The notes: generated by a model from the letters alone, not told the origin. A stretch of 51,045 nt of DNA, filler included, from Dirinaria sp. TL-2023a (GCA_051941275.1; 3 parts of 3 records of this genome joined end to end with filler, not necessarily neighbours in it), one strand, 5' to 3'; counted from the whole stretch's first letter, positions 1 to 51,045 are shown. Numbers and translations are program-made.

Positions 1-164
1 AAAAAAAAAAAAAAAAAAAAGGGGAAGTGCCCATGTAGTAGTCCCTTAAACTCCTTTTTTCGCCTTTCCCTGCCTTTCCCTGCCCTAAACATGCCGAAAA
101 GAAGAAGCCAAAAGGCACGCAGAAAAAAAGAGAAGAAAAAAGAGAAAGCCTCAACTCCTCACCC

Positions 165-1208
165 CTAAGCGGGTCGATACCTCGAGCTCGATCCCTCGGC
201 ATTATCATGTCGCCTGACGACGGCGCCAAGCACGCACTTCAGCACCCCATCGGCATTCAACCCGGTGCCCGATCTGCCGGCCCAAGACATCGTATCGACC
301 ATATCCCTGACGCCGCTGCTACGGCCCAGCTGGTCGTCCATATCCTGCAGCATGAGCGTAGCCTCTGGATCATTCCCAACCTGAAAGAACTGGATGCCGA
401 CCTGCCACGCCGGCGCATCCAGACGGTCCAGCTTCGCGGCCGCGGACAGGATCACCGATTGCACGTCGTCCGTGGCCTGGCCGTCTGTGATGATGATGAC
501 GTTGAGGGGTTTGACGGCCTCTTCGCCCTTGGCTTCCAGCTCGCGCAGGTAGGGACGCAGGATGTTGTGCAGGCGGGTCCCTGTGGGCGTGCCGCCGCGG
601 GGGCGCACGCTGTTGAAGATGGCTTCGACCGTGGCCGGGGAGGTGATGTTGCGGTACTCGCAGTTGTCGCGCTCGTTGAGGAAGTGGATGTCGATGCCGT
701 TGGCGTCCCACTGGGTGCAGACGGGCGTGATCCGTTTCAGCGCCTCGGCCGTCTCGCGCCAGGAGCGGCCCGCCATGGATCCCGAGTCGTCGATCAGGAA
801 GATGGTGTCGAAGGTCGCGAGGTAGGAGAAGTCGGTGTCTTCCGGGGAACGCGAGATGCTGCTGGTATTGCTATTGGCAGCGGCGGGTGTGGGGTTTGGT
901 GGTGGTGCGGCGCTGTAGGCTGGCGGGGCTTCTGATGAAGAGGGACGCTGCTGGAATGGATTGTTGCTGCCGGGAGATGGGCGGCGAGTAGCGGGTGATT
1001 TGTTGAAGATGCTGCCGAAGTTGGATTTCATGCTGCCCATGTTGTTCTCTGGGGAAGCGGTGTGGGATGTTGTGTTACTGGAGTTGGTGCGTTTGGTGCT
1101 ATTCTTGCGAGCCTTGGAGCGTAAGGAAGAGAAGAAGGGTATGCTTTTGGGAGGTGGAGAAGAGGGAAGGCGGGAACAAGGGACTGGGGAGTCAAGAATG
1201 AGAGGCAT
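165..1208 (-). CDS. von Willebrand factor type A (vWA) domain protein with Ser/Pro-rich N-terminus
   Basis: 347-aa ORF with MIDAS elements DDSGS, GGTPTG and ITDG, plus the segment QVGIQFFQVGND typical of fungal single-vWA proteins. The start could also be the ATG at 1040. Confidence 0.85.
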   Translation of the reverse strand: MPLILDSPVPCSRLPSSPPPKSIPFFSSLRSKARKNSTKRTNSSNTTSHTASPENNMGSMKSNFGSIFNKSPATRRPSPGSNNPFQQRPSSSEAPPAYSAAPPPNPTPAAANSNTSSISRSPEDTDFSYLATFDTIFLIDDSGSMAGRSWRETAEALKRITPVCTQWDANGIDIHFLNERDNCEYRNITSPATVEAIFNSVRPRGGTPTGTRLHNILRPYLRELEAKGEEAVKPLNVIIITDGQATDDVQSVILSAAAKLDRLDAPAWQVGIQFFQVGNDPEATLMLQDMDDQLGRSSGVRDMVDTMSWAGRSGTGLNADGVLKCVLGAVVRRHDNAEGSSSRYRPA

Positions 1209-2355
1209 CGTGAGTGAATATCAAATCCCACTTGAGACGAGGGTAAAACGCGGATGGTAAAACGTGGATGAGCAAGTAAGGTAAGGAAGGCAAGGATTGA
1301 GTGCTGGCAAACAAAGGCTTCAACAAATATGATCTGTCAACTCTTCACTTGGCCTTTGCTGGAGAAGCTTGATGGAGAGAGAGTATGTTTGTTGAGTGCG
1401 ACTACCTTACTTCATTATCTACTGGGTTCTTATACAAAATTTCACATAACCGCCACAGCAGCGCTCTCTCAGGATGAGGCCGTGAACAGTGAGAAGAGAA
1501 GTCTCATGAGAGGTGGATGAATGATATCTGCCTTGTTGGGAGCCGTATGGACCAGGTGTTCCAGAAGGAAATGGTGTGATTGTGTTGCATTGGAAGCCAG
1601 ACAAGCAATCCAGCCGCTCTCGGCAATGCCAGGGCCCTAAGGCGGTCGGGCTGTGCAGCCAATCGCATCGCTTTTCTACACTACTGTACTGTACTCAGCC
1701 CAAACTCCCAAGTCACCGCCTCCTCCCACCCCACCCGCCACCATACCGCATCTGGCATAGCCAAATTGGCCTCGCGCTACTTCCCCTCCTCATACGGCCG
1801 CCAGCAGTTGGCCTGCTTAGACGTGCTTAAACGCCAAAGAGGCTTTGCTGAGACTGCGGCACAGTGTCTGAGATTTCATCAACTATCTGCTTTAATGTAG
1901 GCATCGGTTTCCCCTGGATACCGACAAGATGGTTGTCCGCGCCTACGTTAGCGCTTTGGATGCCTACAAGCCCGCTCTCCTCGCATAATGTTTCTTCTCG
2001 ACCCTGCCAAGCCGCCGAAGCCGGACTGCTTGGACTCCAGAAGAAAATCAACCTCACAAAGTACTTGGGCGTGGCAACGGCGATACGAGTAGAGTACGAA
2101 ATGCCAGCGTGCTTCAAAGCCGTCATTGCCGGTGGCCAATAGTGTGGTCACCAGACTCAAGCTGAGGTCAGATGTTACTCGGAGTAGCCGGTCAACCGAG
2201 GATGCTCGGGAGGCCCCGTATGTGATACGCATGATTGCCCAAAAGAGGAAAAGATTCCTGACTTGAACTAAGCGGAAAGGGGGAAATCGAAGTTGCCTTG
2301 GGCGGTTCATGGATGGTTGAAGCCATCGCTCCGTATCTGATATCCCCGCCGCTCG

Positions 2356-3752
2356 CTAAGTCCAATCTCTCGACATCGCCGTATACATCGCCTTGGCTCT
2401 GCGATGGGCGAGACAGCCGCGGGGGATGTCAGCAGAGCGCATTGGCTCTGCGTTCGGCATATATTCCCATGCACCGCCTGCTGGGTGCCTTTGCCAGCTT
2501 TCACCAGCTGCGTCTTCGCTCCAGCAACGGGCGCAAATACCAGCCTGTTCTTCGGGGGCGATGCTTTGCAGTGCGGAGACGAATCTTTTCCGAATACCGC
2601 AGTGTTTGTGATTCTCATCAATCTGATATTCCGGACAAGCCCGAAGAGCGGCAATGACTTCTAGGATGTTGCGCTTGCATGGTATACTTTCTCCAGCTGT
2701 GTATAGAGTACTTTCGAACTCAAGAGTATTGGTACGACGGAAGAAGCGGACCATCTGCCCGAGCTGATAGGAATTGCAAGCTGGCGACGAGTCGTAGCCG
2801 TACCTGCATTGATTCGGCTCGAAAATGTACAAGTCGATCATGTGTTTTTGTAGCGAACTCAGAGTCTCCAGGATGTAGTCGCGCCGTGACATGAGCTCTT
2901 CTTCATGTTTCGGCTTCAGTGCTGAATTTTCGGAACAAACCCTTCTCACGTACCTTCTACAAGTCTTGGCAGGTCCCACCAAGGGGCGCCAAAGTCCCCG
3001 ACGCTTGGGATGTTTTCTGTCCACCGAGCTGATCCTCCGACTATGAGCTTTGCACACTGTTGTGTGAATACCGCATCCAAGCCCAAAAGTAGGCCTATGA
3101 GGATTTGCTGTCGGACCAATGTTTCTTCATCGATATTCAGAGGCCGATACTTCCCATCCCAGGCAAAAGGGCGCACCTTCCAACCGCGACGTATGATGAA
3201 GTCTCTGACAATGGCTGTGGTGTCGAAGCGATCTGAAAGGATAGCAAGCAGGGCTAAGAAACATGTATCAGGCTGCGCCGTTAGAAAGTCGACGTTATGT
3301 AGGCTGCCAAGGAAAAGGGCAATAACGCCTTGCGAGGGAATCTTGTTGTGCTTCGGTATATCCTCCTCCAGCACGATTCGTGGAAGATAGCCTGCGGGTA
3401 CCGCTTCTATATTACCGTATTGCGCCAGTAGCTTGGCCAAAGTTGAATTCATGCTTTCGCCCTCGCCAAATTTGTCCGCATCAAGCAGTACACGGAAATA
3501 TGCCGAAGCCTGTCGCAGAGTCTCCGAGGAGACCAGGTAGAGACTGTGATCGCTGATTGCGGCACCCTTGAACTCGAGCAGTAGATCGCCCTTTGAAGCA
3601 ATATGCGTGATTGTCAAGCCAGAGGCATCGTCTTTGACGTGACGCAGAGTAGTCTCGTCATTACTCGTTCTTGAATTTGGGCGAGTAGAAAGCGCTTTGC
3701 GTGACCTTTTCGTCTGCGGAGCGAGGACGGCTGGAAGGATGGTGGGTGCCAT
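2356..3752 (-). CDS. Conserved fungal BTB/POZ-like protein (2 exons)
   Basis: ORFs 2946..3752 and 2356..3057 are joined by intron 2901..2953 (GTACGT...AAG), giving WWDLPRLVE-EELMSRR. N-terminus has a BTB-like pattern (GDLLL...YLVSSETLRQASAYFRVLL); C-terminus is Cys/His-rich. Confidence 0.75.
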
Positions 3753-4282
3753 GTCGATAGGGCAAGGACGAGAGCCAGAATCTCGGGGGTCTTAGAGATC
3801 TTAGAGACTAGCTGCTGCTCACGTAGGGCAAGAAAATTGAGCGCGGGTCAGCCGAATCTTTTAGCAAAGGAGCTCTGCGTGATATACAAACCTTTGTGTG
3901 TGCTTGAGCAGCCTCTTAGCGAGGTGCGGACATTTGAGTAATGCTCACGGATATGGCCACGCCATGATCGAAGGATGCTATGATCAAGGAATGATCGCTA
4001 GCCAGTAAGTAGGCAATGGTCCATGGGTAGGGGAGTGTTGTAAAGTTTGGGGCAGTCACTGAGGCGGCGAAGTAACCAGACATAAGCAATTGAGGTAGGA
4101 CGTGTCCTACACAAACTTTCAAGAGCGTCACTAGGTTGGGTATTTTGACAGGATCTCTGAATCTACTCATATACAACCTACCTTAAGTTCCATTTGCTCC
4201 AAACCCAGAATCGCCTCAAGCAATTTTTTCTTAAAAAAAAAAAAAATACCAAAATGAATCAAAAGACCCAATCCCTGGATCT

Positions 4283-5283
4283 TCAAGCAATCCCAACCGA
4301 TCCCGTGACCGTGGTCGTTGACGCCGGAATTCTGCCTTTTGTCCTAAGTCAACAGGACCAGCCTGTGTTCTTCAAACCCACATCTCCCACGATTTCCGCC
4401 ATAGCCAAACCTATCCCACCAAAAGCTCCAAAATAAGGGAAGTAGAGCGCTCACCCAACTCATCGCAAAAAACCCTACGAACGGCTCCCTGCACATCCGA
4501 ATATGTCAACGAACTCCGTAAAACGCTCCATCGTGACAGTATCGGTGTGTATATGCGCGGGGCCGTATATGTACTAGTCACAATAGAGACCGAGACACAA
4601 CGGCAGCCTTCTGAGAGGAATTTTTGTCCAATGCCGGGAAAAGTATCAATTGGGGCCTCGAAGTCTCGATCTTCGCCCTTAACATGCTACGGGGTTTGGT
4701 TGACTATTGCCATGAACGACGCTGGAGAAGCGAGCGGAGGTGTAAGTTCGGATAAATCGTTGTGGTCGTGGTGGTAAGTTTTTTTTGCATGAAAGACTTA
4801 GAGAAAGAGATGGAGGAACGGGGTATCGGAGGCGTCTCATGGGGCGCTGAGGACGCCTGGGACGCCTGTAACCCTCCGTTATGGTCGTCGTGCCTGAGGT
4901 CTCGACTGTATGACTAGTTACTGCCCCATTTGGTTCCGTGGGATTGGTGTTTTAACTTGATAGACTTGGCCAGCTTCAGTGATCTCGTGTTCTCTCACTT
5001 GCTTGTCTGCCTCACCTTCATAACAATTACGGTCTTTGTCGAGCCAGGAACTGTTGTAGTCGGAAAAACTGACCGGCTGGCGGTAACAGCGTCGGTGGAG
5101 ATTGGCAGGAACGAGGAACAGAATGGTGTTGCGGTGGCTTTAAGTGCGTGCCGTGACTATGCTATTGATGGCGGAGCACTGCGAGTCGGATAGCTTAATG
5201 TTAGTGGATTGTGTGGCTGCCGTTGATGCGAGCCACAGGAGCGGGAAAGGAAGAAAGGAAAGACCGGAAAGGAGACGAAACAT
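4283..5283 (-). pseudogene. Degenerate gene for a secreted Ser/Thr-rich, Cys-containing protein
   Basis: ATG at 5283 gives signal-peptide-like MFRLLSGLSFLPFPLLWLASTAA...CSAINSIVTA. A GCAC duplication (5144-5151) shifts the frame; removing it restores ALKATATPFCSSFL...TTTVPGSTKTV followed by a GTGAGG donor. Downstream fragments (LSEGCRCVSVSIVTSTYT; IPASTTTVTGSVGIA*) carry further stops or shifts. The 3' end is approximate. Confidence 0.6.
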
Positions 5284-5542
5284 CTGCGTTGTGGCGATTA
5301 GGTTGCGGTCTATAATTTGAGGAGAATAAACTCTTAATGTAAGATGAGATGGGACGGAGTTGAAAGTAGATAGGAATATGGAACTTGAGATGGTACTATG
5401 TAATTACATGTAGACAAGAAACGATGGAGAGACTTCAAAGCGTACTTGTGTCGGTCATGAACGCGTTGAGCAGATTTCAGTATTAGTTTAGCGCTTCTAT
5501 CGTGGCTCGACTTACGCTAGGTACCGCTCAGTGGCTGCTTTC

Positions 5543-8500
5543 TTAGTACGGGAGTGTATTGTTCCATAAACTCTGCACTGTCACCTCTTCAACCCAGTCC
5601 CCGCCTGTAGGATCGCTCTTCAGCGTATAGCCTATATCCTTGGGCTGCCCAGGGAGTAGAACAAACCCGTTAGTGTCAAAATTTAGCAACGGCCCTGCTG
5701 GATAATCCAGCCATGTCCACACCGCAATACCGGTGGTAGCTTCCACAGTGAACTTCTTCGTGTCGTTTGAATAGCTGAATTGTATCCCCGGATCTACAAG
5801 CTCAGCTTGCGCAAGCGAGTTTGCGTGGAAGATATTGTCGTGGTTGAACGTGCTTGAACTGTTCGTGTTAGGCAGAGAGCTTTGAGCGGAGATGTTCATA
5901 TAAAGGATAGATTTGTTGAGATCAACCGTGGAGCTCTTGGTATTTGAATCAAAGATGAGAGTCGTATTTAAAGCACCGACTGTAAAATTTATTGTTCTAG
6001 GCGTATTAAGATTATTGATGGGTTTTCCGTCCCAGCTGTACCATTGCAGGGTAGCCACGCCAGAGGCTTGGGACCAGAGGTCTGAAGTTACATAGACAGA
6101 CAGATCGCCAGTTGTGATATTGTAGAACGGTGAGATGATGACAGGCTCATAGATGTCTTTGGCACCGTAATGGAGGACTTTCCAGCGGCCATCATATTCG
6201 ATACCGGCCCACGTGGGCGCCTGCCAGATATCTTCAAGTTGCCAGTATAGGGAACCGAGCTGACGATTTGGAAAGCCACTGCCACGTCGGTAGAACTGGA
6301 TCTCCGAGCGGTAGAAGTCAGCCTGAAAAATCTGTGTCGTGTGACACCAGGCCGAGAAGTTGGCCACGCTGTCGATTTTGTTCGGTACCTGCAAATTCCA
6401 TTAGTCGCTTGCTGAAATCTTTTAAGACTATGGCGTACTGGGTACCACCGTTCGGCGGCAATTGTCATTTCGCCCATGCCCTTCGTGGAATTGGCGAAAT
6501 TGCTAGTATTTAGGTTACCTGGGGGATAATGATGGTTCCGAAGTTCGATCACTGAAGAATTGAAGTGGAGATCTTCAGGCGAGATAGCCTGCTGCCATGT
6601 CTGCAGTGAAGGCATCGAATGATATCCGAATTCATTCGCAAATCGACCGACCGGATAAGAAGAGTAATTGAAGGCTAGCGAAGAGTCATAATTGTAATAA
6701 TCTAGCGATGTTAATATTAGTGGTCTTGGGTTGAAGCATTGTGATGCCTACCAGTATCTCCATATACTGAGCCAGGCGTCTTGTTGTTGTACCGCTCAAC
6801 CATTGGTACAGGCAATGAGAAGTTCAACTCCAGGTAGCCGTTTGTGGTACTGCTAGGAATGTAGCTAATGCTTTTCGAGTTCGCATAAACGATTGGGAGT
6901 AAGGTATCGAGGAAAAGCTGCTCATACTCCGCCTGGTATCGATCGAATTCTTGCGGCGCTGAATAGTTCACAGTCTGCAACTCAAGAGATTCTAGCTCAT
7001 TGCCTCCAGCCCAAAGTGCTAACGATGGATGATGGTTTGCTCGACGGACATTGTATGTCGCTTCCTCGCGAACATTGTCCACGAACTCCTTATTCACGGG
7101 ATAGAGAGCGTCTCCGAATTCGAATTCAGACCACATAAGGACACCTTCTTCATCAGCAATGTCATAAATGAAGTCAGGCGTATAGGCTCCGCTAGCCCAC
7201 ACGCGCAGCATGTTTTGGTTGCCGGCAGTGACGGCGTCGAAAAGTTGCCGCATCTTCGTTTCGGTGACACGAGGCCAGAATGCATCCGGAGGAATTAAAT
7301 TAGAGCCCTTGGCGTAGAATTCGTGGCCGTTGATCTCGAAGTGCCTTGGACGCTCTTAGAAAACCCCGTTCAGTCGAGGACGAGGGGCATACCAATTATT
7401 TCCTGGAGCAACGCCTAGCGCTAGCTGCTCATTCGTGATCACACCCATGTTCAGCACCTGCCCACTTTCAGCGCATCCTCTAAGCCTATACTCCATTTCC
7501 ACTCACAATAGTCCTGAACCCCATGCGCCTATTAACAGATGCCAATGTCCTGTTGCTGCTGTCTGTGAGACTGATGGTCACATTATACAAATTCTGAGCA
7601 CCGAGTCCGTTTGGCCACCACAGTTCATAAGAATCGGTATCTAGAATTGCAGTGCCAGTCACACTCTTATCCAGGGAGGTAATGTTCACGAGTGGTCCGG
7701 TCGAGACTGTCTGATTCGTGCTTGAACTAACAATGGTATATTGAAGGGTAGCACCTTGAGGTATTGTACCTAGCACATCCAGACTCGCATTCAGCAACCA
7801 AGGGGCTCCCTGATCAGGCGGCAAGTTGTTCAACTGGCCCAAACGCGAGATGTCGAAATCTGCATTGCGTACGTATAGCTCGGACGAAATATTTCTCGAC
7901 TCTAGCTGTATCACATACGCAGGCTGCCATGGTCCAGCTGGTGAGAAGGCTGGCCCCCAGTCCCAACCAAAGTCCGACTGCTCCTTACGAATGAATTGTC
8001 GATTGAGAAACTCGTACGTGATCTCAACGCCAAATGGCCATGTCTCCTGCCCTGGCTCAGCTGCGATGGAATCGGCAATGTTTGGAGCACTGCCGAAGTT
8101 GATGCTGAGGACGGGCGAGGAGCAGTTTTTAAGGAAGTTCGAGACATCAAAGTAGTATTGCCGGAATTGGTTATTTGTGGCTGCGACGTGCTGTCCACAG
8201 AACGCGATGCTGGCGAAAGTGTCTAGACCGTTAAAAAGAAGCCAAGTTTGCTTTGCGCTCGAAACATCCAAACCCGTTATGGGAGCGCTGCTGTATGTCC
8301 AATTGTTCTCGGCGACCCAACGGAGATTAAAGTCATTCAAGCCATAGTAACTCAGCTGCTGTCAGTCGTGAAGCAAGATGACGGAGTAAATGACGTACGG
8401 ATCACCAATGACTTGTGCCGCATACAGATCGAGGTGAGCCTGTGAAGGAAGAGATGCGGGTACGCTGATATTCAAACTTGGATTCTGTAATGTCCACTCA

Positions 8501-8580
8501 TTGCCACTCAAATCGATTACCTTTTGTGTAGCCACAGCGGCCAAAATGGATGCCGTCGTAAGCAAGATCTTTAAGGCCAT
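5543..8580 (-). CDS. mndA: Secreted beta-mannosidase, glycoside hydrolase family 2 (6 exons)
   Basis: Signal peptide plus GH2 mannosidase motifs [35 protein letters not shown] and [11 protein letters not shown]. Exons approx. 8580-8399, 8350-7507, 7457-7393, 7344-6752, 6701-6439, 6388-5543. Confidence 0.92.
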
Positions 8581-10193
8581 GGCTCCAGTAGTATGGTCGA
8601 GTCACGGACAGCATATTGCTCCAGGGGCACGTCGGACCTTTGTAGGCCATGACGGTAAGGCCGCCAGGACCCGCTTTCAGCCTGTCCATGATGTCAAATG
8701 CTGTACAGGCCCGCTGCCCGCTCTCAACCGGGTACCTGGCTGCGTCGATGAGGTTTAAGTGCTGACAGCTCGAAGCCGAAATAGGATGGTGAAGAGTTCG
8801 GTCTGCAGTGGAGGCCTTGGTTGAACCCCGCCGCTAACAGAAGACTTGCAGACTCCCGGCAGGCTTCTCCATGTGGGGCATGCGGCACTGAGCGGACGCC
8901 ATCATCCGATGCTCTAGAAAGAATAGGTGCTAGTTGATTGAATGTTCGTAATTGCTCCTTCGATGCTTTTACCTTACCGCGGTGGCCAATAAGGTAAGAT
9001 ACGTTTTTGACAATTGGTGAGATTGACGAGGACTCTTCGTTGGTGTGCGAGTCCATGGTTATTTCGATAATACATTCATGTTATATGATACTGACATGCT
9101 TAACATGAATACCTTGCCAGAATATGGCATAATGTACACTATTGGTGATCATCATCATCCAACGTTATCTCACCTTATTTTATGTCTTCGACGCCAAGTC
9201 TGTATTTCGCACCTTCATAAGGTTGTAAGTGCGCCAAGATGCTTCCGCCTCGTTCCCCTTGGCATCGGCGCTAAGACAGTCGACTGAGGCGCGATGACAC
9301 ACATTGAATCTTGATCTCAAGTCTTGGCATTTTTCGCAGTGCGTTGTGGTCGTCATTATTAATAACAGAGTCTGGTCTGTAACTCAGTAGTGCAGTCCAA
9401 CGCTGATTATTCTCTTCAGTCTCCGTCTTTCACCTTTTGACTTAGCATTCGAGTTCCATGCCCTGTCGAATGTAATTTAACTATGCTGTACGGATTCGTC
9501 CAGTGCACGGCCCGTGTTCCAGGGGCTCAAAGTTCAACCATGGATGTCAGGGTCCAAGCCAAGATGATCTCCGTCTATTTACATGGATAATAATGGCAGC
9601 AATTTCATCGAATCCGTGCCAGTGTTTCTTACCAATGTCGAGTCTCTTGCTGATTCTATGTTAGTGTAACACTGACATAGGTATGGGGTTCCCGGTATCA
9701 AGCATGGTGTGTAGTGAAAAGCTGGCACGAGACATACTTATCTCAGAATGTAACTCGCTGAACACGAGCTGAACATCTATGCTCGCGCTGACGGAAATTG
9801 TAAACGAGCATACGAGGTGCAAGCTCGATGGTTGTGCTAAGAGAAATCACAATGGAAGAATCATACTGACGATATAAGCAGCGACGCAAATTTAGGAGAT
9901 ACTCAAGAGGGGTGTAAGGCAATTCTCCAAACGGGGAATTGAAAAGCAATCAAGACCAGACAGGTGGTGAGTAAAACCTGCCGATGATTGAGCTATGGCG
10001 CCAGATCGAAAGCAGGGTGCTCTTTTGGCCTCCCAACACTGACTAAAGAATCAATGCCAAGGGAACCGTCAGACGAAACTGACCCTGTTCACTGAGTTCT
10101 GATATAAGTTTGAAGGCTTCAGCAAGCCAGAATCCTCAAATATGAAATTGATATCCGGATTCTTTGCCCATTCTCGTCACCAGCTCTTCCCAA

Positions 10194-11095
10194 CTAAGAG
10201 CACTTTCCCCATTTGGGCTGACACCAGTTGGCGCTTCCACAGAAATCCGTTCCGGTTCCACAGAAGTTGCTGCCAGAACAGCAGAGTCCCGTGGCACACT
10301 TAGCGTTGACAATAGGTCCACAAGTATCTCCAGCATTTGCAGTCTTAGGTGTGCCGCTAGGAAGAGGAGGAATCTTGCGATTGGTGCTGCAATCGCCGTA
10401 GCCAGCTTGACAGCCTGATCCACAGTAGAGGCTTTGGTCTTGAATCTGGATTGAAGATCGTGTTAGACAGTTTATTCATCAACAAGTATAGTACTCCCAA
10501 AAAAATCTTCTCCGGTGATCAATGGGCTTTGGGAGGACGAACATTGTTTTTGGGCCCACAGTGTCCAGCCGAGCTACAGCACCGATAAAAATAGCCTTCC
10601 TGGCCGGCACCCGGGCAGCTCACACCACCTTGCGCATGGCCACAGACGTCGATGTTGGGAATGCTGGAGGCATAGGAGTTTGTGGCAGACTATGCTAACG
10701 TTAGCCAAGCACAAGCGTAAGCAGCGCGGGAAAACAGTCAAAGATAGAGACTAAGGTAATGAGTACGGACCGCACAGCTTGAACCGGAGCCAGAATAAGC
10801 CTTCTGACAAGTAGCAGGGTCACAATAGGCGGCGCCTGTATCGCACTATAAGCGCAAAATGTCAGCTTGGATATTCAGATCTGGCAAGGGAGGGGTGTTC
10901 GTGTACCCAGCCGTATTGACTACCTGCAGATGCACAAGGACACATTAGCAATCACGGAGCAGACGAACACCTTGCTCAAGGGTCCGTCTTACAGCATTTC
11001 CCGGCGGCACATTTTTGGTTGCCATAACTAGGCCCACAGTTCTGAGCAGCAACAACTGCGGCGAAAAGGGAAGCAGCAATGAGGGAGAAACGCAT
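10194..11095 (-). CDS. Small secreted Cys-rich protein with three hevein/CBM18 chitin-binding modules and no catalytic domain (5 exons)
   Basis: Manual translation: MRFSLIAASLFAAVVAAQNCGPSYGNQKCAAGKCCSQYGWCDTGAAYC...; CGHAQGGVSCPG...CCSSAGHCG...YCGSGCQAGYGDC; CGPIVNAKCATGLCCSGSNFCGTGTDFCGSANWCQPKWGKCS*. Exons 11095-10993, 10923-10907, 10845-~10770, ~10690-10543, 10445-10194. Confidence 0.85.
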
Positions 11096-12223
11096 GCTTA
11101 TTGTATGATGGACTGAAGCGATCAATGGACGGATGGACGAAATAGAGCTATGAATATTAAGAGAACAATTACTTTGAACAACGAGGATGGCCGGTGTTGG
11201 AGCACAACAGTCAAGCCGAATAACGAGCGACAGGAAGGAAATGAGAGGAAGTAAGGAGACCAGAGAGGAGAAAGAGCGAAGCAGAGGGTTTTAATTGATG
11301 ATTAGCAGCAGTAACATCTTGCCCGACCCCGGTTTCCAAGAAGCATTAAGAACAGCCACTTCGTATCGCGAGATGCGATCAGCTGTTCTCAGGCCTTCAA
11401 GGGGAGAACCGTTCGGAATGAGGCTTCCCTTCTTGCCCGAAGTAGCGAATATTAGACCCTTTTCTGCATGCCAATTCGGATGTTATCTCACACTAGGTCC
11501 TGCTGCTTGCCGAGATCTAATTCTCCCTTAAGCCGTTCCGAAGCTGGGCATTATTATTTTCTAAGGTAACGACTCTAACGAGGGTACCTTAAGCACCGAC
11601 CCATCCTAGCCCTTGACTGTCGATCCAATGAAAGTCGACGATGGTGCCCCTTTCAATTTCGCGCTCGAGGCTCCAAAAATCAAAGCGGAGTGCGGAGTCT
11701 GCGGACCCTGCTGGCCTGCTCCGTACTTGTACTTCCGCCATTTTTATTACAATTATTAAAGTACTATCTTATGTAAATTACCCTGCTGTGCTTACATAAG
11801 GTGTTCAGGGAGTCCAGGCTCTCAGGGAGTCAGGGACAGTAGTCTCAGGGTCTTTGGAGCATGGAGCACCCACATTAGCGCAGTACGAGTACGCAACAAA
11901 CATTTCCCGAACCGGGTCCTAGAAAAAAGTATGCGAGTGGCGGTGGTAGCTTCAAATAAATGGAATGGTAATGGCAAGTTGAGTCATTGCAAACTACTAA
12001 TGCATCTACTGTACTCTGCCTCACTCGTTTAACGATCACAGTCGAGATGCCTGTGACCATCTCCACTTGATACCCTTTCACCCCCGCGCATTCTCCCGCT
12101 GATCAGCTCACGTCGCTGGAGGTTCCACTGCAATGGCGTCCGGATCGAAAGCTTGACGAAAGCTAAGAATTGACTCGATTGACTCTCAACACGGAGTTCT
12201 CGGTCAATTCTGAGACGTGGCAG

Positions 12224-15200
12224 ATGAAATGCATCAACTCTGGGCTGACGGTGAATACCAATTGGCTCCCGCTTCGCGCTTCCGTTTATTCTTCAACACC
12301 GCCTAGCTTTCATACAGGTTACCTGCAACTCGCGCAGGCAACGTCAAGCTTTGGCTCCCTTCATGCTGACTATCGGAGGCACATTTCGACTAAAGGAAAA
12401 GTCCGCTTGTACAAGAGCGCGAGCACCCTGCCAAGGTCCTTGAGGCTGGCCAACCGTGTTTTGAAGCAATTTGACAAAAATCCCGGTGCTTTCAAACACG
12501 GGTTGAACAAATTACTTCGTAACAAACGGCGTGAGGAACAGCAAAATACCCATCCAGTCCAGGGCGAATCGTTCGCGAAAGATCGACTACCGGGATTCCG
12601 CAAGATGAAATCCTATATTCAATTTTTGACCACCCCAACGGTCGACACGCAGGGTACGGCCCTGATGCTCCATTTCGATGAAAAGCGCTATATCATAGGG
12701 AACATACACGAGGGACTACAGCGAGCTGTAATACAATCTGGATCAAAGATGTCCAAGGTCACGGATATTTTCATAACAGGCAAAACCGACTGGAAGAGCG
12801 CTGGAGGGCTCTTTGGCATGATCCTGACGCTTGCAGATGCTGCGACCGAAGCTAAAGCGTCGCTTTGGGAGGCTTATAGGCGTCGACTGCTGCGTCGAGG
12901 GCAAAATACTGGCGAAGCTGACCGTGGGGCTGATCCCTCCAAAATACCAATTCCGCCATTCAATGTTCATGGTGGTCCTAACTTGATGCATTTATTTGCT
13001 ACCGCAAGAAAGTTCGTTTTCAGGAAAAGCATGCCTATTAAGATCCTAGAGTATGAAGAAGCCCCGGTAGAACAAGGAAGCCAAGAGCGCCAACCGGACT
13101 GGGTGGATAACTGCGTTCAGGTATGGACTTTGGCTATAAATCCTTCTGCCACTGGTACTACTGCTAGTCCTACCCAATTATCCTCCCAGACAGGTGAAAC
13201 CCAATACCCCGCTTTCGATTCGCTGTTCCCAAACGACCAAGTCATCGACGCCAAGAGGAAGGCAGATCAAGAAATAAGGAGAGGTGTGGTGACTGAAATG
13301 TTCGAGTCTTCCTGGCGCCTGGATCAGCTCGAAGAGCGACCCCTGTCTCAGCTGCTCGAAGAAAAGGAACACACCCCTATGTTTGTCCGGAACCCTGATA
13401 CCAACAAGATAGAGCGCTATCATCCTTCGGTGTCGGATGCCCCTGATACCACTGTAATGATACGTAAGGCGTGGCCGGGCGCGTTGATCCAAAGCTTGCC
13501 GCCTTCTCGACCGTCGTCGACTGCCTTGTCATACATCATCCGCAACCATCGGCAAAGAGGTAGATTCCTACCGGAACAAGCTAAGCAATTGAACGTTGAG
13601 GAGGGGCCTCTCTTCAGTGAACTTTCGAAAGGAAACAGTGTCCAAAGCAAGGACGGCAGGACAGTAACGCCTGAAATGGTGCTCGCTGAAGGCAAAGAAG
13701 GTGGAGGAGTTGCAGTAGTTGACCTACCAAGCACTGATTACGTGGAGAATTTGATCGCTAGGCCAGAATGGAAGGCTACAAATGCTATGACTGGCGTGGG
13801 AGCAATATTTTGGTTGCTTGGACCAGGCGTTAGCAAAGATCAGCGATTACGGGACTTCATGCGCGATCGCCCAAACTTGGCGCATGTCCTGTCATCACCG
13901 GACGATTGCCCGAATCACTTAGTATTCGATTCATCTGCGGCGTCGGCTATACGCCACAACCAGATTGGGGCCCGATATTTCCCAATACCCAACTACAATA
14001 ACGTTCCGACATCACAAGCGAGTCCTATCGATAGTCGACTGGAAACCGCACGTCGTGGACAGATGTTCCAAATCGAACCTCGATTTGAGAACAATCGCAA
14101 CGCCATTATTCCCTTTCTTGATACAACTGGAGTCTTAGAAGCCACCCCAAACCGTATTTTGAACTTGGCGCGCGTTGCTAGGCAAGAGATTGAGAGAGTG
14201 GGCAGTGAAGAGGTGGAAGCTTCTCAACTACTACCAAGTGCAGACGCGGAAATCGCACTTTTGGGCACCGGCTCGTCCTTACCATCCAAGTACCGTAACG
14301 TTGCGGGGAATTTGCTACGCGTACCGGGCTGCGGTTCGTATATCCTGGATTGCGGCGAGAACACTCTGGGCCAGATGAAACGAGCCTATAGTCCGGAAAC
14401 CTTCTTGGAGATACTTCGAGACCTTCGTCTAATATGGATCAGTCATCTCCATGCTGACCACCACCTTGGAATAGCATCCATCATCAAAGCTTGGTATGAA
14501 GAGATGTATGGTGGAAATACCGGCGGCAACACCAAAGGCAAAGAGGCACCATCTGTCCTCGACGAGATAAACAACCCAGCCAAAGTACTCGAAGAAGAAA
14601 GGAGACTTGTCATCGTTGGTCCGCACAACATGGTGCAATGGTTGAAAGAATATACAAGCATTGAGGACTATGGTTACGCCAAGATCGTCCCTCTCGAGTC
14701 TCAATGTTTCAACAACAACAAATTTTCCTCATTAAAGTGGCATGACAGATCGATGCCTATGAATGATCGCCCTGGCTTTGTGTCGTAAGTTCTTCTATCA
14801 TACTCCGAAGCCTTGGCTTACCTGATGTTTACAACAGTGGGCGATTGAGTCGAGCCCTGAGGGGAGCGACTGGTCTGACCGATTTGCATGCCTGCTTGGT
14901 TTCACACTGTTATGATGCACAGGCCGTGTCCCTGACCTTTCCTACGGGTTTCAAATTCTCTTACAGTGGAGATTGCCGCCCATCAAAAGCCTTTGCAGAA
15001 ATCGGCCGGGATTCAACCGTACTTTTGCACGAAGCTACTTTTGATGATGAGTTGCAGGGAGATGCCGAGGCCAAGAAGCATAGCACCATGAGTGAAGCTA
15101 TTAACGTTGGCTTGGCTATGAGGGCCAAAAGGGCTGTACTTACACACTTTAGCCAGCGCTATCAGAAGCTTCCGAAAACGGAAAACATAAAAACTAAATT

Positions 15201-15918
15201 TGTGAAGCTTGAGGAGGAGGGAGTGGAGGATCCTGATGTGCCTCTTGACGAAGCTACAGCAGACACCGCTGTAGAAATTGCAACAGAAGGATCGTCAGAT
15301 GGCGCCGAAGCCGCCATCAGTACCAATGTCGAAAGTTTGATGAACCAGTCTTCCTCGCCGCAGCAGAGTAAACAGGTCGAAAATCAGACCTTTTCATCAC
15401 CTGTTGCAAAAGCCCCCACCTTCGGAAAGGCAAAGACCACTTCAGTTCCAGAGAGACGCACGCCCTCGGAAAGCCGCTCTGGAACCACTCCAGCGCGAAG
15501 CCCTTCTCGTACTCGGCGTAGGACGTCTGTCGTCTCAATCCCTGCCTCGGCGGCCCAAGACATGAGGATTTGCGTCGCCTTCGATTACATGAAGTTGAAA
15601 GTGAAAGAGATCGAGCACATGGAGCAGTTCACCCCCGCCTTGAGAGAATTGTACAAGGCAGGAGATATTGAAGAACGAGCCGCCAACGCAGCCGCTGTAG
15701 CCGAGCAAGAAATGAATAAGAAAGCGAAGAGGAAGAAAAACCGGAAACAGGGCGATGAGGAGAACAGTGATAAGAAGCCGAAGAGAGAAGGCGGCAAGGA
15801 CAGAGCTGAAGTCGGTCAGCGGACACGGACAATAGCTCCGCAAGGAAACCTCGTCGAGAGAGGAGGAGCGGATCAAGAACAATTGACGCGTCAGCAGCCT
15901 TCCACTATTTCTAAATAA
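12224..15918 (+). CDS. TRZ1: tRNase Z, long form (tRNA 3' endonuclease; 2 exons)
   Basis: Motifs LGTGSSLPSKYRNV, LDCGENT, SHLHADHH (HxHxDH), YSGDCRP, LLHEATF, HST and LTHFSQRY. Intron 14785..14837 (GTAAGT...CAG). In-frame ATGs at 12224 and 12605. Confidence 0.93.
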
Positions 15919-16968
15919 TACATGTCCAATCAATGCTCTCTTCCAGATAGTCGAATTATGGATCAGTCTCAACGCTTGACGGCATCCGGCAGACGACGCT
16001 CGTAAAGTAACTGGTGGGCTATTCCAGCTATGCTTTGGCAGGTACCGTAGAGGAATAGAGCAATACTTGTCAGCAGAGCGCGAATACCATTGAGTATTCG
16101 ACGAAGGCTCTTCCTAGTATCAGAGGACGCAAGTCGGCCGCATGCGTTTCCATATTCGAAATCACTTGCTACACACACCGAAGTCTTCACCCAAAGTGTC
16201 TTCTTGGAAACTCGTTACGGATCAACGGATGAGCGGAAACGAATCCTCCCCTCAAAATAGAAATAAACGGTATTGTAATAGCCTGTCTAGCATTGACAGA
16301 ATAATCCTTAGAAAAAAAAAAAAAAAAAAAAAACTCCAGCACCTCCCATCTCATCTCAAACCTCAACCATATAGTCCTATTAGCCTCTACCGGACACTCT
16401 GTTGTGAGGCTGATAGTAAGAACCTCCTTAGCTTAAAAAAACAAAAACAAAAATCAAATAAACCCATTCTCCACTCTCTCCAATTCTCATATCTCAAACG
16501 AGCGCCCCAAAATAAAAATAAAAAAGAAAAGGGGGCGAAGCGGTCTCTAGCATAAATACCTCCCTCACTCCCCATCATTCCACGCTGCCACAGTAAAGTA
16601 GAGAAAAACCCAGAATCCATGATCGTCCGCCTCACTCATGAATCAGTATTTCACGCGCGCAGCGATTATTCTAGATGCTAGTCATAATCTGCTTACATCC
16701 ATAGATATATAGATAGTTCTACAGAAAAATGGACAATAAATAGAAAGAAGCCCGTATGGTTTTCATGTTATCTATCTTACTTCTCTTCTTTTCAATCTCG
16801 TAACCTCGCGAATCAGATTGTGCCTTGAACGTCATTCTCTGCTGCTTCCCGGCGGAGCGGCGGAGATAGATACATTCATGTATATATATATGTATATTTA
16901 CTGAGATTTTTCTCTCTCTCTCTCGAAGGGGGGGGATAGATTGTGATCTGAACGAAATAAGAATGTGG

Positions 16969-17068
16969 NNNNNNNNNNNNNNNNNNNNNNNNNNNNNNNN
17001 NNNNNNNNNNNNTTAATTAATTAANNNNNNNNNNNNNNNNNNNNNNNNNNNNNNNNNNNNNNNNNNNN
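16969..17068. other. Assembly gap with artificial linker N44-TTAATTAATTAA-N44
   Basis: Exactly 100 bp; the central 12-mer has stops in all six frames; an identical construct occurs at 34027-34126. Confidence 0.97.
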
Positions 17069-17563
17069 GGGGGAGAAGGGGGGGGTGAGATTGTTAGGCA
17101 AACGTTCGAAAAATTCGGGATTCGGCCGAGGAGCTCATAGGGGCATGCACAAGGCCGGAGGCACATCTTCGGCCCGCCGTTTTCCCTACTCCTCGAGCGG
17201 ATAACTTAAGGTACATGTAAGTTACCCCGACCGGAGCCACAGACCTGGTAAACTGCCTTAGGTGAGGTATAATCTTTTAGCAGCGTACAGTACCGTAAGA
17301 TACCTGTATCAAGCGAAATTTGAGCTCTGCCAAGACCGAGCGAGTTACCTTACTAATGTACCTTACCTACTTTGTTACTTTACCTTAATCCCAAATTGCC
17401 GAATCTGTCAACGTAGATCCGGAGGGTGCATCACTCTACTCACCTCATCCCAGTTAATATTGGCGAGATTCTGCCTAGTAAACTTGATAAATGTGTAATT
17501 AAGCAATTCCTGCTCATTTTCTCGACGAGTTCTTCCCGGAAAATATCTTCATCGACGTGTGCC

Positions 17564-19146
17564 ATGGATCTACTACAGGTTACTAGCACACCTTCAGTGC
17601 TGCAATGGCGATCGCTAACAAGGCTTACAGCGTTTGGCCCGGTTTTTGGATAGGCCCCTATTCCCTTGGAAACGTCTCATAGTTGGTTTCTCTCTGGCCC
17701 AGTACATCTTCGAAGGCTTTCTGTCCTACCGCCAATACGGCATACTCCGCCAGACGAAGCCTCCGAAATCTCTCGAAGGAGAAGTCTCGCAAGAAGTCTT
17801 CGACAAGAGCCAGGTATGATATACGTATACAGACCGATGTTTTTCTGTCAGGCTAACTTCGTAGCAAAGGCATACGGGCGCGCAAGGTCCAAGTTCGGCG
17901 CTGTCTCGTCCCTGTATGGGCAGATCCAAAATTATGGAATTATTTATTACGACGTCCTTCCAAAACTGTGGGCTTTGACAGGTACCTGGCTGGTCCGCTA
18001 TTTTCCTCGCGGTTATACTGGTGAGATCACGCACACCCTCCTTTTCCTCTTTACGTACAATCTCATCTTCACAATGGCCAATTTGCCCACCTCATACTAC
18101 GGTATTTTTGTACTCGAGCAAAAATTTGGATTCAACAAGCAGACGGTGAAGCTATGGATCACAGATATGATCAAAGGTCAGGCGCTTGGGGTTGCATTCG
18201 GCATACCTCTGTTGAGCGGCTTCTTGGCAATCATCCAAAAGACGGGCAACCAATTCTTCTTCTACTTGTGGCTTTTTGCCGTTGGGGTACAACTCGCCGG
18301 TATTACCATCTACCCGATCTTAATCCTGCCGATGTTCAACAAGTTGGCGCCTCTCCAGGAAGGTCAACTTAAAACTTCAGTCGAGGCTCTTGCGAGAAGA
18401 CTTCAATTTCCGTTGAAGGAGCTGTACGTGATTGATGGGAGTAAACGTAGTGCGCACAGCAATGCCTACTTCTACGGCCTACCATGGAAGAAGCATATCG
18501 TGATCTACGATACTCTAATCGAAGGGAGTGAGACTGAGGAGGTCGTGGCGGTCTTGAGCCATGAACTCGGACATTGGAGCCTTGGCCATACAACAAAGCT
18601 ATTCGGGATTGCCCAGGTACTGCTTCACAGATTCCTAGTTTGAGCAGACTAACATGCAGTTAGTTCCACACTCTGTACATCTTTGCCCTATTTTCGGTGT
18701 TTATCAACAATCGCTCCCTCTACGAGTCATTCGGCTTCTACAAGGAGTACCCCATTATTATTGGATTTTTACTCTTCTCTGATGCACTAGCGCCAATGGA
18801 TACTGTTGTGAAGCTGTTGATGAATGTCTTGAGTAGAACCTTTGAATTTCAAGCCGGTAAGTCCTCGCTGAGCTTGTAGATAAGTCTGTTTATCTACTGA
18901 CCTGCCTCAGACGAATTTGCCGTGAAGCTCGGGTATTCGAAGGAGCTCGCGAAATCTCTCATCAGGTTGCAAATTCAGAACTTAAGCACGATGGATGCGG
19001 ACTGGATGTATGCAAGCTATCACTTCTCACATCCAATCCTTCCGGAAAGACTTGGCGCTTTAGGGTGGTATGGTGACGGGGAAAAGGGTTTGGACAAGCT
19101 GAAAGATAGCGATAAGCCAATCAAGACTTCCGGCAGGGAGTTATGA
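17564..19146 (+). CDS. STE24: CAAX prenyl protease 1 (M48 zinc metalloprotease; 5 exons)
   Basis: HELGH zinc motif, YVIDGSKRSAHSNAYFYG and HFSHPILPERL; C-terminus GREL. Introns 17579-17630, 17814-17869, 18617-18663, 18857-18910. Confidence 0.95.
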
Positions 19147-19273
19147 TCGGTGGCCGCCAGGTCGTGGGTCCAATAGGGACGGCTGCGTTGTACATCCCGT
19201 AGTAGACTCTTGTGGAAAATGCCTAAGCATCTTTTACTACCAGTCGCTTGAGATTGTACCGCATTCAGATACT

Positions 19274-19906
19274 TCAATGCGCGGCGGCTTTGTCCTTCCT
19301 CTTCGCCTCATCGGCTCTCCGTTGCTGAAGTTTTCTTGTTTTCTTTCGTCTTTTTCGTTCCTTATTGGCTGCACTTTTCGTCACCTCCACATCCGGCGCT
19401 CTGTAGCCATCACCCACATCACCCACAGTATTGTCCCTTTCTCCTATCTCCCCTTGTGTGACCTCCTGCTCCCTATCAAACTCCGTCTTGTCCTGCCATT
19501 CAACTTTGTTATCATCAGCAACGCCGCTGCCCCCGCCGCCCAGGCCTCCTACTGACGCATTGGGAGCGTCAAATCCCTCAGACGGTATTCCAGGCATACC
19601 ATCACTAGCCACCAACATATCCGGTAGCCCTTCCCCTCCATACCTTTGGAAGGTAAGATCGGCCCCTAATTGCTCACCTTTCAACCCGGCTTCAACACGC
19701 TTGAGATTATGTAAAACAAGCCCCATACTATGAGCGCCCGATGAAGGCGTTACTGGCCCGCTTTCTGTCAGTAAAGCATTAGGATGGAGATATGCCTCGG
19801 TCGCGGCCGCAGCAAGGTATGAAGAGAGGAGGGAAAGGGCATGGGATTGGGAGATTCGTTCTGTAGAGTGATGATGGTAAGGTGGGTAGGAGTTGAATGC
19901 CGCCAT
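19274..19906 (-). CDS. Conserved fungal protein, possibly RNA polymerase I subunit A14-like
   Basis: 210-aa intronless ORF. The pattern ALSLLSSYL...LHNLKRVEAGLKG resembles the two-helix Rpa14 core; tail is Lys/Arg-rich and NLS-like. The family call rests on remembered similarity only. Confidence 0.6.
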   Translation of the reverse strand: MAAFNSYPPYHHHSTERISQSHALSLLSSYLAAAATEAYLHPNALLTESGPVTPSSGAHSMGLVLHNLKRVEAGLKGEQLGADLTFQRYGGEGLPDMLVASDGMPGIPSEGFDAPNASVGGLGGGGSGVADDNKVEWQDKTEFDREQEVTQGEIGERDNTVGDVGDGYRAPDVEVTKSAANKERKRRKKTRKLQQRRADEAKRKDKAAAH

Positions 19907-20175
19907 CACCGGCGGAACCGTCCAAGATTTGCGGGTTCGAAGTAGCCCCGAGTTTGAGGTGTCAGGTCGTCTGAGGATTTCTGTAGTGGGTAAGGTGCAT
20001 TATTCACAGTACTGTTGGTATTTGTGGAAAGTACATGTACTTAAGGTATCTAAGGTACCTACTGTAGCCCTTCGATTATTGCATGGCGCCAAGACAAAGT
20101 AGCCGCCGAGCCGCCGCGAGCGCGCGGAAATTACATAATGTACGTACTCGTACCTAAGAGGCCGCAGGTACTTGG

Positions 20176-20718
20176 ATGAAGTATTTTTGGCGATTCCATA
20201 CTTGTATCGCGTTCGAAATATCGAGCCGTTTAAGGCGGAGGCTCAGTCTCCAAATTCCGCGAATGATGGCGCTGTTACTTCCACGGTACGCCTTTCGCCT
20301 TTCTCTCCACTACACCAAATCTTACTGCCGGTTAGAGACCCCTCCCCGACATCCTGTTCCGCGAATCGAGGGAAGGCTTCTACAGAACTAAATCTATGCG
20401 AACAGTTCCATCTCTACCCATTCTCCATGCCGACCATCCATGCATCTATCCTTCTCTCATCGCCCAACTCGAATATCTCCAAACACAGCAACAGTCATAT
20501 TAAATTCCAACCACCCTTTGCCAGACCTCCCATTGCGCATATCCTCGCACCCTTCATTTGCAAACCAACAGATCAGGTGTGGACCCAGGAGGACATATAA
20601 CCCCAGCAACCGAGTCAGGAAGCGAAGGCATGGGTTTCTGGCGAGGTTGAGGTCAAGGACAGGAAGGATGATTCTCAAGCGCAGAAGGCTCAAAGGGAGG
20701 AGTACACTAAGTCATTAA
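20176..20718 (+). CDS. MRPL34: Mitochondrial ribosomal protein bL34m (2 exons)
   Basis: C-terminal [42 protein letters not shown] is the L34 signature. Intron 20286..20405 (GTACGC...CAG) keeps the frame. Start is at 20176 or 20263. Confidence 0.88.
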
Positions 20719-21164
20719 TCAAGGCGAGAATATTTCAGGGCACAAGGCTGTGATAAGACTAGCAGAGCTCAATGCCGGTGTCGAATTCGAAGAAAACCGA
20801 CCCCGAGACTTTTTAGCGCTGAAACAAGATGGGATATCGGGATCTTGGTAACACACTCGACTACAAAGACCAGAACGTCAAATTCACTTTCGCTGTAGAG
20901 CGAAACTTTCGACAGCACAAATAAGTCGCGACCAGAGTTGACTCGATGCTCAGTACATGTAGTCAAGCAGTATAAAGCTTCAATATCAACAATAGCGCTT
21001 GAGCGATGCTAGCGGTCAAAGCCCGTTAGGGGAAATTAGGAGATTCAAGGAAGTGTCCAGGCGGAAACAGATGTTGAATGTGAATCTATTCCCATTTTAA
21101 GCTCATGACGCGGGAGGTATGAGCATGTTGGGCATCACAAGATATATACATTAAGACTATCTAT

Positions 21165-24100
21165 TCACGCATCGCTTTCGCTCACACCTTCTAGTCCGCC
21201 TTCTTCTTCGCTTTCCAGATCATCATGATCATCGTCATCTTCATCATCATCATCATCTTCCTCTTCTTCATCGCCTTCGTCCAATTCATCTACTCCGTCC
21301 GGAGCCTTCAAACCGTAATCATCTTGGAATGAGGTGAGGGAACGTACCTGAGGCTTAAAGCCAAGTCTCTCGAAGCCTTCTTTCAATCCTTCCTCCATAA
21401 CCGGCGCACAAGTTACGACAAGGTTTGCCGTCTCTCCCTTGAAAATTGGCAAAAGGAATTCGCGAATGACCTCTTTGATCTCTTGCACCTTCACGTCTCT
21501 CACTTTTTGTAGGATGGTCTGATTCCAGTCTGCCGGTAACCCTCGTATAACCTGTCGAACAAAACTTGACTGAGCTGCGCTGGCCATAGTAGATTGTGCG
21601 TTGGCAAAAGCCAGCACAATACTACTAATGGCTCCTTCCAGGGCGAGATCATCAAATATCGTGCTATCGTTCACGAATTTTTCGATGACGTCTTTGCTGG
21701 CGCTGAAGGCTTTGTGGGCATCAGGCGAGCGGTAGACGTCGAAAGATATTTGGCCAGATTCAGTGTATCTGGAGAAGCTAGTACCGTAGGCCAGCCCAGT
21801 ACCCCTCACCGCGGTCCACATTGGTCCCTCGACCGCATCAAGGTAGGCAACGGTGACCATGAGGACGGGAAGTCGAGGGTCGCCAAAAGACGATGGGCCT
21901 TTGGCAACTGCGACGGCAAATGAGGAATCAATGGTCGGGAGCGGGACAATGTAGGCCGTATTGCCCGGATTCATTCCGGCTTCGCTAAGACGCGAACGTC
22001 GGCTTTCGATTGGTTTCAGCGGATCTGACGTGTCAAGTCCGTCCAACAGAACCTTCCAAGACGATGCTGGTCGGGGAAGTTTCTGGAGATCAGCGGTCAC
22101 CAGGACACGGAAATTGGAGAACCGGAAAAGGGCACTTCGAATCTCTTCAAGCTGGGAGAGCACTGTATTAGGGGAGTCTTCAAGAAGTCGTCTGACTCGT
22201 CTGAGATAAACAGCTCGAGTCAATGTTCCTCGAGCACGAGTAATGGAGGCTGGCTCGGTATTGATTGTGTTCTCAATGCTGTACGCCATGCTATTGCCGT
22301 CTCGCTTCTCCTCTGGGATGTCCGCTAAAAGTCTTGTGGTGATGGCCTTGATCCGCGTCAGATCGAAAATACCGTTCTCCAAAAGATCTCTCAGCCACTC
22401 GATGGCTGTTTCGTACTTTTCGGGTTCTACTTGAAAACGTATGGCAAGTATCTCAGGGTTGCCTAGGAACGAACCAGAGTCTACTCGATAGGAAACAGTA
22501 TCGTTCTCCAAAGCCATTATCACTTGCTCGAATTCCATCTTTTGGCCGTGCCGCATTAGAGGTGAGTTGAAGAGGTTCTCAAGATAGATTGACAAGAGTG
22601 GACGAAGCACTACGGGGATAGATTCTGTTCCCAGAAGTAACGTTAAGTGTACAAAGTTCGTTGGCACATGCTCGAAGTGGATAAAGAGTGGAAGACCGGC
22701 ATCATCGCCGTCGATGATGGTTTGAATGGGATTTTCAATCGCTCCCATCCGACGTGCAGCGCCTGACCTTGCTGTAACCGTAGAGATAAAATGAATTGAC
22801 GAGGTGTCAGGTACTTTGAAGCTCTTTAGGATATCCTGTGGGATTTCTCGGTCATTCTCCGACTTTGCCTGAGCTAGCCTCTTCCGCAACTCGCGGAGAC
22901 CTTCCTCACCTAGCCGTTCCTTTTGCGCCGCTACTCGTGCGCGCTCATCATCTCTGAGTTTACTCGATAGCGCAGCGGAGGGTCTACCCAAGATAACCAC
23001 ATGGGGCGCATCTGCTATCCATTTTTTAAAGAAGGCTTGCCATTGACCATCTGTCCATGTTTCTAAAACGTCGTATTCTCGAAGGGTCTCGAGATCTTGG
23101 AGAGTCGACCCGTCACGATCGCCAAAGAGGAAATCTTTGATAATAGCGTCTGCGAAAATAGAGCCAGAACTCTCACTGGCAGACTTTACCTGCCGTCTTT
23201 CACGTCTTAAGCAGTCTTTAATGTAGTTCAAATCGAAGTCTTTGGTTGCGATCTCTCCTAGAAGCTCGAAAAAGCGGGTTTCCACCTCCGACAGCTTCTC
23301 TGTAGCGACACTGCTTAGGGAAATCTGTATGAGCGTACTCGGTCGTGCCTCGGTGGAGTAGAACACGGCCGTCGCTAACTGTTCCCTTTCTACCAGAACG
23401 TTCTCCAGTACGGAAGCTGATGAGCCGGCAAGATAGGTTAGGAGGATGTTCAGAGCGGCTGATTCTATGGTGCTGTTCAGATTTGGGCCAAAGTAGCTGA
23501 TCAATATCTCTCCAGTTTCCTCGTCTTCTTCAGGGAATTCCACTGTAGCCCTTGACGACTGCTTGAGCAACGGCGCTGGCTTTGATTCTATCCAAGGTCT
23601 TTTGAAAGGCGCATTAGGCTTGGGTATATCATCAAGGATCGTCTCTTCAAATTTGTCGAGAATTGCGAGTAGATTGTCATGGTCAACCTCACCAATGATC
23701 ACAAGGCACAGGTTCTTTGGTTGGTACATGTCACGGTGGAATTGCCGTATGCGGTCCGCTGTCAACACACGAAGCTGCTCCATCATCCCCCCAGTCTCAT
23801 ATCTAAAGCCGATGCCCTCTGGATAGAGTAGGCGTTTTGACTGCAGTTCCATGAGCTCACTCTGGTTATTCTGGACGCCTTGCATTTCGGAATAGACAAC
23901 ACCTGCATCATGGCCCTCTCCATCGACATGATGAACCTCAGTGTAGCATCCTGCATCTGTCAAGGTTGGTAAAATAACATGTTCAAGATATACAGGGAGA
24001 ATCTCAGCAAATCCTTCCCATCCGGCGGTATCTAAGGTGTACGCAGTATGGTCTGTGGCGGTCCAGGCATTTGTAGTCGAGTATGCTCTTGTTGCGAGCT

Positions 24101-24356
24101 TATCGAGAATACCCTTGAAGTTGTAGGACTTGGAGCCCATGAAACACAAGTGCTCGAGGGTATGCGGGGCTCCGGAATCATCATGTATCTCAGTGGCCAG
24201 AGCGAAATAACCAAGGACTTTCGGGCCTTGTTGATCGATCACAACCACTCTGAGACCGGTCCTGCTCGATTCATACTGCGTCAGGAAGCTTGGTGAGTAT
24301 TCAATCTTGAATCTTTGAAGGGTGCGAAAATAAGATGTGCTGGTCGTAGTCGGCAT
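21165..24356 (-). CDS. M16 (insulinase-like) zinc metallopeptidase, Sdd3/YOL098C-like
   Basis: 1063-aa intronless ORF with inverted zinc motif HTLEH, NAWTATDHTAY and GVVYSEMQG; strongly acidic C-terminal tail. Confidence 0.9.
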   Translation of the reverse strand: MPTTTSTSYFRTLQRFKIEYSPSFLTQYESSRTGLRVVVIDQQGPKVLGYFALATEIHDDSGAPHTLEHLCFMGSKSYNFKGILDKLATRAYSTTNAWTATDHTAYTLDTAGWEGFAEILPVYLEHVILPTLTDAGCYTEVHHVDGEGHDAGVVYSEMQGVQNNQSELMELQSKRLLYPEGIGFRYETGGMMEQLRVLTADRIRQFHRDMYQPKNLCLVIIGEVDHDNLLAILDKFEETILDDIPKPNAPFKRPWIESKPAPLLKQSSRATVEFPEEDEETGEILISYFGPNLNSTIESAALNILLTYLAGSSASVLENVLVEREQLATAVFYSTEARPSTLIQISLSSVATEKLSEVETRFFELLGEIATKDFDLNYIKDCLRRERRQVKSASESSGSIFADAIIKDFLFGDRDGSTLQDLETLREYDVLETWTDGQWQAFFKKWIADAPHVVILGRPSAALSSKLRDDERARVAAQKERLGEEGLRELRKRLAQAKSENDREIPQDILKSFKVPDTSSIHFISTVTARSGAARRMGAIENPIQTIIDGDDAGLPLFIHFEHVPTNFVHLTLLLGTESIPVVLRPLLSIYLENLFNSPLMRHGQKMEFEQVIMALENDTVSYRVDSGSFLGNPEILAIRFQVEPEKYETAIEWLRDLLENGIFDLTRIKAITTRLLADIPEEKRDGNSMAYSIENTINTEPASITRARGTLTRAVYLRRVRRLLEDSPNTVLSQLEEIRSALFRFSNFRVLVTADLQKLPRPASSWKVLLDGLDTSDPLKPIESRRSRLSEAGMNPGNTAYIVPLPTIDSSFAVAVAKGPSSFGDPRLPVLMVTVAYLDAVEGPMWTAVRGTGLAYGTSFSRYTESGQISFDVYRSPDAHKAFSASKDVIEKFVNDSTIFDDLALEGAISSIVLAFANAQSTMASAAQSSFVRQVIRGLPADWNQTILQKVRDVKVQEIKEVIREFLLPIFKGETANLVVTCAPVMEEGLKEGFERLGFKPQVRSLTSFQDDYGLKAPDGVDELDEGDEEEEDDDDDEDDDDHDDLESEEEGGLEGVSESDA

Positions 24357-24373
24357 GGTTTCCTTCTTGATGA

Positions 24374-24397
24374 TGGTGGTGGTGGTGGTGGTGGTGG
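24374..24397. repeat. (TGG)8 / (CCA)8 microsatellite in the 5' UTR of the M16 peptidase gene
   Basis: Directly visible trinucleotide tract about 18 bp upstream of the ATG at 24356. Confidence 0.9.
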
Positions 24398-25390
24398 ACA
24401 GATATAATTCTCAAAATACAGTACTCTTGAACTAATTTAATCAGCAAGCGATAGGGTAAGGTAGTTGCGAGCCCCTAAGAGGATTTCTTAGTAAACGTCG
24501 ATCTAAATCTGAAGCAGCAGTGTGAATGTATTGTTCACATCCTAGGAACACTTTGATTCAACAGCATCCATGAAAATATTTGAGTCTTCAACACAATTTG
24601 AATATTACTTTAAAGGGGAAGCGCTGAACAGGCCATATTCGACGAAAACCTGAGGATTGAAGTGCCACAGAAACTTCAGTTCGCCATACTGGAAAATGTT
24701 GTCCAGTAGCACTGCTGAATTCTCTTTGCTGACGATGATGGAAGACTCGGTTTCGTAGCAGACTGCAGAGAACAGGTCTATGGAAACATTCAATTATGAC
24801 CTATTGTAATGTTCGGACATCTTAATCATAATGAGAGACACGCTGTACAAGTACAGGTGTTTGGCATTCTTCGGTGGAAGAAGGAAGGGAATACTATAAG
24901 CGTATCTTACCTGTGAGCAACGCTGGCAGAAGTCCACGTGGGGCAGTAGTCATTAAACCATCAATCACCCAACGAGGGTTCTTTTAAGAGGTGAACTTCG
25001 ATGTCAATTGTGCGCAAGCAAGGTGAAAAAGCTTCTTGAATGTAGAATGGTCCATGGTCAAGATCCATCTCACAATAAGCCCAGAACTAGCACAGCCGTG
25101 GCTGATGATCATCCTCGAAACGTTCTGAAATCTTTCAGTTTAGTGCATTCTGAACACGCCGCCGCGACTATGCCGTCAACCATCGAAGCTTGTTCTCTAT
25201 CTACCTGATCCACAATCGCAGAGTCGTTCATCATTAGACCAAAATTGTGTCGAGACTGGGTACCGAAAATAATGTATCATAGATAGACAGGCTCGCTTTC
25301 AAAACTCTCATATTTCTAACCCTAGTTGGCTGCGAAGAAAACACGAAGACCCTGTTGTGATTATTCGCAACAGACCCAAATGCTTTCCAC

Positions 25391-28106
25391 ATGCCGTCCA
25401 AGCTGGCAGAACCACAGTATGCTCAAGCACTATACGAGTCCATACGCGATGGCAATTACCCTGAATCAGAGGACGCTATCTCGGCGACCTTGCCCACAAC
25501 AGCGATACCTGGTGTCTTGAAGCTACTCAAGCAAGCTCGGGAAGACGTAAAGGTTCGCTTCCTGCAATTGATATGATGTTCTATCCTCACTATAACCTGC
25601 AGGCCGATATCAGAGAGAATAGTAAGGATAGCGCCCTAGACATCGACGGCTGGATTCTTCAAGCAAAGCAGCTACGCAGTGATATTGAGGCTTCCCACCA
25701 AGCATCGAAACAAATTATCGAGGACACTGTTGCAGGGGATCATCTTCAAGATGAGATTCGAGATGCCTCTGCCAAAGTGGGCCTACTCAAGGAGGAAGTG
25801 TTGTTTACCGAAACATTGATAGCGGTCTATGAACGCATCGATCGGATACGAAAGAGGCTAGACGAGGTTCAGGACAGTATGCTGCGAGAGGAATCAGACC
25901 AGGCGATCGAAGGGCTTGTTGCTGCGGAGAATGAACTTCGCACTCTCACCCCTAGCCCAACTACCCGTGTTACCAGTCTTCTAAGAACGAAGCTTTCGCG
26001 ACTTCACGAAGATGCTACGGCACGTATGCTGGAGTACTGGAGATCCATGGTGTACTTCGATTCGCTCACGGCTTCGTTCAATATCAAACATCAGCTTCAT
26101 GGTAAGTGCAATCCTGAATTCGAGAAACTCAATGCTAATGGGCCAATACTCCTCAGCGATTGGATTAAATACACTTGTTGAGGCTTTGCATAAGTTAGGT
26201 CTTGTCGACGATATAATCTCAACCTTTTGTAAAGATATTGAGCGCGCAGTTCTTAGACCCTGCGTACGGCTTACGGCCAATGGAGATCTCCCTCTTTTAA
26301 ACGTCGATGGAGGTAAACTTTGTCTTTCCGGTACATCAGCAGATGGAAGGATTGAAGATGTATTTGCCCGCCTGCAAGACATTATGGAATATCTCCATGC
26401 AAATCTGCCAGCATTATTGTTAGCTAGAGTACCTAGGATACTATCACCCCTATTTATTTCTTCCATTGAAGCAACTTGGCTATCGTTTGCCGTTCCAGCA
26501 GATGTGGAAGGGCTCAGGGGTTTCCAAAGTACAAAGCAATCAGTGCTACAGTTCGCTGATATCTTAGAGCGGTATCAGTGGCCTGGGAAAGCCAGCCTTG
26601 TGAGTTGGACGAAAGATATACCTCGGCAGTGGTTGAATAAATATCAAGAAGCGGCTCTAGATAAAGTCAGAGCAGCCTTGGCCGGCGGGCTTTCAGAGGT
26701 AGAGACCGTTGAGCGGGTGGAAACCCAGCTTCTATCGAAGAAGGAGGATTTGTTCGCCAGTGCGGATGCAAATGACAATTGGAATGCAGAGTGGTCAGAT
26801 GAAGAACAGCCTTCTCATCCTCAAGAACCAAACCTCACTAAGATATCTCAACCCTTTGATGAAATCCATGGCGAAGAAGACGTTAGCGCCTGGGGTTTAG
26901 ATGAAGATCTAAACGACCATAACCGCAAACCAGTCGGGGAAAGTGCAGTCGATGACAGCGAGGATGCCGATGCATGGGGTTGGGGCGAGGACGACGACGA
27001 TGAAGATGAAGAAGAAGGTCAAACTGCCTCCGCAGAATCTAGACAGGGCAGGATTGTCGGTCCAAAACAGCAAAAGACTAACGGCGTCGGTGAGCGAGCA
27101 CATAGCACTGAACGAGAAATTACTTTGAAAGAGACCTACAATATTACATCTCTTCCGAAGGGCATCTTCAGCATTATTGTTCAGGCATTGTCCGATGCAG
27201 AAACAGTTGTGAGTTTGAGGTATGTACACTCTCATTCTACAGGGGGACTTTTGCTGAAAATTAGCGCCCAGCTATAACGGAATACCCATTTCATCCGCAT
27301 CCACAGGTCTCCTTGCGTTACCCCGACTTGTCTTGACCATGTACAGAGCAGGCGCACCACCGTGCTACTCATTCCATGTTAGCGGCAATATGTTCCTTTA
27401 CAATGACAGCCTCTGGCTCGCTGGGCGCCTCGAAGAGTACGTAAGCCAGAATACCCATGCCAGTACTCAGCTTCCAACCGATGTCTCCGCGCTCCTATCG
27501 TTCGGAAAACGTGCCTATGGGAGAGAGATGGAGTCGCAAAGGACGATTCTAAGCGATCTGCTCGACGGAGCCCAAGGTTTCTCGAACTGCACAATGGCGC
27601 CGTTTGCGCAAGAATGCGATCTGGCCGTCAGCTCGGTCATCGACCGTCTGCGTGAGGTTTACCGGCAGTGGCAAGTTGTGTTGTCACACTCTGCCTTGTT
27701 GCAATCCATTGGATCTTTATTCTCGACAGCAATCAATAAGGTCATTGTCGATATCGAGGATATGTCCAACATCTCTGAACCCGAATCCCAGCGACTAGCG
27801 GCCTTCTGCAATAAACTGGCCGCCCTCGAGGATCTATTCTTGCCCCAGCAAGCGACTGAGGCCGCGAAAGCGACGCAGACTGCTATGCCATTGACGGCCG
27901 TGTACACTCCAGGCTGGCTGAAGTTCCAATATCTGGCCAATATTTTAGAAAGCTCGTTGGTAGATATCAAATACCTATGGGAAGAAGGGGAACTGGGCCT
28001 AGAATTCGAAGCTGATGAGGTAGTGGAGCTGATCGAAGCACTTTTCGCGGACACGGAGCACCGGAGGAGGGCTATCGGAGACATCAGAAGAGCTGCCGGT
28101 AGTTGA
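25391..28106 (+). CDS. Zw10/Dsl1-family ER retrograde tethering protein (4 exons)
   Basis: Acidic Trp-containing lasso region (DNWNAEWSDEE, VSAWGLDED, DAWGWGEDDD) and C-terminus NMFLYND...WLKFQYLANILESSL...LIEALFADTEHRRRAI. Introns 25553-25602, 26102-26156, 27220-27271. Confidence 0.85.
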
Positions 28107-28929
28107 GCAAAATTTGATATAGCATTTTTACGGAATTGGCCTCCAATACACCAAGCTCGCAAGTGGCAATAGTGTGATCGATCATCGTCGTGCGGATGAT
28201 TCGCTCTACCCTATCATGAGAAGGCTTGTGCCAAAGGCAGTTTAAAACAGCCTCTAATGTCACATATGAGGTACACGAAACCATGAAGCGGAGGCGAGGT
28301 GATGTTGCCCGTCATACTTGTTAGTTAGTACTCGTACCTCATGTAATCTTTCCTTAAGGTACTGTGAGAACTGGGCCTCTTTGGAGAATCATTAATATCT
28401 AGGGTTGGAAGGGGGTTATGGTAGATGAAAACCCAGTTCACGAAACAAAAAGTCCTGCAGCTGACCAGGAAGTTAACGAAGTTATTGCTTGCGATCTAAT
28501 CCCGGTAGTTCAAAGTAAGTGGCATATCAGCATGTCTATTTTTTCTGAGTAGTCACTTCACTGTGCTCCTCCATGGTTCAGCCGGCACGTTGCACTTGGG
28601 AAGGCCCATCGCTGTCGCCTCCTACAGTTACTCCGTCGACAAATACTCGCTCGAGTTCGAAGCTCCAAGTGAGTAGGAACGTCAAACCTCTGTTTCGGAA
28701 CGGTTGAGATAATAAGTTGGTTTCGTTGTTGCAAGGGACCATCCATGATATTCGGTGGGAGCTGGTCACGCCCGCAATATCAGGTCTGCGTGACCGATCT
28801 CCTCCCGGCACAGACTCGCTCACGTTTCGGGGACCATGAGCTTCAGGAGACCCTGGCAATAAAACAACCGTCACGCTTCCAGTCGACCTCAAGAAGTCTT
28901 TAAAGAGTTGACTCATCAATACGTTCTCA

Positions 28930-31350
28930 ATGTCCAGTCAACGACATTCCTCATCTCCCTCACGACCACGTCCTGTCCCCGCCGCTTCCTCTCCAGGACC
29001 GCCTCGAGGTCGGATACCTGCACCAGACTCCTTTTCGAGAGCCTCATCCATCGCTCGTCTCCAATCCTCCCCAAATGCCTCGGGTAGTGGCCTCACGTCG
29101 CGACAAGCCCCAACACCTGGCCAGGCGAATGGAGACACAGATACACCGCTTGCAGGTGCTGAAGGCCCTGGATCAATGTCAGGTCCAGGTCAGTCGGCCC
29201 TCGCAGCTGCGTTGCAAAGCACTTACGGAAGAAGTCCGCCGAGATTTGGTACACCGCCAAGGTTGGAGACAAGTCATCTGCGGTCAAAGTCGCCACCGGG
29301 TGCAGGTGCTCTATACTCGAAGAGCGGACCGCAGAGTACATACGGTTCTTTCGAAAGTCGAACCGTGCAAGGCTCGCAAGCCTTGCCTTCGGCGCCTAAT
29401 GAGAATCCAGAGATCGTGAAGAGACATTTAGTGCAGCCACATAATCCAGATGCGACACACGAACGAGGCCCGCCGAGTCATAAGCCTTCAACATCCAGCT
29501 TGGGTCGCTCAAGGCAGGTGGTAGATGTCGCGGGAATGGGGGAAGACGAATTCTCAAGTCTGCAGTTACAGGGTGGAGATATGACTCGCGAGGTTTATCG
29601 GTGGACCGAAGAAGCCGAGTCTCAATCCGTGCTGGGACGGCGAGGGAAACGCAGCAGAAGCTTCGATGTCTCCCGGCCCGAACCCGAGGAGGATGAGTTG
29701 GATATCAGCTCGATTAAAGTTCCGGGCGGTTTCAGGAGAAACTATTTGATCAGGAAGGCTCCCAGTCCTTCCGCGGAGGGCGGGAGAAGTCTACAAGACA
29801 CCAGCCGTCCAATATCATCTCCTAGACCACGGCCTCGGCTGCTTACCAAAAGTTTCATTGAATTTTTAACCGTCTATGGTCATTTCGCGGGAGAAGAGTT
29901 GGAGGAAGACGACGAGGACTTTATGGCTGGTGGATATAGTGCTTCGCATTCTTATGGTGGCACAGATTATTTCGGCGCCGGGGGCAGCGACGAAGAGGAG
30001 GCTGGGGCCGGCGAAGGCAGTGCCTTGCTAACGCCCGGTACACCTGGACGCCGAAAGAGGAAAACCAAAGTGCAAGGGTCTGGGGGAGAAAACACGCCTT
30101 TCGGGGCTGCGTTGCTCTTATTAAAATCGTTCGTCGGCACAGGTGTGCTTTTCCTGCCCAAAGCGTACCTGAATGGTGGCATGATGTTCAGTAACGTTGT
30201 CTTGTTGGGTGTGGCCATATTGAGCTACCACTGCTTTGTCCTGCTGGTCAATACCCGCCTTAAGATCGAGGGTTCGTTTGGCGATATTGGCGGTATCCTC
30301 TATGGTCGATGGCTGCGAGTCTTGATCCTCTCTTCGGTTGCACTTAGCCAGATCGGATTCGTCTCCGCCTATATTGTCTTTACTTCAGAGAACCTTCAGG
30401 CCTTTGTTCTCGCAGTTTCACGTTGCCGACAGTGGATAGACATCAAGGTAATGGTTCTTATGCAGCTCATCGTCTTCTTACCGCTTTCGTTGATCAGAGA
30501 CATCGGCAAGTTGGGTGGGACTGCACTAATCGCGGACTTTTTCATCCTTCTGGGTCTTGTGTACCTTTGCTACTACGACATCTTCACGCTGACTCGGAAT
30601 CACGGTGTTGCTGACATCGTTAATTTCAACGCCCGCGATTGGACCCTTTTCATTGGCACCGCAATTTTCACGTTTGAGGGTGTAGGCTTGATCATTCCGA
30701 TTCAGGAGTCGATGAAAAAGCCTTCTGACTTCCCACGCGTCCTGGCCGGCGTGATGATTATTATATCAATTGTCTTCATTGGCATGGGCGCATTGTCGTA
30801 TGCAGCATTTGGGTCGTCGACAAAAACGGTGATCCTGCTCAACCTGCCTCAAGATAACAAGTTTGTCAACGCAGTCCAATTCCTCTATTCCCTCGCCATT
30901 CTACTGTCTACGCCGTTGCAGCTTTTCCCGGCCATTAGAATTATAGAAACTGGGCTCTTTACCCGCAGTGGCAAGTTCAATCCTTACATCAAGTGGAAGA
31001 AGAACGTGTTTCGCTTCATACTGGTGGTCTTGTGTGCTTTGATCGCCTGGGGGGGAGCAGGCGACCTGGACAAGTTCGTGGCTCTGGTTGGGAGCTTCGC
31101 TTGCGTGCCCTTGGTCTACGTATACCCAGTGAGTTTTCCTGCAATCATTGCGGGAACTTCGATTTGGCTAATCACCAGTGTAAAGCCTCTCCTCCACCTC
31201 AAAGCGGTCGCAACACGAGGCTGGCAGCGCGCAACAGATATCGCTCTTTGCTGCTTTGGGGTTGTGGTAATGGTTTACACAACCGCACTTACCATTCGGA
31301 GCTGGGCAGGGGGTAACAGTGCAAAGTCACCAGGGTACTGTGACAAATGA
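28930..31350 (+). CDS. AVT3: Vacuolar amino acid transporter (AAAP family)
   Basis: LQLQGGDMTREVYRW, PGGFRRNY, YGHFAGE, LLLKSFVGTGVLFLP and multiple TM helices. Probable in-frame intron at 31129..31185. Confidence 0.9.
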   Translation: MSSQRHSSSPSRPRPVPAASSPGPPRGRIPAPDSFSRASSIARLQSSPNASGSGLTSRQAPTPGQANGDTDTPLAGAEGPGSMSGPGQSALAAALQSTYGRSPPRFGTPPRLETSHLRSKSPPGAGALYSKSGPQSTYGSFESRTVQGSQALPSAPNENPEIVKRHLVQPHNPDATHERGPPSHKPSTSSLGRSRQVVDVAGMGEDEFSSLQLQGGDMTREVYRWTEEAESQSVLGRRGKRSRSFDVSRPEPEEDELDISSIKVPGGFRRNYLIRKAPSPSAEGGRSLQDTSRPISSPRPRPRLLTKSFIEFLTVYGHFAGEELEEDDEDFMAGGYSASHSYGGTDYFGAGGSDEEEAGAGEGSALLTPGTPGRRKRKTKVQGSGGENTPFGAALLLLKSFVGTGVLFLPKAYLNGGMMFSNVVLLGVAILSYHCFVLLVNTRLKIEGSFGDIGGILYGRWLRVLILSSVALSQIGFVSAYIVFTSENLQAFVLAVSRCRQWIDIKVMVLMQLIVFLPLSLIRDIGKLGGTALIADFFILLGLVYLCYYDIFTLTRNHGVADIVNFNARDWTLFIGTAIFTFEGVGLIIPIQESMKKPSDFPRVLAGVMIIISIVFIGMGALSYAAFGSSTKTVILLNLPQDNKFVNAVQFLYSLAILLSTPLQLFPAIRIIETGLFTRSGKFNPYIKWKKNVFRFILVVLCALIAWGGAGDLDKFVALVGSFACVPLVYVYPVSFPAIIAGTSIWLITSVKPLLHLKAVATRGWQRATDIALCCFGVVVMVYTTALTIRSWAGGNSAKSPGYCDK

Positions 31351-31738
31351 GCATCTGCAGTGAAGGGCTTCGAGTACTGTTACGACTTTAACGGCCGTTG
31401 GTTTTCTTTATTTGGCATAGCGTAGGTGGCATAGCCATACACCATAGCAGTCTTGGATCAAGGTCTGTAGAAAGGAAGGTGAGCGGTACTGCTCCGTTCT
31501 GAGGAGCTACAAATTGGAGGTTTCTGTTCATCGCTTCCGCCACATTACAGTAGACTTCAGTCCGCATTAGAATCGTGTTTTGGGATCGAGATTGTGATCA
31601 TTGTGAATACTACAGACACCGCTGCCGGTATCTTAAAATGAACTTGATCCTGTACATGCCATTGATTTTGACGGTTGCTGCGTATATAGTGTAGCTAGTA
31701 CTCGAACTTGCGTTGCTAGATATCTCATGCTTTCGGTA

Positions 31739-33420
31739 TCAGCGCCCCTCGAATGCTTCTCGCGCGGCAACACTGAAGCATAGCGCAGGATCAACCCTTT
31801 TCAGCTCGGGCTCTCGCATACATGCCAGGGCCGCCAAACCGAGGTAGGAGTGCATGATATCTGTCAGAAGTGCGTCCATCAGTACTTGGGAGCTTATGGC
31901 TATCGGTCGCTGCCAGTTGGATAGATCGTGTAAAGAAAAACTCCCTTTTAAAATGCGGTTGTTCCTTTTTACTTCGAAAGAAGGTTCGAATGAGAGGATG
32001 TAATCCCTCTCGTCCGCTTCTCAGAAATGGACAGCGTTACGTACCTGGTGGATCCCCAGGCAGCTTTCCAAACCCGCCGATAAGATGCTGCGTCTTGTCG
32101 AGAAGGTATCGCCGGTTGGCGTTGAAGTCCATAAGATGAACTTGGTTCAATATCTAGCACGTACAGTTCCATCAACTACAGCGGTCGAAAATGTGCTGCT
32201 GCATTGTGCCACTGGAAATTACATATTCTACATGTAGGAGAGGGGATTACGTACCGCCAGCGTCCCCCCAGCCCAGAATGAGTAGCAAGTATCCGCTACC
32301 TTGTTGCACCTTCCATTGAAGCCAGCCCATAACAGGTCGTCAGGCGTATATTCAATTGATGGAGTGTCAGAGGACGGGATTTCGGAGGATGAAACCACGG
32401 CTGCCTGGGCGTTGGATGCATCCGGTGCTTCGCTCGGCCCTGGTTCTGTGGCATTCTCGTCCGAAACCTCGTATTCGCCGTCTTCCTGCAAGACCGAGGT
32501 CTGCCGGCTTGTGAGCCAGTGCAAAAGCCGCTGTAGAAGCGAGGACTCCGCAGGACATTCGTGATTGCTTTCATCGTTCGCCCTTTTTGGCGTGGATGGT
32601 AGCTGGTCCAGCAGTGACAGGGCACCGACGCCGCAATAAGTCCAGCCAGCTGAGCGTCGCAATGAGCAATTGGCAGATTTCATCCAGCGGCTGCGACGGG
32701 CAAGTGCGTACCGTGGGCTTCTTGGAATGGCGCGTTTGCAAAGCCGCCTTCGTATGTCTATTGGTCTTGTCTCAACAACTCGATACTTGTCTATGAAGTT
32801 GTAGAACGTACCTGAATGCTTGAGAGGAACCTTACAAGGGTCTTGATCTCTATATCCCCATCCTTGGCCCCGCGCCCATTCCCTGCGGGATGATTCAAGA
32901 TCCGCCTCACTCCAGCAGCGCAGTAGCAGTATCTTACGTCCTGGCCGCCGACAACGCCCCCGTGCTCTCCCAATGCATCTCCAAAACTCCCATCCTCGAG
33001 CTGCAAGCTGCTCATCCACTGGAGGCATTGTTGACGTTTGACCCTTCCAAGATCTTCTCCCAGCACGACGAGGGTCGCAAGCGCAAAGTATGTTGCTGCC
33101 AAATTTGCAGGATCCCAGCACTTGTTCGTTTCATGCCTCAGATGCCCAATACCTGCACCGGTGAAACCTCTGAAGCCACCCTCCGGGTGTTGGCAGCGAT
33201 AAATCCAGTCCGCGTAAGCGGCACGCTCTGCAACGGTGGTGGACGAATGTAGGGCATCGAGGAGGTCGAGAGCGGATATGATGAAGAAGGCGAGAGTCAT
33301 GCGGGTGGAATCGTTGGACTGGTACAGAGTCGGAAGATGCGTTCTAAGGCAGCGGAGCCAATACTTGACATGCCGAGCTTTGTCGAAGCTCGATACAGCC
33401 GGATTGTGCGCTGCGGACAT
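31739..33420 (-). CDS. CDC43: Geranylgeranyltransferase type I beta subunit (5 exons)
   Basis: HVKYWLRCL, DSTRMTLAFF, QTYEGGF...EAHAGWTYC, GFNGRCNKVADTCYSFW, GGFGKLPGDPPDIMHSYLGL. Introns 32758-32811, 32650-32711, 32154-32254, 31861-32044. Confidence 0.92.
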
Positions 33421-33690
33421 GCTGGAGCTGAGACATACCAATATCACGACTTTGAACCACGCTTCCAAGCGGATCGTCAAGGTGTTGCGGGCGGGGTCGA
33501 TTAGTAGGTATCCAAGGTTCTATCATACATGTAAGGAGGTAGGGTTAAATCTGATGCTTGCCGTAGCCGTACGGAGTTAAGAAGGACTACAGTACCTACC
33601 TATCATATCATACAAGATACCTATTTCAAGGATAACTTAGCTACTCTTCCTCCAATTGGTACGAATACCTGTCATCCACAGAATCTCACG

Positions 33691-34026
33691 ATGGCGTTGA
33701 TTTCGGCGGCCAACATGCTACGTTCCATCTCACTCTTTCACCTTACCATTGCATACTTTCTTCTCGTGTCGCCCACCGTCATAGTAGACCAAAACCTAGT
33801 CTTCATCCTCGGTGAAGCTATGAACCTTGTCAGTATAGTTGATGCGGCCTTGCAAATATCGATACTATCCAGTCGCTGATCGTGCTGAAGGCAGCCCCAT
33901 CGTCTACGTTCTCCATCCCCTCGCCGCCCCTCGCTTTCCTCTCAGCAGTACTGACGCTCCTCGGTATCTCCGACTTGACGGCCGTTTCTCTCCCCCAGGA
34001 AGTGTTTTCATACTACTGGTCGTCCC
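33691..34026 (+). CDS. ILM1: Ilm1-family membrane protein, 3'-truncated by assembly gap
   Basis: MALISAANMLRSISLFHLTIAYFLL...DQNLVFILGEAM and LGISDLTAVSLP...YYWSS match the Ilm1 pattern. Intron approx. 33829..33890. Confidence 0.78.
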
Positions 34027-34126
34027 NNNNNNNNNNNNNNNNNNNNNNNNNNNNNNNNNNNNNNNNNNNNTTAATTAATTAANNNNNNNNNNNNNNNNNN
34101 NNNNNNNNNNNNNNNNNNNNNNNNNN
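34027..34126. other. Assembly gap with artificial linker N44-TTAATTAATTAA-N44
   Basis: Same 100-bp construct as at 16969-17068. Confidence 0.97.
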
Positions 34127-34300
34127 TTAGTATTGGTTTCGATGAGATTTGTTGCTGTGGAAACTCGATGGCATGATTACTCTTTTGATTCAATTTTTTT
34201 TGTTTAGATGCGCATCATACAAAGCATACCCAACCCAACCACCCATATAACGTCCCATCGCAACCGACTTTTCCACGTACAGTCCTGTTCGCTCTGACGC

Positions 34301-35683
34301 CTACGAGCTGCCTCCATTATCGATCTGTCCGCACGGCCCATTCCCAATCGTATACCCCGAGTCCGGACCGAACCCGGCGCTGGTCTTGAAAAGCTGACCG
34401 AAGTTCTGCGACGCGTCGCACTGCCCGAGAGTGAAGTAGAAGCATCTGGCTTGGCCCGGGTACTGCGCGAATCCCGTACAACCGGCCGTTTGCTGGCACT
34501 GGACGCAGCACGCCGTGGCGTCGGAGATAGCCGCTTCGTTCGTGGTCGGCGGGGTGCCTGCACCGGCGTAGTAGATTTGGAAGATCCCCTGGTTGCCGTT
34601 CGCGTGGTTGACCACGTTGTTGGCGTCGCACGCGGCATAGACGGTGGAGGAGGCTTGGGTGACCGTGACAGTTTGGGTCGCGGTGGTCGTGGTTGTCGAG
34701 GACGCGGTTTCCGTGGCGGAGAAAGTGAGAGTTGTCGTGGTCGTGGTGCTGGCTGGGGCGGCAACGGAGGTGGTTGTTTCCGTTGCAGTGACGGTCGACT
34801 GTGAAAGTTATGAGAACGTTTTTCTTTTCGGCCGGTGTGCGCCTCCGGGGGGATTTGGAAATGGTCAGACTTACGGTAAGGGTGCTTGTAGCTGTAGGTA
34901 AAGTCGTGGTAACGGTGTTCGTGGCAGTATATATCTTGCTGCTGGTAGTCTTGGCAACGACAAGAGCGCCACAGATCACCGTCTGGGGATATTGATGGAA
35001 CGAGCCCGGTTGCCCGACTGGGGGACATATCGGATTCTTGGCAGCAACCCGCTCTTCAACACGTCGTCCACGAATGGCTGGCGCCGGGATCGCAGCTATC
35101 TCGACGGATCTCTTTTTGGGGACGTAGCCAGGCTCTTGGGCCAAAGGTGTAAAACCAGCCGGAGTGGGCACGGTCGAAGTAGCTACGGAGCTTGTCGAGG
35201 TGGTCGTGCTGGTGGTGTCTGTCGTTATCACGACGGTGGTAGTAGACTTATGAGAACATTAGCCAAAAACAGCGGCATCAAACCCGTAGGTTCAGCAAGA
35301 TCTCGAGAGTGTTATGGAACTCACTGTAGAGGTCAGCGAGTCGGTTTCTGTGAAGGTGTCTGTGGGCGTGGTAACGACGGTCGATGTTGTCTAAGATCGT
35401 CAGCATTGTGAGTCCTATCCTGCAAGAAGGAAGACTTATGTCATACAGTCGATGTGGTCGTACTTGTAGTGGTCTGTGGCGGAGGCGTTATTGTCGAGGT
35501 TGGTGTTGTAGTGAACTTTTTGGTGATTGTGACCGGAACAGTCAAAGCATAGGACGTGGTCTTGACCGAAGTCGATTTCGATCCATATTTAGTGGTGCAG
35601 AGCTTCGCGGTCGAGTATTCATAGGCTTGGGCAGGGAAAGGATGCCCCAAAAGAGCAGTAAGAGCCAGAAGAATGAAATACAT
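34301..35683 (-). CDS. Secreted Thr-rich (mucin-like) protein with Cys-rich C-terminal domain (apple/PAN-like spacing); multi-exon
   Basis: Signal peptide MYFILLALTALLG, Thr/Ser tracts, dibasic PKKR site and C-terminal ACCVQCQQTAGC...C...C...IGNGPCG. Several short GT-AG introns. Confidence 0.75.
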
Positions 35684-38143
35684 GTTGGAGATGATGGAGA
35701 AGTTTCACCCTTGGTGTCTGAAAGCGCGTGCAGGACGAGGGAGAGGGGAGCAAGGTGAAGCCATTAATATAGATGGCCAGAAGAGGCCCATCTTGTTTCC
35801 CATCTATCTCTCTTGCTGGCAAGTCCATACCAGGCTGGACACAAACGCAAGTACGCTAATTACGCCATGCTCGTGTTGCTGTTCAGCACATCGTTCACGA
35901 TGTGACGATCCCATTGCACGTTGCCAAAGAGATTAGACAAAGCACTCCGCATTCGATCATGGAACAGAATTCTAACAGCTTGCCATGAGTCCTAGCTGCC
36001 TTAGCTCTGCTCCTGTAAGTTGATTAGTTCGAGATTCAAGCGAAAAAGAGAAGCAGCATGTACGAAGTCTTTTACTGTGTGGAGTTAGTCCATACGGTTG
36101 GTCTTCTTTTTCAGTTTAACCAGGAGTGGTTGTTTGCTGTTGGATTGGCGGATGAGTAGAAAGATCTAGATTTTCGAGTGTCGAGACCATCTCCCGCTAA
36201 GCATGTCAGGGCCCGCTTAGACGTGCTTGGCGCACCCATTCGGCCTCATTTGGCAGTTGGACCCTTTTAGTTCAAAAGCTATACGAACACGAATCTACTT
36301 ACAGTAGTACCTAAGGCAAAAGTCTAAGGTTGTCAGGCCCCCACTGATTTCGTATTTAACCCAAAACTCATCTATTGGCGCGCTTGCCAAACGATCTTTT
36401 TCAATCCATGTGCGAATTTTCCAATCTTCAAAAATCGTAGATGTGTACTCCATCTGATCAGCATACTCATGTATGTCATCGTAAGCAAAAGTCACAATTT
36501 CCCCAAGACGCGAATATTCTTCGACCAATGCATTTTCTCTCGCGCAAATTCAAGACGTTGAAGAGTAGTAATTAAAATTGTGAATTGATAGAATAACATA
36601 GTCTGCTAGATGATACAACTTGCGTATGAGTTAGGAAAAAGCAGCTCAATACGAAGTTTATTACTTCGCCTAAGAAACTGAATGATGGTTCTAGTTTCAA
36701 AAACGTATCGGTTGGGCATAGAAAATAGCCAACTTGTTTCGTTTTGTCTTGTTTTTCATCTTCTGCTCTAGGCTTTTAATATTACAAGGACGTTGATAAA
36801 GTTGAAAATAATCGAAAAGGCTGGAATAAGTGTGGCGTGAGAGGCTCCGAGCGGTCCATACATACCCTATTTGATGCACAAGATCACGCGTCCCTTGGAA
36901 TAAATCTGTTGATTTCTCCCTGATCGAAGTTCCAATAGCGGCGCAGCCGCTAGGTGTAATCTCAGTCGGTGCGGAACCGACGAAAAACCTGCCCTGACAA
37001 ACAGTACAGCGGAGATGGTGAAGAGAAAACTAGGCACGACCAGTACTATCACCGCTTCGAACTCGGCGATCCGGAGTCACAATAAGACACTCATGATTGT
37101 TGCAATAGTGGTTGGATCCTTAGTTACCTTATTCGCGCTCATCGCTTTTGTGCTGAAGTGCGTTATCGGTGGGGATGCTCCATGAGGTTGAAGCGGGGTA
37201 TTGGGTTTTGGAGATGGTGGAGCTCGTTAGGATTGAATGTTCTATTTGATAGAGGTGATGTAGCAGCATGGTATTGTGCCGTTAGCAGAGTCTGTCCAGT
37301 ATGTGGTTTGGTTAATAGCTTCGAACCAAGTTATGGCTGCGTTTGACGATCGTATTTGTTGATCGTTGAGTGTGATCTATCCTGTAGCAGCCGATATCTT
37401 CATGCAGCTCTTTAGCCTTCAGCTTCGTATGCTAAATTCTTGATAGAGTAGTCCGGTAGCAGTAGGCTGTATTGCTTGAAATTGTAAATGCCGATAGAGG
37501 GTAAAGTATGCGTAAGTAAAGCCTCAGTAAGCGCATGAGCAGACTCATTGATCGGGCATTCAGAATCTGGAAAATCAAGTGAAGCACGGATAACGTCGTT
37601 GAGGAGGGATTTCATCTGGACGAACGAAGTCGAATTTACTTCGTATCGAATAGTATCTTCGGTGCCATGAAAGAAGACTCTCTTTCCCCCGGTAAGCGCC
37701 TAGCCTATGCCATAGTTAAGGAATTCACAACCCTCTTCAGCACCGCCAGACATTGAAAAATTTGATCCCCTTAGACCATCCGTAAACCCGTGTCTCCACA
37801 TTCTTATCATGTTGTCATAGAAGGTCCTTCTCATGGCGCCGCTTCCGGTGCTCTCTTTGGCTACTCCTTTTCTTCGACATCCCGTGCCCAAGTTCGTGAA
37901 ACTCGCTTGTTATCCGTTGCATCCCAAGAGTGTACAGCAAAGGTTGAGAAAGACTTGTGGAGTATCGACTGTCCAAAACATACTTTTGATCTCGAACAAA
38001 AGCGGAGTAGGTTCATGTTGTAAGGCACGTTAACTTTCTGCGATTGACATCAATTGAGTGTAAAAGTTTCGAATTGAATTGTTATATCAAATGATTCTCT
38101 CGTGCTTTTCGATCCACGAACATCAAACTTTCTATTACTGAGC

Positions 38144-41100
38144 TTACCGATATCTCAAGGGGATACTCTGCTCAGATAGCTTGAGTGCTCTTCGACCGGA
38201 CTGCAAGGTGCCAGATACGATCCACAACCCAATCCTCGCAATTGATACGTCTGTTATATGCTCATGATCCGTATCTGTGACGTTCTCAGATTCTACAATA
38301 TTGCTAGCCTCTTTCAAGGTTTGCATGATGGCCTTGTCTTGTCTTAAGATAGCATACTGGTAGGACGTCAGTCCCAATGCAGTATATTCGTTATTGACAC
38401 TGGCTCCGTGTTTAAGTAAGAGATGGACAGATGCGGCACTGCCATATATGATGCAATAGCCCAGCAGAGACGATGGATGGCCGCCAATCGTACGCGGATT
38501 ATTATGGTTTGCGCCTTGTGTGAGAAGATACCCAGCAATCTCTAGTTGTATATCTTCGCTGTATTTAGAGTCTAGTTTGCGCATCAAAACGTACCACAGC
38601 GGGGTGGCGGACTGAGAGGCCTCAATCCAATCATGACCTTCATAATATAATGCAGTATCGCATGGTATTGAATAGTTATCGATGGGATACTCGCCTGATA
38701 GGAGGATCTTGATCATGCCAATACGATCCTGGTGCTCGATTGGCACAAAGGCCGGTCCGGCAGCTGCAAGCAGAAGAAGACGGTATTTTTCTCGGGATTC
38801 TTTGTACGTAGCAAAGTTAATTGCCCGCAGATCTAAACAATGCTGAACAAGCGACTTCGCGTTGGCAGCAACCGCCAGAGCAAGTAATTTCCAGGCTGAT
38901 GGGATGGATGGGTCGCTAAATGGAGCAGTCCCAAAAAGAGGCTCCCAGCTTCGGTCAACCCACCACCCAAAATCGCAAGAAGGCCTGGGAGCGCGAGAGT
39001 TTTTGATAGTCTGAAGCAAGACCAGGCTTCGGTCGGCCGCTGAGTCATCTTTGATAGTATGGAGCTCGGTAAATTTGGCATAGTGCAACATATGCTTTTT
39101 GATTGGGGCCGCCCATACTCTACAGGAAACGCTACAAAATAGAAGGAAGTCATTGCCGTTGAAGCCTATGAAATGCGGTTCGATATTTCCCTCTAGTAGT
39201 CTGTCCTGATATTCTCGGGTATACTCCTTGGCCGTAGCGTGAAGAAACTGCACGATTCGAGTGGTGGATTCGGATTGTCTCTCATCTCTCGTCTCAGGAA
39301 CAATGCTTTGATTGGCAAGTAGTTTAATATACTCAGCACTGGTAGTGACATAGGTCTCCAGAAAGCCTCCACTACGACTAGCAAGGCGGCGAAGGTAGGC
39401 TTTTTCAGAGTCTTCTAGATCCGGTGCATCTTGGATTCTCCATTTAGAATCAGTGTAGAAGCGCTTATTTCTCAGGACATAATCGACAGCCGACAGAAAA
39501 GTCTCCAGAGGAAGTGGTTCAACTGTACTCATGGCCACATGCAACATTACATAAGCTTCATCGATATATTGGGAGTCTATATTGTTAAACAGTCAGCCTT
39601 TACTTTTTCTAGCACAGTATAGTCTATGAAAGTAGGGGAGATTTGAATTCAAATGGTGTGCTGAGGAGCTGATGGTGTTGAATTACGAACTTATGGCAAA
39701 GAATGTAATCAGACCAGACTCCACATCATCAGTGTCGACGAAGATGTGGCACCGTACAATGAATTTGCCACAAAAGCAACCGATTTAAATAGTCGGGCGA
39801 TGTAGTTCCAAAGGGTTGATTGATACTTCTGCGAAACCTACCTAGCCTTTTTAGGATATTTGCGTAGAGGTCTTCAAGCTTTTGAGGCATACGAGCGACT
39901 TCGTCTTCAAGGCTCGAATATGGCGATCCGTCACGTATGCCCTTCGCTAGCTGTTCCACGACAAGGCGAACCCAAATAAAGACCCCAAGGGCTTTAAGCG
40001 TGATCTGATGGGTAAGCGTATTTAAACGCTGAGAACTGATAAGTTTTGGATCATCTATGCTGGCTTCCAGTTCACTCCTTGTATATACCTCGATGTCCCT
40101 TCGTGTATGCTCGTGTATGGCCAATCCTGGGTACTTGCCAAAATATTGCTCGAAAACATTCCAAGAACGACTGGCTAAACAAAGTCTAAGAATAACACGA
40201 TCATTTTCGACTTTATGGATCATTGACCTCAGGATATGGGCCAGCTCGTCGTTGTCACCGGCATGCTCGTCAAGTGCATCCAGGAAGAGGATCACTCGGA
40301 ATGGTATCTTCCTCTGTGCAACAATACCGAAAAGAATCGACTTGAGTGAACTTAGATTCCATATGGGACGCTTGATTCCTCCTTGAGCTCTAACGAGTTT
40401 CGTGTACTCTGGTTCAACGCAAAACCAAAGCTCTGGCAGCTGTCTCCATAGAGAACTGATCAACTCTTGTAGCATACCCGTAAGCGATTTCTGTATAGTA
40501 TGACCTCGATCGTGAAAGAAGAATGCGATGCACGACTAATCAGGGCCCTCGAGCCCCTTCAAAAGTTGCCAGGTTTTATCATGATTCATAGCATACTTCA
40601 TAAGCGTCGATTTCCCACTACCAGGCTTCCCCTGAATCCAATAGACAGGACCTGATGTAGCAATGTCTTCATTTAACCAAGCGCTGAAAGATACGGTTTC
40701 TGAGCTGAAAAGCCAATCAAAAGTCTTCTTGTGTGCTTCTTCAACCTCGAGAAAGCGTTCTTTCGTGGCTGCTGTGTTCAGACTATGCATGCAGTCTTTC
40801 TAACCGAATAAGCCTCGAGAAACGCAGTAAGTGCTTACTGTCTTAGACGCACCTGTTTCGTTTTTCCTAGGATCTTCAACAGTGCGCTGTTGACCAACCC
40901 ACCGGCGTAGTTGAGCACTGACGCGTTTGAAGCCCACATCTTCGATACTGCTGAATTTTGTCATGTTGGAATGTTCAGCCGGAATGCTGCCATTGCGCTC
41001 ATGACCAAGTCCAATCTTGGCCGAATCTGTGTCAACAACCTGCCGAAGGATTAGTAATGCAACTGAAGGGCTTCGATATGAAGAACAGGCTTGGCCATGA

Positions 41101-42231
41101 GTACTCGAAGGGTATTTGCGTAGGCGACACTCCGCTGCCTGGATTGTCGAAACACAAACCATAGTGGCCTTCTCTCAAGTTGTAAAATACTCAATGTGCA
41201 AGGCTTACCAGGCGCTTGGTTGTAGGAAAGATCACTAATATTACCACACGGAACCGACCAGCGGCGAAGATTCCGAAAGCAGGTACGAGGACTTACCATA
41301 GTGGAAAACATCCCCCATTTCCTCGTGAGCTTCTCCTCTCTGAAAGAATGAACCTGCAAAATCCGCCTATACTTCTCGACTGTCTGGCTAAAGTCATCAG
41401 ATATCATGTCAAGGGTTTCGGAATTGCGTTCCAAGCCCTGTAGTATCTTGGTGTTTGGCCTCATTCCCGCGGCCTTCGTGATCCGAAAAGCAATTTTGCC
41501 AATAGAAGCAGAACGGGAACCACGGTGCGGGGTTCCCAAGAAACAGATTCCAGACGTTGCTGGTGCTATATCCATCAAAGGTGTCCCTTCCGTCGCCCTA
41601 GACATATTGAGAGCCGCCTTTACTATGATTCCGCCAAGACTGTGGACAACGAAGATTATAGGTTTTCGGTGATGCTCTGACTCTGCTCGCAAATCAACAA
41701 GATCCGAAAGCAGATTCCCGGCGTGCTGGTGTATGGTGTTCCTTGACGCGGAGCTCAAGCTAGCGATGTCTGCATCGTATCCCCATGTGAATATATCAAC
41801 ATCTGGAACCACTTGCGGTAGGAGGTCTTGTGGCCAGTATATGGAATTCTCCAACTCTTTCCCAGCTGAGGAATGGTTATTGCTTTTGGACGTTATATGT
41901 TCGTGGTTTCCCGGTGGATATGGCTTTTCAAAATGTGAGGGTGATTTTGTACGACTCGATGACTTCCATGTCCAGGTCTCATAAGGGTGGCCAAAGAGCC
42001 CATGAACAAATATGATGCTAATCGGGATCAGCTTGAGTCTATTTAAGCGGCTTCGATGATATGGATAGTAAATCCAGGAAGACGCCGGCCTATCACTCTG
42101 GCTGTGGGCATGAACCCAATGCAGAGCAATTGGCTGCATAAGAAGCGTGTGCTTGAAACGACTTACAGTGCCGTCGTAGCCTCGTCAGACCTTGGTACGT
42201 GTATCTCACTAAGTCCATACCGAGAGATCAT
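38144..42231 (-). pseudogene. Fungal NLR-like gene (SesB-like alpha/beta-hydrolase + NACHT + ankyrin repeats), intact except for one in-frame TAG at 40536-40538 (pseudogene or recoded gene)
   Basis: Exons 42231-42167, 42017-41297, 41039-40853, 40795-39842, 39576-38144 (3360 nt). Hydrolase motifs IIFVHGLFG, HSLGG, FLGTPHRGS, HSNMTKF. Walker A GKPGSGKST, Walker B LFLDALDE, GVFIWVRLVV. Degenerate ankyrins (TPLWYV, LLTQGANHN, LLKHGASVN). The exon 3/4 junction is slightly uncertain. Confidence 0.85.
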
Positions 42232-43794
42232 GATCTCGTTGAACGGTAAGTCGAAGGACCTTGCTTGGAGACTCGATGAAGCTACGTAAGCGAGAAACTC
42301 TCATACCTTGAATGTAAGAACGGATTACTAGGACAGAAAAGAAATGAGGCTGAAAAGTGGGGGCCGGGATCAGCTCCAGTAAATGCTTTTTGTAGATAGC
42401 AATTTCAAAATAGCTTCTCCAGCTTGGCACCGTAAGTTTTCTTCACAACATTACTTCTCACCGAGACGATAGACGCTCGCGGATTTACTAGATTTCGATC
42501 TCAACGCATCTCATATGCATTCTCCTGTCGCTGAACTTGATTTTCGAAATCTAGAAAGTTGCCCAGTAGCACGTGTATCGCCAGTGGCACATTTAGAGGA
42601 CGCCTTACCAAAATGCTTGTTCTGGGCAGATGAGAACGATGTATACATTATAGCATCGGAGAGACTGGCAACAGCGAGGTGTAGTCTATATACGTTGAGA
42701 TCGACGGCTGCTTCTCTGCGAAAACTGTTTGCCATGTATAAGAACCGGCGCGGCCATAGAATGCACTGGGCTAGCGAGCAGTGAGTTAGCACAAGTATGA
42801 TAGTGTTCAACCCTATCGATCACTATATCCATGTATATTACCAACCTACTCGAGAGTGCAGCCTGGGAACAATCCACGACGGTCAGGGAGGAGAGATCAA
42901 TTGACCCATTCGGACTCCTTTAGCATCTCCTGGATATTTCTCTATAGCGCATGGATAGTGGCAAGCGCGCTCTTATCGTGACTCAAGGAGAGCAAAATAT
43001 CCATTCTCTAATCTTGACAACTGCTCCAATACAAATGTTGAGTACGGACTGCATCGCTGGGCCGGGCCTTTTTTAAGAGGGTGTAAGTCGGTATTCGTAA
43101 ACAATCGCGTAAGTGTGAGATGGCTTTTAACTATAACAGTAAGTAGCATCTTTCCTCCTTCTAATTTTGATTCTTCATGGCTTCCCGTAAATCATTACTG
43201 TGGTCTCTGAATGTCCGGTCGAAAACCCTAGTCGTTCTCTTTTATGCAAGGGCCCTTAAGTGAAGAGATAAAAAATCTGATTACTCCTTAACAGGTCATG
43301 TGCCAAGGCAGCCTTGATATTTGTACCCACAGAGCCTTCGACGAAAGGCAGGAGAATGATTACCCAGGAGGCCAGGCCACTAATAATGCGCGCCAGTACG
43401 AGTACATATGCAGTTTCCCGGACTAGTTGTTGTTTTAAGCTTTTGCCCAAAATATAGCTTCGTGTCTAGTGCTTCTAATAGCAGCGTTGGAGATTTCTTC
43501 CAAGCGACCCTGACTGGGAGGAATTACTGGCGAATATCATCAATGGATGTGCTCTTGGATTGTGGAAGGTTCGAAAGATGAGGTGTTTGGAATAGACGAG
43601 GTGATAGTTAACCGCGCTTCTCACCAAGAAGATCAAGATGCCTAGCTATAGGGAAGTCCTGAGGGCGAAGGTAGGAGGTGGTGGGATTTGGAACAAGGAA
43701 TAATGAAATCATGCTTGATGAGGTGATCGTGTACGTGAACGGTGTAATTCTATATACCTTACTAATTAAAAGTGATTAATCTAGGTAGACGAAT

Positions 43795-45319
43795 TCAAGG
43801 AACAAGGCCAAAAAGTCTTCCTGCGACACGATCCCATTCATCGTCCCACCTTCGAGTACCCTCGCGCAAAGCGCCTTCTCTAAGATTTTGAAGCTCTTTT
43901 CCGTCCCCTCCAAACAGGTCCATAAGGATAGATTTTAGTCCTAATGCGTCAGTGAAGCTTCTCCCATTAACGCCATCCTTGACAAGCTCCGACCAAGCCT
44001 CAAAATCACCCCAGCCGGCAACTGGAAGACCGGCACCAAACATATCGACCACTTTCATGGGTAGATCGACACCGCTGCTGCTCTTGTGAAGACTCACTCC
44101 AAGATCTGCAATACTTAGCAGACTTGCGTACTCTTCGGTGCTGAGCCAGGCGGTCCGGAAGGTTACCATTTCAAGCTTGTCTTGGGATTTAAGCAGCTGA
44201 ATCTGATCCAGGAAATGATCTTTTAGCGGGCCTTTGCCAGTGATGACGGCGATAATCTCGGGTAGGTAAGGATGCGATGTCATTGCGAGGTCCGAGTACT
44301 GTACAAGCGCATCGAGGAGAATGCTGAAATCTTCATCCGGGGTCCACGATGTGGAGCTAACAATTAACTTGGTCTTACCCAGCTCAACAGTTCCTGCGAA
44401 GTCGGCGACTTCTGGTAATTTTTCTAGGAATGCGAGGCGCCGCTCACGCACCAGGGGCTGGAAGTGGGCCGCGGGTCGATCGTGTAGTGACAAAACCGGC
44501 GCTTGAGCTCTGTAGTCTCTCTTGATCACTCGCATCATCGCGTCCGTCACGGTCAAATGAGCGCTCGCCAAGCGGGAGCAGACATGCTCATAGACGCGTG
44601 AGATCTGTACCAGGGCGTGGGCTTTACTAAGCCGAAGAGCAAGTATGGTGTGTCCGAAATTGTGCCAGTCGATAACGAGGCGGCTGTTACGCAGGAATGA
44701 TATAACGCCCGCAATTGCAAGTGTAGGAATTGAAGGTGGGTTCTGTCCTTTTGTTAATACCAATGACGCAGTTGGAGAGGGTCAGGTAGCGATGTCCGTC
44801 CCTCGCTCACCTGCACAAGGAGCCATTTTGCAGGCTTTGCCTTATAACCCAACGCAATCCACAGACTCCATGTCTGAAATAAGACCTTTAAGGGTCCCAG
44901 GAACACAAATAGCCATTTGTTACCAGCGCGAAGGAAGTCAGGTGTGGGAGTAACGGAGATTATCTCGATTGCCGAATTGCTAGCAATATCTGGGTGCAAC
45001 GCGGAGTCTATGTCCTCGTCTATTTAAGCGATCGAGCTCTCAGCAGTGAAGACTGGGTCAAAGTAATACCCTTGTATCCGATGAGATCTACGAGGCCACC
45101 GTGTTTCGCAATACTGAGTGCATGGTATTGCATACGGGGACTCCTGCCAATGTCTCCCAGAACAAGGACTTGTATTCTGGGTTTGCTCTTGCCATTGCTG
45201 TTTGTTTTCTTGGCTTCAGCGCCATAAGCGCCATACTGTGATGGTAAAAGGTATAGACCAATAGAGAGTAGAGTCGAGAAGAGCACCAGTACTGGCAGCA
45301 GGCTTTCCACTGATAGCAT
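43795..45319 (-). CDS. ALG1: Chitobiosyldiphosphodolichol beta-1,4-mannosyltransferase (3 exons)
   Basis: [39 protein letters not shown] and [16 protein letters not shown]. Introns 45008-45069 and 44743-44810. Confidence 0.95.
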
Positions 45320-45828
45320 GGGGGAGATAGGGCATTGGCCAAGAGCAATTCAGAGAGTCCAAGCCAGAACAGAAGAGGTCTCCCAAGGCTTTGAGAAATC
45401 CATCTTTCCAAAGAAAAGGGGGATTCTACCGCTGTAGGCCAAAGGACAAAAATGAGAGATGCACTTCGTACTCCTTAACATGCCTTGGAATTTCCCCGAC
45501 CGAGGGATCAGCGTCACTGTGCATTACGGCGAGCCCTATACGCGAGTAGTGCAGTTCCCCTGACCGAACCCGATTGGGGATGTTTGTAGTCCAGGGCAGA
45601 CAAAGCCCATCGTCATTTCAATTTCCTACCCCTCGGCATAAGGTACCACTGGGCTCTACCCACATCCTGCAGTTACAGTACTTTAAGAGTATCGCCTTCG
45701 TAGCCATATGGCAGGTGCATAAGGCTGCTCTTACCTCAGCCCTCGTGGCGCTAGCATTGCACTAATGATACCTCTACCTCGTCTCTCCTAGGTAGTCCCT
45801 TCGCTCTTTGGGGAGGGGGAAAGTGCCA

Positions 45829-48793
45829 ATGATGGAAACCATTAATGTCATGCCTGCCACTGTGCACAGCAATGGCCATATTCACGGGCACAGTCAGAAA
45901 TCAATGCCTCAAAGGCAGCCTTTGCAACCGACATCTCTGAATAGCAGCCCATACATGAATGGAGGTCACCACTTGGCTGAAGCAAAACAACACGCGCATA
46001 CTCGGTCTCTACACATACACTCGCCCGTGGATCCGGAGAAGACGCGCTCAGAACATAGTCGATCAAGATCAAATCTCCCACCTCCCACCCTTCCCGCCAT
46101 GGACGTTGTCAATGTACGGCCCAAGAGCATGGCCAGGAGGATTAGCGTGGGGCTTCCTACACACCTGAAGCTCGAGAGCAGCAACTATGGTTTTCAGCCC
46201 GCGAGCAAACCCACATATGCGACTTCGAGCGAAGGGGTTAAGAGGTTGGTCCCAACACTGGCCGTTATTTCATAGACGTTGCTCAGATACTGACCGGTGT
46301 AGGCGACACTGGATTACAGCTTCAGAAGTTGTAAGCTCGACGTTAATCTCCCTCCCATTTATCCTACTTGCAGTCACCAAAAACCTACATGGAGCGGCGC
46401 AAGTATCGGAAGGTGCTTTAGGGAATGGTCCGCTTGAGAAGCAAGCTCAACAAGAGGTCACAGGCTCAAAGTTACCACTAGCTGTTGGACTAGATGCACT
46501 ATCAACGTGTTTCCTGACATCTGGAATTTTGTTGCTCGTCGGAGCAACTGTAAAAGTGCCTGGCCTGCTCAGTGGTGCAACAGGGGAAAGACAGGGCGCA
46601 AGTGGCCATAGACAAACAGGGGGCGCGCAGACTGGCATGCTGACCGTGGCCGGCTTTCAGAAGATAGTGACCAGGTGCCTGAAGGTGGGTCTACCATTTT
46701 ACGCATGCCTGAAACTCGGAGATGTGCGGACGGTTTCAACTCTAGTGACGGCCATGGTCACAGATCTGACGGCTTCGGATGAAAATCCTCAAGGTTCGAA
46801 TCGAAGCCTTAAAACCCTTCTAAGATCTCGGCGGTGGACGGTCACAATTCTTACACTTCAATTTTTGAGTGATCTAATCGGTTTGACGAACAGCACTGGG
46901 GTTGCAGGCATCCTCACCGGCTATCTGGCGTTATCTGTTTCAGTTTTTGCTCTCCCGCTTCCATTTCCTATACACACGTCAAGAAAACCCCACATTTCTT
47001 CTCCGGTCGAGCCACCGCCTCCCACTGGCTCGAACACCTTAGCTACGCTGAAAGAGGTGCCGACTACTTCCAATACCACTTTAACACCTGAACGGGCGCT
47101 ATCATCATTGGTTTACACTCCGGAAGATGTCGACTTTACATTATCAGCCGGTGTGCTCGCTGCAGGAATCAGTCTCGTCCTTTTTTTTCTTTTTGCGATA
47201 CCCAACAGTGGCATTGTTTCAGGATACCAAATAGGTGGTGGGCTGCTTACTACATTTGCGGCCGTGTTATCTATGACTTTCACGCAACCACAGAGTCTGC
47301 GTCAAAGTCGAGGTGTTGGTCTTGTGCTTGGATCCTCGTTCGCCTGCTTATCTTCAGCCGTCCTCACACCAGGATCATGGACAATGTTAAGCTTTCAGTG
47401 CGTTTCTATCAGCATTTATTTCGCGGCCACAGTCAAAGATACCCAGTCGTCGGCTTCGTCTTCTCGTCACAACCACACCCAACACCATCATACCAGTGAG
47501 CACTCTCATCACGATGAACTCTCAGCCTTTTCGCGGTACCTTCTAGACTGTTCTGGGAAGTGGCCGCTGCTACACAGCATACTCCTGGAGAAAGACTCAA
47601 GAAGGATCTTCTACTTTATGATTCTTAACTTTGCGTTTATGCTCGTGCAGACCTTCTACGGGATAGCTACAGGCTCTCTAGGTCTGCTGAGCGATAGCAT
47701 ACATATGTTCTTCGACTGCCTTGCACTCGTTGTAGGTCTATGTGCGGCCGTTATGAGCAAGTGGCCTCCTAGCACACGGTTTCCGTATGGCTTCGGCAAG
47801 GTGGACACCCTCGCAGGTTTTGCCAATGGCATTTTCTTGATGCTCATCAGTATCGAGATAGTCTATGAGGCCGCTGAAAGGCTGGTGGAAGGCAGCGAAA
47901 TGCAGAGACTCAGCGAGCTACTGACTGTCAGTGGTCTCGGCCTCGTGGTCAACCTAGTCGGTATTACTGCGTTTGGCCATGCCCATCACGGACATGGGCA
48001 TTCACATGGAGGCCATGATCATGGCCACGCACATCCTGGGCACGCTCATGCGGACCATTCTCATACACATTGCGAGCACTCGACAAATTCACACATCAGC
48101 CACAACCATGGTCCGAACCCTATCCATCACCATCACCACCACCACCACCACGAGCACGACCACCACGAGCATGAGCATGAGCACGCTCATTTGCACGATC
48201 ATCTCAACTGCCCTACACCCTCACCGTACTCTTCGATACCGGCGACCCCCTCTAAACCAATGCATCCACACTCTCACCATCACGGCCACGGGCATCACCA
48301 TCACGGAAACGAGAATATGTACGGCATCTATTTGCACATCCTAGCAGACACCCTCGGCTCCGTCGCCGTTGTCATATCCACCATCCTAATCCATTTCTAC
48401 GGCTGGGCAGGTTTTGACCCTGTCGCTTCGGTCATCATCGCAGTCCTGATCTTTGCTTCTGCAGTCCCGCTCGTCAAGTCATCTGCTCGCACGCTGCTCC
48501 TGACCATCCCCGAAGACACCGAGTTCGACCTTCGGGAAGCGTTGGCCGGGGTTAGCGCTTTGAGGGGTGTTTCGGGGTACGCGGTGCCTAAATTCTGGCT
48601 GGAAGAGGGAGACGACCGGCGAGTGTTGGGCGTAATGCATGTATTTGTCGCGAAGGGTGCGGACATGGAAGATGTGAGGGAGAGGGCAGTGAATTACCTG
48701 AGGACCCGGGGCATGAACATTCTGGTGCAGGTGGAGAGGGAGGGCAGTGGAAGGTGTTGGTGCAGGGGCGCTAGTGGGCTAAGTCCACGATGA
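45829..48793 (+). CDS. MSC2: CDF-family zinc transporter (Msc2/Cis4 type; 2 exons)
   Basis: DSRRIFYFMILN, SLGLLSDSIHMFFDC, His-rich loop and NENMYGIYLHILADTLGS. Intron 46245..46302. Confidence 0.9.
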
Positions 48794-49474
48794 GACCCGA
48801 TGGACTTCGAAGGTGAAATGCGGGAGAGCTAAAAAGCCTCGTCATGCGTGGATGTGGTATGAGGCCAGTGCTCTCGGTCGATGAGGATTTCGGCGTAGCA
48901 TACATCATGAGCAAGCGTTCTACCATTCCATAGTAAAAAGAGATCAACGAGCACAGCTTTATGATGTGCATCTGCCTGGCATTCGCCTCGATCCTTTGGT
49001 GTGGAATGTAGTGAACCGACGATCAGTACGAGTCAATGCGGTTCTATTCGCAGCGGATGCAATAGTAAGTCCTACATGGGTACAAGGCGGCATTGTTGAT
49101 AGCATTCGTGCCACTTTGTCCAGTTGGAAAGGAGTGAAAGGAATCGTGATACGTTATGCGCCTTACCTGATTCATCCTAGTCCAGCCAATGGGAGAGAGG
49201 AAACTCTGGGCAGCGACTTCGAGACAATCACGTGACTTGCTGCGCCCCGAGAATCCCGCCTCGCCCTCTTTGGGAATCGACTGAAGGGAATCGATTAATT
49301 GACGGTTGCCTGCTCCATCTCCGTACTTTCTTCTTCTTATTATTATTGCCAAGACGCCCTCTTCTACTTTACTTTTCCTTTCCCAAAACTAGCCCTTTTC
49401 CCCTCTTAACTCATTCCGTACTCTCGACTTCAAACCACCATCACCTGCATCTGATTCTGACTTCTCTGATCGCC

Positions 49475-50702
49475 ATGTACGGTGTCCTGCACCACCTTGC
49501 CCGGCGAGGCTTCGAAGCCACGCAAGACAACTATAATCATGGCTTCGAGATCAAGAGCGCCGAAGACCAGCCAGATGAGCAGATCAGAAGGTTCCCCATC
49601 TGGGGCATTGCCATCATCTGGTCGACTTTCATGCTGTTCCTCTTCGTGCAGTTTGCTGTGAGTGAAATCATTGCCTTAAACAGCTTACCGCCGACTAATA
49701 GCATGCTAGATCCGTTACACCTTGGGGTCTATCGTAGCCACTTTGACTGCCATCGAGACTCCGTCTGCAACCGCTTTCACTGTCGACCCGCCCGCCCCTT
49801 CTCACGACAGCGATGTACCTCTTCTCTCGGCCGACCAGAAGGTCGATGAAACCGAACCCGAGCTCTTCCTCATCAAGTCCAAGCCCATCACCTCCAAAAT
49901 CCGCACCACCATAAAGCACCTCCGCGCCCAAGCCGGTCCATGGTCGAGGTTCCGCGGTCTCCAAGTCGCGATCGTGTACCACCTGATCTATGCCGTCTTC
50001 TACAACCTCGTCGTCGGACGCTTCGCCTCTCCCCTGGGCCGTTCGCTCTTCGCCATCGTCGCTCACACCGCGCTGGCCAGACTACACATGACATGGACCC
50101 ACGTCGTCGTGAGCAACCCGAGCCCAAAGACCTGGTGGCGCCGTATCCCCAGCACCAAGTCCGCCGCCAAAATCCTGCTCCCAACAGCCATCTGGGCAAC
50201 TGCGGACCAACTCGCCATTTACATCCCCGTCGCACTGGCTTACGTCTACGGTCTCAACCGCCATGTTGAAGACCCGTCGTACTACAAGACCGCCCCTCCC
50301 AAGGAGCTCGTCGGCATGTGGGCGCAGCTCCTTAGCTGCGCGCTGGTGGCGCTGTTCATCGTCTTCGCCATCGTCTTCCCCGCTGAAGTCACCCTTACGC
50401 GTGTGCAGGCGTCGATGCTCCCGGAAGAAGACGAGGCGATCGTGCCCTTTGACCGCACCTTCGGCGGCAGGGTCCAGCCGGCCATCACCGGTGGCAGCGG
50501 CTGCGTCAGCATGCTGGACGCGTGGAAGACATTCGACTGGGCCGCGAGGTTCAGGCTGGTCAAGCTCTACGTCAAGATCTTCGCCATTCAGGTCACCACC
50601 ACGCTCCTCTTCATCGGTGTCCTCGTCGGCGAGCTCCGACTCATCCTGGGCGACGACCTTCACAAAGTCGTCAAGATGGCCCATCAAGGTCTGAAGTTGT
50701 AG
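49475..50702 (+). CDS. Conserved fungal multi-pass membrane protein of unknown function (2 exons)
   Basis: Intron 49658..49709 (GTGAGT...TAG) joins ORFs 49232 and 49722 in frame. Several hydrophobic helices, conserved-looking VTLTRVQASMLPEEDEAIVPFDRTF, and strong GC3 bias. Confidence 0.85.
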
Positions 50703-51045
50703 GGAGGTTGGTTGGAAATCTGGGAGCTTGTGGGCGGGCGAATAGTCAACACCAGACGCCCATAATCCCAAAACTATCATTACTGAAGTCGATATGGAGT
50801 GGGGTGCTCTTCATCTCTCGTATTGACAAGGGGCATATGTAGAAGGTTTTTTGGATACGTGCATGGAATGCAAGCATTTGTACTCGTACTTTACTCATCA
50901 GCAAGCGTAATAAGCCTCTCCGCATTCTTCTTCACACATGCAATCAACCCCCATCTAACAGCAGAGGCGGAACGCTATTGAATTGATGCCCCAAAACCCT
51001 ATGCCTGCCTCACCCACGATTCTTAATCCCCCACATGCCCAATGC

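Follow-up and report, generated by a model that had tools for sequence, protein, structure and literature searches.

In the available text of Dyrka et al. 2014 (PMC4986451), sesB-like domains are listed among the four commonest N-terminal domains of fungal NOD-like receptors (NLRs), and a sesB-like/NACHT/ANK architecture is given as an example. According to the accessible part of PMC13449251, fungal NLRs are often pseudogenised in a strain-dependent manner through stop codons, frameshifts and transposon insertions, and several of 54 curated Podospora NLRs are pseudogenised, with intact copies in other strains. A third body of work concerns pseudogenes that are corrected at the RNA level. Fungal A-to-I mRNA editing has been documented in Sordariomycetes and, as a case of independent origin, in Pyronema (available portions of PMC11087585, PMC10776026 and PMC11156358); neither Aspergillus nidulans nor Botrytis cinerea showed any (available portions of PMC11087585 and PMC11156358). 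Correction of pseudogenes by UAG>UGG editing is described for Fusarium graminearum and Neurospora crassa in the accessible text of PMC10776026 and PMC11156358; in that of the former, the TAGs of 71 F. graminearum PSC pseudogenes were gained within Sordariomycetes and many PSC sites arose at ancestral nodes.

Here we analyze an NLR gene of Dirinaria, a lichen-forming genus of the Caliciaceae (class Lecanoromycetes), in which a single TAG interrupts the reading frame. With the sesB-like/NACHT/ANK receptors, as far as PMC4986451 is available, this gene shares a SERAC1/sesB-related N-terminal hydrolase, a central NACHT (NPHP3_N) domain with Walker A and B motifs and, in its homologues, an ankyrin-type C-terminus. 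It differs from them in carrying a stop that separates the two Walker motifs, in an ankyrin signal that falls below the cut-off and in its host class, Lecanoromycetes, which the available text of PMC4986451 does not mention. Like the pseudogenised Podospora alleles in the accessible part of PMC13449251, it is an NLR disabled by a stop whose copy in a close relative is intact and expressed; unlike many of those alleles, which are AT-rich from RIP after duplication, it shows normal RIP indices, and it has one disabling change only. With the PSC pseudogenes of F. graminearum and N. crassa, as described in the available portion of PMC10776026, it has in common that one in-frame TAG replaces what was ancestrally a sense codon in a gene that is otherwise intact, but its host lies outside the known editing classes, its TAG is not shared with the sampled relatives and consistent hairpin-loop support for the site is lacking. 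What we find favours an ordinary knock-out mutation of recent date over an RNA-editing switch. As read here, the locus represents one more fungal NLR lost to point mutation, in keeping with the rapid turnover and strain-level pseudogenisation of the family.

Materials and methods

The analysis was carried out on a stretch of 51,045 nt from Dirinaria sp. TL-2023a (GCA_051941275.1), here called the window; the piece of it that contains the gene spans 34127-51045 (16919 nt). Transcript evidence came from four small RNA-seq runs (X1-X4) of a single lichen-metagenome sample, which are therefore treated as one observation. The word shares of these runs with the stretch lie between 0.06 and 0.18; the search that yielded them turned up no DNA run. 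Logan contigs of the runs were placed on the window at a likeness of at least 90%, giving partial cover (37800-38443, for example, is uncovered), and the exon joints of the gene model were taken from the spliced contigs, which stem from a close relative.

Codon-level comparison of substitutions between these contigs and the window used 40 of 131 differences, all but two of which, the stop itself aside, lie upstream of the stop. Protein comparisons drew on a stored collection, outside which the proteins of the RNA contigs themselves fall. The motif count downstream of the stop is based on 177 stored proteins, five of which lack the motif, the deposited protein of this locus (P0001) among them.

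Results

Gene model and deposited annotation

The joined coding sequence lies on the minus strand (42231..38144) and comprises 3360 nt in five exons, that is, 1119 codons followed by TAA (Table 1). This is the length put forward in the initial annotation, which had also proposed plausible GT-AG splice sites, and the RNA contigs of the relative use all four introns, every joint being GT..AG on the minus strand. The contigs extend the exon 1 region up to 42306. An alternative start at ATG 42139, which would give a 3417-nt model, was rejected: the contigs splice 42017 to 42167, so this ATG is intronic. In the minus-strand reading GAT TAG TCG (40541..40533), the TAG at codon 411 of the 1119 is the lone internal stop, and the frame contains no frameshift, no further stop and no other break, as had been claimed. 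The full-length receptor frame is thus interrupted at one codon.

Table 1. Features of the Dirinaria NLR gene, with coordinates counted from the first letter of the window.
Feature	Coordinates	Strand	Basis
Exon 1, coding part	42167..42231	-	ATG at 42231; joint 42017/42167 in X1 and X3 RNA contigs; frame
Intron 1, 149 nt	42018..42166	-	GT..AG (CT..AC on +); X1 and X3 contigs
Exon 2, sesB-like / DUF676 alpha/beta-hydrolase domain	41297..42017	-	Pfam DUF676 8.2e-05; homologue alignment
VHSLGG nucleophile motif (exon 2)	41647..41630	-	H-S-L-G-G conserved at 90% or more in 14 aligned full-length homologues
Intron 2, 257 nt	41040..41296	-	GT..AG; X1, X2 and X3 contigs
Exon 3, end of hydrolase domain (AEHSNM) and linker	40853..41039	-	joints 41039/41297 and 40795/40853 in RNA contigs
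AEHSNM histidine motif (exon 3)	40979..40962	-	H of ..HS.MTKF conserved in the full-length homologue alignment
Intron 3, 57 nt	40796..40852	-	GT..AG; X1-X4 contigs
Exon 4, NPHP3_N/NACHT NTPase, holds TAG	39842..40795	-	Pfam; unbroken in RNA contig X2 record 6
Walker A, GKPGSGKST	40631..40605	-	
In-frame TAG, codon 411, ancestral Trp (TGG)	40536..40538	-	sequence; homologues; RNA contigs of relative
Three window-lineage GC>AT transitions in 9 nt (W411*, R413C, V414I)	40529..40537	-	RNA contigs; P0121/P0122
Walker B, ILFLDALDE	40292..40266	-	D-A-L-D-E invariant among 38 sequences
Intron 4, 265 nt, 3' of TAG	39577..39841	-	GT..AG; X2 contigs only
Exon 5, DUF7791 then weak ankyrin-like C-terminus	38144..39576	-	Pfam; joint 39576/39842 in X2; TAA at 38144-38146

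The hypothetical protein deposited at NCBI for this locus (P0001, 850 residues) is 100% identical to the product of this model over the part that it covers. It starts at an internal Met and jumps from ...NET to ELISSLW..., thereby dropping both the P-loop and the TAG. Since an RNA contig of the relative (X2 record 6) spans 39842-40795 unbroken, crossing the annotated intron unspliced, that intron is a detour of the gene-caller round the stop. The RNA-supported model corrects the deposited annotation, in which an invented intron hid the stop and lost the P-loop.

Domain content and family membership

The predicted product has the tripartite layout of an NLR, with a DUF676 hydrolase followed by NACHT and by DUF7791 with an Ank-like region, and full-length homologues of 1070-1208 aa are laid out in the same way. 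Pfam assigns the N-terminal part to DUF676 (serine esterase; 8.2e-05, 22.6 bits against a cut-off of 20.3), and this score above cut-off, together with the conserved GxSxG motif and histidine, argues for a sesB-like or SERAC1-type hydrolase. The nucleotide-binding module expected of a fungal NLR (a STAND NTPase of the NACHT clade) is represented by NPHP3_N (1.6e-23), NACHT (3.5e-07) and the Walker A and B motifs, and is followed by DUF7791 (1.3e-06). Ank_2 scores 3.9e-04 (21.4 bits, under the cut-off of 27.3), so ankyrins are weakly supported in this copy. Of the motifs reported as intact in the initial annotation, the hydrolase Ser and His and both Walker motifs were located and are conserved in homologues; the ankyrins were borne out weakly. 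On its domains and motifs, the gene is classed as a fungal NOD-like receptor of the sesB-like hydrolase/NACHT/ankyrin-like type. The TAG falls 22 codons past Walker A and five codons ahead of a conserved FFFHDRG motif. Truncation at this point cuts the NACHT core after Walker A and before Walker B and does not coincide with a domain boundary.

The stop occupies an ancestral tryptophan codon

At the aligned column of the stop, tryptophan is found in 33 of 37 longer homologues (the remainder being Y in two, C in one and V in one) and in all ten of the closest. When all stored proteins with the downstream FFFH-type motif are considered, the count is 159 of 172 (Y 9, C 2, V 1, S 1). The nine closest homologues (P0121-P0129; 56-86% identity, all with W) are ORF calls whose tails beyond the exon end (RLG...) align to nothing, as would be expected from run-in to an intron; they were accordingly taken as genomic, so that their W stands for TGG in DNA. 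The closest near protein match in the collection is 86% identical, and a metagenome scan for close DNA relatives returned two loci only, at 32-36% identity, too distant to be compared codon by codon.

These comparisons, along with the TGG of the relative's RNA contigs, uphold the proposal that a Trp belongs at this position. Alignment of the homologues establishes that codon 411 formerly read as Trp (TGG), from which the TAG is derived, on the polarity given by P0121 and P0122, by one G>A on the coding strand (C>T on the plus strand at 40537). Retention of the stop was encountered neither in the ten closest homologues, all of which carry W, nor in the RNA of the nearest relative, which reads TGG; as W is present in every relative sampled, the TAG is, within this sampling, confined to the one lineage.

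RNA contigs represent a related genotype

At 40537, where the window has T on the plus strand, the X1, X2 and X3 contigs have C, and hence TGG in place of TAG. They differ from the window by 2-8% overall, with roughly 100 differences per run in X1-X3 that fall into every substitution class; in X1, on the plus strand, there are 30 T>C, 16 G>A, 15 C>T and 12 A>G differences, plus transversions. By region, the divergence amounts to 2.2-3.1% in the NACHT and DUF7791 exons (3.1% in exon 4, the nearest relative seen); the hydrolase exon and the C-terminal part diverge by 6-8%. Within the 40 of 131 differences compared at codon level, U precedes the changed base in two of ten coding-strand A>G differences, against a baseline of 19% of all A in the coding sequence, and the corresponding plus-strand count is two T/C differences in TpA out of ten. 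Because the differences span every class and the A>G changes lack the U(-1) mark, they speak for another genotype and not for editing. The contigs thus stem from another genotype, species or paralogue, and the simplest reading is that the genome behind them has TGG.

The contigs demonstrate transcription and splicing of a near-identical gene in this relative. Synonymous and nonsynonymous changes number 19 and 21, respectively, in the same 40 of 131 differences, which with a rough correction for sites would mean moderate purifying selection over the shared history of the two copies.

As a separate observation, coding-strand differences with A in the window and G in the RNA exceed the reverse in X1 (30 vs 15, p = 0.036), with similar figures in X2 (21 vs 10) and X3 (30 vs 16), all from the same sample. 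This excess in X1-X3 is without the U(-1) mark.

Changes clustered around the stop

Differences from the RNA contigs are clustered at 40529, 40532 and 40537, and at all three positions the two nearest outgroups place the derived state in the window lineage. The probability of such a cluster is about 4e-4 for a given 9-nt stretch and about 0.04 once some 106 such stretches of exon are allowed for. The cluster could have arisen in a multi-base event or as a conversion tract, or could reflect a mixed consensus.

Discussion

A probable recent nonsense allele

The interrupted gene is probably a nonsense allele, of recent origin and private to its lineage, of a sesB-like/NACHT/ankyrin-like NLR. The stop is present in the assembly, the relatives have TGG and the rest of the gene is unbroken; the alternative of a recent loss-of-function allele, which the initial annotation had listed behind its headline, is the one that best fits a gene with the TAG as its sole lesion and relatives that all read TGG. 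We infer a genuine mutation of recent date that yields a null allele, whether as a polymorphism among strains or as a pseudogene of very young age. In this scenario, a single G>A on the coding strand would have turned the conserved Trp codon TGG into TAG, and translation would end after 410 residues, leaving the hydrolase and Walker A only, a predicted fragment with no working NTPase. Given that intron 4 and about 2.1 kb of spliced sequence lie 3' of the stop, the TAG-bearing mRNA would be a likely target of nonsense-mediated decay. The mutation would be too young for further damage to have built up, hence the intact downstream frame, and recoding would be unnecessary to account for it. The 709 intact downstream codons fit a young null allele and a gene still in use equally well. 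The clustered derived changes, for their part, could mean a conversion tract or a mixed-strain consensus and not a simple point mutation.

The coincidence of a TAG with a Trp codon adds little. The coding sequence offers 99 single-transition routes to a stop, 50 of them at Trp codons, and TGG>TAG makes up 25 of the 99, so that a TAG at a Trp carries little weight. About one in four random transition nonsense mutations would look alike in this gene, a figure that may serve as a guide for other single-TAG-at-Trp sites; at such a chance rate, a site of this kind is by itself no pointer to editing.

Possible assembly or consensus artefact

An artefact would mean that the genome has TGG, the TAG being a base-call error or a chimeric consensus of genotypes or paralogues. 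The assembly is a MAG built from short contigs, the window consists of three pieces of about 16.9 kb with N spacers between them, and three differences in 9 nt round the stop are what a local mis-join might yield. Consensus substitution errors are nevertheless rare in short-read assemblies, the contig of the gene has no N and exon 4 shows no indel against the homologues, and even a variant contributed by a co-occurring genotype would count as a genuine allele. We therefore regard an artefact as unlikely.

Possible restorative mRNA editing

The headline of the initial annotation was an A-to-I editing or readthrough switch at this codon. Under restorative editing, deamination of the A would let the TAG be read as UGG in one kind of tissue (the apothecia, for example), and full-length NLR would be made only there. 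Such a site would give fungi their first editing-gated immune receptor and lichens their first case of mRNA editing; it would also add a further class to those with fungal mRNA editing and connect this process with innate immunity. Several features agree with it: the UAG has the editing-preferred U at -1 (automatic for any UAG), the stop sits at an ancestral Trp with the remaining gene intact, the near relative's RNA contigs have G at the site and UAG>UGG correction has the precedents in F. graminearum and N. crassa cited above. A named PSC case from that Fusarium/Neurospora set is reportedly AMD1. The class of the host leaves some room as well, inasmuch as PMC11156358, in its available text, states that which Pezizomycotina classes edit remains to be determined.

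The G in the RNA loses its force with the contigs that carry it, which differ from the window in every substitution class and show U(-1) at the baseline frequency, as a genotype 2-8% divergent would. All nine of the closest genomic homologues read TGG, so the TAG is not conserved. The Tad2-Tad3-Ame1 interaction is reported as born in the Sordariomycetes (accessible parts of PMC11087585 and PMC11156358). Lecanoromycetes go unmentioned in the available text of those same two papers, as do NACHT, NLR and heterokaryon incompatibility in that of PMC10776026, and a literature search combining RNA editing, lichen and A-to-I gave nothing on lichen fungi among the matches listed.

RNA structure lends no consistent support either. 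The 81-nt fold round the TAG has a free energy of -16.3 kcal/mol (z = +0.79 vs shuffles) and places the A outside a hairpin loop. In sampled ensembles, the hairpin-loop probability of the A is 0.84, 0.02 and 0.0 for flanks of 15, 20 and 30 nt on either side, respectively, and the share of UA sites of the coding sequence (173-176 sites) that score as high or higher is 36%, 92% and 100%; the placement of the A is thus unstable and varies with the folding window. The NLR is moreover the sole TAG-bridged domain within the window, for none of the five other TAG-bridged ORFs there contains a Pfam domain. With TGG in the relatives, RNA from a divergent genotype and no stable hairpin loop, the headline reading is not supported: tissue-restricted editing of this TAG is very unlikely, and a genuine restorative-editing site in a Lecanoromycete, with a cell-death-capable NLR made in one tissue only, is most improbable.

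Readthrough, stop usage and RIP

Programmed readthrough of the UAG, or a functional truncated product of 410 residues with the hydrolase only, strikes us as exceedingly improbable. The hydrolase domain is complete 5' of the stop and the downstream frame is open, but no notable RNA structure lies 3' of the stop, the truncation splits the NACHT core between its two Walker motifs, and UAG-UCG-UGC is not known to be among the contexts that promote readthrough. TGA closes five of eight ORF ends that were examined, TAA closes two and TAG one (a prenyltransferase, putative terminus), a faint hint that TAG may be an ordinary stop in this organism.

The proposal that the mutation is RIP-like holds for the context of the site, a CpA>TpA change on the plus strand, but not for the gene, in which a RIP signature is absent: its indices (TpA/ApT 0.74; (CpA+TpG)/(ApC+GpT) 1.30) resemble those of the remaining window and run opposite to the RIP direction.

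A minor observation concerns the starts of the homologous ORF calls, twelve of which, together with P0022, begin at MKFA, immediately after the Walker A motif. A recurrent upstream lesion behind these starts was considered and set aside in favour of a simpler and likelier account: on the assumption that those species have no ATG further upstream in the exon, the Met of MKFA would be its first.

Gene models at the NLR locus

The deposited model of the NLR product, the 850-residue hypothetical protein P0001 from a Dirinaria sp. MAG, starts at an internal Met and joins NET to ELISSLW by splicing, so that both the P-loop and the in-frame TAG are lost. The intron on which this model relies is unused in the RNA contigs of the relative, assembled from the lichen RNA-seq runs. 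Thirteen homologues, including P0022, P0131-P0134 and P0136-P0142, start at MKFA, just behind the Walker A motif; this Met is likely to have served gene callers as the first ATG of the exon, rather than to mark a lesion common to all of them.

Divergence and transcript structure

The relative's RNA departs from the window unevenly along the gene. The exons for NACHT and DUF7791 differ by 2.2-3.1%, whereas values are higher for the hydrolase exon (6.2-7.2%) and for the ankyrin-like C-terminal part (6.4-8.1%). One contig of run X1 carries an additional A that is absent from the X3 contig. Three derived GC>AT transitions, the stop among them, fall within 9 nt. The GC content of the window is 49.5%, and no blocks affected by RIP were seen across it. 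At the 5' end, record 13 of the X3 contigs stops at 42306, right behind an AG, with 3 letters unaligned, and this end may reflect an extra 5' UTR intron. Further upstream, RNA contigs about 8% divergent from the window showed no connection to the NLR gene.

Genomic context

Two spacers, each composed of 44 N, 12 bases and 44 N, split the window into three pieces of approximately 16.9 kb. The NLR gene lies in the last of these, whose length of 16919 nt matches that of the contig recorded for its NCBI protein; linkage of the NLR with any gene to the left of 34127 therefore cannot be assumed. The remaining ORFs are ordinary fungal genes.

Coordinates of features in the window
Feature	Position	Strand	Remarks
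NLR gene	38144-42231	-	
Additional A (X1 contig)	behind 38932		
Clustered transitions	40529-40537		
P0001 model, discrepant region	40465-40853	-	
End of X3 record 13	42306-42308	-	
Unconnected RNA contigs	42504-42600		
Spacers	16969-17068; 34027-34126		
NLR piece	34127-51045		
Other ORFs	168-33519; 43798-50699		VWA, GH2 mannosidase-like, tRNase Z, Ste24-like M48 protease, M16 peptidase, ZW10/Dsl1, amino-acid transporter, prenyltransferase, cation efflux, glycosyltransferase (weak match)
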